Below, one piece after another: positions 1-64,000 of a DNA stretch of 64,000 nt. The notes under the pieces are model-generated. The model saw nothing but the letters and a program-made list of their open reading frames with translations, was not told the origin of the DNA and did not search any database. Each line of letters begins with the position of its first letter. The stretch's first letter is position 1. The stretch is from assembly GCA_963713925.1 (NCBI GenBank), contig OY970212.1, positions 704,001-768,000 of the forward strand, written 5' to 3'. The translations under genes and the position numbers were made by a program. This stretch comes from an uncultured bacterium. Lineage in GTDB: Bacteria > Babelota > Babeliae > Babelales > Vermiphilaceae.

Positions 1-464
1 TTAGGCTCGGCTGCAAGCTCCCGTAACATTGTCGGGGAAGTCACCATTGCAAAAGTTTTTACGAAATCCTCTCCGTCAGCCGTAAGTTTTTTCAGATTTG
101 TATCATACAACGTATTGTTTTGGGTGATATAGCGATAGAATGATGGAATTGCAACTGAGATGCCTTCACCCTTTGTTAAAAAGAGTTTTGCCAAATTTTC
201 TGCCTCAAAATGAATCTCACCGGAACTCAGGGCGAGTATAGAAAGCTCTTTTTTTAACTTTTTTCTGCTTACGTTAGTAAGCGCAGTATCATCTGGTGTA
301 GTTTCATACGCACAATTTCGTAAATTTGAAAGAACGGCATCAAGACGCATTCGTGCTTCATCGTTTGAAGGAATCTTGGTATCCCATATACTCAAGTCAG
401 CACATGAGATTGGCCATGAGAAGAGTAGCGTGAAAATAGCCGATGCAATAATTTTTTTGACCAT
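1..464 (-). CDS. Hypothetical secreted protein (runs off window edge)
   Basis: ATG at 464-462 with AAGGGAG RBS. Open frame MVKKIIASAIFTLLFSWPISCADL... to the window edge, with a signal-peptide-like N-terminus. Not in the ORF track. Confidence 0.7.
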   Translation of the reverse strand, partial: MVKKIIASAIFTLLFSWPISCADLSIWDTKIPSNDEARMRLDAVLSNLRNCAYETTPDDTALTNVSRKKLKKELSILALSSGEIHFEAENLAKLFLTKGEGISVAIPSFYRYITQNNTLYDTNLKKLTADGEDFVKTFAMVTSPTMLRELAAEP

Positions 465-665
465 GTCTCCCTTTCTATTGGTTACTTTATATATTTTTGA
501 CATGATCATACGAAGTTTCTTTGCCGCATGCAAGCGAGGCCTAGGAAGCTACTTCTCTTATTTTCGGATGAGCTCTTATAATTTCTATAGTTGTATCAAG
601 CTTTGCAGATTCAACTTTTAGTTTTTCCGCTAAATCACGTAACTTCATACAACTTTTGCTTGATC

Positions 666-1101
666 CTATTGACTTTTGAAGAAGTAAAATTTTTGTATCA
701 TAGTACCAAAAAAATATAATGATTGATATTTAATGAGCGCAAAGTATTCCTGCGAAGTCTTGGTAAAGTAGAACAATATTTTACCCAAATTCCACAATAC
801 TCCATTTGCGTCTCCGGAGATCGTCGATTTAAGACTGCTGAATTCAGTAAGATCTAGTGTATATAGGAACTGATGTATTTGGAACAACAAACGCATAAGT
901 AAGGAAATAAATCGCGAAGCATAAAAGAGTCAGCACAAGCGAATTAAACAAAACATTTTGTTTTTTATTATGAACAAATGATAGTAGAAAATAGAACAAA
1001 ATAAAAAAAATGAAAAAAATAAGAATCATTGAATTGCCTCCGGCATCCAAGCGCCCAACAAACGGCAATCTATGCCATAACTCAATAAAAGCTCTCAGCA
1101 T
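666..1101 (-). pseudogene. Possible frameshifted remnant of a membrane protein
   Basis: Two overlapping minus-strand ORFs (844-1101 very hydrophobic, 666-896) in very AT-rich DNA next to the tRNA. No family recognised. Confidence 0.25.
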
Positions 1102-1276
1102 ATTAATCTTCCTTATTAGGATGTTTCGTTAGACTTTTATATTCTACAAACCTATTTTCGAAAAATACAATGATGTTGATAGCATTTATTTGAGCCTAAG
1201 ATCCAAGTCATTCATTGAGAAGGCTCCTGGGCATTTCAATCGTCTATTGTTTCTCGTTTATTACAACGCTACTTTT

Positions 1277-1350
1277 ACGCCCGTAGCTCAGTTGGATAGA
1301 GCGACAGATTCCTAATCTGTAGGCCATGGGTTCAATTCCCGTCGGGCGAA
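1277..1350 (+). tRNA. tRNA-Arg (anticodon CCT)
   Basis: Cloverleaf: D arm GCTC-AGTTGGATA-GAGC, anticodon arm ACAGA-TTCCTAA-TCTGT, T arm ATGGG-TTCAATT-CCCGT, acceptor (A)CGCCCG/CGGGCG(A). CCA is not encoded. Confidence 0.93.
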
Positions 1351-1382
1351 ATATGCGCACACTTTGTGTAATTATCCAAAAA

Positions 1383-3149
1383 TTACCAACCACCGCCTCC
1401 ACCTCCACCGCCTCCTCCTCCGGAGCGACTACCGCCTCCGCTTCCAGATGATCTACCAGGTGGAGTTGATGATGCTGAAATTGCAGAGCTCAATGATGAG
1501 GTAAGAGAAGAGGCAAATCCGTTAGAAAAGCCCCTTGAAAAAGATCGACCTACATACCATCGTGGTTGATATGGATGACCTTCAGCGCGTTTCTGCTCAA
1601 AGAGAGGAGCAAATTGCCCCGTCCATTCATCTTCTAGCCCCAGCACCATCGCATAGGGTAAATATTTTTCATAGAGCTCGGGAGTTTTTATTGGCGGCGT
1701 TCCTACTATTTTCATTCGATCAATTTCTGCTGCTTTCAAAAATAATTTGAAGCCGTCTATATGATCTTGTGTGCGTCTACCTCGTGGCGTATACACATCC
1801 CCCCATTGCACTGAAAGAAAAGCCAGTATACCCAAAATGATAAGCAAAAACATGTAATATCCAGGTGCGCCACCCAATAACATGGAAAAGACAACGGGAG
1901 CAGCAGCAAACAGTGCTATCCCACAGCCTACATAGGCAATATCATGACCTTTAAAATCTGCCTTAAACGATGTAAGATCTCGATACAAAATGTCATTGCA
2001 AAATAGTTTTGTCTTTGTTGAAAGCCAGGCTAAAGTTAATTGGTTTTTTTGTTCAATTTTAATTGATGAACCTTTGGCAAATAGCCCGAATACAATCTCT
2101 TTTTCATGAGCTGTTAATGCATCATCACTTTTTGCTTTTTTTGTTTTCTTAAGCGTATAGGTATAACGTCCCCAGGAAGATTTTTCTGCCTCTATTTCAA
2201 TAAAACCATGAATTGCCAAATTAACGATATCGGCAGCAACGAACTTTTCTTCGAAAGTTTTATCATTAAGATACCCAACAGCCGAGGGCAACATATTCTC
2301 CGGCGGATAATAATGTGGAATTACAACGCCCGGTGCGTTTATTTTCTCTCGTACGCGATAACAGTATTCCATAAATAACAATATGAGCAGGAGAGCCAAC
2401 AATACGAGGGCGATCACCCAATTATCCCTAAAAAACCACCAGAGTTTTTGCAGTAAAGTTGGTTCTGCAACCCAACCTTTGGGCCATGTAACCGCAATGG
2501 TTAAGCCTTCTTCAGGTCGCAGTGGTCGTGTGGTAGAAAAAATGGCCTCGTTCTTATCATTAATACTTGCAGTATAATTTTTTCCCTGTTGACCAAAATA
2601 TCCTGTTGCAGCTTCAATAGATTTGATGGGAACATCTTTGGGTAGATGGACAATAGCCTTTGCATAATCAATGGGTAATCGCCATCCATTACCGGTTACA
2701 TTCCAATAAAGTTCATCATGCTGTTTGAAGAAGCCAATTTGTCTCTGAGTTTCATACTCAATGGTATACGTGTAATGTCCAGGCCTTAAATAGATATGCT
2801 CACTTCCGATGTATACCTTCACGCCATTGGATTCTTTTATTTCTTTATGGTGTACCGGCTCGTCATCAAGCAATACTCTATTAAGTCGAAAGTCTACAAA
2901 ATATGAAGTTCCCAAATAATCGCGATATTTGGTTGGAAATTCTCGTACAATACCTCGTTTGATAGTTGTGCCAGTGCTATTTACGGCAATCGTTTCCGTA
3001 ACCAATATGGAGCCATCGGCACGAATCGTGATATCACTCTCAAAAAAAGTAATACGCTCACTCGCAAAGGACAGTGATGTTATACATGCTATAAAAGCAA
3101 TGATCATGTGGCGCATACCAAAGTCTCCGTCTGCCGCTTTATTTGGCAT
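1383..3149 (-). CDS. DUF2207 family membrane protein
   Basis: DELYWNVTGNGW, GLTIAVTWPKG, YEKYLPYAMVLG motifs and a GGGGGGGGGGW C-terminus. Typical pairing with lemA. True start probably at MRHM (~3116). Confidence 0.9.
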   Translation of the reverse strand: MPNKAADGDFGMRHMIIAFIACITSLSFASERITFFESDITIRADGSILVTETIAVNSTGTTIKRGIVREFPTKYRDYLGTSYFVDFRLNRVLLDDEPVHHKEIKESNGVKVYIGSEHIYLRPGHYTYTIEYETQRQIGFFKQHDELYWNVTGNGWRLPIDYAKAIVHLPKDVPIKSIEAATGYFGQQGKNYTASINDKNEAIFSTTRPLRPEEGLTIAVTWPKGWVAEPTLLQKLWWFFRDNWVIALVLLALLLILLFMEYCYRVREKINAPGVVIPHYYPPENMLPSAVGYLNDKTFEEKFVAADIVNLAIHGFIEIEAEKSSWGRYTYTLKKTKKAKSDDALTAHEKEIVFGLFAKGSSIKIEQKNQLTLAWLSTKTKLFCNDILYRDLTSFKADFKGHDIAYVGCGIALFAAAPVVFSMLLGGAPGYYMFLLIILGILAFLSVQWGDVYTPRGRRTQDHIDGFKLFLKAAEIDRMKIVGTPPIKTPELYEKYLPYAMVLGLEDEWTGQFAPLFEQKRAEGHPYQPRWYVGRSFSRGFSNGFASSLTSSLSSAISASSTPPGRSSGSGGGSRSGGGGGGGGGGGW

Positions 3150-3155
3150 TGAATT

Positions 3156-3719
3156 CTAGAACTGAACTTTAGGAACATCACGTTCTTGAGCTGAGTTTAA
3201 TTCAAAGTATGGTGCTTGTGTAAAATTAAAAAAATTCGCAATTATATTGGATGGGAATGAAAGAATAGATTTATTATAATCTCGCGCAGTCCCATTGTAA
3301 TAGCGGCGTGCGAGTTGGACTTCCTGCTCAATATTCGAAAGATCCTTTTGCAACATCAGAAAATTTTCATTCGCCTTTAAGTTTGGATATTGTTCTGCAA
3401 CCGCAAATAATGTTTTGAGCGTGCCAGTTAACCCACTTTCAGCAGCAGATTTCTCTGTCACCCCGTGTGCCGACATTGCGGCCGAACGCAAACGCACAAC
3501 CTCTTCAAGTACGTTTTTTTCATGAATACTATATCCTTTCACGACCGAAACCAAGTTAGGAATCAGATCATACCGACGCTTCAGCTGGACATCTATACAA
3601 CTCCAGGCCTCGTCGAGCATCGTTTTTAAGTGAATGAGACCGTTATATTTTCCAGCAACCCACAACGCTATAAGGGCACATAAGCCAAGTAGTAACAAAA
3701 GTATCATCATGATTGTCAT
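3156..3719 (-). CDS. lemA: LemA family protein
   Basis: N-terminal TM, IDVQLKRRYDLIPNLV, EQYPNLKANENF, ARRYYN, FPSNIIA. Confidence 0.95.
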   Translation of the reverse strand: MTIMMILLLLLGLCALIALWVAGKYNGLIHLKTMLDEAWSCIDVQLKRRYDLIPNLVSVVKGYSIHEKNVLEEVVRLRSAAMSAHGVTEKSAAESGLTGTLKTLFAVAEQYPNLKANENFLMLQKDLSNIEQEVQLARRYYNGTARDYNKSILSFPSNIIANFFNFTQAPYFELNSAQERDVPKVQF

Positions 3720-4075
3720 AGAACACCCTTGAATAAGGAGATGAAAATATCGATTAAAAACGTATAGATTTTGTATGAAATGTGATCTGTTAACTTTATT
3801 CTACCAAAACCTTCTTAAAAATTCAAAATCAATAGCTATTTTTGTTTCAATTAGCAATGTTTGCATTGAGTGAATAGTTTTTCATCACTTTTTTGCGTTT
3901 GCCAAATGAACATAATGAGCGAGCCGCATCTTGATAAAATTCTCTTTTGGTTCTCGCCCTAAGCGACGGTTAAGTTCATTAAATTGCTGATAGATTTCAA
4001 TAACATCATCATTGGAAATGTCAGGATCAAGGAGCATGAGTCGAGTGTGCAATCGTGATCGATGTTCTTTATATC

Positions 4076-4112
4076 AAAAGGGTCCCGAGCGAAGTGAGCT
4101 CGGGACCCTTTT
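4076..4112. terminator. GC-rich hairpin flanked by A/T tracts, probably derived from the palindromic element
   Basis: AAAAGGGTCCCGAGC-GAAGTGA-GCTCGGGACCCTTTT downstream of the 4156-4620 gene. Confidence 0.7.
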
Positions 4113-4155
4113 ATTTTAGATCGTAAGTTAGTTTTCGAAATGGATGTTCTATCCT

Positions 4156-4620
4156 TTACCGAACTTTAGGCGGCCACGTCCATTCTACAGGTTTTGGTGT
4201 TTGAAGGTTTTGGGGTAAAGAGTTCTGTTGATTTGTATCACGCACAGGTGTAGACAATAATTGGCCGGCAAATTCATTTTTAAGTTCGTTAATAAGCCCG
4301 GTTCCTTCTTCCAGCACATTTGTGGGAAGTGTGTAGTGCACATGAGCATCTTGCAAGAGTGCAAGCATTGCTTTTAAATATCCTTGTCCCGCTGGAGTTA
4401 GAATGCCGTTTTGGCTGTATTGCGGCTGCTTAAGCGCTTCTCTGGTCGCTGCTATTTGATTTTTTATAAATTCAATAAATCCTGTCGGATTTAAAGTGGG
4501 GTTTGCCGCGGTGCAATTTTTATCGCCCCGGCGGCATACGACCGCATCTGAGCTTTGTACCGTTTGACAGGAAGCAAATCCAAGTAAAGTTAAAGTTATT
4601 ATTGAAAGTTTGTTCTTCAT
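4156..4620 (-). CDS. Hypothetical exported protein/lipoprotein
   Basis: 154 aa ORF; MKNKLSII...LGFASC is a signal or lipobox-like N-terminus. Confidence 0.7.
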   Translation of the reverse strand: MKNKLSIITLTLLGFASCQTVQSSDAVVCRRGDKNCTAANPTLNPTGFIEFIKNQIAATREALKQPQYSQNGILTPAGQGYLKAMLALLQDAHVHYTLPTNVLEEGTGLINELKNEFAGQLLSTPVRDTNQQNSLPQNLQTPKPVEWTWPPKVR

Positions 4621-4715
4621 ATATAGTGCTCTCTTTTCTTTTTATAATAGCATATCTTTCTTGAATATTGCCATATTTTTACATGCTTTTCATTGCCTGG
4701 TATCATTAAAAAACT

Positions 4716-5924
4716 ATGATAAAAAAACGTTTTCTATGCATTGGTGCTTCCGCTGCGGGCATTGCATGCATTAATAAATTAAAAATGCTCGATCCTAACA
4801 GGGAAATTCTCTGCTTTTCGGCAGAACCTGAAATTCCCTATAATAAATGTGTATTGGCTGATTGGTTGAGCCTGAAAAAGGCTGAATCCGAGGTTGTGTT
4901 GGCTTCTTTGGAGCAAATGCGACTCAAAGGAGTCCTTTTTTATCCAAATACTCCCATTGTGCGTATCGATCCGATCCAAAAAACAGTCATGAGCGCTTCA
5001 GGCGAGGTTTTTGCTTATGATCATCTCCTGATTGCGACTGGGGCACGGCCCACCCAAATGTCCTGCATTTGGACTCCTTTTATGGGGGCCCCCACGCGGA
5101 ACGTGGGGTACTTTACCTTTCACACCGCCGCCGATACCCGCGCCATCAGTGATTTTATTGCTCAAAAGCAGCCGAAGGAGGCAATTATTGTAGGCGCAGG
5201 GCTGACTGGACTTGAGGCAGCCGATGCACTATGGCAACGTGGGGTTACTACGATCACGATTATTGAAAAAAATGATCGGATTATGAGTAGTGTAATCCCT
5301 GAGAGCGCCTCAGATTTTTTAGATCGTAGGATGAGGTCGTTGGGAATCAATGTTGTCTGTAATCAGCAGATAGTTTCAGTCTCTGAGAATGAAATGGGTG
5401 TAACCATAGGCCTTTCTTCAGGGGAAATCCTGAAAACAAGTATGCTCATTGTTGCCGCCGGTGTGAAATCAAATAGTGAGCTTGCCCTTCAAGCGGGCAT
5501 CGCCTATGATCAGGGGGCAATTATTACTGATTCCTTCATGCAAACTTCCATTTCAGGTATTTATGCTGCCGGTGATGTTGCCCTGGTAACTGATCAGATT
5601 ACGGGTGAAAAAATCGTCAGCCGAACCTGGCCAGATGCCATGGCTCAGGGAATGACAGCCGCCCATGCGATCGCAGGCGTTCAAAAGCCCTATGCCGGGG
5701 TAGTCATGAGCCTCAACTCTGCCTTTTTTGGCCTGAAATTTGCCGCAAGTTATGCAAATTTTAATAGGGAGGTGGTCATGGAATCTATACAATTTCAAGA
5801 GGATCCCGAGCCTTTCTTTAGGTATGTCAGGAGTCACCAAGGGGTAGTTAAGGGCTATTGCCTCATTGGAGACACCAGGGAAGCTCCAGGTTTACGACGG
5901 TCCTTGGTCACCAAGCAGCCATAA
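4716..5924 (+). CDS. NAD(P)/FAD-dependent oxidoreductase (Pyr_redox_2, rubredoxin reductase/NirB-like)
   Basis: IGASAAG FAD motif, LLIATGA, IVGAGLTGLE NADH motif, TSISGIYAAGD. Confidence 0.88.
   Translation: MIKKRFLCIGASAAGIACINKLKMLDPNREILCFSAEPEIPYNKCVLADWLSLKKAESEVVLASLEQMRLKGVLFYPNTPIVRIDPIQKTVMSASGEVFAYDHLLIATGARPTQMSCIWTPFMGAPTRNVGYFTFHTAADTRAISDFIAQKQPKEAIIVGAGLTGLEAADALWQRGVTTITIIEKNDRIMSSVIPESASDFLDRRMRSLGINVVCNQQIVSVSENEMGVTIGLSSGEILKTSMLIVAAGVKSNSELALQAGIAYDQGAIITDSFMQTSISGIYAAGDVALVTDQITGEKIVSRTWPDAMAQGMTAAHAIAGVQKPYAGVVMSLNSAFFGLKFAASYANFNREVVMESIQFQEDPEPFFRYVRSHQGVVKGYCLIGDTREAPGLRRSLVTKQP
5051..5110. repeat. Two palindromic elements inside the oxidoreductase reading frame
   Basis: CACCCAAATG-TCCTG-CATTTGGACTCC (reverse copy) and GGGGGCCCCCACG-CGGAA-CGTGGGGTA (forward copy). 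The forward copy resembles intergenic 52334-52360. Confidence 0.7.
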
Positions 5925-6000
5925 TACCCCAATTTCACTTCGCTCCAGCTTTACTATGCTATCGCTGGACCCACGCATGAGACCCGAAATTGGGGACTCC
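5925..6000 (-). repeat. GGGNCCC..GGGT palindromic element with nested hairpin
   Basis: TACCCCAATTTC...GAAATTGGGGACTCC arms. Confidence 0.75.
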
Positions 6001-6033
6001 AAATCTGATATTTTCTATTTGTAACAATGCTAA

Positions 6034-6061
6034 TTGACGGCCTGAATCATTATGGTATATT
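6034..6061 (+). promoter_or_regulatory. Putative sigma70 promoter
   Basis: TTGACG-16 nt-TATATT with TG extension, upstream of a GGAGG RBS. Confidence 0.5.
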
Positions 6062-6106
6062 GGTATTAGTTTAAGAATCATAGAGAATCAAATGGAGGTT
6101 TATACT

Positions 6107-6679
6107 ATGAAATTCATGAAATATGCCCTATTGGCAACTGTAAGTCTGCTTTCTGCAGGTTCATTTGCAATGGACCCCTATGAAGCAGAGCTCAATTTAA
6201 AATATGCGGCTGTGGAAGTGGCTCAAGCAGTAGTAGAACAAACGGCTCCTGTTGCACAGGCAGTTGGTGAAGCTGCATCAAATCTTGGTGAACAATTATT
6301 GAATAATGTTGAAAGATATCTGGACGTATCGGCGGCATCCAATGCTTGGGAAGCTAGTAAAATTGCTGCAAAAGATGCATGGGCACCGGCAAAAAAATAC
6401 GGCCTAAAAATTGTAAATGATCTCGGTGGAGCTTGCTATGACGCTGGAATTTGGTGTTGGCATAGAACACCAAAGGTGCTCGGACATATGTTAGGCGAAG
6501 TTTCGGAAATTACAGAGGCTTTAAAGAAGACCCCTGTAATCACGACTTGTCTTGCAATAGGTGCTACTTATGGTGCTCTTTATAGTATTTGGAAACTCAT
6601 ACTTCCTACATCAGTTAAAACATCGGTTAAAGAAACAATACACCGTGTTATTACCAGAGAAGAACGCAGCAATAACTAA
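6107..6679 (+). CDS. Hypothetical secreted protein
   Basis: GGAGG RBS before ATG 6107; signal peptide ...AGSFA|MD; C-terminal hydrophobic segment. Confidence 0.75.
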   Translation: MKFMKYALLATVSLLSAGSFAMDPYEAELNLKYAAVEVAQAVVEQTAPVAQAVGEAASNLGEQLLNNVERYLDVSAASNAWEASKIAAKDAWAPAKKYGLKIVNDLGGACYDAGIWCWHRTPKVLGHMLGEVSEITEALKKTPVITTCLAIGATYGALYSIWKLILPTSVKTSVKETIHRVITREERSNN

Positions 6680-6687
6680 GATATCAA

Positions 6688-6715
6688 GTGGGCTGGGCGT
6701 ATGTTCAGTCCACTT
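6688..6715 (+). terminator. Hairpin after the 6107-6679 gene
   Basis: AGTGGGCTGGGC-GTAT-GTTCAGTCCACT followed by TT. Confidence 0.5.
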
Positions 6716-6733
6716 TAATAAAGAGGTTATGTT

Positions 6734-7375
6734 ATGAAAATGAAAAATATATTTTTTACTATACTTGCGGCATTTCTATCTACCGGCATGTCTTATGGCA
6801 TGAAGGTTGGAAAGTATGAGTCGATTAAAATAAAAACTGATAATTTACAAACGGATTTTTTGCATGAAGGCATGACTTTATCATCTGTTTTAACGGCGAC
6901 AACTAAATATGGTGCGCTCATCGCGTTCGGCGCCAAGCTTATGCATATGGGTTTGTCTCATTATCCCAAAAAATGGTTTGATGTAAAAGCCGGTAGTCGG
7001 GACAAAGAGGGAACAGCCCGTTGGTTTGCATATAATAAAACAACATATAATCATGAGTTTTTAAAAACCACGGATAATAAAAGGAAATTGGAACGGGCGA
7101 TATTGGCAATAACGCCTTATGCGCCAGATGCTAAGCAGATTAATGAGGCGTTTCAATTTGGCGATGCGCAAAAACAATTTCGCATGAAACAGCAATATAC
7201 TCAAACTCGAACTATGACGGATTTTATTTATCGTTTGTTTCCCGGGTTTCTTCCGCAAGGAGTTAAACAGAAAACGGTAGGGGAACTATTGTATTCACTT
7301 ATTTATGTAAATGGAAAAGAAGCAAATGAGTTGCTTGTCCAATTATTAGAAATAAAACAAGATATGGTCGCATAA
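6734..7375 (+). CDS. Hypothetical secreted protein
   Basis: 213 aa ORF, AGAGG RBS, signal-peptide-like N-terminus. Confidence 0.75.
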   Translation: MKMKNIFFTILAAFLSTGMSYGMKVGKYESIKIKTDNLQTDFLHEGMTLSSVLTATTKYGALIAFGAKLMHMGLSHYPKKWFDVKAGSRDKEGTARWFAYNKTTYNHEFLKTTDNKRKLERAILAITPYAPDAKQINEAFQFGDAQKQFRMKQQYTQTRTMTDFIYRLFPGFLPQGVKQKTVGELLYSLIYVNGKEANELLVQLLEIKQDMVA

Positions 7376-7406
7376 CTCGAGCTATCACAAGAGATTGATT
7401 AAAAGA

Positions 7407-7442
7407 AAGAGGAGCTTCCTACAATGGAAAACTCCTCTTTTT
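7407..7442. terminator. Bidirectional terminator-like hairpin
   Basis: AAGAGGAG...CTCCTCTTTTT between convergent genes. Confidence 0.6.
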
Positions 7443-7537
7443 ACTTTTCTTGGGTTACAACAGCAGCCTAAACTAGTGCTTTGAGAAGCCGCGTTAAGCT
7501 TTACCTCAAAATATGCTTTAAAATATTTACCAATTAA

Positions 7538-8758
7538 TCATTTCTGCTCAGTCAATGAAAGAATCGCAAAATCATAATGTGTTTCTTTGGTGTTGCCTGC
7601 TCGGTCAATGCGGGTGATTTGTTTGCGAGGGTCATCAAGCATTTGTTGTAAATCATCAATCGTTTTAACGTTTTTAAAGATCTTTTCAACAGGAATTTCA
7701 TGTACTTTGCCAAAACCTACTCCATAACCGCGGGCTTCAATCGCCAATGATTTTTCTGGATCTGAAATAATAATGACATGTCCCGGAAACCAAATAATAT
7801 CACCGGGCAATACGGTATCTTTTTTTGTCAGATGTTTGAGCGTCAGGTTGGCCGCGAAACTATTTTTACAAAAGTAAGGTATGCCAACAATTTCGGCTGC
7901 GCGTGCGATGAGCCCTGAGCAGTCAAAGCCTTGTTTAGGATTCTGCTTTTGATCCGAGAGTGTGTAATAACTGCATGATCCGTTTGGCGCGGTTACTTCT
8001 GAGATATATCCAGCATGTGAACGGCCGGTAAAGCTGGTTCCTCCCCAGACATAGGGAATGTAGCCATCATTATTTTCTGTCCACGTTCGAAGCAACTTAA
8101 TAAAGGCTTCTCTTTTTCCGGCCGCAGGTTTTTTGACGTCAAGCAACACAAGGTTGTTTGGAATATATGAATTGATGACTCTCTTTTTACGATCGTATAA
8201 TTTCACCATGATCGTATCCGGTTTTTTATGTGAATCGTTTTCGTTTCTTATCTTTCGATCGATTACAAATCTCGTTCCGGCTGAATAGGTTCGTTTGCTT
8301 ACGTGATCATGCCAAGGCGCAATAAGAATGACGGTATCTACCTGTTTGTACCGATCGGGGCTAAAAGAAGGGCGAGGGAATGCATTCAGATCGATGTTTT
8401 CTTTCTTGAGTTGTTCAACTGTTTTGACCGCTTTTTTTTCAATCCAATAGCGGCACTCTTTTTTCTTATTTACTAAATAATACACAGTTGGTAACTCAAC
8501 ATGGTATTCCTCATTATTTTCACCAATAATAGTAACTTGTTCATTAAAAATGGCCTGATGAATGCGGGGACAACAGCTTGCGGTTGTTGGTTTTGCACCG
8601 CAGAGCGAGATATCTTTGTATGAAGCGATCGTCGATTGACCGGTAAGAGGATTTCCCGCTAAATCGGCGATCGGATCAACCACATATCCAATGTGTGTCG
8701 CTAACATGCAGTACTGTATAAGAAGCGATACGCATGCTATCGTTTTCAATTCTTTCAT
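7538..8758 (-). CDS. NlpC/P60 (C40) family peptidoglycan peptidase
   Basis: PYVWGG, GFDCSGL (catalytic Cys), PGDII..GHVII. Confidence 0.88.
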   Translation of the reverse strand: MKELKTIACVSLLIQYCMLATHIGYVVDPIADLAGNPLTGQSTIASYKDISLCGAKPTTASCCPRIHQAIFNEQVTIIGENNEEYHVELPTVYYLVNKKKECRYWIEKKAVKTVEQLKKENIDLNAFPRPSFSPDRYKQVDTVILIAPWHDHVSKRTYSAGTRFVIDRKIRNENDSHKKPDTIMVKLYDRKKRVINSYIPNNLVLLDVKKPAAGKREAFIKLLRTWTENNDGYIPYVWGGTSFTGRSHAGYISEVTAPNGSCSYYTLSDQKQNPKQGFDCSGLIARAAEIVGIPYFCKNSFAANLTLKHLTKKDTVLPGDIIWFPGHVIIISDPEKSLAIEARGYGVGFGKVHEIPVEKIFKNVKTIDDLQQMLDDPRKQITRIDRAGNTKETHYDFAILSLTEQK

Positions 8759-8925
8759 GATTTATCCCCAAAAAATGTTGGTCCCTATTTCTCAATATGC
8801 ATATTTTGCATTCATCGAGTAAATGAAAGGGGCTTTTTAGAGTTAAAATTGTTTTGTCGAGTGATGTTGCTCTATACTCAAAGAGATAAAAGTGTGGGTA
8901 GTGTTTTTTTTGCGTGGGGTATATC

Positions 8926-9927
8926 ATGCGGTTTTTTTTTATGACGCTGTGCGTTTTCTTACAGATGAGCGCATGTGAGCCATGGACATGGACGTATCGA
9001 TATGCACGTGAGAAAACAGCAAAATCGCGGCATGGAACAATTGTTTTTAGCAGAGAACGCACGCCTTCCTTTAATCAACTCATCTATTCTTGGAATTGCA
9101 AAATGCCATTACAAGGCCATTTTTCTTTTTTTGTGCAAGTTCGTCATGAAAAGGAGGGGAAGTGGTCTGATTGGATTCATATGGCAGATTGGGGCGTCGG
9201 TGTTAAAAAAACATATCTGCAGAAAGAAAATGGACTTGATTTTCATCATGTTCGTCTTGAATTAGGCGATGCAAGAGCAAACGGATTTAAAATGAAAGTC
9301 ATTAAGTCAGATGGTCGCAATTGTGATGTTGATTGTGAGGGGTTGGGTGTCTGTATTTCAGACTTGCAAAAAATGGTCCCTGATGAGCCAGAAAACATGA
9401 ACTTGAAATCTTGTTATATTGCAGGAATACCTTTTTTATCTCAGTTCCATATAGATCATCATAAAAATGAAGCCTTATGCTCCCCCACTTCATGTACCAT
9501 GCTGCTTCGCTATTATCTTGGCAAACCATATGATCCTGCAAATGTTGCAGACTCCGTATATGATGAAGGACTTGGAATTTATGGAAGTTGGCCGTGTAAC
9601 ATGGCCGCCGTCTATGCATTATCGCACGGAAAGTTGAGTGCCTGCGTGACTCGTCTCGATCATTTTAAAACATTGTATCATTACCTTGCGCGCGGAATAC
9701 CGGTGTGTGTGAGTGTGCGTGGACCGCTTGCCGGCTCGGCAACTCCCTATGCTTCAGGACATATTTTGATTGTTAAAGGGTTTGATGCCATATCTCAGGA
9801 GGTCATTTGTAATGATCCCGCGTTTGAGTTTCAAGATGAGCGCGGAACCCGTTATCCATTAGTTGATTTTTTAAGGGCATGGGAGCGATCAAAACGACTT
9901 GCTTACATTATTTCACCCCATGTTTAG
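8926..9927 (+). CDS. Peptidase C39-like family protein
   Basis: SQF..CSPTSCTM (Cys), GHILIVKGFD (His), NDPA (Asp); signal peptide. Confidence 0.85.
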   Translation: MRFFFMTLCVFLQMSACEPWTWTYRYAREKTAKSRHGTIVFSRERTPSFNQLIYSWNCKMPLQGHFSFFVQVRHEKEGKWSDWIHMADWGVGVKKTYLQKENGLDFHHVRLELGDARANGFKMKVIKSDGRNCDVDCEGLGVCISDLQKMVPDEPENMNLKSCYIAGIPFLSQFHIDHHKNEALCSPTSCTMLLRYYLGKPYDPANVADSVYDEGLGIYGSWPCNMAAVYALSHGKLSACVTRLDHFKTLYHYLARGIPVCVSVRGPLAGSATPYASGHILIVKGFDAISQEVICNDPAFEFQDERGTRYPLVDFLRAWERSKRLAYIISPHV

Positions 9928-10040
9928 ACTTGGGGGCCCCAAGCGAAACAACTGTGCAGCTTGGGTGAAAAGTTAGGGTAAGAATAAAAAACACCACGCT
10001 CATGCGCGGGGACCCCAATAGAAGAGCTCAGTTGGGCTGA
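9914..10040. repeat. Cluster of back-to-back palindromic elements
   Basis: CACCCCA..TGGGGGCCCCAAGC..GCTTGGGTG and CACCACGC..GCGGGGACCCCAA..TTGGG. The first element overlaps the peptidase stop codon. Confidence 0.7.
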
Positions 10041-10054
10041 AATTTTTCATCAAT

Positions 10055-10085
10055 ATTGACAAACAGATAATAAAGTCAATACGAT
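10055..10085 (+). promoter_or_regulatory. Putative promoter with operator-like palindrome upstream of the amidase
   Basis: TTGACA-18 nt-TACGAT; inverted repeat ATTGAC-N14-GTCAAT. Confidence 0.4.
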
Positions 10086-10118
10086 AGAAAGTGTTACATC
10101 TCATGAGGGGAGAATGGT

Positions 10119-11348
10119 ATGAACACTTTTGTATTGAATTATAAAATATCGTGGATTGCGTTTATTTGTTATTCAGCTTGTCTTTTTTCTTTGTCGGCAT
10201 CTTTACACGCCCAAACCCAGGTCGAAAAGATTTTTTATCATGTCATGAAACCAAACAATATGGGCAATAAACTACTCGGGACATCCAATAAAAAAAAAGA
10301 TGCTCATGATAAAACGCTTGAGCTTGCAAAGCTTGTCCTTTATTTTTCTGATTCTTTTCTCATCAGTCAACTTCCGGACGGTATCGTGCCGCAATCAAAA
10401 GGTCGCAAAACGCTTGCATTTATTTTGCCCGGAGTTGGCGTTGCCGCAGGAGATGTTCAAAAGGAATTGAATAAATATGCTGCATTGGATGAACGCCATT
10501 TTCGCTTTTCAGTGGCACCGATAAATGTTCCTACAAAAGGATTAAGTATCAAAATTGCTTATGAGCCTGAATGGATTGAAGTGGCGGTGCATGAATTTAA
10601 AACAATTGGCAATCAACAAGCTTTGGTGATCACCTGTTATGATAAAAAATGCATTGAGAATCTCAAAAGTAGTCGCCCAACCGTTCTGCAAATGGCATCA
10701 CTGCAACGGCCAACTATTGTTGTCGATTGTGGGCACGGAGGGGATGACACCGGTGCATGCGGTTTTTTTAATATCAAAGAGAAAGAGCTCGTAAAAAAAA
10801 TAGGGGACCAACTGGAGCATGAACTCAAGAAGCGGGGTTGGTTTGTTGTGATGACGCGCAAGGGCGATGAATTTGTTCCACTGGACAAACGAACATTCAA
10901 AATTAATTCTGAAAAATCGGCAACAGTTGCGCTTTCTTTGCATGCAAATTCAGGAAAGTCTGATCAAGCGCAGGGCATCGAAACCTTTTATTATGACCCG
11001 GTTTTGTTGACTGAAAACATAAAGAATAGCATAGATATTTCTTTTAGCACCGACATGTCTGATAACACGTGTAAATTAAGTAAAGATTTAGCTCATTGCA
11101 TGCAAACGGCCCTCCTTTCCTCAGTATCGCACATGAACCCTGATGTTATTGACCGCACAGTCAAGCAAGGAACGGCACAAGTGCTCATGGGAAGCTCAAT
11201 ACCGGCGGTATTGGTCGAAATGGGTTTTGTGTCACATCGCAAAGAAGCGCGCTTGCTTGCAAATCAGGAATACCAAAAATTGATTGTTGCAGGCTTGGTC
11301 GCCGGTCTTGAAAAGTTCGTGGAAGATGTAAAAAAACGCGTATCTTAA
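10119..11348 (+). CDS. N-acetylmuramoyl-L-alanine amidase (Amidase_3)
   Basis: VDCGHGGDDTGA, EKE, SLHANS, PAVLVEMGFVS zinc motifs; signal peptide. Confidence 0.92.
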   Translation: MNTFVLNYKISWIAFICYSACLFSLSASLHAQTQVEKIFYHVMKPNNMGNKLLGTSNKKKDAHDKTLELAKLVLYFSDSFLISQLPDGIVPQSKGRKTLAFILPGVGVAAGDVQKELNKYAALDERHFRFSVAPINVPTKGLSIKIAYEPEWIEVAVHEFKTIGNQQALVITCYDKKCIENLKSSRPTVLQMASLQRPTIVVDCGHGGDDTGACGFFNIKEKELVKKIGDQLEHELKKRGWFVVMTRKGDEFVPLDKRTFKINSEKSATVALSLHANSGKSDQAQGIETFYYDPVLLTENIKNSIDISFSTDMSDNTCKLSKDLAHCMQTALLSSVSHMNPDVIDRTVKQGTAQVLMGSSIPAVLVEMGFVSHRKEARLLANQEYQKLIVAGLVAGLEKFVEDVKKRVS

Positions 11349-11466
11349 AAACTTTTTTCATCTGTCTTTTTAAAATAACCTGCATATGGTACATTAACTA
11401 CACTCAAATGGAGAACATTTGGGAAGTACTACCAAGTTAGTTATAAATGAACAAAAAAATTATTCA

Positions 11467-11530
11467 GGTCTCATGCGTGGCATGGGTGTATATTATGGGC
11501 CCCAATCGTAATGGCAATGAAGATTGGGTA
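11467..11530 (+). repeat. Two tandem palindromic elements in the dnaA leader
   Basis: GGTCTCATGC-GTG-GCATGGGTGTA and GGGCCCCAATC-N14-GATTGGGTA. Confidence 0.65.
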
Positions 11531-11534
11531 TGTT

Positions 11535-12947
11535 ATGATGATTTCCTTAGATACGTTGTGGCAGGAATTTTTATCGATAATAAAGGAAGAGGCGGGTACT
11601 CGCGTCGTTGATACGTGGTTTAAGGCTGTTTCCTTGATCCGATGGGATCCTACGGGCAGCGCCGCGTATCTTGAAGTTCCGAACATTTTTATTCGTGATT
11701 GGATACAATCGCACTATATGCCCTTAATCGGCACTCATTTGGCGCGCCTGTTGCATGTTCAAGAAATTCATGCACTTCTTGTTGTTCGTGGGGCACAAGC
11801 AGCGCAAGAATCAAAAGAGATTGTGCATGAAATAGTTGTAAAACAAGAAGAAGTCGCCATCGTTTCCGAGCCGAAACATCAAACGCAGGTTGCAAAGGCG
11901 CCTACTCATCGAATTCAACCTGGCATTCGTGCGACACATACTTTTCAGACATTTGTCGTCGGACCGAACAATTCTCTTGCATACGCCGCTGCTCAAGCGG
12001 TGACCCAAAAACCGGGAGTTTTATACAATCCACTGTTCATTTATGGAGGCTCCGGACTTGGCAAAACGCATTTATTACATGCGATCGGAAATGGCATTAA
12101 ACAAGCAGATGAAAAAGCATCCATTTTATATCAGACAGCAGATCGATTCGTAAATGAGTTCATCAATGCGATTCGCTTTGATCGTGTGCATGTTTTTAAG
12201 GAAAAGTATCGCGCAGTTGATGTGCTCTTGATTGATGATATCCAGTTCATTTCCAATAAAGAGCAAACACAAGAGGCCTTCTTTCATATATTTAATACGC
12301 TGTATGATTTACATAAGCAAATTGTATTTACCAGTGATGTAATTCCTCAAAATATCGTTGGTTTGGCTGAACGATTACGATCTCGTCTATCCTGGGGGCT
12401 CGTATCTGATATTCAGGCACCTTCACTCGAGACTAAAATTGCTATTGTGCGCAAAAAAGCGGAACAATCACATGAGTCATTTCCGGACGAAGTCGCATCT
12501 TTTATCGCGTCGATGGATGTATCGAATATTCGAGAGCTTGAAGGATTGTTGATTCGTGTGCTCGCGTTTGCCTCATTGACTGGGCAGCCGATTACTCTTG
12601 GTTTGGCACAAAATGTGTTAGGAATTCAGAATCCAACACCAAAGTCACAGTCGATTGATTTTGAAGCAATTATTCGTTGTCTCTGTCGACATTTTGCATA
12701 CACACTGGATGATTTGCGCTCAAAAAATAGAAGCAAAGAGCTATCATTCGTTCGGCATGTCGCTATGTTTCTCATGAAAAAATTCACGGAGCGCTCCTTG
12801 CGTGATATAGGCGTATTCTTAGGAGGCCGTGATCATTCAACGGTTATGCATGCACTTGAAAAAATTGAAGAATCGATCAAAACAGATAGCATAATCCGTG
12901 AACAGATAGAAAAAATAGAAGCTTCTATTCTGAAAGCCAGTCGCTAA
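11535..12947 (+). CDS. dnaA: Chromosomal replication initiator DnaA
   Basis: YNPLFIYGGSGLGKTHL, LLIDDIQF, NIRELEG, GGRDHSTVMHA. The track ATG at 11511 lies inside a repeat, so 11535 or 11538 is the likelier start. Confidence 0.98.
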   Translation: MMISLDTLWQEFLSIIKEEAGTRVVDTWFKAVSLIRWDPTGSAAYLEVPNIFIRDWIQSHYMPLIGTHLARLLHVQEIHALLVVRGAQAAQESKEIVHEIVVKQEEVAIVSEPKHQTQVAKAPTHRIQPGIRATHTFQTFVVGPNNSLAYAAAQAVTQKPGVLYNPLFIYGGSGLGKTHLLHAIGNGIKQADEKASILYQTADRFVNEFINAIRFDRVHVFKEKYRAVDVLLIDDIQFISNKEQTQEAFFHIFNTLYDLHKQIVFTSDVIPQNIVGLAERLRSRLSWGLVSDIQAPSLETKIAIVRKKAEQSHESFPDEVASFIASMDVSNIRELEGLLIRVLAFASLTGQPITLGLAQNVLGIQNPTPKSQSIDFEAIIRCLCRHFAYTLDDLRSKNRSKELSFVRHVAMFLMKKFTERSLRDIGVFLGGRDHSTVMHALEKIEESIKTDSIIREQIEKIEASILKASR

Positions 12948-14014
12948 GCGCGCAGATCTTCCATTCCCAGTGCGCGAACAGGATTCATTCTTTGTCGTGC
13001 GAGCCGTTCTCTTTTGGTCAGAAAAAGTACGTCTTTAATGCATTTACTCGTCAGATGAAAATACCAATGTAAATATGATTTGAAAGGACCTTTTGAGTAG
13101 AGTCCGGTTGCTGTTGGAAAGTGTTCGGTATCAACGATGACAAGACTATGAGTGCGTTTATCAATCATAAAATTTTTGATATGAGGGTCGATCATAAGAT
13201 TCATTTTATTACACAGGGTCAGCGAACGGGATCGATCTTGCGGTGAAGAAAGACTGAATGGTCGTTCGGGTTCAATGCAATCGGCAACAATGACATAGGT
13301 GCCCGGGATTGTGCTTTCAAGGGATCGATCAGCAAAGTTATCGCCGCGTATGGTTATCATGCGACTATTGGTTGGGATCCAAAACCACTTGTTGGGAATT
13401 TCCACTTGATTTGCCAGCTGAGGATTTTTTGCGAGCTCACGTAAAACAATTTCTCTATTTTTTATACGAGTAAAACCTGTCAAATGGCGGCTGACTCCTG
13501 AACCCATATAAAAAAAGAAAATTGGCTCAATTCCTTTGTTAAACGGGTTTACAATTCCTTCAGGAGTTTCGATAAAGAGCTTCAAGACATACGGATAGTC
13601 TCTAAATTTTAATACAAGAAGCCCCCAATTTTTATCAAAATTATAATCTTTTGATTGTAAAATTTTAAAATGAGTAAGGCGTTGTTTTTTTTCGTTTAAC
13701 TCAACAAGCAATTCATTAATAAGCTGTTTCAGGCGCGAGCCCAAGACTGTTTTTCCCGGTTCATAATGAAAAGATAATGCACTGTCAGGCAGTTCATAAC
13801 GACGTAGGTGGCTCGGATCATATAAATGAAAAAAAGGATAGATCCCTAAGTGGGAATGTGTGATCTTATATGGCTTGGTATCATCACTCCAGTGGGTAGT
13901 GATGGTAGGGGTGGGATTGCGGCGAGCACGAAGTGGTGATCGCGCCTGCAGTGGGAAATTGGTGCTTATCAGCATGAGCACAAGCACATACCGAAGTAAT
14001 AGATTTGTCTTCAT
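12944..14014 (-). CDS. Secreted protein with atypical kinase-like motifs
   Basis: Signal peptide; YVLKLF, IDPHIKNF, IVDTEH resemble the beta3-Lys, catalytic loop and DFG-equivalent of kinases. Confidence 0.6.
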   Translation of the reverse strand: MKTNLLLRYVLVLMLISTNFPLQARSPLRARRNPTPTITTHWSDDTKPYKITHSHLGIYPFFHLYDPSHLRRYELPDSALSFHYEPGKTVLGSRLKQLINELLVELNEKKQRLTHFKILQSKDYNFDKNWGLLVLKFRDYPYVLKLFIETPEGIVNPFNKGIEPIFFFYMGSGVSRHLTGFTRIKNREIVLRELAKNPQLANQVEIPNKWFWIPTNSRMITIRGDNFADRSLESTIPGTYVIVADCIEPERPFSLSSPQDRSRSLTLCNKMNLMIDPHIKNFMIDKRTHSLVIVDTEHFPTATGLYSKGPFKSYLHWYFHLTSKCIKDVLFLTKRERLARQRMNPVRALGMEDLRA

Positions 14015-14298
14015 TCACTTACATCTCTCAATGAACATTAAACCCATGCTTATACCCCCACGCGAGCTTGTAGGAACGATTCGGGATCCCGCTTGCGCAA
14101 GCATAGAACATAATCTTTTTCAACAGCTTGGCAAGTTAGAAGGGCTGTGTCAATACGTTTGAGTGTATCAACAGTGTCATCGACAGGTGAAATTTTGTTT
14201 TTTCCGCGACCTGTTGCCCTTCATCTTTAACTGGGGTATGGTCATAATAAAAGGATGAGTAAAAATAGTGAAGCCCCCCCAAAAAGAAGGAAGTTACT

Positions 14299-14832
14299 AT
14301 GGAACCTGATGGAATACTCAAACGTCGCTGTGAACTACTCCAACTTGTAACTGCGTTACCCAAAAAAATGATTTCACTCGATCATAATTTCAATCATAGT
14401 CAATTTGTGCTGCATGAACTTTCTAAAAATAATTGTTTCAATCTTCCGCGCGTTGCCTACTTTGTTGATAATCCCGATTTTAACTGTTTCAAAGGTATAT
14501 CGGGAGTGAATCATCAAGAACTGGGAACGAGCTGTGTTATTGATTGGACAAAGCCTGAAGTATTTGATGCGCAAATAGGAAAGTCTGCATTTCATCAAAA
14601 AGTGCGTGCTATAAACATGGAAAGTCCGATGCATAATAAACGTGCAGATAAAGATGTTGTTGATCAACTGGCCGATTCTCTTGCACTAAAAGAGGTGACC
14701 TACTGCTCATGGCCGCTGAAGCATGACAATCGTGGGCTTTTGGTGTATGAAAAATCAAACAAAAATGATCCGTTTGTCGATGAGCACCTGGCCGACGCAC
14801 TCTACTTGTTGAGTTTTTGCCCGATTCATTGA
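14299..14832 (+). CDS. Hypothetical protein
   Basis: 177 aa ORF with AAGGAAG RBS. Confidence 0.75.
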   Translation: MEPDGILKRRCELLQLVTALPKKMISLDHNFNHSQFVLHELSKNNCFNLPRVAYFVDNPDFNCFKGISGVNHQELGTSCVIDWTKPEVFDAQIGKSAFHQKVRAINMESPMHNKRADKDVVDQLADSLALKEVTYCSWPLKHDNRGLLVYEKSNKNDPFVDEHLADALYLLSFCPIH

Positions 14833-15071
14833 TTATGTTCTGCTAGCCTCTTCAAAACGGGAGCGTATTGTTCAAGAAACTCTTTTTTAAATTTTTCGAA
14901 TAGCTCGTGTCGCTTTTTCGCCCCCAGGTCTCGATCACGCGGAGTGATAATGATACTGTTATTAGCTCCGATCATATCGATTCCTGTTTGTTCATCGATG
15001 CCAATTGAGTCTAAAAAGTATTTGTCAATTTCGAGTATCAAATTGCCGTTTTTTTTGAATTTTATGTTCAA
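14826..15071 (-). CDS. AbrB/MazE/SpoVT-family DNA-binding protein (orphan antitoxin-like)
   Basis: KKNGNLILEIDK..L..IGI...SIIITP swapped-hairpin pattern and a ..Y..VLKRLA tail. Confidence 0.65.
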   Translation of the reverse strand: MNIKFKKNGNLILEIDKYFLDSIGIDEQTGIDMIGANNSIIITPRDRDLGAKKRHELFEKFKKEFLEQYAPVLKRLAEHNQ

Positions 15072-15273
15072 TGCTATCCATTTTGATTGAGAGTCTGTTC
15101 ATTATACTTAATGTACCATATCTTGCTTTATCTTGCTTTGAAATAATAAAAATGGAGCAAAATCAACAAAATCCCCTGAGCAGCACTGTTTTTTGATTCA
15201 TAATCTTGATTTTTCAGAGTCAAATCAGATATGCTTAACATGAATATAGATGCTAATTTTTTGGGGGGGTTAT

Positions 15274-16158
15274 ATGAAGAAATTGTCATTTATCACGCTA
15301 TTCTTGATGCCATTTGTGGCATTGCAAGCAAGTCAATCATCACTGTATAGATACCGGGCACCTGCCGGCCAGGGGATGCAATTTTCTTATACGCCCAATC
15401 AAACTCAAACGATGGGCAGATCTGGCCCGCGAGAGTTGCTGGCTCGGTACAAAAATTTTATGAATAAAGTTAATTCGCCGTGGACTTCATACGTAGATGT
15501 TGATCGGGAGAGAGAATGGAGTAATGCCGAAAAAAAAGCTTTGGCGTTGCGCCTTCGAAAGCATAGAGAAGAAGAACGTGAGGGTAAAAATTTAGCCAAC
15601 AAGATGAAAGATAAAGAATTTTTTACAGGACTAGAGCAGCATGCTCTTTCTGAATCTGATCCTGACAAGAGAGCGAGCGATAAGCGTATTGCGTATTATG
15701 CAGCACTAGAAATATTAAAGCAAGACGAAGATCAAGGTAGATACACTCGTTTTCAAGGAGGACTCAAAGACCATGGTATTTGGGAAGACGATTTTGTGGA
15801 GTTTATGCCCAACTGGGGCGGTGTTACTTGGACTATGCGTGATGACGATGATAAACGAAAAGAATTTAATAGATATCGTTGGGCAAAAAATTATATTGCC
15901 AAAAATTTCCCTGAACAGTTTGCCAAACTGAGGGGGGACACTTCTTTAGTCATTTCGGACTTACAATATTTTCGTGAGAATCATTCTCCCAAAGGTAAAT
16001 GGTTTTATCTAGAGGATACTTTAAAGACATCTGATCCTGAAATAACCCTGACTCGAGAGGATATTAATATATTCAGAAAAAATAATAAAATGGACCATCC
16101 ACATTATCAAACACTCGGGTCGAAGATACGGAATTATTTCTGGCCGCCGAATAATTAG
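15274..16158 (+). CDS. Hypothetical secreted protein
   Basis: GGGGG RBS; MKKLSFITLFLMPFVALQA signal peptide; charged body. Confidence 0.75.
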   Translation: MKKLSFITLFLMPFVALQASQSSLYRYRAPAGQGMQFSYTPNQTQTMGRSGPRELLARYKNFMNKVNSPWTSYVDVDREREWSNAEKKALALRLRKHREEEREGKNLANKMKDKEFFTGLEQHALSESDPDKRASDKRIAYYAALEILKQDEDQGRYTRFQGGLKDHGIWEDDFVEFMPNWGGVTWTMRDDDDKRKEFNRYRWAKNYIAKNFPEQFAKLRGDTSLVISDLQYFRENHSPKGKWFYLEDTLKTSDPEITLTREDINIFRKNNKMDHPHYQTLGSKIRNYFWPPNN

Positions 16159-16247
16159 GTCAAAATGTTGTTTTCAATCTTTTACCGGTGGGTATGAGAC
16201 GATTCAAAAGTGCAACGAGCTTTGAATTAGCAAAAAATAGTATTTGA

Positions 16248-16279
16248 AAGAGAGAGTAGAAATTTTCTGCTCTCTCTTT
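16248..16279. terminator. Bidirectional terminator-like hairpin
   Basis: AAGAGAGAGTAGA-AATTT-TCTGCTCTCTCTT between convergent genes. Confidence 0.6.
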
Positions 16280-16282
16280 ACT

Positions 16283-17431
16283 TTAAAACAACTCTAATCC
16301 TGGCATTGTCTTGTTACAAATATAAGCCAACGTTGCACCGCCGCCGGTTGAGATCCAAGTGAATCTGTTTTCATATCCCAAATCGTAGGCTGCTTGCGCA
16401 GTTTGTCCACCGGCAATGATTGTTGTTCCTTGAACGTGAGCAAGCGCGTCAAAAATTAATTTATTAATATTCATTGAGTGTTCATTATCAAGAAAACCCA
16501 TCAATCCGGCATAAAGCGCGGTGTGTGACTGCTGGATGATTTTTACAAACGCTTCCACAGATTGAGTTCCAAGGCCAATAATTTTTTGATCAGTTGAAAG
16601 CTGGCCGATTGGAAGTGACCGACTTTCACCCGTCATTTCAATTGCATAGTCTTTTGGAATCGTCATATTAATTTTTGGTTGTTCAACTCTTTTAATAATA
16701 ATGCGTGCTTGTGCGACTATTTCCGGAGAAAATAGTCCTAATGATGCAAAGTAGGCAGTGTTCTCGTTGCGCGCACAGTGAAATGGAAATGATTGTGCTG
16801 GACCGACTAAAATATGGCCAGCTCGCGAAGAAAGAGCTTCGATAGCAGCTAATTTTTCAGCATATTTTGCACCGCCGATGAGTACAGTGAGTTTCTGCGC
16901 AGGGACTTGTTTGAGAGGCGCAAGATGGTGCAATTCTTTTTCGACCAGAGGACCGATACTCCGTTTACTTGGCTCAAATTCAGACGCTAATTGGTCAACA
17001 AACGGATCTCCTCGATGAGCACTCCCCCATGAATCGTTGATATAGAATTCGCATGTTTCTTGCAGCAATGAAATTAAATGTTCAGGCTCTTGGAAAAAAC
17101 GAAGATTCTCTAAAAGTAAAAATGAACCGGGTTGCAATTGATGCGCCATTTGAGGCAGGTCATGTACTCCGGGACAAAATGCAATCGGGAAGTTAGCATT
17201 CTGAAACAGCGTGGCTAATTGCTCTGTTGAAAGCCATGCATCATATCCATGTGGCCTGCCACGATGAGTGCCGATAATGGTGCGAGCTCCGGCATCGTGC
17301 AACCATTGTAATGTCGGAATAATTTTATTAAATTTAACCGTTTCTTCAAGTGATTCAATATTAAGATCAACACGCAAAAATACGGCTTTATTTTTGAGAC
17401 TCCAATCGTTACAAATCATTTTCGGTAGCAT
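16283..17431 (-). CDS. pgk: Phosphoglycerate kinase (divergent)
   Basis: RVDLN, THRGRP, LLENLRF, GGAK, WISTGGGATL. Confidence 0.9.
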   Translation of the reverse strand: MLPKMICNDWSLKNKAVFLRVDLNIESLEETVKFNKIIPTLQWLHDAGARTIIGTHRGRPHGYDAWLSTEQLATLFQNANFPIAFCPGVHDLPQMAHQLQPGSFLLLENLRFFQEPEHLISLLQETCEFYINDSWGSAHRGDPFVDQLASEFEPSKRSIGPLVEKELHHLAPLKQVPAQKLTVLIGGAKYAEKLAAIEALSSRAGHILVGPAQSFPFHCARNENTAYFASLGLFSPEIVAQARIIIKRVEQPKINMTIPKDYAIEMTGESRSLPIGQLSTDQKIIGLGTQSVEAFVKIIQQSHTALYAGLMGFLDNEHSMNINKLIFDALAHVQGTTIIAGGQTAQAAYDLGYENRFTWISTGGGATLAYICNKTMPGLELF

Positions 17432-17442
17432 GGAAACTCTCC

Positions 17443-17946
17443 CTATTTCTTGAGTTTTGCCAGAAATTTATTGGCCGCAGTCAAGTCGTTAATAGTGAGA
17501 GTTAACTTTGTTGAAGTTTGCTCGTTATGTGGATATTCAATTTTGAAAGTCTCACTTAATTTCGTATTTTTTTTATGTTTGGTTATTCCGTTCATTCCTT
17601 CGTAGTCTCGCAATTCGGGGACATCGGTAAAATGTTTTCTGTGCATATCGTTGGTTATTATTCCATTTTCAATAATATACTTGTCTCGAGCACGTATTAT
17701 ACCTCCCAATGAGACTTTTCCACTGTTTTCCGATTCAACATTGATCTCAAAATTGGTTTTATTTTGTAAATAATCTAGAGCACCCAAAAACGTTTTCAAA
17801 GCGGCTTGTCCGGAAAAGTAATCTGCTCCGTCAACCGTAATAGTAAAAGATACATTTGAATCATTAGAGCTCTGCGGAAGATCAGCGGAATACGCCGGTA
17901 TTGCTGCACATAAAATTGAAATGAACGAAACGAGTTTCATTTTCAT
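17443..17946 (-). CDS. Hypothetical secreted protein, paralog of 18980-19507
   Basis: AAGGAG RBS; signal peptide; shares SFT..FS..FL..LD..Q.K.NF..ES..IEN.IIT..TKLS..STK with the paralog. Confidence 0.75.
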   Translation of the reverse strand: MKMKLVSFISILCAAIPAYSADLPQSSNDSNVSFTITVDGADYFSGQAALKTFLGALDYLQNKTNFEINVESENSGKVSLGGIIRARDKYIIENGIITNDMHRKHFTDVPELRDYEGMNGITKHKKNTKLSETFKIEYPHNEQTSTKLTLTINDLTAANKFLAKLKK

Positions 17947-17988
17947 AGTGGAACTCTCCTTTTTTAACAAAGATTCTAAAATTACGAA

Positions 17989-18591
17989 TTAGTATTCACT
18001 TTTTAATAATGAAAAAGCAATGGCAATTTTATCTTCGGCCTTTAGGTCAGGGTCAATTAAGTTTATTCCCGCTAAAAAATTCTCGTTTTTTGGACGAAGT
18101 ACCGGATTTATAAGTGGCTTTACAGCAAGAGCGATTGCTTTCGATGCAGCTTGATTCATGTAGGTGATTTCAACAGCCATTGCATTTCTGATAGCTTGAT
18201 CGAGTACATTCTGTTCGGTATACTCATACCCCCGCTTATTAAATTCCAGCATTTGTTTTGTGATTTCTTTTTTATACAATTCGCAGGCTAGAACTTGCTG
18301 ATTTCGACCCTGTCTTACTATACGCAACTCGGCATCATTGGAAAAATGAAGTTGTATCATAAAGTCTAAATTTTCCGGTTGCAGTCTAAAAACTAATGAT
18401 CCTATCACATTGCGCATTTCTTTTTTTGAGATTTTTTGGGAATAATTTGCTACAAAAGAACCGGGGGGAGCGTCTTCATGAATTGATAAATTCATGGTAG
18501 TGCACGGAAAAAGATAATAGGGAAGCCACGGTTTTGTTTCTGCGCTATAATTTTTCAAGAAAACGATAAGCGTCAAAAGTATTCGTTTCAT
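17989..18591 (-). CDS. Hypothetical secreted protein
   Basis: 200 aa ORF, signal-like N-terminus, tightly packed with neighbours. Confidence 0.7.
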   Translation of the reverse strand: MKRILLTLIVFLKNYSAETKPWLPYYLFPCTTMNLSIHEDAPPGSFVANYSQKISKKEMRNVIGSLVFRLQPENLDFMIQLHFSNDAELRIVRQGRNQQVLACELYKKEITKQMLEFNKRGYEYTEQNVLDQAIRNAMAVEITYMNQAASKAIALAVKPLINPVLRPKNENFLAGINLIDPDLKAEDKIAIAFSLLKSEY

Positions 18592-18606
18592 AAAGAGACC
18601 CCGTTA

Positions 18607-18951
18607 CTAAGTTGTAAGATTCGTAATGTGCAAAGAACTACCGGAAACAGTGATAGAAATTAAAGCTCTTTCAAGAGGTATTTGAATATGCCTTTTGGGC
18701 ATGATGCGGCTGTGGTGATATGCGGTCAGGGATCCATCAGCTTTTTTCTCAATCATAATGCTGCCATCTTTGACATGAGCGATAATGTCACACGTGCGTA
18801 ATTGCAAATATCCTGGAAGTATTTGTCCAATACTTGTCCGTTCAAAATGATACGTTGTCGCTTCAATTCTGACCGGTATCTGATGCGCTGAGGGCTCCGG
18901 CAAGGTGGAACATATCCATAAGGAAATGATTGTAGCGAAGATGTATTTCAT
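18607..18951 (-). CDS. Hypothetical secreted protein
   Basis: 114 aa ORF, signal-like N-terminus. Confidence 0.65.
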   Translation of the reverse strand: MKYIFATIISLWICSTLPEPSAHQIPVRIEATTYHFERTSIGQILPGYLQLRTCDIIAHVKDGSIMIEKKADGSLTAYHHSRIMPKRHIQIPLERALISITVSGSSLHITNLTT

Positions 18952-18979
18952 AAAGGCTTACTTCGATTTAATTTGTTTC

Positions 18980-19507
18980 TTATTTTTCGAGCAACTTTGC
19001 CAAACAGGTCACATCACTTTGATTTTTGACCTCGACAATAATTTTGGTGGAAACTTCTTCATTGTGAAGATTTATAGATGCGAAAGAATATACATTAATA
19101 AGAGGATATATTTTCCCGAGTACGAAGCTCAACTTTGTCTTTTTATCATAAGTTGCTGTTCTTGTTGAGCTATGGGATTCTTTTTTAGAGTTGAAATATG
19201 ACTTTTGATTACTCGATTCAGTTATAATTCTATTTTCAATAGCATAACTTGTTTGCGATTCCATTTGTAGATCAGTCGCATCACTGTTGTTACTTTTTGA
19301 TTCGATTCCGAGAGAAAAATTATTCTTTTTTTGAAAGACATCAAGCACTTGCAAGAATTTTGTGTGTGATACATGGTCAGAAAAAACAGAATTATTATTT
19401 AGTATAACAGTGAATGATATGGCCGGGAGAGTGGTGTCGGTAAAATCAGCGGCGTAAGATGCTGTTAAATTAAACAGGATTGTAGATAAATGAACCACAT
19501 ATTTCAT
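18980..19507 (-). CDS. Hypothetical secreted protein, paralog of 17443-17946
   Basis: Signal peptide ...SYA|AD; collinear similarity to the paralog. Confidence 0.75.
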   Translation of the reverse strand: MKYVVHLSTILFNLTASYAADFTDTTLPAISFTVILNNNSVFSDHVSHTKFLQVLDVFQKKNNFSLGIESKSNNSDATDLQMESQTSYAIENRIITESSNQKSYFNSKKESHSSTRTATYDKKTKLSFVLGKIYPLINVYSFASINLHNEEVSTKIIVEVKNQSDVTCLAKLLEK

Positions 19508-19522
19508 AGCAAAGTGCCTTTC

Positions 19523-19560
19523 GCGTATTGTTAATTGATATGCGTATTGTTAATTGATGT
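19523..19560. repeat. 19-bp tandem direct repeat
   Basis: GCGTATTGTTAATTGATAT / GCGTATTGTTAATTGATGT. Confidence 0.8.
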
Positions 19561-19606
19561 GCAGAGTATAGTGTAATTGAATTTTACAAAAAACCAATGT
19601 CATTCT

Positions 19607-19631
19607 GGGGTCCCCAAATTTAATTTGGGGT
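19607..19631 (+). repeat. Minimal palindromic element
   Basis: GGGGTCCCCAAATTTAATTTGGGGT. Confidence 0.65.
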
Positions 19632-19635
19632 TTCT

Positions 19636-20862
19636 TTATTCTCCCTTCAACAACGTTCCCACCTGAAAGGTTGCTGATCGATATGCACTGAATCCCGACA
19701 GCATGAGAACTATAAGCATACTGCACGCCCAGCAGAGCATAATGGTTGGCAAAGAAATGTTGACCGGAAGGTGAGTGACATAATACATGTCGGGAAGTTG
19801 TATGTGAATAGTTGAGTGTAACAGCCAGGCACACAAAGTTCCCAGCAGAGTTCCCAAGCCGACAGCAAAGCCGCCAATGAATAGACCTATTAAGAAAAAA
19901 GTTATAAAGAGGTCTTTTGCACGCGCGCGGAGCAAAACTAGCAGAGCCCGTTCTTTACGCTTGTAAAAGGCATACATAGTGAGTAATGACATCAAGTTGG
20001 TTCCTGCAATTAAAAGTACGATGGCCAAAATGAAAAAAGTAACCCATGTTTGCAGAGTCAATGTTGAAAGCAATGCCGGATAAAGCTCTTGCCAGCTCAT
20101 TGCAGTCATTTTGAATCGATGCGACAGTTTCTTTGTCAGTTGATGAATATCTTGATGTGGCTGCGCCTGCATGTGGCATTGTGTGATCTGAGCGTCGGCA
20201 AAATGTGTGCTCAAAAAATCAAACGAACAGAGCATGAAAGCCATATCATATTCTTCAATTCCGGTGCTAAAAAATCCAGTTATGCGAGCATTCATCGGTT
20301 GAAATTCAAGCGATCGGGTTTTCATACGTATATCTTTTGCGACTAAAAAATCTATTTGATCACCGATTTTTTTCCCGAGAAGTTCGGCGCATTTTTTACC
20401 GATAACGACCGAGTCCGATGAAAACAAAGCATGCTTGTCTGAGGTAACTATGGTGTCCATGATGCCCCCCAATTTACGTTCCTTTGCCGGATCAATCGTT
20501 TGCTGGATCATGACCAATGGAGCGTTTGTTTGCTCACAGGGGATAATAATATGTTGCTGCGCAATCGGACTGATGAAAGCAACTGAATCTTTGAACTCTG
20601 TTGTGATGATCGATTCGATGGCATCATACGCAATTGGTTGCCCGGATGCATGCATGATGATTTGGGGGTGTATCGATTGCAATTTTTTGATTGTTTCGAT
20701 ATGGAACCCCTGCATAATGCAACAGATGAGTGTGAATGCAATACTCGTGATGGTCATTGAGAATACGCAGATTTTTATCATACCCGAAATCGCATGATCT
20801 TTATTGCGCGTGAAAATGTAACGGTATGCTAAAAAGAAGGGAAGTTTGAGTTGGGTGAGCAT
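19636..20862 (-). CDS. LolC/E-type (FtsX-like) ABC transporter permease
   Basis: LAYRY..., MQGF, VIGKK.AELLG..IGD, ITGFFSTGIEEYD, YYVTHLPV, four TM segments. Confidence 0.88.
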   Translation of the reverse strand: MLTQLKLPFFLAYRYIFTRNKDHAISGMIKICVFSMTITSIAFTLICCIMQGFHIETIKKLQSIHPQIIMHASGQPIAYDAIESIITTEFKDSVAFISPIAQQHIIIPCEQTNAPLVMIQQTIDPAKERKLGGIMDTIVTSDKHALFSSDSVVIGKKCAELLGKKIGDQIDFLVAKDIRMKTRSLEFQPMNARITGFFSTGIEEYDMAFMLCSFDFLSTHFADAQITQCHMQAQPHQDIHQLTKKLSHRFKMTAMSWQELYPALLSTLTLQTWVTFFILAIVLLIAGTNLMSLLTMYAFYKRKERALLVLLRARAKDLFITFFLIGLFIGGFAVGLGTLLGTLCAWLLHSTIHIQLPDMYYVTHLPVNISLPTIMLCWACSMLIVLMLSGFSAYRSATFQVGTLLKGE

Positions 20863-21021
20863 AAATGGTAAAGTCCATTGAGTTTTTAATGTAATGTGAA
20901 AGCTGCTTTCTTAAAGGGTACAAAAATAGTTTACTCGAAAGTAATTTTTATCAAAAACTCAACGGAGTCTATTTTTGCTTGTAAAAGGACCGACTTTTTT
21001 TTAGGATACGTAGTAATATAA

Positions 21022-21097
21022 CACCCAAGCGAAACTCCCTTACGTTTTTACCCACACTTCACTTAAAGGCTTCGTGTGGGACTTGTGCTTGGGACCC
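21022..21097 (-). repeat. Nested palindromic element
   Basis: Outer arms CACCCAAGC...GCTTGGGACCC; inner arms TACCCACAC...GTGTGGGAC. Confidence 0.75.
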
Positions 21098-21170
21098 GTT
21101 AAAAAGTTAAAAATAATTTACTCATGCTTAACATAGGTTATGTATGGGGCCCACTTATGAGAGGCATGGT

Positions 21171-21845
21171 ATGAAGCAACGCATTATAGTGAGCATCTTA
21201 TGTTCAAGTATACTTGGTTTTTCCGGGTGTGTCAGGATATATAACTGGGCACAAAGCAATTTTTATCAAGGAATTGATATTCGAGATTGTTTTGAAAATC
21301 CTGAGTGTTATCTTAAATCGGTCCATGTGTACGACCAGTTCACAACGGTTGCCATGTTTGATGCGTTGTGGGTTTCTGATCAAGTGCGCCGTGATTTTGC
21401 CCAATTGCATGCGTTTCGCCATTGCAAAACGGGTGATCAAATTAATGAGTATGTAAAAAGAGAGCTCGAAAATAGCAATGATTACATTACTTTTTATGTA
21501 TTGTCATTGTGGGATATACCATTGTCCGGCATCGATCCAGTTTGGACAATTTGTCTTGAGATTGGTAATGCAATGTATCATCCAATAGAAATCAGGCCGG
21601 TCACGCTTTCTCAAGAATATAAAGCTTATTTTGGAGAGGCATATGGGAATTTTAAAACCGCATATCGCGTTGTTTTCAATGCAAAAGATACGCGCGACAA
21701 TCCGATTCTGACTCCTTCAACACCAATGATGTCGTTGGTCTTCAGATCGATCAACAAAGAAGCGGCTCTTACCTGGTGCTTGTATGATATTTGTTCAATG
21801 GACACCAAAAATGGTGAAATTATTTCACATGAGGCGCGACTATGA
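21171..21845 (+). CDS. Hypothetical lipoprotein
   Basis: MKQRII...GFSGC lipobox-like N-terminus; ATGA overlap with rpiB. Confidence 0.75.
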   Translation: MKQRIIVSILCSSILGFSGCVRIYNWAQSNFYQGIDIRDCFENPECYLKSVHVYDQFTTVAMFDALWVSDQVRRDFAQLHAFRHCKTGDQINEYVKRELENSNDYITFYVLSLWDIPLSGIDPVWTICLEIGNAMYHPIEIRPVTLSQEYKAYFGEAYGNFKTAYRVVFNAKDTRDNPILTPSTPMMSLVFRSINKEAALTWCLYDICSMDTKNGEIISHEARL

Positions 21846-22279
21846 TTATAGCAATTGGCGCCGATCATCGTGGATTCGAGCTGAAAGAAGAAATAAAAAA
21901 ACGCTTGTATCTTGCCGACACACCAATTAAATGGGATGATGTGGGCGCCTTTGACGCTGTGCGCAGTGATTATCCGATTTTTGCTCAAGCAGTTGTTCAT
22001 GAATTGTTACATAAAAAAGCTGATGTTGGAATCTTGCTCTGCGGTTCCGGCGCCGGGATGGCGATTGCTGCAAATCGGTTTGCACATATCTATGCAGGGT
22101 TAGCATGGAACGTTGAAACCGCGATTTCGGCAAAAGAAGATGATAATGTAAATGTATTAATTATCCCGTCAGATTACGTTGATGCGCAAACAGCGTTGCA
22201 GATGATACAAAAATGGCTGACCGCTCAGTTCAAAGAAGAGCGATATCGTCAGCGAATTGATCAAATAGATAAAACATAA
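21842..22279 (+). CDS. rpiB: Ribose-5-phosphate isomerase B (RpiB/LacA/LacB family)
   Basis: IGADHRGF.LK, DYP, GILLCGSGAGMAIAANR, NVL. Confidence 0.93.
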   Translation: MIIAIGADHRGFELKEEIKKRLYLADTPIKWDDVGAFDAVRSDYPIFAQAVVHELLHKKADVGILLCGSGAGMAIAANRFAHIYAGLAWNVETAISAKEDDNVNVLIIPSDYVDAQTALQMIQKWLTAQFKEERYRQRIDQIDKT

Positions 22280-22319
22280 CCCATTAAGTTGAACACAACT
22301 CTTCATTGTAATCGCAGAT

Positions 22320-22602
22320 CCGTTCGTGGTGAGCGGAGCGTAATTTTGGGGTCCCCGATGAAGCGTAAGCGAAACTGGGCCCCATACGAAGCTCGCGAAG
22401 TATGGGTAAAAAATTGGGGCATTAGCGCAGTCGAATCCATTTGAACGGCAAAAAAAGCAAGATTCAATGAGGTCCTAATAAAATGAGGTGCTTACTTTGT
22501 AAACACCTCATTTTATTTTCTTTTTCGTTCGTATGGTTCGACTTCGTTTGCACTTTTACCCATGCTGTGCGCATGGCTCAAAACTTCGCTCACCACGAAC
22601 GA
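22320..22602. repeat. Inverted pair of CGTTCGTGGTGAGC..GTCGAA..GAACG MITE/REP-like elements with nested GGGNCCC elements, flanking a terminator (22480-22514)
   Basis: 22320-22448 forward and 22525-22602 reverse share CGTTCGTGGTGAGC and GTCGAA(T)CCAT..GAACG. Confidence 0.75.
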
Positions 22603-22640
22603 CAACTCAACGAACATCCAGAGCACTAAGGCTGAAAATT

Positions 22641-25151
22641 TTAATTAGTTACTGCTTCTAGGCCGATTTCCTTTGAAGCGGGATCAATGACTGGCGCAGA
22701 GTTTTTGACAGGAGCGTCAGCTTGCTGCTTAGATTGTGCTTCTTCAAATGCCTTTCTACCTTGTTCCATCATTTCTTTTTCTTCAGGAGTCAATTGATCT
22801 TTTGCCAAACGATCAGCAAAACCAACAAAGTATACAAATTGCTCACCTGAAAGGGATTTATGTTCCATAATCATCTGTGTCAACATATCAAGCGCTTTAC
22901 TATTTTGTTGTAAAAGCTCTTTAACTTCGTTCTCAAGTTTTATTATCAAATTATAAGCCTGAGTGAGTTTCTCTTTTTGTACTTCTTTTGGCAGTTTGTT
23001 GAGGTCCATGCCGTTAAGACATATTTTTTGAGCCAATCCGAGAGCCTGTTTTTTGTCTTCATTTTGATAATCAAGTGTGCAAGTGTTGAAGAGCATTTCT
23101 TGTGCAATAGATCCGGCAAGGAGCACTTTTATTTCAAGCTCAAGCTCTTTTTTGGAATCAATTTTTAAACTGTCAGTCGCACGGTAGGTAAACACTTTGC
23201 CGTATTGAATTGCTTCTTTGTTAAGTGGTTGTTTTTTTTCTTCGGGAGAGTACCACCACGATGGTTTTTCAGTGATTTTTATGTTCACCGGGTTGAGCGT
23301 GATGTACGATACCTTATCGGTGGTATTGAGTAATATACGAGTCAATGCTGATCCGGTCAGATAGGCAGCAATGAGCGCTTGTTCTTGTGCTGAAATGTTT
23401 TCATCTGGGGAGTGAATGATTGATCTGATTTCATCATTCAAGCTGTCCTCAAGCAACGCTTGGCTGACAGTCGTTCCCATAATTTTTGCTTTACGGAATG
23501 CACTTTTGACCATTGAATTCAGATCTTCATAGTTGCAGCCATCAGTTTCTCTGGCAAGTCTTTCAACATCAAATAGATTAACATCAAGCGCGAGCTCCGA
23601 CAATCTACGCACTAAATATTCTCGACGATTTTCAAAGTTTGGCAAATCAAAATGAAGGGTTGTTCCAAAGCGGCCTTTGCGACGCAACGCTTCATCGATT
23701 TGCTCAGGCTTGTTCGTTGCTGCAAGCAAAATGACTTGTTTAGCCGGATCGGTTTCCATAAAACCGCTCATGCCGGTCAAAAATTCACTCAACACGCGCG
23801 GATTTGATGACTGTGCGCCGAGCAAGTGTATTTCATCGATAAATACCACCACTGGAGCAATAGATCTTAACGAAGCGAACATACTTTCGACGCTGCCAAA
23901 GAGTCCACCATTTTCCAATGGTAAGAGAATTTCAGAAGCTGAGAAACTGTAGTATTTGAAATTGGTGCCATTATTTGATTTCGCTATTTGTTTTTTAATT
24001 TCTCCGCACAATGCTTTTGCAAATTCGGTTTTACCCGATCCCGGCCCGCCGATAAGCAAGTAGCCTTTATCAGGGAAGCTTTTTTTTCTGCCATGCATTT
24101 CGGCATTTGCCAGGTAGTCTAAGATAGGTAGGCATTGTTGCTTTTGATAGTCGCAGCCGATAATTGAGTTGAAATCAGACGAAATGTCGTTCCATTGGGT
24201 AATGCCGCCTTTTTTGTAACGATATTCTCCGCCACGCAAGAAGTTGGCAAGATTAGTCGCTTTTTCACTGACAAAGGCGTTGATTTCCTTTGCCAAAAAA
24301 CCATATGCAACGGCAAGAGGTGGCACAATGTAATTCAGAGGAGCTAATCCACCACGCGCATAGTCTGTGAGTGATTTAAAGATATGTCCAAGTCGATGAA
24401 CTGGTTTCTTATCATCCGGAACGGCAAGCATGTTATCCGGAACAGGAAACCCAGTGTAATTTCTGACAAATGTTGGCGATTCCCAACCACCATAAAACCA
24501 TCCGGTAAACGTAGCAGCGGCAGTTAAGCCTACAATTGCCGCAATTTTAGGAACATTGTATTTAAAGCATGGCTGCATGATTGTTCTGTCAAACTTACGA
24601 AACGCGTGGTTATACCAGGCGAGGCCGGCAGTTTTTGCGCGCGCACTAAAGATATCGCATGCTTTTGCAACACGTGTTATTTTCGTATCAACTTCTTCAG
24701 GAGAGATTTCAGTGTCAATCTCTATCGATTTTTTAAAGACCGATTCAATATCAACCGATTCGAAATCTTTAAAGTTATTTTTTAGTGACGCGTTGACTAA
24801 TTTGAGCAAAGAGTGTGTCAGAGTAGTCGCGCGCAAAAGATCTTGCGGCTGAGCGCCCAAAAATTCATTATTTTTGAGCATAAACGTCAGTTGACGGATT
24901 TCGGTTAATTTTGTGATGACATCTTCTTTTTTGATTGCCGGCTTGAGAGTGCCAACAGAGATTTCAAGAGAAAGATCTTCAATAAGAGCGTCTAATTTTG
25001 CAACAAGGGCGACCAGTTTTTCTACCAGTGGTTGCATAATTGAGGCATGAACAATGCTTTGTTTTGGTGTCGTTTCCGGGGTGTCCGAAGCAGGTAGACT
25101 ACTTGCACATGCAAGAAGGATGGATAGTAGTCCTTTTTGTATTAATTTCAT
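22641..25151 (-). CDS. FtsH-like membrane AAA+ ATPase with degenerate M41 peptidase domain
   Basis: Walker A GGPGSGKT, Walker B VFIDE, SRH ATNKPEQIDEALRRKGRF, and LLAGSIAQE M41-like helix. AAYLTGSA replaces the HExxH motif. Confidence 0.85.
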   Translation of the reverse strand: MKLIQKGLLSILLACASSLPASDTPETTPKQSIVHASIMQPLVEKLVALVAKLDALIEDLSLEISVGTLKPAIKKEDVITKLTEIRQLTFMLKNNEFLGAQPQDLLRATTLTHSLLKLVNASLKNNFKDFESVDIESVFKKSIEIDTEISPEEVDTKITRVAKACDIFSARAKTAGLAWYNHAFRKFDRTIMQPCFKYNVPKIAAIVGLTAAATFTGWFYGGWESPTFVRNYTGFPVPDNMLAVPDDKKPVHRLGHIFKSLTDYARGGLAPLNYIVPPLAVAYGFLAKEINAFVSEKATNLANFLRGGEYRYKKGGITQWNDISSDFNSIIGCDYQKQQCLPILDYLANAEMHGRKKSFPDKGYLLIGGPGSGKTEFAKALCGEIKKQIAKSNNGTNFKYYSFSASEILLPLENGGLFGSVESMFASLRSIAPVVVFIDEIHLLGAQSSNPRVLSEFLTGMSGFMETDPAKQVILLAATNKPEQIDEALRRKGRFGTTLHFDLPNFENRREYLVRRLSELALDVNLFDVERLARETDGCNYEDLNSMVKSAFRKAKIMGTTVSQALLEDSLNDEIRSIIHSPDENISAQEQALIAAYLTGSALTRILLNTTDKVSYITLNPVNIKITEKPSWWYSPEEKKQPLNKEAIQYGKVFTYRATDSLKIDSKKELELEIKVLLAGSIAQEMLFNTCTLDYQNEDKKQALGLAQKICLNGMDLNKLPKEVQKEKLTQAYNLIIKLENEVKELLQQNSKALDMLTQMIMEHKSLSGEQFVYFVGFADRLAKDQLTPEEKEMMEQGRKAFEEAQSKQQADAPVKNSAPVIDPASKEIGLEAVTN

Positions 25152-25359
25152 AAGAAAATCCCTTTATAACAGACTGTCTATTTCTTTATGTATTGTCTGT
25201 TAGTATAACAGGTATTATCCGTTTGTCATTGGGCTTATGCCCAAAATTATTATTCTTTGAAAAGTAAGATATTGAGTGCGATGTTCTATTTTTTAAAATT
25301 GTTACTCATGGTACGCTTAATTGCATAAAAATATTTATGAAGTTTAAGAAAGGTTTTTT

Positions 25360-26853
25360 ATGCAATTCAATAAATCAGGTCTGTTTTCTTTTCTGCTTGG
25401 AGGGGCGGTTGTCCTTGGGCTGTCTGCTCTTTACACAATGTACACCAAATCGGCCTGTTGCGGGGGGATCTTTGAATCGGTTACTCATCCCAATATGAAA
25501 GACTTTTTGGCAACAGACCATAAAGATCGAACCTATATTCCCATAGCAATTATAGGAACGGGACCTTCAGGAGCAAGTGCGGCCATTTATGGGGCGCGAT
25601 CTATGATGAGAACGGTGGCTTTTCAGGGCTCTCGCCCGGGTGGCTTATTGACTATGACTTCCGATGTTGAAAACTGGCCGGGAGTCAAAAAGAATAAGGG
25701 AATGGAAATCATGGATAGCATTGCCAATCAGGCAAAAGAATTTGGAGCTATCTTTGCCGATGACACTATTAAATCAATTGATTTCAGTTCATGGCCGTAT
25801 AAAATTACCACCGATTTAGATAAAGAATATTATGCCTTCACGCTCGTCATAGCCACAGGGGCAAATCCGATTTTACTCGGTTTGCCAAGCGAGCAACATT
25901 TCTTTGGCCGTGGGGTGGGGACCTGTGCATTGTGCGATGCCGCATTTTATAAGGGCAAAGAAGTTGCGATCGTCGGTGGAGGAGATTCGGCCGTTGAGGA
26001 GGCTATCCAGCTGGCCGCATATGCAAGCAAAGTAACAGTGTTGGTGCGTAAGGAAAAGATGCGGGCTGCAGCCAGCATGCAACACATGCTCAAAGAGTAT
26101 CCACATATTCACATTGTATACAACACTGAGGTTCAGGAAGTATTGGGCGATGATAAGGATGGGGTAACGGGGTTGCGCCTTCTGAATAATACAACGAATA
26201 AAGTAAGCGATTTTAAAGTTGACGGGCTCTTTTTAGCCATCGGGCATGAACCGAGCACTACGCTCTTTAAAGGTAAGCTCGCCATGGATAAACAAGGCTA
26301 TTTGACAATGAAAGGGCGTACGCAACAGACTTCAGTCACCGGAGTTTTTGCTGGTGGCGATTGTCACGATCATCGCTATCGTCAGGCTGTAACCGCTTCA
26401 GGATTTGGAGCGGCGGCCGGTATTGATGCGGTTAATTACCTCAAAGAAATCGGGTTTAGCACTCAAATGCAGCAAGCTCTTGCGGATCACATCTATACCC
26501 CGGAGCCAGATCAAGCGCAAGAAGATCCTGTCAAAGAGGTGACGGACCTTGCAGCATTCGAGAAGCTTATCTCCGGTAGATACCCTGTTTTTGTCGATTT
26601 CTGGGCAGACTGGTGTCCATCTTGCATGCAAATGCTTCCAGGATATCATGCGGCTGCAAAAGAATTGCAAGGCACGGTTAATTTTATCTCGGTAGATTTT
26701 GATAAGGCATCTGAAATAGTTGAACGCTATGAAGTCAAAAAAGTGCCAACGCTGCTTGTTTTTGTCAACGGAGCTATCGCGGCTCGTTTTTCCAAAACGT
26801 TGAGCCAAAAAGAGCTGCTTGAGTTAGCACAAAACTATATGGTAGCTGGGTAA
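25360..26853 (+). CDS. trxB: Thioredoxin reductase fused to a C-terminal thioredoxin
   Basis: GTGPSG, VENWPG, CALCD, GGGDSAVEE, RQAVTASG, then DFWADWCPSC; N-terminal hydrophobic anchor. Confidence 0.93.
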   Translation: MQFNKSGLFSFLLGGAVVLGLSALYTMYTKSACCGGIFESVTHPNMKDFLATDHKDRTYIPIAIIGTGPSGASAAIYGARSMMRTVAFQGSRPGGLLTMTSDVENWPGVKKNKGMEIMDSIANQAKEFGAIFADDTIKSIDFSSWPYKITTDLDKEYYAFTLVIATGANPILLGLPSEQHFFGRGVGTCALCDAAFYKGKEVAIVGGGDSAVEEAIQLAAYASKVTVLVRKEKMRAAASMQHMLKEYPHIHIVYNTEVQEVLGDDKDGVTGLRLLNNTTNKVSDFKVDGLFLAIGHEPSTTLFKGKLAMDKQGYLTMKGRTQQTSVTGVFAGGDCHDHRYRQAVTASGFGAAAGIDAVNYLKEIGFSTQMQQALADHIYTPEPDQAQEDPVKEVTDLAAFEKLISGRYPVFVDFWADWCPSCMQMLPGYHAAAKELQGTVNFISVDFDKASEIVERYEVKKVPTLLVFVNGAIAARFSKTLSQKELLELAQNYMVAG

Positions 26854-26875
26854 CATCATTTTATAAGTGGAACTA

Positions 26876-27017
26876 AGAGCTTATACGAAAATTAAGCTTT
26901 CTAACTAAAAGGGTTGGTTGTCATGCTGAACTTGTTTCAGCATCCAGGTTAAGTAGATCCTGAAATAAATTCAGGATGACATAGAATCAGGACTTCTGGG
27001 ATTTTTGGATGAGCTCT
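26876..27017. repeat. Nested MITE/REP-like palindromic element
   Basis: Outer IR AGAGCTTATACGAAAAT / ATTTTTGGATGAGCTCT; inner TGTCATGCTGAACTTGTTTCAGCATC...GATCCTGAAATAAATTCAGGATGACA. Confidence 0.75.
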
Positions 27018-27028
27018 CATTAAAAATT

Positions 27029-27067
27029 GCGGAGCATTGGGCTTTTCCCAGTGCTCCGCTTGTTTTT
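27029..27067 (+). terminator. Rho-independent terminator
   Basis: GCGGAGCATTGGG-CTTTT-CCCAGTGCTCCGC followed by a T-rich tail. Confidence 0.75.
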
Positions 27068-27280
27068 AACTAAAAAATCTCAGTTGTGGCAACATTATTT
27101 TTTGTTTTTGTATAAAATATTGCAGACTGAAATGTTAAAATGATACTCTCATTTATGAAATTGATTTTTAAAAATAGGGGCTTGTTTTTAGGTTATTGTT
27201 TCGGGTCCCAAATAGTTTTTCACGCCACAGGCTTCAGGCGACGGCGGAAAAACGAAGTTGAATTTGGTGAAAGGTGGCTC

Positions 27281-28408
27281 ATGAAAAAGAGAATTGGTTC
27301 GCGAAAAATATTAACGAGTTGTTTTGCGTTGTTGACGGTTGTCACAGTAGCACGATTTTGGCCGAACCGGTTGCATGCGGGACATTATGCAGTAAATCGA
27401 GCGCCGATCAATGCTTTAATGAGTAATGCATATGGTTCCGTTATTGCTCGTGACCAATCCTCAATTCCCGGAGCGATTGTAGAAAAAGTGGCTATTTACA
27501 GCCAAAAAGATTATCAAGAGCCGCATCAACGGGTTGAGCGAACGGGCATGTTAGTGCGTTACCCTCATGCCAAGGGGACTATTTTGATCTGTCATGGATT
27601 TATGTGTGATAAATATGATACCGGCTTTTTGCGTCAGTTATTTAACGCAGGTGAATATAACATTATGACCTTCGATTTTAGAGGCCATGGTGAAAAACGG
27701 GACAATCAACATTGTACGCTCGGTCAAAATGAGGCATATGATGTGATCGCGTCAGCTCATTTTTTAAAAGAACATGAAAATATGAAGGGCTTGCCATTGA
27801 TAGCATATGGTTTTTCAATGGGAGCGGTGGCTGCAATTGAGGCGCAAGCAAAAGATTCTATGTTTGCGGGGCTTATTTTAGATTGTCCGTTTAGTTCCTC
27901 AGAGCGACTCATTTATCGAGGAATTGATCAAATTAAATATAATATTTTGGGATATACATTTGATTTGCCGGGAAAATCGGTCTTGCAAAAATATGCCTTC
28001 CATCCCTACATACAATCAATGGTGAAAATGGTGTTGAAAGTAGTGTCGAAATTAGACAGCAAAGATGTGAATTTATTTGTGCCGGCATTCCATCCGGTAG
28101 AATCGGTGAGAAAAATTTCAGCTCCCTGTCTTTTTATTCATTGCAAAAATGATGAATTAGTTCCTGAAAATGCGGTGAATGAGCTCTTTAATGGAGCAAA
28201 AGGCTATAAGCGTTTGTGGTTGACCAATGGACGTAAGCACTATGATTCATTCTTCTACAATCCAGAGCGTTATGTGTACCAAGTTCGTGAGTTTGTGCAT
28301 CAAGTTGTTGAGCATACATTGCCGATGTTGCGCAACGGCGAAGTAGCCATTGATGCGGAAGATATTTTTAATCCGGAAAAAGCAGAGACCAATTTTGCGA
28401 TTAATTAA
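27281..28408 (+). CDS. Alpha/beta hydrolase
   Basis: HGF, FDFRGHG, GFSMG nucleophile elbow, HCKNDELVP, GRKH. The track 5' extension runs through a repeat. Confidence 0.88.
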   Translation: MKKRIGSRKILTSCFALLTVVTVARFWPNRLHAGHYAVNRAPINALMSNAYGSVIARDQSSIPGAIVEKVAIYSQKDYQEPHQRVERTGMLVRYPHAKGTILICHGFMCDKYDTGFLRQLFNAGEYNIMTFDFRGHGEKRDNQHCTLGQNEAYDVIASAHFLKEHENMKGLPLIAYGFSMGAVAAIEAQAKDSMFAGLILDCPFSSSERLIYRGIDQIKYNILGYTFDLPGKSVLQKYAFHPYIQSMVKMVLKVVSKLDSKDVNLFVPAFHPVESVRKISAPCLFIHCKNDELVPENAVNELFNGAKGYKRLWLTNGRKHYDSFFYNPERYVYQVREFVHQVVEHTLPMLRNGEVAIDAEDIFNPEKAETNFAIN

Positions 28409-28480
28409 AAAGTTGTTTTAAAAAGGGAATTTTTGGTTACACTATCTGCACAACAAAAGAATCATAACGAGGATTATACG

Positions 28481-29485
28481 ATGAATTGGTCAGTCAAAAC
28501 GATGGTGTGTATCATGAGTATGCTTGTTTTAAGCGTGCGATCTGCCGATCAAAGCGGAAAGTTAATTATAAGCGATAATAGTAACGCGTATATCTTTGGT
28601 AAAAAATATAAAGATGGGCAGTATAACATATCATCTCTTTTAACAGGATTAATCAAAGTAAGTGATAATTCCAAATTCGTGATTGACGGTGACCAATCGT
28701 TCAAGTTCGGAATCGTGAATATAACGGTCGGGGATAATAGTCACATTGATATTCATGCCGAACAGTCTCAGAGCCATCCTATGAGTAATCTTCTAAAAAG
28801 TCTTGAGGCTTATGATAACAGTCACATTATTTTGAATAACTTTGGTCGTTCAAAAACATATGCAAAATTAGCGCTGGTGGCAAGGGATAACGGGAAAATA
28901 GTTGTAAACGAAGAATCATCCGTTTTTAATCCTGCACTTGATCCTCAACCGGAGGGAACTATTGTTGCACGCGACAATGGTAAACTTAAAATTAATGGAT
29001 GGAATAATCTGTATCAGGAATTCATTGATAAAAAAATTGAAGCACGAGATGGCATATCGCGGACCATCGGCACCGAAACTTCGTCGAAACGGCTTGATAT
29101 TCCTTCCAACAGACCAACTGTTGTTAACCAACCAATAATTATTAATCGGGCAGGAAATTTGGAAGGACCGCAGAGAGCGGAAAAAGTATCGTGGCTCGGG
29201 TGGCTTACGAGTTTCATGAAACCACGTATGACTGTTATTGCCGGGCAAGGATCTAACAACGCATCATTGACGTATCGGTTGGCACGATTATGGTATCGAT
29301 GGGGGACGCAATTGACCGGGGTGGAGCAAGATCCGGTTTTACGAGAAAAAAGAGAACGAGAACTCTTGGGCCGCAGCGTGATCGTCGATCAAGAGCCATT
29401 GCTTCCCGAATTTGACGAACCGGTTGCTCAACGACAAGGGAGATCATCGTGGTGGCCATGGATTAAGGGCTGGTTTGGTAAATAG
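28481..29485 (+). CDS. Hypothetical secreted protein with DN[S/G] beta-repeats
   Basis: GAGG RBS, signal peptide; ISDNS, VSDNS, VGDNS, AYDNS, ARDNG, ARDNG repeats. Confidence 0.72.
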   Translation: MNWSVKTMVCIMSMLVLSVRSADQSGKLIISDNSNAYIFGKKYKDGQYNISSLLTGLIKVSDNSKFVIDGDQSFKFGIVNITVGDNSHIDIHAEQSQSHPMSNLLKSLEAYDNSHIILNNFGRSKTYAKLALVARDNGKIVVNEESSVFNPALDPQPEGTIVARDNGKLKINGWNNLYQEFIDKKIEARDGISRTIGTETSSKRLDIPSNRPTVVNQPIIINRAGNLEGPQRAEKVSWLGWLTSFMKPRMTVIAGQGSNNASLTYRLARLWYRWGTQLTGVEQDPVLREKRERELLGRSVIVDQEPLLPEFDEPVAQRQGRSSWWPWIKGWFGK

Positions 29486-29496
29486 ATACAAAAATA

Positions 29497-29524
29497 GAGC
29501 GCGTTACACTCAACGCGCTCTTTG
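29497..29524. terminator. Bidirectional terminator-like hairpin
   Basis: AGAGCGCGTT-ACACTC-AACGCGCTCT. Confidence 0.65.
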
Positions 29525-29538
29525 ATTTTTTACGAACA

Positions 29539-30630
29539 TCACTCAATTGAATGAGTTTCGCCGAATTTTAAAATCTTATATTGCTCTTCCGATCCTACAA
29601 AACAACTCTTGAGTATTTTTATCGGATCAGCAAATGAGTCTGTTCCCAATCGGAATGTTCCCCAATGAATGGGAATAAAAAGCTTTGCATTCAGATCTTT
29701 AAACGCGTGGAATGATTCTTGCGTGCTCATATGAGAATGTTCCATCAAATGACGCGGCTCATTGGGGCCGATTGGTATGAGAGCAACATCGATCCGATTG
29801 AAAAGAGAAGCAATTTCTTTAAAATGGTTGCCTTTGGCAGAATCGCCGGCAAAGTAAATAGTTTTTTGGGGTGTTTCGATCATCCAGCTCCCCCACAAGC
29901 TTGTGTTTACGTCGGCTACCATTCGTTGGCACCAGTGAATTGCGGGAAGAAATGAAAAGAAGATAGGAGATTTTGCGTTTCCATACCCGAGTTTCACAAA
30001 CGTCAGCCTGTCGCCCCAGTTACATTCATAAACGTTTTTGAACTTTCTTTCTTTAAACCATGATGCAGCGCCAAGCGGACAGAGAACGGTCGGATTATAT
30101 TTTTCTTGGATGGCGAGCAAACTTGGTTCATCCATATGATCTCGGTGGGTGTGAGATATGATAATAAAATCAATTTCGGGCAACTGCTCAAGACTAATTC
30201 CCGGATTGCAACTTCTATAATAGAGTGGCGGCATATTAAAAAAATGAGGATCAGAAATAATGTTAAAGTCGTTAACTTGTATGAGCACCGTTGCATGTCC
30301 AACCCACGTGATATTTAATGATTCTGAACGTTCAGGCCCGACATATTTTGTTTGCCATTTTTTGATATCTTCTCCATCAAAATAGGAGCGCATATTGAGC
30401 TTAGTTGCAAGAAAAAGCTGTAAAGCATCGGCAACGTGGCTATGGTCATGGCACTGTTCATCTTGATAAAAAATGCCATCTTTCTGGTATGCGGCTTGAA
30501 TTTCTGCAATTTTAGACCGTTGTATGATCATTCGGGTATCGGTGATTGGGTTATCAACGACCTCTTCACAATGAATTCTCGAGGTATGTGCAATTGTCGC
30601 AATAGAGACCAATAATAATATCTTTTTCAT
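29539..30630 (-). CDS. MBL-fold metallo-hydrolase (NAPE-PLD/RomA-like)
   Basis: TWVGHATVL, SHTHRDHMD, PAIHW, LWGSW, YFAGDS, PIG, PIHWGTF; signal peptide. Confidence 0.9.
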   Translation of the reverse strand: MKKILLLVSIATIAHTSRIHCEEVVDNPITDTRMIIQRSKIAEIQAAYQKDGIFYQDEQCHDHSHVADALQLFLATKLNMRSYFDGEDIKKWQTKYVGPERSESLNITWVGHATVLIQVNDFNIISDPHFFNMPPLYYRSCNPGISLEQLPEIDFIIISHTHRDHMDEPSLLAIQEKYNPTVLCPLGAASWFKERKFKNVYECNWGDRLTFVKLGYGNAKSPIFFSFLPAIHWCQRMVADVNTSLWGSWMIETPQKTIYFAGDSAKGNHFKEIASLFNRIDVALIPIGPNEPRHLMEHSHMSTQESFHAFKDLNAKLFIPIHWGTFRLGTDSFADPIKILKSCFVGSEEQYKILKFGETHSIE

Positions 30631-30838
30631 GGATTGTACTCCTACTTGATAGAATCTATCTTTCTCCAGCATACCCAAGAATGGAAAGAACGCGACCGGT
30701 ATGTTTTCATATAGAAAAGATCAGTGATTGAGTGCATAGGTCAAAGTCATTGGCGATTGACAATGTTATTTCTATCTGCAAAAATTAAAAATGATATGAT
30801 ACGTACTGAAACACCTGAAATGTTTGAATGGGGTTATT

Positions 30839-31492
30839 ATGAAACGAGTAATTCGATACGCTCTTTTTTTGTTTGGCTTTATCCTTGGTCTCAAGACTGA
30901 CGCCAATGATTTTCAGAAGTGGAACACACGAGCTCGCTCTGCAAAATTTTTCAGTATTGGAATGCTTTCCGGATTTGTAATTGCAAATCAAAGCATTGAT
31001 AATCAGAAATATGCACAAAATAATCCGGGGGCACGGAATACTTCCAATCTAAAAGAGCTTGTAAAGTTTATGCCTCCGCAGGTTTTTCGGGCGCTAATGT
31101 CCGCCGGCGTTATAACGAGTGGAGATATATTATCTCGAGTGAAGATAGGTGAATGGTCGAAGCTTGTTGATCTTGCCAATGGTGATAAAACCGTTTCAAA
31201 CGTTTATGAACATTATTCTGGATTGGAGATCAGCTCTATCATTGGAGAGCCAGATAAATATGATCATGCGATCTATTTTACCGGCGACGCATTAGCTCAG
31301 TTTGCCGTAGATGCGTATCGACAAAAGCATGCAGGTCAACCGTTTACCTTTCAATGGAACCCATCGATGATTTTTGCCGCGACTGCGTGGCTCTATATAT
31401 GGAAGACTCGCACGCAAGAAAATCAGATAAAAGAAGAACCGAAAATGCCGGTTTCTAAATCATGGTTTCCGGTGAAAATTCGTTTCAGATAA
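30839..31492 (+). CDS. Hypothetical protein
   Basis: Signal-like N-terminus, hydrophobic segments. Confidence 0.7.
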   Translation: MKRVIRYALFLFGFILGLKTDANDFQKWNTRARSAKFFSIGMLSGFVIANQSIDNQKYAQNNPGARNTSNLKELVKFMPPQVFRALMSAGVITSGDILSRVKIGEWSKLVDLANGDKTVSNVYEHYSGLEISSIIGEPDKYDHAIYFTGDALAQFAVDAYRQKHAGQPFTFQWNPSMIFAATAWLYIWKTRTQENQIKEEPKMPVSKSWFPVKIRFR

Positions 31493-31704
31493 AATGAGTG
31501 AAATGGTAAGAGCAATAAAAAAACTATAAAAACGCTCTTTTGAAGATATCTTTTTAAAAAGTAAGATTTAGTAGCAATAGAACCCGAAGGGGATGTATTC
31601 TGAGAATCCTCTTCAAAGCGATCTCTATTGATTAATTCAATCAATAGTTTGCAAGAAGTGGACAAATTTTCGCAAGAAATAGTGAGTTTACTACCGTTTA
31701 TTCC

Positions 31705-31941
31705 AATGACCAGAAAACCCCAAGGGTTTCAAACCCGGGGATGAATGGTCATCCGCTAGGCTGGATGTGAGCAAAGCCTGAAAGGGTTTGCGAAGAGCCA
31801 ATGAAAAAAGCATACTTAAAATCATGAGGTAAATATTGGAAAGGCACTCAAACAACGCATCGACTTATGATTCACTTAGTATGGATACCGAAATACAGAA
31901 AAAGAGTATTGAAGGGTGAAGTAGCAGATCGAATTAAAGAG
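31705..31941 (+). mobile_element. tnpA: Truncated IS200/IS605-family element (left-end hairpin plus tnpA 5' fragment)
   Basis: Hairpin ATGACCA..AAAACCCC..GGGGATGAATGGTCAT. Frame KYWKGTQTTHRLMIHLVWIPKYRKRVLKGEVADRIKE is the Y1 transposase N-terminus. Frameshift right after ATG 31824; HUH and Tyr motifs absent. Confidence 0.85.
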
Positions 31942-32084
31942 TCGCGTGGAACTTCTCCCAAAGGACATGCGCGGAGTCACTATGATTTCGTACATTGGGA
32001 TATCCAGTATGATTTAGACGTGCACTCAGACAAAACAGCGCTCTTGAAATAGCAAAACAGATACAAAATTTTTTAAAAAAATAA
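31936..32084 (+). pseudogene. 3' remnant resembling a chloramphenicol phosphotransferase (CPT)-like kinase
   Basis: ESRGTSPKGHARSHYDFVHWDIQYDLDVHS..., then a frameshift to LEIAKQIQNFLKK*. Confidence 0.5.
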
Positions 32085-32242
32085 GTAATAAACAATTCAA
32101 ATTTTCCAACTCAAGAATATTGTTACGAGCTCGTTATGAAATATTTTTTCTTTATCTTCCTAACTATTTGTCATCACATGATTATATTTTAAAGAAAGAC
32201 CTTCAGGTCGTTTTACCGTACTTGTCGTATTTTCTTTGTGAC

Positions 32243-32299
32243 TAAATAAACAATGGGGCGGGAATACTATATTCGTATTCCCGCCCCATTGTTTATTTA
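32243..32299. terminator. Long perfect inverted repeat/terminator
   Basis: TAAATAAACAATGGGGCGGGAATAC-TATATTC-GTATTCCCGCCCCATTGTTTATTTA. Confidence 0.75.
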
Positions 32300-32330
32300 A
32301 AGTTGCTAAGAGCCTTATTCGAGGGACTAT

Positions 32331-33443
32331 TTATTCGGGCAGGGGAATAGAAACAGATCTAGATACCAATTCTGCTTTGTCTTTTAATTTGACGAGCAAA
32401 TTTATATCACATTGCATAGCATGTGAATCTTCTTTGATGGAGATAATCTTACATGATTCAACGGGTTTATGAAAAAAAATTTCCGAGCTTGAATGTTCGG
32501 GGTACTCTGCCGATACCAAACTTAAATGAATTCCATTATGATAGCCCTGCGCTGTGTCACAATCTCTGGCAAAAACAATACCACATTTTATTTCGCCGAT
32601 ACTCAATATGCGGCTCGTATACTCCTGCCATGATACAGGGAGTAAGGCCATGGTAATAGGCGTTGCAATAAATGATCCGGAGTAGATGGAAGCTACTATA
32701 GGATTACTCCTACGCTGGCTTCCTTTTTTTGGCTGGAAGCAACACGAACGATCTACAATGCAATAGAAGTCGGTATTTTGCGATATAAATTTAATATGTG
32801 TTGTATCATCAACATTTTTTTTACGAACTAATTGTCCGTTATTTGTTTCAATTGCCTTATTAAAAGGCACATTATCGCTTTCGATCGGTGTCTCATCAAT
32901 AGTTCTTGCGTGTTCCATTGATAAGATATCGGTGTCACGCCAAGAGCAGACAGCTCCTTTTGATTGTAACATGGTAGCGCCATTAATTTTCAAATGATGA
33001 CTTTCCAAGCAGTAAGGAGCCCATTTGACTAGTTCTGAGCAGCTTTTTATACGAGCTGTTTCAGGTACGCTGCAGATAGAATATAACAGTTGATTGACCG
33101 CTTGCTCTGCTTTGTAACCACCTGAAGCATCAACGTACAATTTGTTTTTGATAAATTGGCCTGAAGTAGGAGTGCCAATGAGGGCTGCTATAGCTAATTC
33201 GCTTATAAATGGATACCGAATCCTGGTGCTTGTAATTGCAAAATCCGTAAGATCATCTTTTTGTACGCGAAGCGTGGATTCAGCATCACGTAAAAAGGTA
33301 CGTAGGTCTTTTCTTACTTCATTAAATGTTGTTCCAGTATTAATAATTTTTTGTATGAGCTGTTGTTCATCACTACCTGAGCAATCCATTGCACATAAGG
33401 GTGATAATAATAGAAGAGCAAGAATTGGATGTAATTTCATCAT
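32331..33443 (-). CDS. Hypothetical secreted protein, tandem paralog A
   Basis: LLSPLCA|MD signal; end-to-end similarity with 33539-34639 (e.g. CLESHHLKIN, KPVESCKI, INLLVKLKD). Confidence 0.8.
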   Translation of the reverse strand: MMKLHPILALLLLSPLCAMDCSGSDEQQLIQKIINTGTTFNEVRKDLRTFLRDAESTLRVQKDDLTDFAITSTRIRYPFISELAIAALIGTPTSGQFIKNKLYVDASGGYKAEQAVNQLLYSICSVPETARIKSCSELVKWAPYCLESHHLKINGATMLQSKGAVCSWRDTDILSMEHARTIDETPIESDNVPFNKAIETNNGQLVRKKNVDDTTHIKFISQNTDFYCIVDRSCCFQPKKGSQRRSNPIVASIYSGSFIATPITMALLPVSWQEYTSRILSIGEIKCGIVFARDCDTAQGYHNGIHLSLVSAEYPEHSSSEIFFHKPVESCKIISIKEDSHAMQCDINLLVKLKDKAELVSRSVSIPLPE

Positions 33444-33538
33444 TAAGGATCCCTCTGTTATCATGATTCAAAAAACTAAAGTTAGATTAAATTGGTTGAT
33501 ACGATTGATTCGAGTGAGCGTTTGTAATGAGGATGATG

Positions 33539-34639
33539 TTATAAGCTAACGAAGCGAGATACCAATTCCGTTTGGTCTTTTAACTTGACGAGCAAATTAA
33601 TATAATATTTTGTAGCGACTTGTGGATTTTCTTTGATGGAGACAATCTTACATGATTCAACGGGTTTATCAAAAATAGTTTGCGCGCTTGAAAATTCTGA
33701 TTTTTCTTCTATTGGGAAAGAGTTTAAATGAATTCCATAAGAACCCAATGATCCATGAAAATATCTGGCAAAAATAATACTGGGTCCTATTTGATTGATG
33801 CTCAATATACGACTGATTTTTAGTTGACCTATACTCTTGGGTAGAAAAATCATGTCATTCGGCGTTGCTGTCAATAGCTCCCTATAGAAAAAGGCGGCTA
33901 TGCATTTAGTCATTGGTTGCATAAAACTCAAATAATCTACAGTGCAATAGTGACTGATGTTTTGTGATAAGGAGTACGCATGCGCTTTATCATCAATGTT
34001 TTTTTTAACAATTAATCGCCCATCATTTGTTGCAACTGTAGTATTAAAAGCTACATTGTCGCTTTCGATTGGCATTTCATCAATAGTTTTTAAGCTATCC
34101 ATTGATATGATACCGCCTGTCACATGCCAAGATAAAATAGCACCTTTTGAGTTTAATATAGTAGTATCATTAATTTTCAAATGATGACTTTCTAAGCAAC
34201 GAGGATCCCATTTTGACAACTCTGAGCAGCCTTTTATTCGCGTTTTTAACGGTACGCTACAGATAGAATATAACATTTGGCTGACAGCTCTTTCTGCGTT
34301 ATAGCCACTTAAAAACCTTGGAGTGTCGATGGTTAATTTGTTTTGGATAAATCGACCGGAAGCTTGAGTGCGTATTAAGGAAGCGATCGCTAATTCGTTT
34401 ATATATGGATATCGAGCTGTGGTGGATGTAATGGCGAAATTGGTAAGATCATCTTCTTGTTCGGGGAGTGTTAATTCAGCATCCCGTAAGAGGGTGCGTA
34501 GGTTTTTCCTGACATCATCAAAGGTTGGGCCAGTATTAATGACTTTTTGAATCAGCTGTTTTTCATCAATCTCTGAGTAATCCATTGCGCAGAGAGGAGA
34601 TAGTAATAAGAGAAAAGGGAGAATTGAATATAATTTCAT
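33539..34639 (-). CDS. Hypothetical secreted protein, tandem paralog B
   Basis: GAGGAG RBS, LLSPLCA|MD signal; paralog of 32331-33443. Confidence 0.8.
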   Translation of the reverse strand: MKLYSILPFLLLLSPLCAMDYSEIDEKQLIQKVINTGPTFDDVRKNLRTLLRDAELTLPEQEDDLTNFAITSTTARYPYINELAIASLIRTQASGRFIQNKLTIDTPRFLSGYNAERAVSQMLYSICSVPLKTRIKGCSELSKWDPRCLESHHLKINDTTILNSKGAILSWHVTGGIISMDSLKTIDEMPIESDNVAFNTTVATNDGRLIVKKNIDDKAHAYSLSQNISHYCTVDYLSFMQPMTKCIAAFFYRELLTATPNDMIFLPKSIGQLKISRILSINQIGPSIIFARYFHGSLGSYGIHLNSFPIEEKSEFSSAQTIFDKPVESCKIVSIKENPQVATKYYINLLVKLKDQTELVSRFVSL

Positions 34640-34658
34640 TAAAGACTCCTCTGAGATG

Positions 34659-35609
34659 TTATTTTGGTTCAAGAAGTAAAAGGTTGCTGCTTCCGGGTTT
34701 CAATTTTGCTGCTGTGATTGGTTCCGGGAGCACATGCTTGACAGGAAGCAATGCTTGACCGGTGTCTGTAACTGATTGTGTGAAGTATGTTCGATCAGGT
34801 TTATTTTTGCCATAGGCGATCAAGCACGTATCATTCTGCAAAATGCTCATACTATGGATAGTAGGCTCCCCATCTCCCCACTCATAATCAGCGAGCTGCC
34901 GTGTCGAAGTCCATTTATCATTTCCATATTTTTTAACACGCAATGAAAATATCAGTTTATCATCTAAAGACAAATGTGAAATAATACGAGCACGGTATTG
35001 TAACTCTGATTCACCAGTGACACGAATTACGAGAGAATCTTTCGCATTCAGATCAGTTTTTTTTGTATCATGAACTATTTTCCCTTTTGAATCAAAAGCA
35101 AATTTACTTCGCACGTTGAATGGAAAAATATCATTAAGTGAGGTTATCACTTTCAAATGAGACGTTGAAAGATGCTCTTCTTCTAGCCGGCAGCTGAGTA
35201 ATTGTTCCACAGCAGTTTGAGCAAGTGCTTGCAGCTCAGGTGATTGAAGGCAGCTACTCAAACTTTGATCGTCATGCTTGAAAATTGAAAGGAAATGGGA
35301 AGGGTCTATGTGGCGACATGCGTTGCCGAGAGCTGCTGCGATAGCAAGTTTATTGTATTTTGGGTTGAAATGTCTTTCAAGAGCTGTTACTGCTGTTAAG
35401 ACGAAATCTGTTTGACTGGAAAGCTTGAGAGCTTTTAATCGGATTTTTATTTTTTGTGTAGCTGAATCAAGATCATCTTGCTTTGCTAGGTATTGGCCAA
35501 AAAAATAGAAAGGGCAGGGCATTGTGTCTTGCGTCGATGGATTATCAATATTGTCCATTGCATGAGCAGAAAAGCTATACAAAAATAATATTAAAATATT
35601 TTTTTTCAT
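34659..35609 (-). CDS. Hypothetical secreted protein, distant member of the same family
   Basis: SAHA|MD signal; LAIAAALG, AVEQLL, SHLK, SKG blocks shared with paralogs A and B. Confidence 0.72.
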   Translation of the reverse strand: MKKNILILFLYSFSAHAMDNIDNPSTQDTMPCPFYFFGQYLAKQDDLDSATQKIKIRLKALKLSSQTDFVLTAVTALERHFNPKYNKLAIAAALGNACRHIDPSHFLSIFKHDDQSLSSCLQSPELQALAQTAVEQLLSCRLEEEHLSTSHLKVITSLNDIFPFNVRSKFAFDSKGKIVHDTKKTDLNAKDSLVIRVTGESELQYRARIISHLSLDDKLIFSLRVKKYGNDKWTSTRQLADYEWGDGEPTIHSMSILQNDTCLIAYGKNKPDRTYFTQSVTDTGQALLPVKHVLPEPITAAKLKPGSSNLLLLEPK

Positions 35610-36055
35610 GAATAACCCTGACGCAGATGGTTTTTATGAATAATTTTACCAAAGATACCATTTGTATCGCAATGTGCAAGTTTGGTTTATAAAAAGATAG
35701 ATCTATAAGGGTTATTTATAATATAAATCTCAATTTATTCAAAATTTGATAATCATTTGCAAGACAGCTTTTTGTATCAAGGTAAACATTAGCTCAAATA
35801 ATTTTGAACTTAATAATCTGCACTGATATACTAAGCGTTTTAAATGATACACGAATGACCAATAATATAACTGGAACTGTAAAACTATAGAGTATTGCAA
35901 CAAAATATGAGAAAAGTAGACAGGCTAAAGATCTTGCAATAATAAAACAAAAAGGGAAGTACATCCAAAATGAGATGAGATAATTGTATAGAATTTCCGG
36001 CTTAGAAAGGATTGATCAAATCATTCTGAAGTAAGACGTTTGGTAATTACAAATA

Positions 36056-37834
36056 TTACGATGGTTTTTTATATAGCTTTGGTTGAATATTCTGTTTGAA
36101 CCAATCAAGATCGGGATCTTTCATTTCATTGAGAGCGTTTTGAAAATAATCGATATGTGTATCAAGTTGATTGCGATTATCAGCGATCGTATCTTCACAA
36201 TAATTTAAAGCTTGGAATAAGAGAAGCAGGGCAAGCGGAATATTAAGTTTTTTCCTGCTTATATCACATACTGTTATAATGGATTTTGTCCTATTTAGAT
36301 TCCAATTTGAAAACGGCATCCAATGATTATCCATGTAGAGGTTTTCTGGTCTAGCAGGAACACCCCATGTTTGAAGGCGCCTCATAGGATTTCCTGTTAC
36401 AGTATCCCACAAAACACAGAGATCTCCATCAAAACTCACCAGTAAGTCTTTGTTTGGTGAAAAAGACAGGAGATTAATATGTCTATACCAGGCGTCCTGT
36501 GGATAGGTCAGATTTTGGATCTCATTTCCGCTTTCGGCGTTAAGCAACAATATTTGATAAGGATGAGAAGAACTTTTTTTTAGGGCGGCTGCAATGAGGG
36601 AACCGTCCTTTGAAATTGTAGCACAATCGACAATAGCGTGAGCTGAGGGCCACATATTAATATTCTTGTAATATGGCTTAACTACAGGTTTTCCGGAAGA
36701 TGTAATATCGTATGCGCGGAAATCGCGTAATCCTAAGCGAATAAACTGTTTATTGTCATCTGAAAAAGCAATTGCAGCAGCTGATCGTTTTTTATTTACT
36801 GAAACAGTAGCTGCGGCTGTAGGATTGCTATGTCTACTTTTGCCTTTTTTGCTAACTTTTCTTTCCCAATATACCTTCCCCGTTTCCGTGTCCCAAATTG
36901 TTGTTTTTTTATTGGTTGATAAAGCAAATAGTTTACCATCAGTCGAAAAACGGCAGCGAGCTTTTGATGGAAATGGTTGAGAGTCGGTACTTATTTTAGT
37001 TTTTGGAGAAATTTTTGATTGCAAATTCCAAACAATTCCCTTTTTGCTTTTGTCATGAGTAAAAAGATATCTTCCGTCATCACTAAAACTCATTCGATCT
37101 ATCGGCGCATGATGGCCTATAAGTGGCGGTAGGGTAGCCTCTGTGAGTGGATTTATAAGTTTTATTTTTGAGGGTTGCTTATCAGAAAGTGTTGCATATA
37201 TTGGTTCATTTTCGAGATTTCCCGGAAACAGACACCCGGCAGTTTTTGATTTGAATTCAAAGATAATGGGTGTTGGAGGTGTTAATCTGAAAAGAGAGCG
37301 GCTTAATGTTATTTTGTGAAGATTGCATGCAATAAGATTTTGTAGATCCTTATTGCCGAGCGATCGTATAAAGGCCGGCGGGTTTTATATGAAGCTCGCC
37401 AGATTTTCCTGAGAGACAAGTTTTTCCGTTATTTTTTTTGCCAAAGCGCTGAGTATGATCGGTTCGACTTGGAGAAAATTTGCTGCGGACAGAACAGTAA
37501 GTAAATTATCCAATGCACATGTGATTAGTCTAAGAATAGTACACTCATCTACCTGAGGATAAATGAAATCCATCAGTCGGTACAGTCGGTCAAAAGTTGC
37601 TTTATTAATATGGGATAAAGGAAAGCCTTCGTCATCTGCTGAAGAGCCGAGATCCTCAAACATGTTCTGTATAGTTCTAGATTGCAGGAGCACAGGTAGG
37701 CAATATTTTCCTTTTGTATTATCTTGAAAACTGATGGATATCGTTCGATCGTTGACTTCTAGAAGGGATTGCTGAATGTCGGCGCCGCTGATGAAAGAGC
37801 TCAAGAGGATGGGCAGTATTATAACATGCTTCAT
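36056..37834 (-). pseudogene. Skp1/BTB-like plus WD40-repeat secreted protein interrupted by one in-frame TAA (37385-37387)
   Basis: SRTIQNMFEDLG..FPL..AANFL Skp1-like domain. 97 open codons after the TAA join in frame to the WD40 ORF (GHHAPI..FSDDG, IWDTETG, FSPN, LWDTVTG). Confidence 0.8.
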
Positions 37835-38034
37835 CGGACTCCTTCTAAGATCTTGTTTGCAAACAACTATGATGATAATTTGTTTACTGTTATTTAGTAA
37901 TCTATTTTAGTGTGTTTTTCGGCTTGAAAAGAGTGTTAAAGCGCCTTGACAATAGTACTGTGTGCTGTATTGTTATTTCTAGTAGGTAATTTTTCCGTTA
38001 AATAATTAAATTCTATTGATTGTGGATTCCATTT

Positions 38035-38949
38035 ATGCAGAAATATTGGATTTTTCTTGTGGTATATTTACTACCCATTATAGCTGTCGATAGTAACCAC
38101 ACATGGTTACAGTCAAAATTTGATGCACGAGTCGTAGGTCGATACATGAAAGCAGCGCCTCGAACGATTCAAACGCCTCAAGTAAAGAAGGTGGCATATA
38201 GAGAGGTTACGGAAGCCCGTAAGCATCCTATGCGTTTTGTGGCCGGGCTAGGGTTGAAAGGCTTAGGAGTTGGCGTTGCATACTGGATGGGAGTTTTTAA
38301 TGTTCCATTACTCAATATTTACTGTAGTCTGGACGCAATTGGTAATATCGGGGAGTATGTTGGCAAAAACCTCATTGAAACCACGCCGGAAGCATTTGAA
38401 TATGAAGTGTCTCCGGATGGGCAAGATAAGAAAAATAAACGTATATTAGCAGCGAGTGCTGCAGCCATAATTCCACTTTATCTAATACCCTCACAAAAGG
38501 TCACAAAACCTCAAATAGACTTTTTGAATACCTCAGCCTCTTATCAATTTTGGCAGTTATATAAAGCATCAAGAGGTTATTTAGTAGGCAAGCCAAGGAT
38601 TTGGGTAGGCAACGAATCAATCCCAATTCTGAATGAGAATGATATTATTGATTTGAGTATCGCGGGTCTTTGTGGAACAACATTTCTGGTAAATCCTGCT
38701 GGATGTTCCAGAGGAACATATAAGGCCGATGGCACACCGAATTTTAATATCGCTAAAAACTTAGTGAGAGCAGTGGGTGCGACATATTTGGCGAATAAAA
38801 CCCAAGTTGCTGCTGAGCTTATCAACAAAAAATATAAAATCGTAAATCAAGATTCATATTTCTACGCATCAGCTGCATACGCCGGGAGTATCGCCTCTCA
38901 ATGGTTTGCAAATTGGGCTGTATGTAAAATTGTACCCGAGAAAAAATGA
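38035..38949 (+). CDS. Hypothetical membrane/secreted protein
   Basis: About 304 aa ORF, signal-like N-terminus; TTGACA upstream at ~37946. Confidence 0.72.
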   Translation: MQKYWIFLVVYLLPIIAVDSNHTWLQSKFDARVVGRYMKAAPRTIQTPQVKKVAYREVTEARKHPMRFVAGLGLKGLGVGVAYWMGVFNVPLLNIYCSLDAIGNIGEYVGKNLIETTPEAFEYEVSPDGQDKKNKRILAASAAAIIPLYLIPSQKVTKPQIDFLNTSASYQFWQLYKASRGYLVGKPRIWVGNESIPILNENDIIDLSIAGLCGTTFLVNPAGCSRGTYKADGTPNFNIAKNLVRAVGATYLANKTQVAAELINKKYKIVNQDSYFYASAAYAGSIASQWFANWAVCKIVPEKK

Positions 38950-39023
38950 GCAAGTGATTATCTTATTATAAGAAAAGATACGGAGCTTTTAAGTCCTAGA
39001 GCTTCACTTTTCAAAGGAATGAT

Positions 39024-39623
39024 TTAATGCGGTTTGTGTTTCGACGCAATTTCATATTTCATAAGCAATGCATCACCCAATGGTCTATGAAGTGAGCAAA
39101 TCTTAGTAAATCCTACTTTTTCATAGCATTTAATAGCGATGCTATTCTCTGGTTCCGGATCAACAATAATGGTTGTTATATTGGGTTCAATAGTTTGCAA
39201 ATATTTTATAAATGCTGTGATGAAACGTTGGCCGTAACCTTTACCTATATAATCCGGATCCCCAATAAACTGATCAGTTCCTACGGTATTTTCAGGCAGT
39301 TTAGGTAGCCACATTCCAGTTTTTTCTTCGTTGTAATCAATGTAGTAATATTGAATATAGCCAATTGGGTGGTTATCAAGGTACACAATATACCCGAATG
39401 TATTTTTTGATCGTATTCGTGTGAGAAATTTCTCGATTAATTCTTCTTTTTCAGGCGTTGGCCACCATCGTTGGACATGGGGTTGGTTAAACCAGTTTAT
39501 AAGTAAAGGAATATCGTTTTCAGATATTTTCTTGAATGTAAATGTTTCGTTCATGCAAAAAACTTTCATGTGGAAAGAGAGAAGAAATAGCAATATGGCT
39601 GAGAATGATATGTTTTTTTTCAA
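39024..39623 (-). CDS. GNAT acetyltransferase (AAC(6')-Ib/Acetyltransf_8-like)
   Basis: W...PHV..WW, PIGYIQYY, DQFIG..IGKGYG, DPEPEN..AI.CYEKVGF. Confidence 0.88.
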   Translation of the reverse strand: MKKNISFSAILLFLLSFHMKVFCMNETFTFKKISENDIPLLINWFNQPHVQRWWPTPEKEELIEKFLTRIRSKNTFGYIVYLDNHPIGYIQYYYIDYNEEKTGMWLPKLPENTVGTDQFIGDPDYIGKGYGQRFITAFIKYLQTIEPNITTIIVDPEPENSIAIKCYEKVGFTKICSLHRPLGDALLMKYEIASKHKPH

Positions 39624-39791
39624 TCTATTTCACCTGTTTTGAGTGATCGTAAGATAATTATAGATTAACATTTTTTATTTCTAAAATCATATGTGTATTT
39701 TGTTTTCTTCATTTATAAGAGATGGCCATATAAAAAAATCAGATTTTCGCTATACTCTCATAAAATCATATTTTGTGAAAGGCATTGTGCA

Positions 39792-41309
39792 ATGATTACT
39801 ATTGACGTAAGCAAGCAGAGTCTTTTGCAACAACAGGCGATAGCTAAAGTCTTGTTTGTTGCCGAAGGTTTCTCAGCTTCTGATATCCCACAAGAACTAC
39901 AAAAAGAATCTCCCGTTTTAGCACAATTGGTTGGGCAAGAACATTTTACCGGCAAATCGGGCACTATTCTCAGCGCACCGATTGTCAAAGATGGTAAACT
40001 TTCGTTTATCGTCCTTGTCGGCACCGGAACTAAGCAAGAAGGTAAAACTGCCGAGTATTATATTGAGCAGTTCCGACGTTTAGTTGGCAAAGTTATTCGC
40101 ACGGCAGAATCGCATCGCTGGTATTCGGTTGCGATTAAGTTGCCTCAAGCAGCTCGTCTGGGTATCTCCGATTTTGATCTTGGCCAACAGACCGCAGAAA
40201 GTGCAAGCATCGCGGCATACACCTTTTTTGAATACATCACTGATCCTGAACGTAAATCGCGCGTTACGCATGTGACGCTCGTGCTTGATGGGCAAGATTC
40301 AAAGGAGATCTTGTCGGGCATTGAACGAGGAAAAATTATTTCTGAAGGCGTCAACGAAACGCGTCGTTGGATCGATTTACCACCGGTAGCACTTACGCCG
40401 ATAGCCATGGTTGATATTGCGCGTGAAGTTGCTCGTAAACGAAATCTTAAAATTACCGTATTTGATGAAAAACAAATTAACCAAATGGGCATGGGTGGAT
40501 TGAGTGCCGTTGCGGCCGGTTCTGAGCGAGACGCGCAATTTGCCATTCTTGAATATCAGTGCGGAAAATCTGGAGCTCCGACCTTGGGCTTTGTCGGCAA
40601 AGGCATAACGTTTGATTCAGGAGGATTGAGCATCAAACCGGCTGAATCAATGGAAACTATGAAAGATGATATGGCCGGCGCTGCAGCAGTGCTCGCATCA
40701 ATGGATGTGCTTGCTCAATTGAAACCGTGCGTCAATATCGTCGGATTTTTGCCATTAACTGAAAACTTACCAAGCGGCAAAGCAACCAAGCCGGGCGATA
40801 TTGTCACATTCTACAATGGCAAGACGGCTGAGGTAAAAAATACCGATGCAGAAGGTCGACTCATTTTAGCCGATGCGCTTTCATATGCAGAAAAACATTA
40901 CAAACTTGATGCGATCGTCGATCTTGCGACATTGACTGGCGCGTGCGCCTATGCACTCGGGCCCTACTATAGTGGTTTGATGAGTAATGATGAGCCATTG
41001 GTTGAGCGTTTGATGGAAAGTTCCGGTCGATCAGGGGATACGTTGTGGCGATTGCCATTAACGCCTGATTACATGCCTGCCATCAGAACTCCCGTTGCTG
41101 ATATTGCAAATATTGGAAGCTCGCGTTATCGTGCGGGAGCAATCACGGCAGGATTATTCCTTTCTCACTTTGTAGAAAAAACGCCGTGGGCTCATATTGA
41201 TATTGCGGGCACAGCATTTAATGTTCCTGACAAATCATATTTCAGATCTGAAGGCGCCACCGGAGTTGGTGTGCGACTTTTGGTTGATTTAGCTTTGCAT
41301 TGGAAATAA
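39792..41309 (+). CDS. pepA: Leucyl aminopeptidase (M17)
   Basis: VGKGITFDSGGLSIK, MKDDMAG, NTDAEGRL, DLATLTGA, WAHIDIAG. Confidence 0.95.
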   Translation: MITIDVSKQSLLQQQAIAKVLFVAEGFSASDIPQELQKESPVLAQLVGQEHFTGKSGTILSAPIVKDGKLSFIVLVGTGTKQEGKTAEYYIEQFRRLVGKVIRTAESHRWYSVAIKLPQAARLGISDFDLGQQTAESASIAAYTFFEYITDPERKSRVTHVTLVLDGQDSKEILSGIERGKIISEGVNETRRWIDLPPVALTPIAMVDIAREVARKRNLKITVFDEKQINQMGMGGLSAVAAGSERDAQFAILEYQCGKSGAPTLGFVGKGITFDSGGLSIKPAESMETMKDDMAGAAAVLASMDVLAQLKPCVNIVGFLPLTENLPSGKATKPGDIVTFYNGKTAEVKNTDAEGRLILADALSYAEKHYKLDAIVDLATLTGACAYALGPYYSGLMSNDEPLVERLMESSGRSGDTLWRLPLTPDYMPAIRTPVADIANIGSSRYRAGAITAGLFLSHFVEKTPWAHIDIAGTAFNVPDKSYFRSEGATGVGVRLLVDLALHWK

Positions 41310-41316
41310 AAAAAGC

Positions 41317-41342
41317 AAGAGCCGGTCAAATGATCGGCTCTT
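41317..41342 (+). terminator. Terminator-like hairpin
   Basis: AAGAGCCGGTC-AAAT-GATCGGCTCTT. Confidence 0.65.
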
Positions 41343-41491
41343 ACTTATACAATATCTAGTTTTTACTTATTTATTGCAGCGGTCGAGTATTTAAAATGGA
41401 TAGTCGAAAATAAGATGCAGTGCCCATAAGCTCAAAAATGAATCGACCTTAACTCAAATAGTTCATTTTGCTATCTGGATCAAAATCTTCG

Positions 41492-41881
41492 CTATTTCTT
41501 AAGCGGAAGTCCAGTATAATACTTAATGGGAAAATATTTTGCAGAAACAAAGCAGCCCAACGTATATGCAACTATGTATGAAGTAAGGCTATTCTCGGTG
41601 GTACTTAGAGGTTTGTTATGCGAAAATACGCCGAGTGAGCTCTCCGCTATTCGCATAAGTGCAAAGCATGATACGGCAGCAAGTGAGACTGGAATGTAAA
41701 AACGGTTGCCTTTGTATATCGCCCCATCAATTCCACCTGATATAGCACCGCATAGCACGTGCGTCACGATATCATTTTTCTTTATGAATTTTATAATTTT
41801 GTTTTGCGTAGATTCAGATTCAGAAGCGCCGATGAAAGATATGAATCCAAAGGTTACTAAGGCAATGAATTTAATTTTCAT
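41492..41881 (-). CDS. Hypothetical membrane protein
   Basis: 129 aa; signal plus hydrophobic segments. Confidence 0.65.
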   Translation of the reverse strand: MKIKFIALVTFGFISFIGASESESTQNKIIKFIKKNDIVTHVLCGAISGGIDGAIYKGNRFYIPVSLAAVSCFALMRIAESSLGVFSHNKPLSTTENSLTSYIVAYTLGCFVSAKYFPIKYYTGLPLKK

Positions 41882-42131
41882 AATAATCCTGAATTAATAA
41901 AGTTATACTGTTTTTTATTCTTATCTCAGGTTATTCCACTCTATTTTTGGGTCAACTGGGTCAAAGGTTAAAGAGTTACATATAGAAAACTTATGACGAA
42001 GCTAATAGTGTTCAATTGCCGCTTTTGTTTAGGTTGTTATTTCAGACAGACTTTTGATTTCCGATAATGTCGGTGCTATGTTTATAATTAAGACTTGCTA
42101 AAGAAGATTTAATTATAACTGAGGTTTCGTT

Positions 42132-43196
42132 ATGCACTTTCATAAAAAATTGCTTTTATTTTTGCTGGTTTTTTCAATGTATGCTCATGCGGCAGATCAA
42201 GATCTTAGTCCTCGTGCTTCGATCAAACGGGCGCGGACAGAAGGTGATCTTTCTCAGGAATTTTATTCACCGAAAAAAGTAAAAAGAAATCAGGTTACTA
42301 TAGATTGCCAAAACTTAGATTTAGTCCAACGAGACAATTTATTTGATTTAGAACCATTAAAAGAAAAATTACGCTCGAAAACAGAACAGTTATCAACTGA
42401 AGATATTGAAGAAAATATGCGAGTAGTAGCAACAAGAAAACGGATGGCCGCTCAAATGCTCGAAAAAGATAGGACTACCTTGGAAAAAACGTGCAATGAT
42501 TTGAAAGCAATGTTGTTGTGGCAGAAGCATTGTCGTGAATATCCCCACACTTTTTTTTCAAATCCAAGAGATACGGCAGAGACAAAACTTTCTACATATT
42601 TGACCGGTATCATTCATCATGCAAGGGATGAAATAAAAATCGCTTGTTATCATATTGCTTTTTTCCCCGTAGCTCAAGCAGTTGTTGATAGGTATAAAGC
42701 AGGAGTAATCGTTTCTATAATTACCAATAAAGATCAGGGAAATGTGACTTCAGCAGTGAATTTTATGAAAAGAAATGGGATTTCATTATTCGTTCCAAAA
42801 AAATCTTCTTCTTTATATTGTAATGTGCATTGCAAGTTTTTTATTTTTAAAAACATTCTTGGTAAGAAACTTGTTGTTACAGGCTCTTACAATCCAACAG
42901 GAAGTGCCGACAAAAATGAATGGAATGATTTGCACATTACTGATCATAATAAAACGTTTGCTCAGTACACAAAACAATTCAATGAAATGGTGAGAGAGGG
43001 ATGCGTTTCAGCGGATGCTTTCGAAGGCAAATATGAATCATTGTTAGCCAATACACAGAGAAATTATGATAAGAACAAACAGTTGACTTCCGCATACAAT
43101 TTGAACCAGGTACCACAAGAAGAGAGACGATTGTTTGAGCAGTATCCGAATCCGGTTGGACCTGCCAATCGTATTCAATCTGAAGATCAAGAATAA
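42132..43196 (+). CDS. Phospholipase D-like (Nuc/PLD6-type) protein with a single HxK motif
   Basis: A..EIKIACY, VHCKFFIF, VTGSYN; signal peptide. Confidence 0.8.
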   Translation: MHFHKKLLLFLLVFSMYAHAADQDLSPRASIKRARTEGDLSQEFYSPKKVKRNQVTIDCQNLDLVQRDNLFDLEPLKEKLRSKTEQLSTEDIEENMRVVATRKRMAAQMLEKDRTTLEKTCNDLKAMLLWQKHCREYPHTFFSNPRDTAETKLSTYLTGIIHHARDEIKIACYHIAFFPVAQAVVDRYKAGVIVSIITNKDQGNVTSAVNFMKRNGISLFVPKKSSSLYCNVHCKFFIFKNILGKKLVVTGSYNPTGSADKNEWNDLHITDHNKTFAQYTKQFNEMVREGCVSADAFEGKYESLLANTQRNYDKNKQLTSAYNLNQVPQEERRLFEQYPNPVGPANRIQSEDQE

Positions 43197-43318
43197 AAAT
43201 AAAAAAATGACTTTCATTGTGAGATGGCATATGTTTTTGAGAGATATGTGCCATCTCATTTTTTTGTATTGATTGAATAACAACGATTCACGTACACTAG
43301 ATAAAAAAGGGGACGGAA

Positions 43319-44767
43319 ATGAAGAACAGTATTCTTATGAGCATAATATGCTCTATTTCATTTGTATGCGCAGCAGATAAAGATGAAGAATCTCTGATAA
43401 TAGATCTATCAAATCCTACTCCTATTCCATTGCTGGCGACTCTCAATATTGCTCCCGTCCCCGGGCCACTCACCGGTAGAACTCCTCGAAGAAAAAGTTC
43501 CCCCCGTTATGACGGTTTGGTTGAAACGAATTTTTGGACAAGTGATCTTGAACAAAGAACTCATATATGCCTGCCTGCCGATGAAATCATTTCCATAGTA
43601 GAACATATCATTGGATGTAGACCGGTGCGCCCGGGATGTAAACCTACTCCATATAGTTTAGCGCGGGATGGGAAGGTGCTTTTTAATATGGCAGTAAGTT
43701 GTAAACAGTTAAATGGTATTTTAAGCGATACTCATTGCGTCAATGCACTCATCCGGCGGGCTTCAAAATTATCGGGAATACCCCCATATACCGTTGCCGG
43801 TCTTTTTAACACCCATGAAATGTTCAATTATCTGGATAACGAAAAAAAAATGTTATTGGATTCGGAGGAACCGATTCAACGTAGAGCTTGGAGCTTAGCT
43901 CGATTTATCCAATCCAAAGTGGCGATTGATAGGCTGGCTCTGTTGCGCCTTGATGAGGATATGAGCAGAACATTTGTGCGCTGGATTGAGGAAACGGTAA
44001 ATCAAGCCGGTGAAAATGAAGTGTTTCAAGATGCTTGGACGACAAATATGGTGCCTTTTGGTGCAAATACATTTTTATATTCAACCGAAAAAGAAACCTC
44101 CGTGGTTGTCGGGTCAATTGCCAAGATGAAAAGAACTCATTCTAAATTGGAAGATGCTACATTAGAAAATTCTATGACTTCTTCAATTAGTGCATCCGAC
44201 GATACGATTTGGATACGGCAATGTAGAAAAGTCTTTTCCTCTCGATTGGCGGAAGGGGATTATGAAAAACAGATACTCCTGGCCTTTATTCAAAAGGAGC
44301 AAGATAATAAGACGGCTCTCTGTATTTGTAAAAAACAAGACCAAGGGGATGAAGAGCACCTTGCGCAAAAACAAGCTCCGACCGAGGCAGCCATTGCCCC
44401 GGATGCGTATCGGGTGGTGCCTCGTATCAATTTCGATACTCTACAAGATCCGGTCCTGTCCAACGTACTATGGCATAAGAACAAACTTATCGCTCAGGGA
44501 ATTGATAATAAAAATATGTTTGTTATTAAATTGTTGCCAAACCCGGATGGCACGATAAGCTTTGACTCTTTTCTTGCCCAAAAACCGGTTAATGATTCTC
44601 AAGAAGTCCGTTCAATGGCTATTGATGAAGACGGAAACATCTATGTTGGTAACTTTCAAACCGGTTCTTATGTGACTAACGTTGATGGTTGGTGGGGTGG
44701 ATATATGAGTTGGTTTAAGAAAATTTTTCTTATTAATTATTTCAGAAAAAAGCTTGGATATAAATAA
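43319..44767 (+). CDS. Hypothetical secreted protein with F-box-like segment
   Basis: Signal ...VCA|AD; LPADEIISIVEHI...MAVSCKQLN. Confidence 0.7.
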   Translation: MKNSILMSIICSISFVCAADKDEESLIIDLSNPTPIPLLATLNIAPVPGPLTGRTPRRKSSPRYDGLVETNFWTSDLEQRTHICLPADEIISIVEHIIGCRPVRPGCKPTPYSLARDGKVLFNMAVSCKQLNGILSDTHCVNALIRRASKLSGIPPYTVAGLFNTHEMFNYLDNEKKMLLDSEEPIQRRAWSLARFIQSKVAIDRLALLRLDEDMSRTFVRWIEETVNQAGENEVFQDAWTTNMVPFGANTFLYSTEKETSVVVGSIAKMKRTHSKLEDATLENSMTSSISASDDTIWIRQCRKVFSSRLAEGDYEKQILLAFIQKEQDNKTALCICKKQDQGDEEHLAQKQAPTEAAIAPDAYRVVPRINFDTLQDPVLSNVLWHKNKLIAQGIDNKNMFVIKLLPNPDGTISFDSFLAQKPVNDSQEVRSMAIDEDGNIYVGNFQTGSYVTNVDGWWGGYMSWFKKIFLINYFRKKLGYK

Positions 44768-44819
44768 TTATAATTGGGGAGGGGCATAGACTGTTGTACT
44801 ACCCCCCTCAACTATTTTA

Positions 44820-45986
44820 TTACAGAATATCTAATGGTTGCACTTCAGATTCAAAATAAATATGCAACTCTTCAGGAAGTTTTTTGTAATCGTTTCGACT
44901 GCATAATGATGAATAATCGATGCCGCAATAGGTGTTCCAGAAAAGAACGACATGATCTTTATTAATAATCCCATTATGTGCATCATCAGTGATTGCAGCA
45001 ATCGGTTTTGCACTGTAAGTACCTTCGAGTTTTATTCCCTCAAGTTCTTTGAACGTTTTTATTGCATCAACGGCTTCAGGAATGAAAAGTCCATATGCGG
45101 TCCCACAGAAGTTTTTATTGAGGATCAATTGTTCGAGAGGAAATTCATACAATGGGATCGATGCATCTACAGCATGCAAATGTTCATTTGTTTGTTTGAA
45201 TAATGTTGTGATGGTGTGTAAAAATTCATCGGGAGTATCTTCGGGCTCAACGCAGATACCGACTATCTTGGATGAAAGTCCGGCTATCGTTGAACCTAAT
45301 AGTAATCCTGCAGTGGTAGCACAGCTCCCAGTTGCCACGTAAATAAAATCAGGTTCAGGCATTTCGTTATTCTTTATTTGCTCTGCTAATTCCAGGGCAG
45401 CGTTCACAAAGCCGAGAACGCCAATTGCATTTGATCCTCCGGTTGGAATAAGGTATGCATGCGGATCATTGGCTAACATGTGCGCGGCTGCTTGTGAGCG
45501 TACTGTGTTGTTGGGGAAATATTGTATTGTTGCATCATTGGCAAGATCAAGTAAGAGATTATGTTGTACAACGCGCGAGTTTGGTTGATGTTTCAGCATG
45601 AGTATCGGTTTGAATCCAAGTTTATATGCATAGACAGCTGTCGCAAGCGCATGATTTGAACCGGCGCATCCGTAGGTGATGATAGTTTCAGCATTTTTTG
45701 AGCGTGCGTCAGCAAGTAAAAATTCTAATTTTCTTGGTTTATTGCCGCCATACAGGCGAAAGCTTTCATTCACTTGTGTTCCGGTGAGATCATCTCGCTT
45801 GATGAAAAGATGCGGCAGTTGTAAATGTGTGCCAAAATTGTTCAATCGTTCAATCGGTGTGGGTAAATTGCAGAAGGAAATGTAAGGAATCGATTCTTTG
45901 AGTGTAGGAAATCGCGTTAATAACGGTGGTTGTGCCGACACAAAAATAAATAGGTTTGTGAGCGCGAGTGAAAATAATAACTTCAT
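44820..45986 (-). CDS. PLP-dependent ACC deaminase/D-cysteine desulfhydrase family enzyme
   Basis: PTPI, IKRDD, GGNKPRKLEFL, SNHA, PTGGS, GSCATTAGL, YSAK. Confidence 0.9.
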   Translation of the reverse strand: MKLLFSLALTNLFIFVSAQPPLLTRFPTLKESIPYISFCNLPTPIERLNNFGTHLQLPHLFIKRDDLTGTQVNESFRLYGGNKPRKLEFLLADARSKNAETIITYGCAGSNHALATAVYAYKLGFKPILMLKHQPNSRVVQHNLLLDLANDATIQYFPNNTVRSQAAAHMLANDPHAYLIPTGGSNAIGVLGFVNAALELAEQIKNNEMPEPDFIYVATGSCATTAGLLLGSTIAGLSSKIVGICVEPEDTPDEFLHTITTLFKQTNEHLHAVDASIPLYEFPLEQLILNKNFCGTAYGLFIPEAVDAIKTFKELEGIKLEGTYSAKPIAAITDDAHNGIINKDHVVLFWNTYCGIDYSSLCSRNDYKKLPEELHIYFESEVQPLDIL

Positions 45987-46082
45987 TAGAACTTCTTTCC
46001 ATACTAGAAAACTTTGATTTTAACTCTTTTCTTTTTTGCTATAATAACATGCAACGCATTCTGCTCTCTGTAAAGGATTTTT

Positions 46083-46481
46083 ATGAAAAAATTATTACTG
46101 GCAACACTGATATGTTTTTACAGCGCACCGGCTTGGAATCCTTTTGAAAAAAAAGAATCAACGGCGCGTAAGGTATATAACAAAGCACGAGAATTGGTAT
46201 CACCATTTGCGCCGCTTGGTATGCAAATAGTGGGAGGAGTTGTAGTTCCTACTGTGATTGCTTGTGCCGCAAATCCCTACAAGGGGGAGCCTGCTGATTT
46301 AGTCATCGTCGGTGCTGTTTTTGCTTCTACTGCTGCAAGTACGGCATATAATGGTTATCAAGTTCATCAATCGAACAAAGGTAAAAAACAATACAATAAA
46401 TCGGCGATTGCCTACGCAGTGGCTAATGAGGTAGCTATTTTAGGTATTATGTATTGTTGGCACAAAATCAGGAATTCCTAG
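46083..46481 (+). CDS. Hypothetical membrane protein
   Basis: AAGGA RBS; signal plus three hydrophobic segments. Confidence 0.7.
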   Translation: MKKLLLATLICFYSAPAWNPFEKKESTARKVYNKARELVSPFAPLGMQIVGGVVVPTVIACAANPYKGEPADLVIVGAVFASTAASTAYNGYQVHQSNKGKKQYNKSAIAYAVANEVAILGIMYCWHKIRNS

Positions 46482-46523
46482 AATTGAAAAAAGTCTAGAA
46501 GAAGATAATTTTGTTTAGAATAC

Positions 46524-46554
46524 GAAGGGGTCGCACATGCGGCCCTTCTTTTTT
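46524..46554 (+). terminator. Rho-independent terminator
   Basis: GAAGGGGTCGC-ACAT-GCGGCCCTTC followed by TTTTTT. Confidence 0.75.
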
Positions 46555-46725
46555 AACACTTGCTTGAGTTAAGGGATCGATAAAGAATTGATGACTACGA
46601 CGACCGCATTTGGTCAAGCTCGAACTCAGCAAGGTGCCGCATGTGGAGCCGACAATAATGAGAGATAAAAATTTTCTTGTCTTTCATGTAACAAGACACA
46701 TAGAGTGAAATAAAAAAAGTACGTA

Positions 46726-48006
46726 ATGGATCTCATTATTATGATATCAAAACTCTTTAAACTGCTTATCGCAACGGCTCTTGTGACCATTGTTATTACT
46801 GTTGGCTATGTCGCTTTTTCATTGGTTACGACAAGTGATTCCATACGAGTCGGGGTACTTCATTCACAAACCGGCGTACTTGCAATGAGTGAGCTTCCGG
46901 TTATCGACGCGACGTTGCTCGCTATAGAAGAAGTGAACAAGCAGGGCGGGCTTTTAGGAAAAATAATCGAACCGATTATTGTCGATGGTGCATCGGATCC
47001 GGCTACTTTTGCGTCGTTAGCTGAGCAGTTAATCGTTGAAAAAAAAGTTGATGCGATATTTGGGTGTTGGAGTTCCTCTTGTCGAAAAGCGGTACTGCCG
47101 GTTGTAGAAAAATATAACAGCCTTCTTTTTTATCCGGTGCAATATGAAGGATTTGAAACTTCTCCCAATATTATTTACACCGGATCAACGCCTAATCAAC
47201 AGATATTGCCCGCAATGACCTGGTGCTTGAAGTATATTGGAAACCGATTTTTCTTGGCAGGTTCGGATTATGTATTTCCTCGCACGGCAAATGAAATTAT
47301 TAAAAACTTTCTCTTGTTCTTTAATGCAGAGGTTGTGGGGGAAGAGTATGTTCCTTTGAATGCCGGATATGATCGATATGAAAAAATGGTTCATGCAATT
47401 AAAGAATCCAAGCCAACAGTCATCATTAACACAATTAATGGAAGCGGCAACGCATCTTTTTTTCAGGCGTTGCGTGATGCGGGCATTACTTCCGATAAAG
47501 CTCCGACAATGTCATTTAGTATCGCGGAAGAAGAGTTGAGCATCATCGGTGGTGCATTGTTAGAAGGCGATTACGCAAGCTGGGCTTATTTTCAATCGAT
47601 TGACACTGCCAGAAATAAACAGTTTGTTGAAAAGTTTAAAAACAAATACGGTAGTCATCGCGTGGTGAGTGATCCGATGGAATCCGCCTATGTTGGTGTC
47701 GTATTATGGACAAAGGCTGTTCAAAAAGCAGGAACATCTCATATTAGAGCTGTATTGCCGTTGATTCAAAATTCAGGGGGGGATTTTCCTGAAGGTGTTA
47801 TTTATATTGATCCTGATAATAATAGTGTGTGGAAGCCATGCCGTATTGGTAAAATACGGAAAGACGGTCAATTTGATATTGTGTGGAGTTCCGGAATGGC
47901 GACTCGAACATCTCCATATCCGGTATTATATCGTAGAGAAAACTGGGATCTCTTTTTGCAAAAATTGTATGAAGGATGGAATCACAAATGGGCCTTGGAA
48001 GATTAA
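46726..48006 (+). CDS. Urea/short-chain amide binding protein (UrtA/FmdD/AmiC-type PBP1)
   Basis: VGVLHSQTG..AMSE, DGASD, FGCWSSSCRKAV.PVVE, LFYPVQYEG.E.SPN, PNQQ, GSDYVFPRTAN, NTING. Confidence 0.92.
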   Translation: MDLIIMISKLFKLLIATALVTIVITVGYVAFSLVTTSDSIRVGVLHSQTGVLAMSELPVIDATLLAIEEVNKQGGLLGKIIEPIIVDGASDPATFASLAEQLIVEKKVDAIFGCWSSSCRKAVLPVVEKYNSLLFYPVQYEGFETSPNIIYTGSTPNQQILPAMTWCLKYIGNRFFLAGSDYVFPRTANEIIKNFLLFFNAEVVGEEYVPLNAGYDRYEKMVHAIKESKPTVIINTINGSGNASFFQALRDAGITSDKAPTMSFSIAEEELSIIGGALLEGDYASWAYFQSIDTARNKQFVEKFKNKYGSHRVVSDPMESAYVGVVLWTKAVQKAGTSHIRAVLPLIQNSGGDFPEGVIYIDPDNNSVWKPCRIGKIRKDGQFDIVWSSGMATRTSPYPVLYRRENWDLFLQKLYEGWNHKWALED

Positions 48007-49961
48007 AAAAGGTTATAGAATCATATTTTTTTTCCTATATGCTCTTACTTTTTTTGTGTGGGCTTGCTGTGTTGGCTGGTTTGGCATATTACCAATTAAA
48101 GCAAATCTACATACAAGATAGTTTCTCTGTTTTGAAAAACACTCAGGATTTAGTTAAAAATGGTATGATTCATTATGTCCAAGATCAAAAAGAAACGGCT
48201 CATGAGATTGCTGAAAATAAAGAGGTTGTCGATTTTATCGTAACCCATGCCACGCGAGGAATTTCTATGGAGGGGATGGGATCCGTTGAGAAAAAGACGA
48301 CTGGTCAACGATTGAAAGAGGCGGTTGCAAAGAAGGTTTCGAATCGTTTTTTCATGCTATTTTCTTTGCGTAAAGAACTTCTTTTTAATTCCGGTAGTTC
48401 TTTTACTTCCTTCTCAGATGAAACATTTCAGAATCTTCTTGAAAATTCGTTCATATTGTTTGATCCGGTTATTTCCGATTTTATATCTGATGCACAGACT
48501 CATCAACACCATATATTTGTGGCCGCATCTGTCATGCATGAAAAGCAATTGATTGGATATTTTGTACTCGAGCTCAATCCGGCTGATTTGTACGAGGTAG
48601 TAAAACGAGGATATACTCGAATCGGAAAATCAGGTGATATTGCGATCGCCGAAAAAAAAGGTGAAGACGCTGTCATTGTTATGCCAACTCGCGCGAATCC
48701 GAATGCGGCGTTCACCATGATCGTACCGCTGGGGTCGCCAAATAGTATTGGATTGCAAGAATCAGTGAGAGGAGAAGGTGGCTCGCTGGTAGGTAAAGAT
48801 TTTTATAATAAGCTTGCTCTTTTTACGTGGGATTATATCCCTGATATCAGATGGGGCATTGTTGTCCAACAAACAATGAAAGAAATTGGTCAATTGCTCG
48901 GGGGGGTGTTCAGAGCATTTCTCATATTTCTCATGTTGTGTCTGATTGGAATTGGCGCTTGCCTGTATCGGTTTTTATCAAACACGGATTCAAGGCACTA
49001 TCTCCTGAATATGTTGCTCAGAACTGTAGCCTTTGTGACGTATCTTTTTTTTATTGTGCAAATTATATATCTCGTATTGTTTGTATATCACTCATATCAA
49101 AGAGTGCATATGGAACAGAAGCAAAGAGAGACTCAAATTTCGGTCGCATTACAAAATGCGGCACAGCGAGTTGATTATATTTTTTATCATTTGGAGGAAA
49201 TGGCTCAATTCATTGCTCGTCGCATCAGCAGCAACGGATTTACTCGAGATGATTTTGCAGAACATGTGAAAACAGTACTCACTCAGAATGCTCATGCTCA
49301 GAGCATGAGTGTGGTTGTAAAAATAGTTCATACACAATTGGGCGAAAATAAAAACTGGCAGGTAACATCATTTGCAAAAAACAAACAAGGATCAGTTGAA
49401 TCATATCGGTCAACCAGTGATGTTGATTGGATTTCGCGAGTAATCAAACGTCACTCTGGATGGGAATTGCCCTATAATGACGATCAACGGGAGTGCGTCT
49501 ATACTTTGCTAGTCTATGACAAAACTGGTGCAGAAGTGATAGCATTTGTGGAGATTTCTTGTTTGAAAGAAATGATACTACATGAGTTGGATGACGCATT
49601 ATCAGGTGAGATCAGTTTTTGCCTCATCGCATCTGACGGTAAGGTTATATATAAACAAAAAGGCATTCCGATTGAATCCTTTGAGGTAAACCCGCAGCTG
49701 CCGCATTCTTCACTACGCTTTGCGAAAATTTCACGGATTTTATGGTATGTGGGAGGAAAATCAGAAAGAAGATCTGCCTACTGGTCGTTTATTATGCCAT
49801 TTTTACTTGGATTAATGCGTTCTTTACTTGCAATCGGTGTGATCACGTGTGCATTTTCATATGGGTACAATGCTTTGCATCGAGAAAAGCCGCAACGGAG
49901 GAGAACGCTTTTTGTATTGCTTGTGGCAATAGCAGTCAATATCTTTTTGATGATGTGGTAG
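47976..49961 (+). CDS. Tandem Cache-domain membrane protein with no cytoplasmic output domain
   Basis: TM, dCache-like domain (IFVAASV..LIGYFVLE, IGKSG, GKDF..WGIVV), two TMs, second Cache-like domain (GWELPY..YT.., CLIASDG.VIY), two TMs, stop. Overlaps the upstream gene. Confidence 0.75.
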   Translation: MESQMGLGRLKKVIESYFFSYMLLLFLCGLAVLAGLAYYQLKQIYIQDSFSVLKNTQDLVKNGMIHYVQDQKETAHEIAENKEVVDFIVTHATRGISMEGMGSVEKKTTGQRLKEAVAKKVSNRFFMLFSLRKELLFNSGSSFTSFSDETFQNLLENSFILFDPVISDFISDAQTHQHHIFVAASVMHEKQLIGYFVLELNPADLYEVVKRGYTRIGKSGDIAIAEKKGEDAVIVMPTRANPNAAFTMIVPLGSPNSIGLQESVRGEGGSLVGKDFYNKLALFTWDYIPDIRWGIVVQQTMKEIGQLLGGVFRAFLIFLMLCLIGIGACLYRFLSNTDSRHYLLNMLLRTVAFVTYLFFIVQIIYLVLFVYHSYQRVHMEQKQRETQISVALQNAAQRVDYIFYHLEEMAQFIARRISSNGFTRDDFAEHVKTVLTQNAHAQSMSVVVKIVHTQLGENKNWQVTSFAKNKQGSVESYRSTSDVDWISRVIKRHSGWELPYNDDQRECVYTLLVYDKTGAEVIAFVEISCLKEMILHELDDALSGEISFCLIASDGKVIYKQKGIPIESFEVNPQLPHSSLRFAKISRILWYVGGKSERRSAYWSFIMPFLLGLMRSLLAIGVITCAFSYGYNALHREKPQRRRTLFVLLVAIAVNIFLMMW

Positions 49962-49963
49962 AT

Positions 49964-49996
49964 TACGCCCAAGCGCATGTAATGCGCTTGGGACCC
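49964..49996 (-). repeat. Palindromic element immediately after the Cache gene stop
   Basis: TACGCCCAAGCGCATGTAATGCGCTTGGGACCC. Confidence 0.75.
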
Positions 49997-50050
49997 AACA
50001 ATTTCCGTCTAGGTATAAAAACTATCGCGCGACAGGACGTGCGAAGCAAC

Positions 50051-52273
50051 TTATTCTACTTCTTGCTCCAACCATTCGTTTTCATTGATCTCAATCCACA
50101 CACGATTGCTTAATGTTCGTGTGTTCGGATTGAAGTTCATATGAATTCCTTTGTATTTAACGTCTTTAAATGTTTGAAAATGCTCAATAATCTTTTCTCC
50201 GGTCACGGGACCTTTGATTACCTTGAGCGCTTCTAAATAGAGGTTTGTTCCGATATATGATTCCAACGAGAAAATGTCGTATGGATTGTTACCCAAATCC
50301 ATTAAATTTCTAAATGCTTGGACTATTGGTAAGGTGCTGTTTGTCGGGTTTGGAACTACTTGACTGAAGATAATATTAACTCCCAAATTTTTAATAAACT
50401 TTCTAAAAACGTTGTCGCCAACAAATGAAATGCCAAAAAATTTGGTTGAAATGAGCATATCAAGACTGAGCGCTCGCATTAATGCTTCAGTTGCAAGACC
50501 GGTTGAAAATAAACCGACTGCATCGGGTTGGCCTTTTTTAATAAGATCGATTTGTCGACTGAAATCAGTTGATGTTCTGTTATAAGGCACTTCGGTCCAT
50601 TGAGAAATACCAAGCTCTTTCAAGATTTCTCGAGCTGCGGTGAGCGCTCCTTGGCCATAGGCGTCATCTTGATAAAAAAAGGCGAATTTTTTTGTCTCAT
50701 GTTGTGAAATCATGTATTTAATGAGCGTGCGTACTTCTTGTGCGTAAGAAGTACGCCAATGAATAATACTTGTTAAATCTTTTTTCCTAAATGCCGGTGA
50801 GCCGGTAACGGGGAAAATGACACTGATTTGATGTTTTTCAACTAAATCAATGTATCCCGAGAGCGAGGGGCTTCCAACGGGGAGCAAGACTGTGTCAATA
50901 TCCCGTTTTGATTTGAGAAGTTCGATATTTCTGCGGGCAATGCTCGGTTCATATTGATCATCAAGAATGATCGGACGAATACTATGACCTTTGATGCCCC
51001 CCTCTTGATTATATTGATTAACAACAGCACTCATGCATCGTTGTACGCTTTGTCCCATGTAACCGAGACTTTTGGTCAATGGCATTGTTGATCCGATGTA
51101 GTAGGGATGTTTGTCAAAAGCTGTTGGGCTATAGACTGTTTGACCGGAAACAATGCGGAACAGAGTATCTTTAAAAAAACCAACTCTATTTCTTACGTCT
51201 TGGTAAAGCAGTTGAATTGTTGCATCTTCAATCGTTTTTCCAAGGGTAATTTCCGCGAATGCATCAAAATAAAAATTGAAAAATTGTTGGTACACCGGTG
51301 TCTGAGATGAAATTAATGACCATGCAGTTGTTCCTAAATCAGGTTCTATGAAGCGGAGTCCGTTAGTTGCTGCTATTTTATCTTGTGTATAGTTGCCACC
51401 GCGCAGGATGCTCACGACCTCTTGAGTTTCTTGAACGACTTTATTTTTAGTTATTTGGAGATAATCAATAGTGTCTGGCTCTTTTGAAAAAAGATTTCCG
51501 ATGTGACTCTCATCAAAATCATAACTTGAGCGCGATTCATTTGATAATCGAATAACTTCTTTAGTTTGGTCTTTTTGATTGATATAAAGTGCTTCGGGAA
51601 GCGTATCAAAAAAATCAGACAGTGATTTTTTAAAAGCTTCTTTTTGTTTGTCAGACATTTGTAACTGTATGTTGATTTGTGTATTAAGACTGAAATCTTT
51701 CCAAAGGTCATCGCGTTCGTGTGAACCTTTGAGATAAAATACCTGATTTGGGTTGTATGCCATCAAAACGAGAACAATGAAAAGAGTTTCTAGTGAATAA
51801 GCATACCGATCAATGACATTACCCAAAAAGATAAAAGTATATCCGGGGGCGATGCGAAAATGTGAGTCGAGTATCTTTTGTTCATACAGATATTCGAGTG
51901 TTCGAAAGAGAGAATGTGCAGCGCCGAATAGATCACCCCATACAATATATTTTGAACCTTCTTTGCCGGTTATATTCACCACATAGGGCGTAAGCGCAGA
52001 ATATTTTTTTCGTTCTAATACAATCGTATCAAGCAATGTTTTGATGGTATTGATATTCCACGGTTGGGGCGCTCTCAGTTTGAGAAAGTGTAATAGTTTG
52101 TCAGATAACGAAGAAATACGTGTTCGATAAAAGGTTGCATAATCAGGATTATTCCACTCATTCGTATCACTGACAACAAGTTCAGGTAAGCTTTTTATAA
52201 AAAAGGATAGATCAATAAGATCACAGATCGTGTGGATGGGAATAAAAAGCGCCGCCAAAATTATTTTTTTCAT
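50051..52273 (-). CDS. Fusion of degenerate PPP-type metallophosphoesterase and LivJ/K-type (Venus flytrap) binding domain
   Basis: WGDLFG, LGNVIDR, LKGSHE, FFDTLP; C-terminal IGSTMPLT..NQEGGIKG..LDDQYEP, FYQDDAYG; signal peptide. Confidence 0.85.
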   Translation of the reverse strand: MKKIILAALFIPIHTICDLIDLSFFIKSLPELVVSDTNEWNNPDYATFYRTRISSLSDKLLHFLKLRAPQPWNINTIKTLLDTIVLERKKYSALTPYVVNITGKEGSKYIVWGDLFGAAHSLFRTLEYLYEQKILDSHFRIAPGYTFIFLGNVIDRYAYSLETLFIVLVLMAYNPNQVFYLKGSHERDDLWKDFSLNTQINIQLQMSDKQKEAFKKSLSDFFDTLPEALYINQKDQTKEVIRLSNESRSSYDFDESHIGNLFSKEPDTIDYLQITKNKVVQETQEVVSILRGGNYTQDKIAATNGLRFIEPDLGTTAWSLISSQTPVYQQFFNFYFDAFAEITLGKTIEDATIQLLYQDVRNRVGFFKDTLFRIVSGQTVYSPTAFDKHPYYIGSTMPLTKSLGYMGQSVQRCMSAVVNQYNQEGGIKGHSIRPIILDDQYEPSIARRNIELLKSKRDIDTVLLPVGSPSLSGYIDLVEKHQISVIFPVTGSPAFRKKDLTSIIHWRTSYAQEVRTLIKYMISQHETKKFAFFYQDDAYGQGALTAAREILKELGISQWTEVPYNRTSTDFSRQIDLIKKGQPDAVGLFSTGLATEALMRALSLDMLISTKFFGISFVGDNVFRKFIKNLGVNIIFSQVVPNPTNSTLPIVQAFRNLMDLGNNPYDIFSLESYIGTNLYLEALKVIKGPVTGEKIIEHFQTFKDVKYKGIHMNFNPNTRTLSNRVWIEINENEWLEQEVE

Positions 52274-52294
52274 ATGAATAAACCTTTTTTATTA

Positions 52295-52400
52295 TACCCA
52301 AACTTCGCTTCGCTCCGCTCGGGGCCCGTTATCGGGGTCCCCATGCTTTAGCGTGGGGTAATTCATTACACCCAAGCTCATTAACTTCGCTTGGGACCCC
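52295..52400. repeat. Three palindromic elements between the channel gene and the fusion gene
   Basis: 52295-52327 reverse; 52334-52360 forward (GGGGTCCCCATGC..GCGTGGGGTA); 52367-52400 reverse. Confidence 0.8.
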
Positions 52401-53435
52401 TTACTGGCCCCAAAAAAACAGTAAATACACGGATACTGCAATAACAAATAGATGAAATAACACAACAATGACGTTTTTCCACCAATAATTAATTTTGCTC
52501 AACGTTATACTAAAAAAGAAAATGAAGAGTGATACCGTCAAAATAAGAAAGAACACATAGTCGGATAACATGAAATATCCAACTTTCGGCGAGAGATTTT
52601 CAATAACAAATCGGTACGCAAGTAGTGCAGTCACGCCGCCTGTTGAAATTGATATAACGGAAGGTGAACCCGGAGGGAGAGAAAAAATGAATAATGATAT
52701 GAAAAATATTGCGAGTAGGGGAAGCATGATCGTAACGGCGTATCGATTTCCCAATCGTTCAAAATCAGCTGAAAAAAGAACAGCAGGGTCAGCAACGTTT
52801 TTTTGTATCGTTTCACTGTCTTTAATCGCCTCTATATAACCGGTTTTGACCTTTTTTTTGACCAATTGCCACCCAAGGAGTTGAATGGATGAGTCTTTCA
52901 GATCAAAATCGGCAACGGAGGAGATAAATGATGCTTCATTTGGCTGAAGGCTTGAAATGATGACACCGATATAGACGCGATGGTCGTCAAAAGGGAAAAA
53001 ACGATATTCCATAGCGCTTTTAAACTGCACTTTAACATCGTAGCGCACCCAAAGACGAGAATTGACGATTTGAGTATATGGTTTTGATTTTTCTACATGT
53101 TCCGCATTTTGAAATTTGAATTGATTGAGCATATCTACTTTGATAAAATCCGGGTCACATTCAAAAGTGATAATTCCTGAAAAAGCAAACTCATTTTTTA
53201 CCGGATCAAAAGCAGAAAAATCACTGATGAGGAGGCTCACATTAACCTGGGCTGGAGTTCCGCCGAACGCAGCGAGTTTCTTTGGGGTCATTTGTACGAG
53301 CGCCGGAGGAGTGTCACCTGTGTAAAAGCGTTTTGAGATCTTGTAAACGCAAAATGCAAGTATCGAAGTTGTGATTATCATCATGAAACATTGAACGAAT
53401 AAACTGACCGGTTTTTCGTAGGTAGTTGTTGTCAT
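52401..53435 (-). CDS. Prokaryotic pentameric ligand-gated ion channel (GLIC/ELIC-like)
   Basis: PAQVNVSLLI..FD...EF beta1-2, MEYRFFPFDDH Pro-loop, LLGW, pre-M1 FER, M1 IMLP, M2-M3 SPKVGY, four TMs plus an N-terminal anchor. Confidence 0.88.
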   Translation of the reverse strand: MTTTTYEKPVSLFVQCFMMIITTSILAFCVYKISKRFYTGDTPPALVQMTPKKLAAFGGTPAQVNVSLLISDFSAFDPVKNEFAFSGIITFECDPDFIKVDMLNQFKFQNAEHVEKSKPYTQIVNSRLWVRYDVKVQFKSAMEYRFFPFDDHRVYIGVIISSLQPNEASFISSVADFDLKDSSIQLLGWQLVKKKVKTGYIEAIKDSETIQKNVADPAVLFSADFERLGNRYAVTIMLPLLAIFFISLFIFSLPPGSPSVISISTGGVTALLAYRFVIENLSPKVGYFMLSDYVFFLILTVSLFIFFFSITLSKINYWWKNVIVVLFHLFVIAVSVYLLFFWGQ

Positions 53436-53535
53436 TGAAAAAGTTCCTCTTCCTTTTTTTCTTTACAATACCATCGCCTTTTTGCAAGCATAAAGTCAAT
53501 AAAAAAAGGAATGCGTGTTAAAAAGGGATCATCTC

Positions 53536-54762
53536 ATGGCAAAAACATTAATATCGGTAGATTTAACCAAATCGCCGGCTCAACAACCAACTCCGTTGCA
53601 CAATCGCTGGCATCCCGATATTCCCGCAGTTGTATCAGTGAAACCGGGCGAAACATTTCGATTGGAATGCCTTGATTGGACAGGGGGACAGATAAAGAAT
53701 GATGATGACGCGCACGATGTTCATGCCGTTGACTTAAGCCAAGTACACTATTTGAGTGGCCCGGTGGCAGTCAGCAGTGCCGAGCCGGGTGATTTGTTGG
53801 TTGTCGATATTATCGATCTCGGGCCATTGCCCGGCCATGAATGGGGATACACCGGCATTTTTGCAAAAAGGAATGGTGGCGGATTTTTGGATGAATATTT
53901 TCCCGATGCCCACAAAGCAATCTGGGATCTTAAAAATGGTTATGCATCGTCGCGCCATATTCATGGGGTGAACTTTAAAGTAATGTCGCATCCGGGGATT
54001 GTCGGTGTTGCTCCGTCACACAAATTATTGAACGAATGGAGCAAGCGAGAAGCGGAATTGGTGAAACAATATGTGCATCGCGTTCCTCCTGTTGCATGGC
54101 TGCCGGAGGCCAAAGGAGCACTTGTTGGATTGCTGAAGGGAGCCGATGCTGAACGCGTTGCTCGCGAAGGGGCGCGCACGGTGCCCGGCCGTGAAAACGG
54201 TGGAAACACTGACGTTATGACCAAAACCCGTGGTACGCGACTCTATTTTCCCGTGCATGTGCATGAGGCGCTTCTTTCCGTGGGCGATTTGCATTATTCA
54301 CAAGGTGATGGAGAAATATCGTTTTGTGGTGGAATTGAAATGGCTGGGTGGATTGAGCTAAAAGTTGATCTGATTAAAAACGGTGCGCAAGCCTATAATC
54401 TCAAACAAGGAATGTTTACATTCGGAAAAACGGCATTCCCGCAATATCCGGAATATCTGGCATTTGAAGGGTTGTCGTTAGATAAAGAGGGCAGACAACA
54501 TTATATCGATGCGACATTGGCCTACCGGCAAGCGTGTTTGCATGCGATCGATTATCTCACTCAGTTCGGCTACACGCGTGAACAGGCGTACCTTTTGTTA
54601 AGCGCTGCGCCAGTTGAAGGCCGCTTTAGCGCAGTTGTCGATTCACCGAACGCATTTGCAACCCTTGCTATGCCGACTGGTATGTTTGAATTTGATATTC
54701 AGCTTTCTGCAAAAGGCCCCGTTCGTGCTAAACGTGGCAATGTGTGCGGTGTGTGTAAGTAA
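53536..54762 (+). CDS. fmdA: Formamidase (acetamidase/formamidase family)
   Basis: HNRWHPDIP, ECLDWTGGQI, VHYLSGP, ENGGN.D, GDLHYSQGDGEISFCG. Confidence 0.93.
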   Translation: MAKTLISVDLTKSPAQQPTPLHNRWHPDIPAVVSVKPGETFRLECLDWTGGQIKNDDDAHDVHAVDLSQVHYLSGPVAVSSAEPGDLLVVDIIDLGPLPGHEWGYTGIFAKRNGGGFLDEYFPDAHKAIWDLKNGYASSRHIHGVNFKVMSHPGIVGVAPSHKLLNEWSKREAELVKQYVHRVPPVAWLPEAKGALVGLLKGADAERVAREGARTVPGRENGGNTDVMTKTRGTRLYFPVHVHEALLSVGDLHYSQGDGEISFCGGIEMAGWIELKVDLIKNGAQAYNLKQGMFTFGKTAFPQYPEYLAFEGLSLDKEGRQHYIDATLAYRQACLHAIDYLTQFGYTREQAYLLLSAAPVEGRFSAVVDSPNAFATLAMPTGMFEFDIQLSAKGPVRAKRGNVCGVCK

Positions 54763-54768
54763 AAGATA

Positions 54769-54798
54769 TATAGGGCCGTATAAATCAGGCCCTATATA
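54769..54798. terminator. Bidirectional terminator-like hairpin
   Basis: TATAGGGCC-GTATAAATCA-GGCCCTATA. Confidence 0.6.
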
Positions 54799-54827
54799 AT
54801 TTAATCAGACTGATATTAGAAGATTAT

Positions 54828-55409
54828 TCAGTCGGTTTTCTTGATGTTTGATTTAGTGGTATCGGCAAGGGCTTTTATTTCCCGCATGAGCTGTCGCGAC
54901 TCTTCCGCATCTTGCGCTGCCTTTTGCAGACGGGTGAGACACTCTTGGAATTCGCGCTTATCGTGCTCATTGGCAGCAACATAACTCATATAACCTATCG
55001 ATAAAGCCGTAATTGCCATGATATATTTTTTGTTGTCAGTTCTTCCTGTCGAGGAAGGCACATCAGCTTCCATACGAGAAAGTGCATTGTTATCAACGAG
55101 GGCAACACTCGCACCGGCTACTATTATACATGTAAGTCGAGCTTTTGTTTGTGTTTCACCAAAATAAGAAGACAGTCCAAAACCTGCTCCTGTAATAATT
55201 AGCTGAAGAAGTTCAGGTCGATTGCGATAGCAAAAATTACTGAGGTTTTTTGCACCGGTATTAATGGATTTTTTAATATCAATGTTCGGTGTGAATAGTA
55301 TTTTAATGTAGTGACCATATGCCGGTTGTTTTTGATTGGATTGTTGCAAATCAATTTCAGCGTGTAAAATTGAACTCATGCAGAGCAGTACCGGTAATAC
55401 ATATTTCAT
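54828..55409 (-). CDS. Hypothetical protein with TM segments and C-terminal coiled coil
   Basis: Signal ...ILHA|E; hydrophobic segments; charged helical tail. Confidence 0.7.
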   Translation of the reverse strand: MKYVLPVLLCMSSILHAEIDLQQSNQKQPAYGHYIKILFTPNIDIKKSINTGAKNLSNFCYRNRPELLQLIITGAGFGLSSYFGETQTKARLTCIIVAGASVALVDNNALSRMEADVPSSTGRTDNKKYIMAITALSIGYMSYVAANEHDKREFQECLTRLQKAAQDAEESRQLMREIKALADTTKSNIKKTD

Positions 55410-55572
55410 GAAAAATCCTTATAGCGCATGATACATTTTGTAATCAACGTAGATAATTTTATCATTTTTAATCAAAAAGAGAATTGAAAATTAACAAACG
55501 GATTATGATCTGATGATAATTCTTTTTAATTCCCAAAATAAACGAAGGGTCGTATCAAGCGACCTTTTTCTC

Positions 55573-56346
55573 CTATTCTCCAACTGCTTGTGTGAAATGA
55601 CTCGTAAATGTATCAAACTCAAGATTCAAATCTTTACCATGTTTTTCATACCATGCATTGAGTGAGACCGGAAAGTGCGGTTTTGCTAATGTATAAAGCG
55701 CTTGCGCATATCTTCTGATTTCAAACTGCGCGCCGGCATGCAAGCGCAAACGCATGAAATGCATGAGCGAATGCAAATTGCAGGTGAAAATAAATTGAGT
55801 GTAGGTTGCAGTGGGGAGTATACCGCGCGCAATTTCCCGGCCGATGCCGGCTTCAAGCAACTGCTCATACGCTTTAACAGCGGCGTTTAATGCTTCTTTA
55901 TATGCGGCTGTTAGTTCTGCATCATCAAAAGATCCGATAGAAGCTTGTTTATTTTTGGTATCTTGTGAACGCCATTTTGGTGGGATATAAAATTCAAGTG
56001 GAGCTTTTACATAGCGATAGCTGATCTCATTATATGAATTCATGCGATGGCGCATCCATTGGCGTGCAACAAATAACGGACATTTAATGCGAAATGAAAA
56101 TTGATTGTGTTCAAACGGGCTCGTGTGCTCATGATCCATTAAAAACTTGATCAGTGTTGCATCTCGAGGGGAAATTTCAGTGCTCACTTTTCCGTAAGAA
56201 ACGCGTGCGGCATTCACGACATCAATATCAGATCCGGAAACACGGACCAATTCAACGGAGCTAATACCGTCGCCGAGTGGATCAAGCAGTATGTGAGGTA
56301 CAGAATTAACGTTAGCATTTTGCGGGGTTGTAACCGAATCAAGCAT
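55573..56346 (-). CDS. thyX: FAD-dependent thymidylate synthase
   Basis: AARVSY, HTSPFEH, RQWMRHR..SYNEIS.RY, REIARG.LP, AQFEIR. Confidence 0.97.
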   Translation of the reverse strand: MLDSVTTPQNANVNSVPHILLDPLGDGISSVELVRVSGSDIDVVNAARVSYGKVSTEISPRDATLIKFLMDHEHTSPFEHNQFSFRIKCPLFVARQWMRHRMNSYNEISYRYVKAPLEFYIPPKWRSQDTKNKQASIGSFDDAELTAAYKEALNAAVKAYEQLLEAGIGREIARGILPTATYTQFIFTCNLHSLMHFMRLRLHAGAQFEIRRYAQALYTLAKPHFPVSLNAWYEKHGKDLNLEFDTFTSHFTQAVGE

Positions 56347-56421
56347 AGAATTTCCTTATAAAATTTATAAGTTTTTTCTAATGTAGCAGGACTATTGAAA
56401 TTGACAATCGAGTTACAAAAA

Positions 56422-57372
56422 TTACCGTACGGCCGGATTCAACTTTCGAGCATATGCCAAAAGTCTTTCCGATCGCTCTTTATTTGCCGGGTGTCCTGAG
56501 AAAAAGGTAACTGGGATGTATCGAATGATGCCGATTCTTTCATCATGGATTGTTACAATTTCATTCAGCTTTTTGAAAAATTCCGCAGCAGCGACAATCT
56601 CTTCTTGAGAACCCCATTGGCATGCCATAGCATCAGCCCGTTTTTCTTCTCTATATTTCCAATAGTTGAGTAATCCAAATGAAAGAAAGAGGTCAAGGAA
56701 TGTTCCGACAACAATCATTGCAGGAATCGCAAATATCAGGCCAAATCGAAGCAATACATGAACTCCGACAATCCAAGAAAGTGCGTTGATTAAGGTAAGC
56801 ACCAATCCGAGGACGGCAAGTTGTTTAATGCTCGCATTATTTTTGCTATGGGCGACTTCATGTTTAAAAAGAAACTTTTGTGCATCTAGTGAACAGGCGG
56901 CTTTGCATGCGGCAAGACGGGTAATCGTTTCGGGAGTAAGGGTTGGCTCAATATATGTTTTTAAAACGGAGGCAGATTTTTGAGCTTCTGGATCTTCATC
57001 AATAAGCGACCAGAAATAGGGATCAATAGAAATAGTATCAAACTGAGTAATGGCAATCATGTGATTTGACCATGCATATCGTACATTCACGCTACTCGTG
57101 TTCATTCCCGCTTGCCTAAGCATCGATTCAAACAGTTCCTTATGGTTCCCTGTTGGAGCAAACATAAGATTTTTGACGGCGTCTTTGGCTACTTTATAGT
57201 TGCGGTACATTTTGAAAAATGAACCAATAGCAGCCATGCCAATAATCATGGCATACAGTGATGTGAGAGGCATACTTCCTGAAAATGCACCAATCAGAAA
57301 AAAGAGGGGGAGAACGGTAGTAATAATGCCTTGGGCACTTGCGGAGATAAGAGTTGCGAGTGATGATTTCAT
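56422..57372 (-). CDS. M48-family membrane zinc metalloprotease
   Basis: HEVAH, EKRAD, HP...R; TM segments. Confidence 0.82.
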   Translation of the reverse strand: MKSSLATLISASAQGIITTVLPLFFLIGAFSGSMPLTSLYAMIIGMAAIGSFFKMYRNYKVAKDAVKNLMFAPTGNHKELFESMLRQAGMNTSSVNVRYAWSNHMIAITQFDTISIDPYFWSLIDEDPEAQKSASVLKTYIEPTLTPETITRLAACKAACSLDAQKFLFKHEVAHSKNNASIKQLAVLGLVLTLINALSWIVGVHVLLRFGLIFAIPAMIVVGTFLDLFLSFGLLNYWKYREEKRADAMACQWGSQEEIVAAAEFFKKLNEIVTIHDERIGIIRYIPVTFFSGHPANKERSERLLAYARKLNPAVR

Positions 57373-57467
57373 GATATTTCCAGAGTAGAATGCTTGCGAT
57401 ATTTTCTACTATAAATTTTATAAGAAAAAGAGTGATTTGTCCAATGAGGAGTGCAGATAGCAGGCTC

Positions 57468-58571
57468 TCAATGGTGCCGCTCGCTTCTGACAAAACTTCC
57501 GATAATTCCAATCATGAGCAGGTGGGCAATCAGTGAAGAGTTTCCATAGCTAATAAAGGGCATGCCGATTCCTTTGGTTGGCACGAGCCCGCAGGCAACG
57601 GCGCAATTGATTGCTGTTTCAATGGCAATGATAAGCATGAAACCTACGGTTGCCAGTGCCGCAAATCGATCTGAAAGTTTGGTGGCAAGTGCACATCCGG
57701 TGTATACGAACCATAAAAAAAGAGCGATTAAACAAATGATGCCGATAAATCCCGTTTCTTCTGCAATAATTGAGAAAATAAAATCGGTATGTTGCATGGG
57801 CAGATAAAAAAGCTTTTGTTTTGATTGTCCAATGCCGACACCAAGCCATCCACCTGAGCCCATGGCAATAAGAGATTGAATGATTTGAAATCCGCTGCCT
57901 TGAGGGTCTGCCCAAGGATCAAGAAAGACAAGGATTCTTTTGAGCCGATATGATTTGGTAATGACAAGCAGTAAGAATGCGGGAAGCGCTGCGCCAACAA
58001 GCCCTAACAAAAATCTTCCCGGAATTCCGGCTAAAAACATCAACGCATACAAGGTGAGACACAAAGTGACTGTCAGTCCAAAATCAGGTTGCTTGAGCAG
58101 GATAATCCATGCGATGCCGCAGATGGAAAGAAGCGGGAGAAATGTTTTGGTCAATGATGTTATGGCGTATTCCTTTTTTGTCAGAAAATACGCAACAAAG
58201 AGCACAAAAGATACCTTTAAAAGCTCACTCGGTTGAAAACTCAATTTCCAGAGCTTCAACCATCGACTGGAGCCATGTATCGTATGTGATAGGCCGGGAA
58301 TAAAGGTGAGAGCGGTCAGTGCAAGCGTGATAATGAATATGAAAGGGGCAAACTTATAAAGCTTTTTTGATGGAATACGTTGTATGAAAGCAGCACCGAC
58401 GATCCCAATGAAAAGGCCGATAATTTGTTTTTTTAGAAAAAAGAAAGCAGAGCCACATTTTTCAGCGGCATATACGGAACTTGCCGAATAGATGAAGATA
58501 AGGCCGACACAGAGTAACATTCCGGCGATGCAAACGAGGCGTTTAAAAAGGGCGATACTATCCATAGTCAA
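57468..58571 (-). CDS. ftsW: SEDS peptidoglycan polymerase FtsW
   Basis: IYSAS, RWL..FQPSE, QPDFG, FLDPW.D, HTDFIF..IAEE.G, PTKG..PFISYG. Confidence 0.95.
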   Translation of the reverse strand: MTMDSIALFKRLVCIAGMLLCVGLIFIYSASSVYAAEKCGSAFFFLKKQIIGLFIGIVGAAFIQRIPSKKLYKFAPFIFIITLALTALTFIPGLSHTIHGSSRWLKLWKLSFQPSELLKVSFVLFVAYFLTKKEYAITSLTKTFLPLLSICGIAWIILLKQPDFGLTVTLCLTLYALMFLAGIPGRFLLGLVGAALPAFLLLVITKSYRLKRILVFLDPWADPQGSGFQIIQSLIAMGSGGWLGVGIGQSKQKLFYLPMQHTDFIFSIIAEETGFIGIICLIALFLWFVYTGCALATKLSDRFAALATVGFMLIIAIETAINCAVACGLVPTKGIGMPFISYGNSSLIAHLLMIGIIGSFVRSERHH

Positions 58572-58575
58572 ATAA

Positions 58576-59307
58576 TTACATTAATGAGCACCAGCGGTTA
58601 TTCTGTTCGCCATCATTTATAAGTGCCGCTTTTCTTTTTTGTTGATCAGCTAATTTATTTTCTTTTATTTTGATTTTGAGAGTTTCTATCGAAGTGTGAC
58701 AATAGTTCTCATACAATTTGTTGAATTCCTCAGTTTCAGTGGGAATTGGAGGATTCATCCATATCATTCTTATGCTGGAAGTGGGTTTATTATTAACAAT
58801 GATATTGCAAGCTTCCTTACATTTTTGTTGGTGTTCATTCGGGTTTGCAAGATTCCTTAATAGATACAGCTGAAAATAGGCGAAGGTCAACCGATGATCA
58901 ATATTTGTTTTTAGTGCGTGCATGATTTCTTGAGTTTCGGGATATTCGAGAAGTTCAGTGTTTCCGATAAGCGGTGAATGCTCTATAAACATTTGTTTGA
59001 GTTTGATCTCTGTAGTATGATCCGAAGGAATTATTTGTCCTATTTTTTCATGGGCTTGTTTAATCCAAGCGCAAAGATCGGTTGTAAGGACCTCGTACGT
59101 TGATCCACCTCTATAATCTGGAATATGCATTTTGTGAGGGGTTGATTTGTAAGTGAAATCTCCTTTACACAGACTTTCTATTGCGGATATTTTTTTTACC
59201 AACAGTTCTTGCTGATAGGGACTTTCATGCGTTGATGATGACAGATCTGCGGCAAAAAGTTGCTGAGTAATTATTGTGATACAGAGAATGATATTTTTGA
59301 AAAACAT
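58576..59307 (-). CDS. Hypothetical secreted protein ending in CaaX (CSLM)
   Basis: Signal ...LFA|AD; C-terminus RWCSLM*. Alternative start at 59319. Confidence 0.75.
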   Translation of the reverse strand: MFFKNIILCITIITQQLFAADLSSSTHESPYQQELLVKKISAIESLCKGDFTYKSTPHKMHIPDYRGGSTYEVLTTDLCAWIKQAHEKIGQIIPSDHTTEIKLKQMFIEHSPLIGNTELLEYPETQEIMHALKTNIDHRLTFAYFQLYLLRNLANPNEHQQKCKEACNIIVNNKPTSSIRMIWMNPPIPTETEEFNKLYENYCHTSIETLKIKIKENKLADQQKRKAALINDGEQNNRWCSLM

Positions 59308-59315
59308 ACAAAGCC

Positions 59316-59978
59316 TCATAGCGTGTTGCATGCGTCAGGGCACATGGATGAGGATGCGGCATCGTTTGGTTTTGGGGCTGTAGAATGTTTTTGCCAAAAA
59401 GCATTATATCTCTCGTCAAAGTTTGGTAGCTTTTGTTCGAAGCTTTTACCTACTGTATCTTCATATGCTTTTTTTATTTCATTAAAAGAAGGATCGTCTT
59501 TTGATAGCTTTTGAAAAAGAATTTTGTGCTCAGGAGATGTCTGTTGAGAATGTATAAATTGGTGCAACTCAAATAAAGCGTACACCTTTTTATTTTCTAC
59601 CTTGTCCCAATCGTTTTTAATAGGAAGATTATCAAAAAAAAATTTCTCATTGACGGCGCTCCCTTTGAGCGAGATGAGGGTGAGGGCAGCGAGTGATTCT
59701 TTTGCATCTTTAAAGAATGAACACATCTGATTATATTCCATTGAGGCTCGAGTTCCATAATGGAAAAATCTAATGGTATCAATGGTTGGTCTGGGAATGG
59801 GCTTCAGTTTATTTTGTTGTAAACTGTCAATTATTGAGATCAAAAGAACATCTCTTGACGCATCAATTTGTGATGAAGATAAAGAATTCGCAAGCATAGG
59901 GCTATCTACCGGACTGTCTGCTGCGTTCGTGATGGTTATTGATACAAAAAGAATAAAAAAACCAATATGCAATTTCAT
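59316..59978 (-). CDS. Hypothetical secreted protein ending in CaaX-like CNTL
   Basis: AAGGAG RBS; signal ...TNA|AD; C-terminus CPDACNTL*. Confidence 0.75.
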   Translation of the reverse strand: MKLHIGFFILFVSITITNAADSPVDSPMLANSLSSSQIDASRDVLLISIIDSLQQNKLKPIPRPTIDTIRFFHYGTRASMEYNQMCSFFKDAKESLAALTLISLKGSAVNEKFFFDNLPIKNDWDKVENKKVYALFELHQFIHSQQTSPEHKILFQKLSKDDPSFNEIKKAYEDTVGKSFEQKLPNFDERYNAFWQKHSTAPKPNDAASSSMCPDACNTL

Positions 59979-60013
59979 TACAATCTCCTTTACAAGTGCT
60001 TCATCTTTCCATC

Positions 60014-61405
60014 CTAACGCAACCGCCCAAGGTTTTCAAACGCTTGTTGAACAAGTGCCTTAAAGACCTCTCCACGCTTTTTATAATTTTCAAACAAGTC
60101 AAAACTGGCTCCAGCTGGAGAAAAGAGCACGCAGTCGCCACGTTCTGCAAGCGTAGCATATTGTTTGATCGCATGTTCAAGATTTTCAAACGCGTCGGCA
60201 CTGATATTGTTGGACTGCGCATATTGAGTCAATTGATTGGCTTCTCTTCCGAAACAGTAGAGATATTTTACTTTTCCTTCAAGAGATTTGAAAAACGGCG
60301 CGCGATCGACGCCTTTGCTGACACCGCCGATAAAGAGTATGAGCTGTTGCGCATTGAGTTTTTCAACCGCGGCGAGTGTTGCGGCTGGAATAGTTGCTTT
60401 TGAATCATTGTAAAAAGGGATACCATGATAGGTGCCAATATGTTCAATTCGATGCTTCGGAATAGTCAGTTGCATGTCTTGTGAAATGAGTTGAGAAACA
60501 TCAATGTTCAAAGCCTCAAGGGTCGCAATTAAGGCGATCCAATTTGCAACAAGGCTGACTTCAGCCAACTGTGAAATGGGGATAATCTGTCGCATTGTCC
60601 CATGTATCACGGCTATGATACACCCTTGATACACTGTGTACAGAGGTTCTGATGATACGTATTCCTTTATAAAACCTGCTGATATTTCATGCGGATAGTG
60701 CCATAGTTTTTGCGCTGGAAATTGTTCTTTGTCGATCAAAAGTTCGCGCAATTCCCATGGAACTATGCTGTAATCCGATTCTTTCTGAAGCTGCAGCATG
60801 CGGAGCTTTGCCTGAGTGTAGGATTGCATGGTTTCGTGTCGATCAAGGTGATTCGGATATATATTTGAAATAATGGCAATGAAGGGGGCGAATTGTTTGA
60901 TGTGCTCAAGTTGAAAGCTGGAAACTTCCAAAATTGAATAGTTGGCGGTATTTCTTTCAGAAATCAGATCGAGCATCCCGTTGCCGATGTTGCCGGCGGT
61001 CTTGTTAGAAACGCCTGTTTTTTCCAACAAAGATCCCAGGAGGGTGGTGAGGGTTGTTTTGCCGACCGAACCGGTAATTGCGATGGTCGGTGTTGTTGTA
61101 TAGTGCTGAAAAATATCGAGTTCCGCAACGAATTTTTGCTTATAATCCTGATAGTTTCTCAGGTCAACCCCGGGGCTTGGAATAATGAAATCGCAGGTTT
61201 CCAGCATGGCATGAATGGTTTCGGAAGTTTGAACAAAAAACTGAACAAACGGGCGATCCGATTCAGGGATGTAAGATTGTGCATTCTCTTTTGCATCGAC
61301 AATAGTAATCGATTCGCATCCGCGCATTCGGGCAAATCGTAAGACTGATTGTCCAACGACTCCAAATCCCCAAATGCCCAGTTTTTGAGAGAAAATATGC
61401 TCCAT
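60014..61405 (-). CDS. murD: UDP-N-acetylmuramoyl-L-alanine--D-glutamate ligase
   Basis: SPGV, ITGSVGKTT, GNIG, EVSSFQL, HLDRH, NDSKAT, SPAGASFD.F.NY..RG. Confidence 0.96.
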   Translation of the reverse strand: MEHIFSQKLGIWGFGVVGQSVLRFARMRGCESITIVDAKENAQSYIPESDRPFVQFFVQTSETIHAMLETCDFIIPSPGVDLRNYQDYKQKFVAELDIFQHYTTTPTIAITGSVGKTTLTTLLGSLLEKTGVSNKTAGNIGNGMLDLISERNTANYSILEVSSFQLEHIKQFAPFIAIISNIYPNHLDRHETMQSYTQAKLRMLQLQKESDYSIVPWELRELLIDKEQFPAQKLWHYPHEISAGFIKEYVSSEPLYTVYQGCIIAVIHGTMRQIIPISQLAEVSLVANWIALIATLEALNIDVSQLISQDMQLTIPKHRIEHIGTYHGIPFYNDSKATIPAATLAAVEKLNAQQLILFIGGVSKGVDRAPFFKSLEGKVKYLYCFGREANQLTQYAQSNNISADAFENLEHAIKQYATLAERGDCVLFSPAGASFDLFENYKKRGEVFKALVQQAFENLGRLR

Positions 61406-61482
61406 GGTAATGCCTATGCGAAACGTAGGTTTAAATGTATACTCAGTATACTCAAAAAGATATCTTAACCAAGGAACTTATC

Positions 61483-64000
61483 ATGGCACAGGGCGCCGAT
61501 ACCAAAGTCAGTTTTAAAGATACGTTGAATTTACCAACTACCGCATTTCCTATCAGATCAAACCCTGCTCAAGAAGATCCGCGTATGATCGATCGATGGA
61601 ACTCTGAAAAACTATCCGAACAGGCTTGTCAGATTAACCAATCAAGCGAATCATTTATCTTGCATGATGGGCCACCCTATGCCAATGGTCATATTCATAT
61701 CGGACATGCCTACAATAAAATTTTAAAAGATATCGTGTGCAAATCACAAAGAATGGCGGGCAAATTCACTCCCGTTATTCCGGGGTGGGATTGCCATGGA
61801 TTGCCGATTGAGTTTAAAGTTTCATCAGAAAATCCGGGTTTGCCTCCCGTTGAACTCAAGAAAAAATGTCGTGAATACGCGCAATCATGGATCGACATAC
61901 AACGAGAAGAATTTAAAAAGCTTGGCGTGTTGATGGATTGGGATCATCCGTATATCACCATGAATCCCGGCTATGAAGCATCGATTTTGAGCGCATTTGG
62001 TGAGTTTGTTGAGCGTGGCTATATTGAGCGAAAAAATAAAACAGTGCCCTGGTGCGCGACCTGTAGAACAGTGCTTGCTGCTGCCGAAATCGAATATGCC
62101 GATCGTAAAGATCCCTCACTCTATGTACTATTTGAACTTGAGCAAAAAGCGACCGATACACTCTTTCCATCGCTTCGAGGTCAAAAGGTGTTCCTGGTGA
62201 TATGGACCACAACTCCCTGGACATTGCCCCTCAACCGTGCCGTTATGATAAATCCGGAGACATCATATAGTCTTGTGTCAGTCAATGGACAATACGTGCT
62301 CGTTGGCTCACAAGCTGCTGATGGGCTCTGTACGCAGTTGCAATGTGAAAAGAAGGCGATCGCCACCATTCATGCCAATGATCTTCTATCGGCCGGTGCA
62401 CGAGCACATCATCCATTTGACCCAAATCGTCTGGTGCCATTGGTTGTTTCTGAAGGCGTATCTGTTGCCGAAGGGACAGCATTTGTGCATTGTGCTCCCG
62501 GTTGCGGGCCTGAAGATTATGAAGTCGGCGTAAGACACGGGCTCGAAATCTATTCTCCTGTCACCGTTGACGGGAAGTATGATGACACGATAATCCCAAA
62601 AGAATTAGCCGGCATGTCGGTTACTGATGGCCAAATTTGGGTTATCAAACAGTTAGCAACTCATTTGAAGTTGTTGCACAAAACTTCCATAAAACACAGC
62701 TACCCCCATTGCTGGCGTTGTCACAACGGATTGATCTTCCGCGCGACCAAGCAATGGTTTTGTGATTTAGAAAAAAACAATTTGAAAGATCGCACCCTCA
62801 CAGCAATTGAAGGCATTGAGACTTTTCCTCAAAAATCGAAAAATCGCCTACACGCAACAGTGGAAGGGCGGTTGGAATGGTGCTTGTCGCGTCAACGCGT
62901 GTGGGGTGTTCCGATACCGGCGTTGTTGTGCGTCAATGGTGATTACGCTTATACCAATCAAGAATTCATCAACAAAGTTGCAGATAAAGTTGCACAAAAG
63001 GGTATTGAATACTGGGATGAAGTGACGGTCAAAGAATTGCTTCCGGCCGGATTACGCTGCCCTCATTGCAATAGTGCTGAATTTATCAAAGAAAAAGATA
63101 TTCTCGATGTGTGGTTCGATTCGGGCATAAGCCATTATGCTGTGCTTGCAAAGCGAGCACACCTACCGGCCGATATGTATCTAGAAGGAAAAGATCAGCA
63201 TCGCGGCTGGTTTCAAAGCTCCTTGCTCAGTTCGTTAGTCATAAATGATAAAGCGCCCATGAAAATGATCATGACCCATGGATTTACCGTTGATCAGCAA
63301 GGCCGTAAAATGTCAAAATCATTGGGCAATGTAGTTTCCCCGGAAGAAATGGTTGCTCAGTTAGGGACCGATGGATTACGCTTGTGGGCGTCGTCGATTG
63401 ACTATGCTGATGATGCAGTGGTCTCAGAAACATTGCTCAATAATGTCAAAGAAGTGTTGCGCAAAGTGAGAAACACGTGTCGCTTCTTGCTTTCCAACTT
63501 GTATGATTATCATCATGAAAAAGATCATCTGCCGCTTGAGCAGTTGATGCCGATCGATATCTATGCATTACAAGAATTGCAACGATTTGTCAGCAAAGTA
63601 AGCGCCGCGTATGCAGAATTTGATTTTACCGCCGTGTATCATGCATTTGCTGACTATTGCGCGAGCGATTTAAGTTCATTCTATCTTGATATCATTAAAG
63701 ATAGACTCTATGTCGAGTTAGCCAATGGCCAATTGCGTCGCTCCGCGCAGACAACCTGTTGGTATATTTTGGATACGCTCACCAAATGGATAGCGCCGAT
63801 ACTTTCCTTTAACGCAGAAATGATTTCTGACGAATATCAACGTGGCAAGAAAGAATCGATTCACTTGCAACGGTTTAGCCATCCGATTTCACCACTCGCA
63901 TTGATGGATCCGATGGTTCGTTATCATGCCAGCGATAGAGTGATTGAACAAACCATTTCATATGAAACAGCGTACACTGATGTTGTTGCTCAAAAGCCAT
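61483..64000 (+). CDS. ileS: Isoleucine--tRNA ligase (runs off window edge)
   Basis: Read by eye: KDTLNLP.T.FP, LHDGPPYANGHIHIGH, GWDCHGLPIE, WTTTPWTLP.N, WCLSRQR.WG, KMSKS. Confidence 0.97.
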   Translation, partial: MAQGADTKVSFKDTLNLPTTAFPIRSNPAQEDPRMIDRWNSEKLSEQACQINQSSESFILHDGPPYANGHIHIGHAYNKILKDIVCKSQRMAGKFTPVIPGWDCHGLPIEFKVSSENPGLPPVELKKKCREYAQSWIDIQREEFKKLGVLMDWDHPYITMNPGYEASILSAFGEFVERGYIERKNKTVPWCATCRTVLAAAEIEYADRKDPSLYVLFELEQKATDTLFPSLRGQKVFLVIWTTTPWTLPLNRAVMINPETSYSLVSVNGQYVLVGSQAADGLCTQLQCEKKAIATIHANDLLSAGARAHHPFDPNRLVPLVVSEGVSVAEGTAFVHCAPGCGPEDYEVGVRHGLEIYSPVTVDGKYDDTIIPKELAGMSVTDGQIWVIKQLATHLKLLHKTSIKHSYPHCWRCHNGLIFRATKQWFCDLEKNNLKDRTLTAIEGIETFPQKSKNRLHATVEGRLEWCLSRQRVWGVPIPALLCVNGDYAYTNQEFINKVADKVAQKGIEYWDEVTVKELLPAGLRCPHCNSAEFIKEKDILDVWFDSGISHYAVLAKRAHLPADMYLEGKDQHRGWFQSSLLSSLVINDKAPMKMIMTHGFTVDQQGRKMSKSLGNVVSPEEMVAQLGTDGLRLWASSIDYADDAVVSETLLNNVKEVLRKVRNTCRFLLSNLYDYHHEKDHLPLEQLMPIDIYALQELQRFVSKVSAAYAEFDFTAVYHAFADYCASDLSSFYLDIIKDRLYVELANGQLRRSAQTTCWYILDTLTKWIAPILSFNAEMISDEYQRGKKESIHLQRFSHPISPLALMDPMVRYHASDRVIEQTISYETAYTDVVAQKP

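Follow-up and report, generated by a model that had tools for sequence, protein, structure and literature searches.

Two separately conserved sensor-channel modules side by side in a small Dependentiae-type genome

Five adjacent genes of a small, Dependentiae-type bacterium (genome of 1.32 Mb, single contig, 95.75% complete) fall into two separately conserved Dependentiae modules that lie back to back, and they do not form one conserved unit. The genes lie in a window of 64,000 nucleotides, by which we mean the whole stretch of DNA that was analysed. In the preliminary description they were given in the same order, on the same strands and under the same names: all five ORFs were confirmed exactly, and the names were upheld by Pfam, NCBIfam and structure matches. 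Module A comprises a pentameric ligand-gated ion channel (pLGIC) and a secreted protein joining an apparently dead PPP-phosphatase domain to a Venus-flytrap (VFT) domain, with a formamidase alongside. Module B comprises a membrane-tethered UrtA/AmiC-type binder and a tandem-dCache protein without the channel part. The two modules occupy opposite strands and converge. The juxtaposition of both modules and the channel-less sensor are the new elements.

Our preferred explanation, to which we give about an even chance, is that these are two sensor-channel modules in which, for module A, the VFT protein likely binds a periplasmic solute, docks on the pLGIC and gates ions. The secreted VFT protein, likely a detachable, trans-acting ligand sensor, would bind a small solute in the periplasm and, once loaded, would dock on the channel and so gate ion flow, while the PPP-like domain, predicted to be inactive, would be a scaffold. 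Since a minority of lineages, the present one among them, have a formamidase attached to module A, the solute or the ions carried may relate to the conversion of formamide to formate and ammonium. For the sensor of module B, the output would be either one of the genome's two pLGICs, reached in trans, or something else. From the gene order, module B seems to have been inserted between the PPP-VFT gene and a PLP-enzyme gene, which are direct neighbours in a relative.

A divergent channel and its exported partner

The 344-aa protein encoded at 52401..53435 (minus strand), which we call the type-A stand-alone pLGIC, is, judged by its sequence and predicted structure, a very divergent member of that family, with an N-terminal TM helix, a beta-sandwich extracellular domain and the segments M1-M4. 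A Pfam search of it gave no match, and a precomputed Pfam domain is present in 0 of its 74 homologues, the named ones of which are all Dependentiae/TM6/Babeliales. It matches NCBIfam LGIC_1 (E 3.6e-6) and sTeLIC (E 1e-4), carries the Pro-loop motif FPFD in its extracellular domain, and yields an AF2 model (pLDDT 90.3) for which all PDB entries among the Foldseek matches listed were pLGICs, with E down to 1e-17.

The gene of its presumed partner (50051..52273, minus strand; 740 aa) lies on the same strand and starts 127 bp downstream. The N-terminus resembles a signal peptide and is followed by a PPP-phosphatase-like domain at residues ~100-380 (Pfam Metallophos, 22.8 bits, cut-off 21.5; PP5, calcineurin and PP1 in the PDB at E 1e-5) and by a type-I periplasmic-binding or VFT domain at ~391-725 (Peripla_BP_6, 142 bits). 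Only 2 of the 5 catalytic residues are left in the motifs GDLFG, GNVIDRY and GSHE of the PPP-like domain, which is therefore predicted from its sequence to be catalytically inactive. All five residues occur in only 3 of 62 such domains and none in 20; another count, 15/62 with four or five residues, means that activity is possible in some lineages. The nearest solved relatives of the VFT domain are LIVBP-like proteins (4kv7, E 1.9e-25). The preliminary description had proposed amide sensing, and for this domain that idea found no footing: AmiC and UrtA are both absent from its 20 matches (E <= 0.001), so that sequence offers no pointer to an amide ligand.

The partnership itself is widely conserved. 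The sample of loci combined the surroundings of pLGIC matches in relatives (19 loci) with the yield of a pattern scan across species genomes (37 loci). Removal of two duplicates left 54 other loci (55 with the window), and a channel was counted as paired when a PPP and/or VFT gene either was fused to it or lay no more than 300 bp away on its own strand. The type-A pLGIC adjoins or is fused to PPP and/or VFT at 50 of these 54 loci, which represent related genomes and not independent samples. Of the unpaired loci, two (L023 and L026) show a channel by itself, one (L029) is a contig of 4.5 kb, and at L091 a contig end cuts the channel, with a PPP-VFT sequence beginning 12 bp after the match. Genome G015 encodes two tandem natural pLGIC-VFT fusions, of 767 and 815 aa, in which the VFT follows M4 and is hence periplasmic, a placement also implied by the signal peptide that the stand-alone form bears. 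A split form, in the order VFT > pLGIC > PPP, is kept together at L027, L028, L030, L084, L086 and L088, and VFT domains outnumber channels at several loci (e.g., L014 and L065). Synteny and fusions, both read from genome sequence, thus show the pLGIC and the exported PPP-VFT protein to be one functional unit. The earlier proposal that the sensors feed the channel in trans is strengthened for this protein but not for the genes of module B, since none of the 54 other loci has an UrtA-like or dCache gene beside its type-A stand-alone pLGIC.

A sensor pair without its channel

Module B begins with a 426-aa binder (46726..48006, plus strand; Peripla_BP_5, E 6e-146) that has one N-terminal TM helix. 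It matches solved UrtA structures at E 1e-90 to 1e-94 and AmiC at E 3e-62, and it scores 458.6 bits against the UrtA model TIGR03407, under the cut-off of 492.75. Its orthologues, at 44-49% identity in eight relatives of the same family and 30% in a ninth (G035), lie in all nine directly upstream of a dCache-dCache-pLGIC gene. Here the next gene overlaps the binder gene by 31 nt and encodes a 661-aa tandem-dCache membrane protein (47976..49961, plus strand) with five TM segments and two periplasmic modules in the layout TM, dCache, TM-TM, Cache module, TM-TM. The protein itself gave no Pfam match, and the assignment draws on homologues with dCache_1 above cut-off, on the TM map and on an AF2 model (pLDDT 77.6) that matches the dCache sensor domains of PscC, Mlp24, Tlp3 and PctA in Foldseek (E 1e-8 to 1e-9).

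This protein is homologous to the N-terminal two thirds of Cache-Cache-pLGIC fusions of ~1000 aa. The gene 3' of the UrtA-like gene encodes 906-1074 aa at 9/9 loci in relatives, and in 28 of the 32 family genomes that have a homologue of the 661-aa protein, this homologue lies within an open frame of 989-1132 aa. The C-terminal 340 aa of the fusions form a pLGIC core, predicted by hhalign to the type-A family (97.2% probability, E 3.6e-11) and by a match to GLIC (E 1e-9). The comparison shows that the binder and tandem-dCache genes are orthologous to a gene pair of relatives, the second member of which carries a fused pLGIC at its end.

A second pLGIC of this genome, a Cache-fused protein of 722 aa (G000:C1:1024682-1026850), lies ~270 kb away, and it is conceivable, if unlikely, that the UrtA-like/Cache pair and the neighbouring channel are unconnected, the pair being either the partner of this distant protein or a remnant near loss, brought here by a chance rearrangement. 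In keeping with this, the 722-aa protein, found with a profile of the ~1000-aa fusions (E 6.6e-66), aligns to their second Cache module and channel. Strong matches to the 722-aa type come from genomes without an UrtA-like gene, and genomes of the ~1000-aa type do not have the 722-aa type, which makes the present genome an odd hybrid. The gene order fits as well. On the minus strand, ignoring intervening plus-strand genes, the pLGIC and PPP-VFT genes are followed by a possible accessory gene for a PLP-dependent enzyme (44820..45986; 388 aa; Pfam PALP), of which one homologue is found at L020, 30 bp downstream of PPP-VFT, and another nearby at L061. Given the order pLGIC > PPP-VFT > PLP enzyme at L020, module B was seemingly inserted between the PPP-VFT and PLP genes here. 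On the other side, the protein P0080 (636 aa), also channel-less, can be aligned with the 661-aa protein over its full length at 49% identity; the two share their ends, and the TM segments are conserved. The channel-less form, as far as this alignment tells, is therefore conserved, which disfavours decay. The binder, too, is conserved as well as the binders of relatives (44-49% identity to them, 42-48% among themselves).

Enzymes and a putative barrel beside module A

The formamidase gene fmdA (53515..54762, plus strand; 415 aa) is divergent from the pLGIC gene across a gap of 79 bp, and its product matches the NCBIfam equivalog FormamaseFmdA at 612 bits (cut-off 500) and Pfam FmdA_AmdA at E 9e-166. 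At 6 of the 54 other loci an FmdA gene occurs no further than 7 kb from the pLGIC/PPP-VFT pair, and at four of these six it is directly downstream on the same strand. On the VFT tree the linkage appears at three or more places; the label takes 3 changes, and clustering of this degree arose in 0 of 500 shuffles. The enzyme is rare, being present in 3 of 41 genomes. The formamidase thus recurs beside module A but is not a constant member: 48/54 pairs have none nearby, G016 has it on another contig than the pLGIC pair, and G007 has it where a type-A pLGIC was not found. We consider an amide link of module A plausible but weak.

These neighbours also bear on the idea that module A is a transport route and not a sensor, by analogy with the UreI/AmiS channels discussed below. 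A pore gated by the binder, at times accompanied by an outer-membrane barrel, would admit formamide or some other small solute, or would release ammonium or formate, in the service of a cytoplasmic formamidase or deaminase. We hold this to be improbable. At ~20 of 55 loci the channel has a putative outer-membrane beta-barrel gene as its direct neighbour (a signal peptide and C-terminal Phe at 15, and a second such family at 5 more), an arrangement that fits uptake as well as a sensor. Ammonia-releasing enzymes recur downstream, namely FmdA and, at L020, L061 and in the window, the PLP gene, which belongs to the D-cysteine desulfhydrase / ACC deaminase / CuyA family with every NCBIfam match below cut-off; moreover, the genome is without a LivH/UrtB-type permease. 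Against it, neither enzyme is near most pairs, the window has no barrel gene of these families, the barrel calls derive from end motifs and a DcaP match of 20.8 bits (below cut-off), and we know of no pLGIC that acts as a nutrient transporter.

The five genes as a single system

The preliminary description had combined all five genes into one amide-sensing ionotropic system, in which the UrtA-like, Cache and VFT proteins feed the stand-alone pLGIC and the formamidase removes the signal. Relatives of UrtA and AmiC bind urea or short amides, no more than 5.5 kb separates the genome's sole UrtA/AmiC-family binder from its sole formamidase, on either side of its sole type-A pLGIC, FmdA recurs beside type-A pairs, and the Cache protein is conserved even without the fused channel of its relatives, so that it would need some partner. 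The earlier observation that the cluster lacks a classical output or transport partner can be extended to the whole 1.32-Mb genome, with 0 matches to HisKA, MCPsignal, GGDEF, Urease_alpha and BPD_transp_2, each of which was positive in 5 to 12 of 14 control genomes; BPD_transp_2 is the model for urtB/C-type permeases. The single system is nevertheless quite unlikely, given that the UrtA-like and Cache genes are unlinked to the type-A pLGIC in the neighbourhood comparison above, an outcome that the preliminary description itself had named as a refutation, that UrtA-like and FmdA genes co-occur in no other genome of the 41 searched, that the channel natively serving the Cache sensor is fused to it and of another pLGIC type (~16% identical to the window's channel), that a channel of this other lineage is present elsewhere in this genome, and that the modules converge from opposite strands.

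Relation to known systems

The type-A pLGIC has the same fold as GLIC, ELIC, sTeLIC and DeCLIC (Foldseek E ~1e-16, TM-score 0.6-0.7) and shares with sTeLIC, in alignment, the FPFD Pro-loop, the pre-M1 Arg and the M2-M3 'P..GY'. It differs from all four in being only 14-17% identical and missed by Pfam models, in its extra N-terminal TM helix and in having a conserved protein partner; the accessory domain of DeCLIC is fused and not a PBP.

UreI and AmiS are channels encoded in urease and amidase operons, beside the gene of an amide-hydrolysing, ammonia-producing enzyme. The channel gene of module A may be likened to them in its position beside such an enzyme gene, but the pLGIC is of an unrelated protein family and the enzyme link exists at only 7/55 loci. 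As for module B, two systems supply close sequence relatives of the 426-aa binder: UrtABCDE, an ABC transporter of urea, and AmiC, the amide sensor encoded in the amidase operon of Pseudomonas aeruginosa. Unlike UrtA, this binder is membrane-tethered, falls below the UrtA model cut-off and belongs to a genome without an UrtB/C-type permease, and its conserved neighbour, in contrast to both systems, is a Cache-pLGIC protein.

The closest precedents come from Tasneem, Iyer, Jakobsson & Aravind 2005 (PMC549065), who predicted accessory sensors for prokaryotic pLGICs, among them PBP-I domains fused at the N-terminus, fusions of the MCP-N+Cache type, and operons in which a PBP-II or Cache gene stands alone. 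These precedents and our loci have in common a pLGIC core with periplasmic small-molecule-binding domains, fused or in the same operon, and the predicted cooperation of binder and channel. The partner here differs in that its PBP-I domain is stand-alone and linked to a degenerate PPP-phosphatase domain (that paper nowhere uses the word 'phosphatase'), and the VFT, where fused, is C-terminal to M4 and not N-terminal. The Cache fusions found here are likewise distinct from those predicted in 2005, with TM hairpins between their modules and a dedicated, tethered UrtA-like binder.

Results

Two modules in place of one system

All five genes that the preliminary description had joined into a single amide-sensing channel system lie exactly where it placed them. 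On the plus strand, a UrtA/AmiC-family type-I binding protein of 426 aa (46726-48006; Peripla_BP_5, E 6e-146) is followed by a 661-aa tandem-dCache membrane protein (47976-49961; assigned from an AF2 model and structure matches), whose gene overlaps that of the binder by 31 nt. On the minus strand lie a 740-aa protein with a signal-peptide-like start, which joins a PPP-phosphatase-like domain to a Peripla_BP_6 Venus-flytrap (VFT) domain (50051-52273; Metallophos 22.8 bits, Peripla_BP_6 142 bits; hereafter PPP-VFT), and a predicted stand-alone pLGIC of 344 aa (52401-53435), recognised by fold and motifs. The FmdA formamidase (415 aa; 53515-54762, plus strand; an NCBIfam equivalog match) is divergent from the channel gene, with 79 bp between them. 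Names carried by homologues place the organism in the Dependentiae (TM6, Babeliales/Babeliaceae). The absence of classical partners proved true of the whole genome (G000; one contig of 1.32 Mb, 95.75% complete): BPD_transp_2 (the LivH/UrtB-type permease family, positive in 12 of 14 control genomes), HisKA, MCPsignal, GGDEF and urease alpha gave no matches while their controls were positive.

The view of the five genes as one conserved unit did not survive comparison with relatives. Channel-homologue loci were drawn from two sources: a set of 18 relatives, which gave 19 stretches of roughly 20 kb each (a fragmentary match, G001:C18, was left out), and a peptide-pattern scan with one genome per species, which gave 37 loci and in which the named records were Dependentiae, TM6 or Babeliales only and the remainder unclassified bins. 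Removal of two duplicates (L072, the same as L019, and L074, the same as L015) left 54 loci besides the window's own, in which all ORFs of at least 120 aa were annotated by domain-wise BLAST. UrtA-like or tandem-Cache genes were found at 0 of these 54, and we therefore treat the region as two separate modules: module A, the stand-alone channel with PPP-VFT, and module B, the tethered binder with the tandem-dCache protein.

Short pieces identical to the region occur in two DNA sequencing runs of one study, and one of them spans the pLGIC to PPP-VFT intergenic gap; among the identical pieces listed, none spans the module junction (49961-50051), and no RNA run was among those listed. A promoter and terminator scan of 45900-55600 gave counts no higher than in shuffles. 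The sole convincing terminator-like site of the scanned region is a GC-rich hairpin of 9 bp with a T run after it, at 46526-46547 (plus strand), between a 132-aa ORF (46083-46481) and the binder gene.

The channel and its flytrap partner

Channel and PPP-VFT protein stay linked throughout the phylum, as neighbours or as one chain. At 50 of the 54 loci a gene for PPP, VFT or both is fused to the channel gene, or lies within 300 bp of it on the same strand; the four exceptions are two loci with the channel alone (L023, L026), a 4.5-kb contig (L029) and a channel cut by a contig end (L091), where PPP-VFT begins 12 bp past the cut channel. The commonest order among the 54 loci is pLGIC then PPP-VFT, additional VFT domains or PPP-VFT paralogues are frequent (e.g., L014, L016, L019 and L065), and a split order of VFT, pLGIC and PPP is found at L027, L028, L030, L084, L086 and L088. 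In one relative, G015, channel and VFT form a single chain twice in tandem, as pLGIC-VFT proteins of 767 and 815 aa, and Peripla_BP_6 follows M4 in each. This position puts the VFT domain in the periplasm, and the predicted signal peptide of the stand-alone form implies the same. An apparent 1118-aa "fusion" in G069 proved to consist of two in-frame genes with a TGA stop between them and was excluded from the fusion count. Decay or assembly error may account for two further irregularities, a PPP-VFT gene in four short pieces (L062:8026-11265) and a pLGIC split into two ORFs (L090:8030-9159).

The 344-aa protein is a predicted pLGIC whose family is too divergent for current models, so that its membership rests on fold and motifs. 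No Pfam or NCBIfam model reaches its curated threshold: Neur_chan has no match at E 0.01, and LGIC_1 (NCBIfam) scores 26.6 bits (E 3.6e-6) against a cut-off of 500. The AF2 model (pLDDT 90.3) has a beta-sandwich (strands in residues 62-227) and four helices (residues 231-342), as in the pLGIC fold, and the Foldseek matches listed from the PDB are pLGICs throughout, with E down to 1e-17. In a sequence match to sTeLIC (E 1e-4), the FPFD Pro-loop and the M2-M3 motif are aligned; the Pro-loop ([FY]PFD), the pre-M1 Arg and the M2-M3 motif are all present and fall on the same sTeLIC positions. F147 and P148 of the FPFD motif (residues 146-149) do not vary among 45 homologues, which also conserve R231, P283 and Y287. 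Two homologues, P0006 and P0007, are 78% and 58% identical to the window's channel. The inner mouth of M2 carries no conserved charged ring, and we therefore make no call on ion selectivity. A further architecture of this channel family, which we term type A, is a 561-aa protein with about eight additional N-terminal TM segments ahead of the pLGIC core (L025:5886-7571, genome G030). The relative's channel closest to that of the window (G018:C44:44641-45654, in L002 and L013) has one in-frame TAG inside the match; the ORF call nonetheless yields a 348-aa frame (L013:9509-10555).

In PPP-VFT, assignment of the phosphatase-like domain to the PPP fold family is backed by the Metallophos match (22.8 bits) and by matches to PP5, calcineurin and PP1 (E 1e-5); ESM Atlas returned Metallophos clusters only, at a score of 0.85, which we take as a lead. 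The motifs read GDLFG, GNVIDRY and GSHE, against the canonical GDxHG, GDxxDRG and GNHE, and 2 of 5 key catalytic residues are kept, unlike in an active PPP enzyme. Such decay predicts an inactive domain here, and an active enzyme is unlikely. In an alignment of 62 PPP-like domains, of which 61 come from the loci and one from the window (using only matches that cover the motif region), all five residues are kept in 3, four in 12 and none in 20. A better-kept phosphoesterase adjoins module A in G018, where a 626-aa Metallophos protein (53.6 bits; L013:12871-14751, minus strand) is convergent with the PPP-VFT gene. The VFT domain resembles LIVBP-like binders (4kv7, E 1.9e-25), AmiC and UrtA are absent from its 20 PDB matches, and we found no pointer to its ligand in the sequence.

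A binder paired with a channel-less Cache sensor

Sequence comparison places the 426-aa binder in the UrtA/AmiC fold family, with solved UrtA proteins at E 1e-90 to 1e-94 and AmiC at 3e-62. It is not a transporter component here: its score against the UrtA model TIGR03407 (458.6 bits) stays below the cut-off of 492.75, which leaves it outside UrtA proper, and the genome has no BPD_transp_2 match. It has one membrane helix, at the N-terminus. Its conservation equals that of its counterparts, at 44-49% identity to the binders of relatives against 42-48% among the latter. No Pfam or NCBIfam family matches the 661-aa protein. This protein consists of two periplasmic modules framed by five membrane segments, and its AF2 model (pLDDT 77.6) matches dCache and tandem-Cache structures of chemoreceptors and kinases (E 6.5e-9 and below, target TM-scores 0.62-0.72). 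We accordingly count it among the dCache proteins, the second module being less certain because pLDDT dips there.

The usual output of module B is a fused pLGIC, which is absent from the 661-aa protein of G000. Of 40 relatives, 9 have a strong UrtA-like match, most of them with no type-A channel detected. At each of these 9 loci the gene that follows, in most cases with an overlap, encodes a protein of 906-1074 aa whose N-terminal part is homologous to the 661-aa protein; dCache_1 exceeds its cut-off in 6 of the 9 proteins. The surplus C-terminal 340 aa show YPFD and four helices in the alignment consensus, and their profile matches the window's channel family (97.2% probability, E 3.6e-11) and GLIC (E 1e-9). 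Relatives thus pair a tethered UrtA-like binder with a Cache-Cache-pLGIC fusion. Of 79 other genomes in the GTDB family, 32 encode a homologue of the 661-aa protein, 28 of them in an open frame of 989-1132 aa. The window's protein ends after TM5, at residue 661, with no fused pLGIC core, and is a channel-less derivative of the Cache-Cache-pLGIC type. A 636-aa protein from another source (P0080, on a 4.2-kb contig) aligns with it end to end at 49% identity with the TM segments conserved, which shows that the channel-less form is not a one-off truncation. Two metagenome scans returned no relatives of the channel-less protein.

Enzyme neighbours

Past module B, the minus strand carries a gene (44820-45986) for a PLP-dependent enzyme from the family of D-cysteine desulfhydrase, ACC deaminase and cysteate sulfo-lyase; every NCBIfam match to it is under its cut-off. 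A homologue directly follows PPP-VFT in L020, and another is nearby in L061. On the minus strand, the window's order of pLGIC, PPP-VFT and PLP enzyme, interrupted by module B on the other strand, is that of L020 once the insert is removed, which suggests that module B was inserted between the PPP-VFT and PLP-enzyme genes.

The window's FmdA is a full-length family member (NF045496, 612 bits against a cut-off of 500; residues 10-407 on profile positions 2-398 of 407). FmdA is rare, occurring in 3 of 41 genomes, G000 included. In G007 and G016, the two relatives that have it, the fetched FmdA flanks contained no match to the other 14 window proteins, and in G007 no type-A pLGIC was found. Among the 54 channel loci, 6 have FmdA. 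At L069, L081, L089 and L092 it is the gene directly behind PPP-VFT, with strand shared; at L073 it lies 1.8 kb off on the opposite strand, and at L079 5 kb upstream. On a tree of 71 VFT domains (L079's truncated VFT and matches with fewer than 280 aligned residues left out), the FmdA-linked rows require three state changes, with L089 distant from the rest, and 0 of 500 label shuffles were as clustered. Together with the 6 of 54 loci, this clustering argues for a link between FmdA and module A that is real but partial.

Discussion

Of the reading proposed in the preliminary description, periplasmic sensors acting in trans on a pLGIC are retained, the conserved five-gene unit is dropped, and an amide is a candidate signal. 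For module A, we propose that the VFT protein would bind a small solute, dock on the extracellular domain of the channel and gate it, and that the several VFT paralogues at a locus may serve as alternative sensors for one channel. The adjacency of formamidase hints that formamide, formate or ammonium may be tied to the solute or the flux in this sub-lineage.

A fair rival is that module A is an uptake route rather than a sensor. Out of 55 loci, 15 have a putative outer-membrane barrel gene directly next to the channel gene, and 5 more have one from a second such family; the window has none. A gene of the PLP deaminase family is again found downstream at L020, at L061 and in the window. These candidate barrels are unannotated proteins of 440-540 aa with a signal peptide and a C-terminal Phe, for which Pfam gives no match or a weak one to DcaP (e.g., L060:5548-6867, L064:5671-6912, L065:5388-6896, L015:9341-10717 and L019:9356-10762).

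Returning to the sensor reading, its most far-reaching version is that the channel-shed Cache sensor, the UrtA-type amide/urea binder and the VFT protein all gate the stand-alone pLGIC in trans. We regard this as improbable; if true, formamidase would be wired to an ionotropic receptor with several inputs and an amide response, and bacterial pLGICs would accept exchangeable, non-covalent sensor subunits. The channel-less Cache sensor may serve the neighbouring channel, a distant channel of another type or neither of the two.

pLGICs are the receptors of fast synaptic transmission, and glutamate receptors are gated by fused VFT domains. To our knowledge, the physiological role and natural ligands of bacterial pLGICs remain largely unknown. 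The channel and VFT pair offers a defined system for asking whether a binding protein gates a pLGIC in trans, the channel-less Cache sensor is a probe of how modular sensor-channel coupling is, and the formamidase link nominates a small set of candidate ligands. The system occurs across the phylum, escapes current domain models and lends itself to clean constructs.

Precedents exist. Tasneem et al. 2005 (PMC549065) predicted fusions of bacterial pLGICs to an N-terminal PBP-I domain or to MCP-N+Cache, as well as pLGIC operons with stand-alone PBP-II or Cache genes, and proposed that such binders cooperate with the channel. In work on DeCLIC, the N-terminal domain of that channel is called the sole accessory domain characterised so far. 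Our literature searches, with most subscription journals outside their coverage, found nothing joining Dependentiae with ligand-gated ion channels or formamidase, nothing on a pseudophosphatase-PBP partner in bacteria and nothing on bacterial pLGIC gene neighborhoods. New in the window are the two modules back to back, a sensor that is channel-less and a formamidase divergent from the channel.

A reduced-genome phylum here keeps several pLGIC types, and G000 has no histidine kinase, MCP or cyclase. Several channel types with dedicated periplasmic binders in such a setting suggest that these cells use ion flux as a main output, for signalling or for uptake. We distinguish three types, all missed by Pfam models: type A, a stand-alone channel with a PPP-VFT partner; type B, a Cache-Cache-fused channel with an UrtA-like partner; and type C, a single-Cache-fused channel. 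G000 holds type A, type C and the channel-less type-B sensor. Its type-C channel is the one match of the fused-channel profile in the genome (G000:C1:1025918-1026847, E 6.6e-66), within a 722-aa protein encoded on the plus strand (G000:C1:1024682-1026850, equal to L113:265-2433) and composed of a TM segment, one Cache module, two TM segments and the pLGIC core. Orthologues of 680-754 aa occur in six relatives, in none of which an UrtA-like gene was found, and no binder gene adjoins the 722-aa pLGIC gene in G000. At G000:C1:1028625-1028759 the C-terminus of the 722-aa protein recurs as a 45-residue copy (71% identity), as if a tandem duplication had left a remnant. The gene stands just downstream of those for the ATP synthase a and c subunits, and the c-subunit gene (L114:7470-8420, G000:C1:1023469-1024419) is itself unusually long, encoding 316 aa with three ATP-synt_C stretches.
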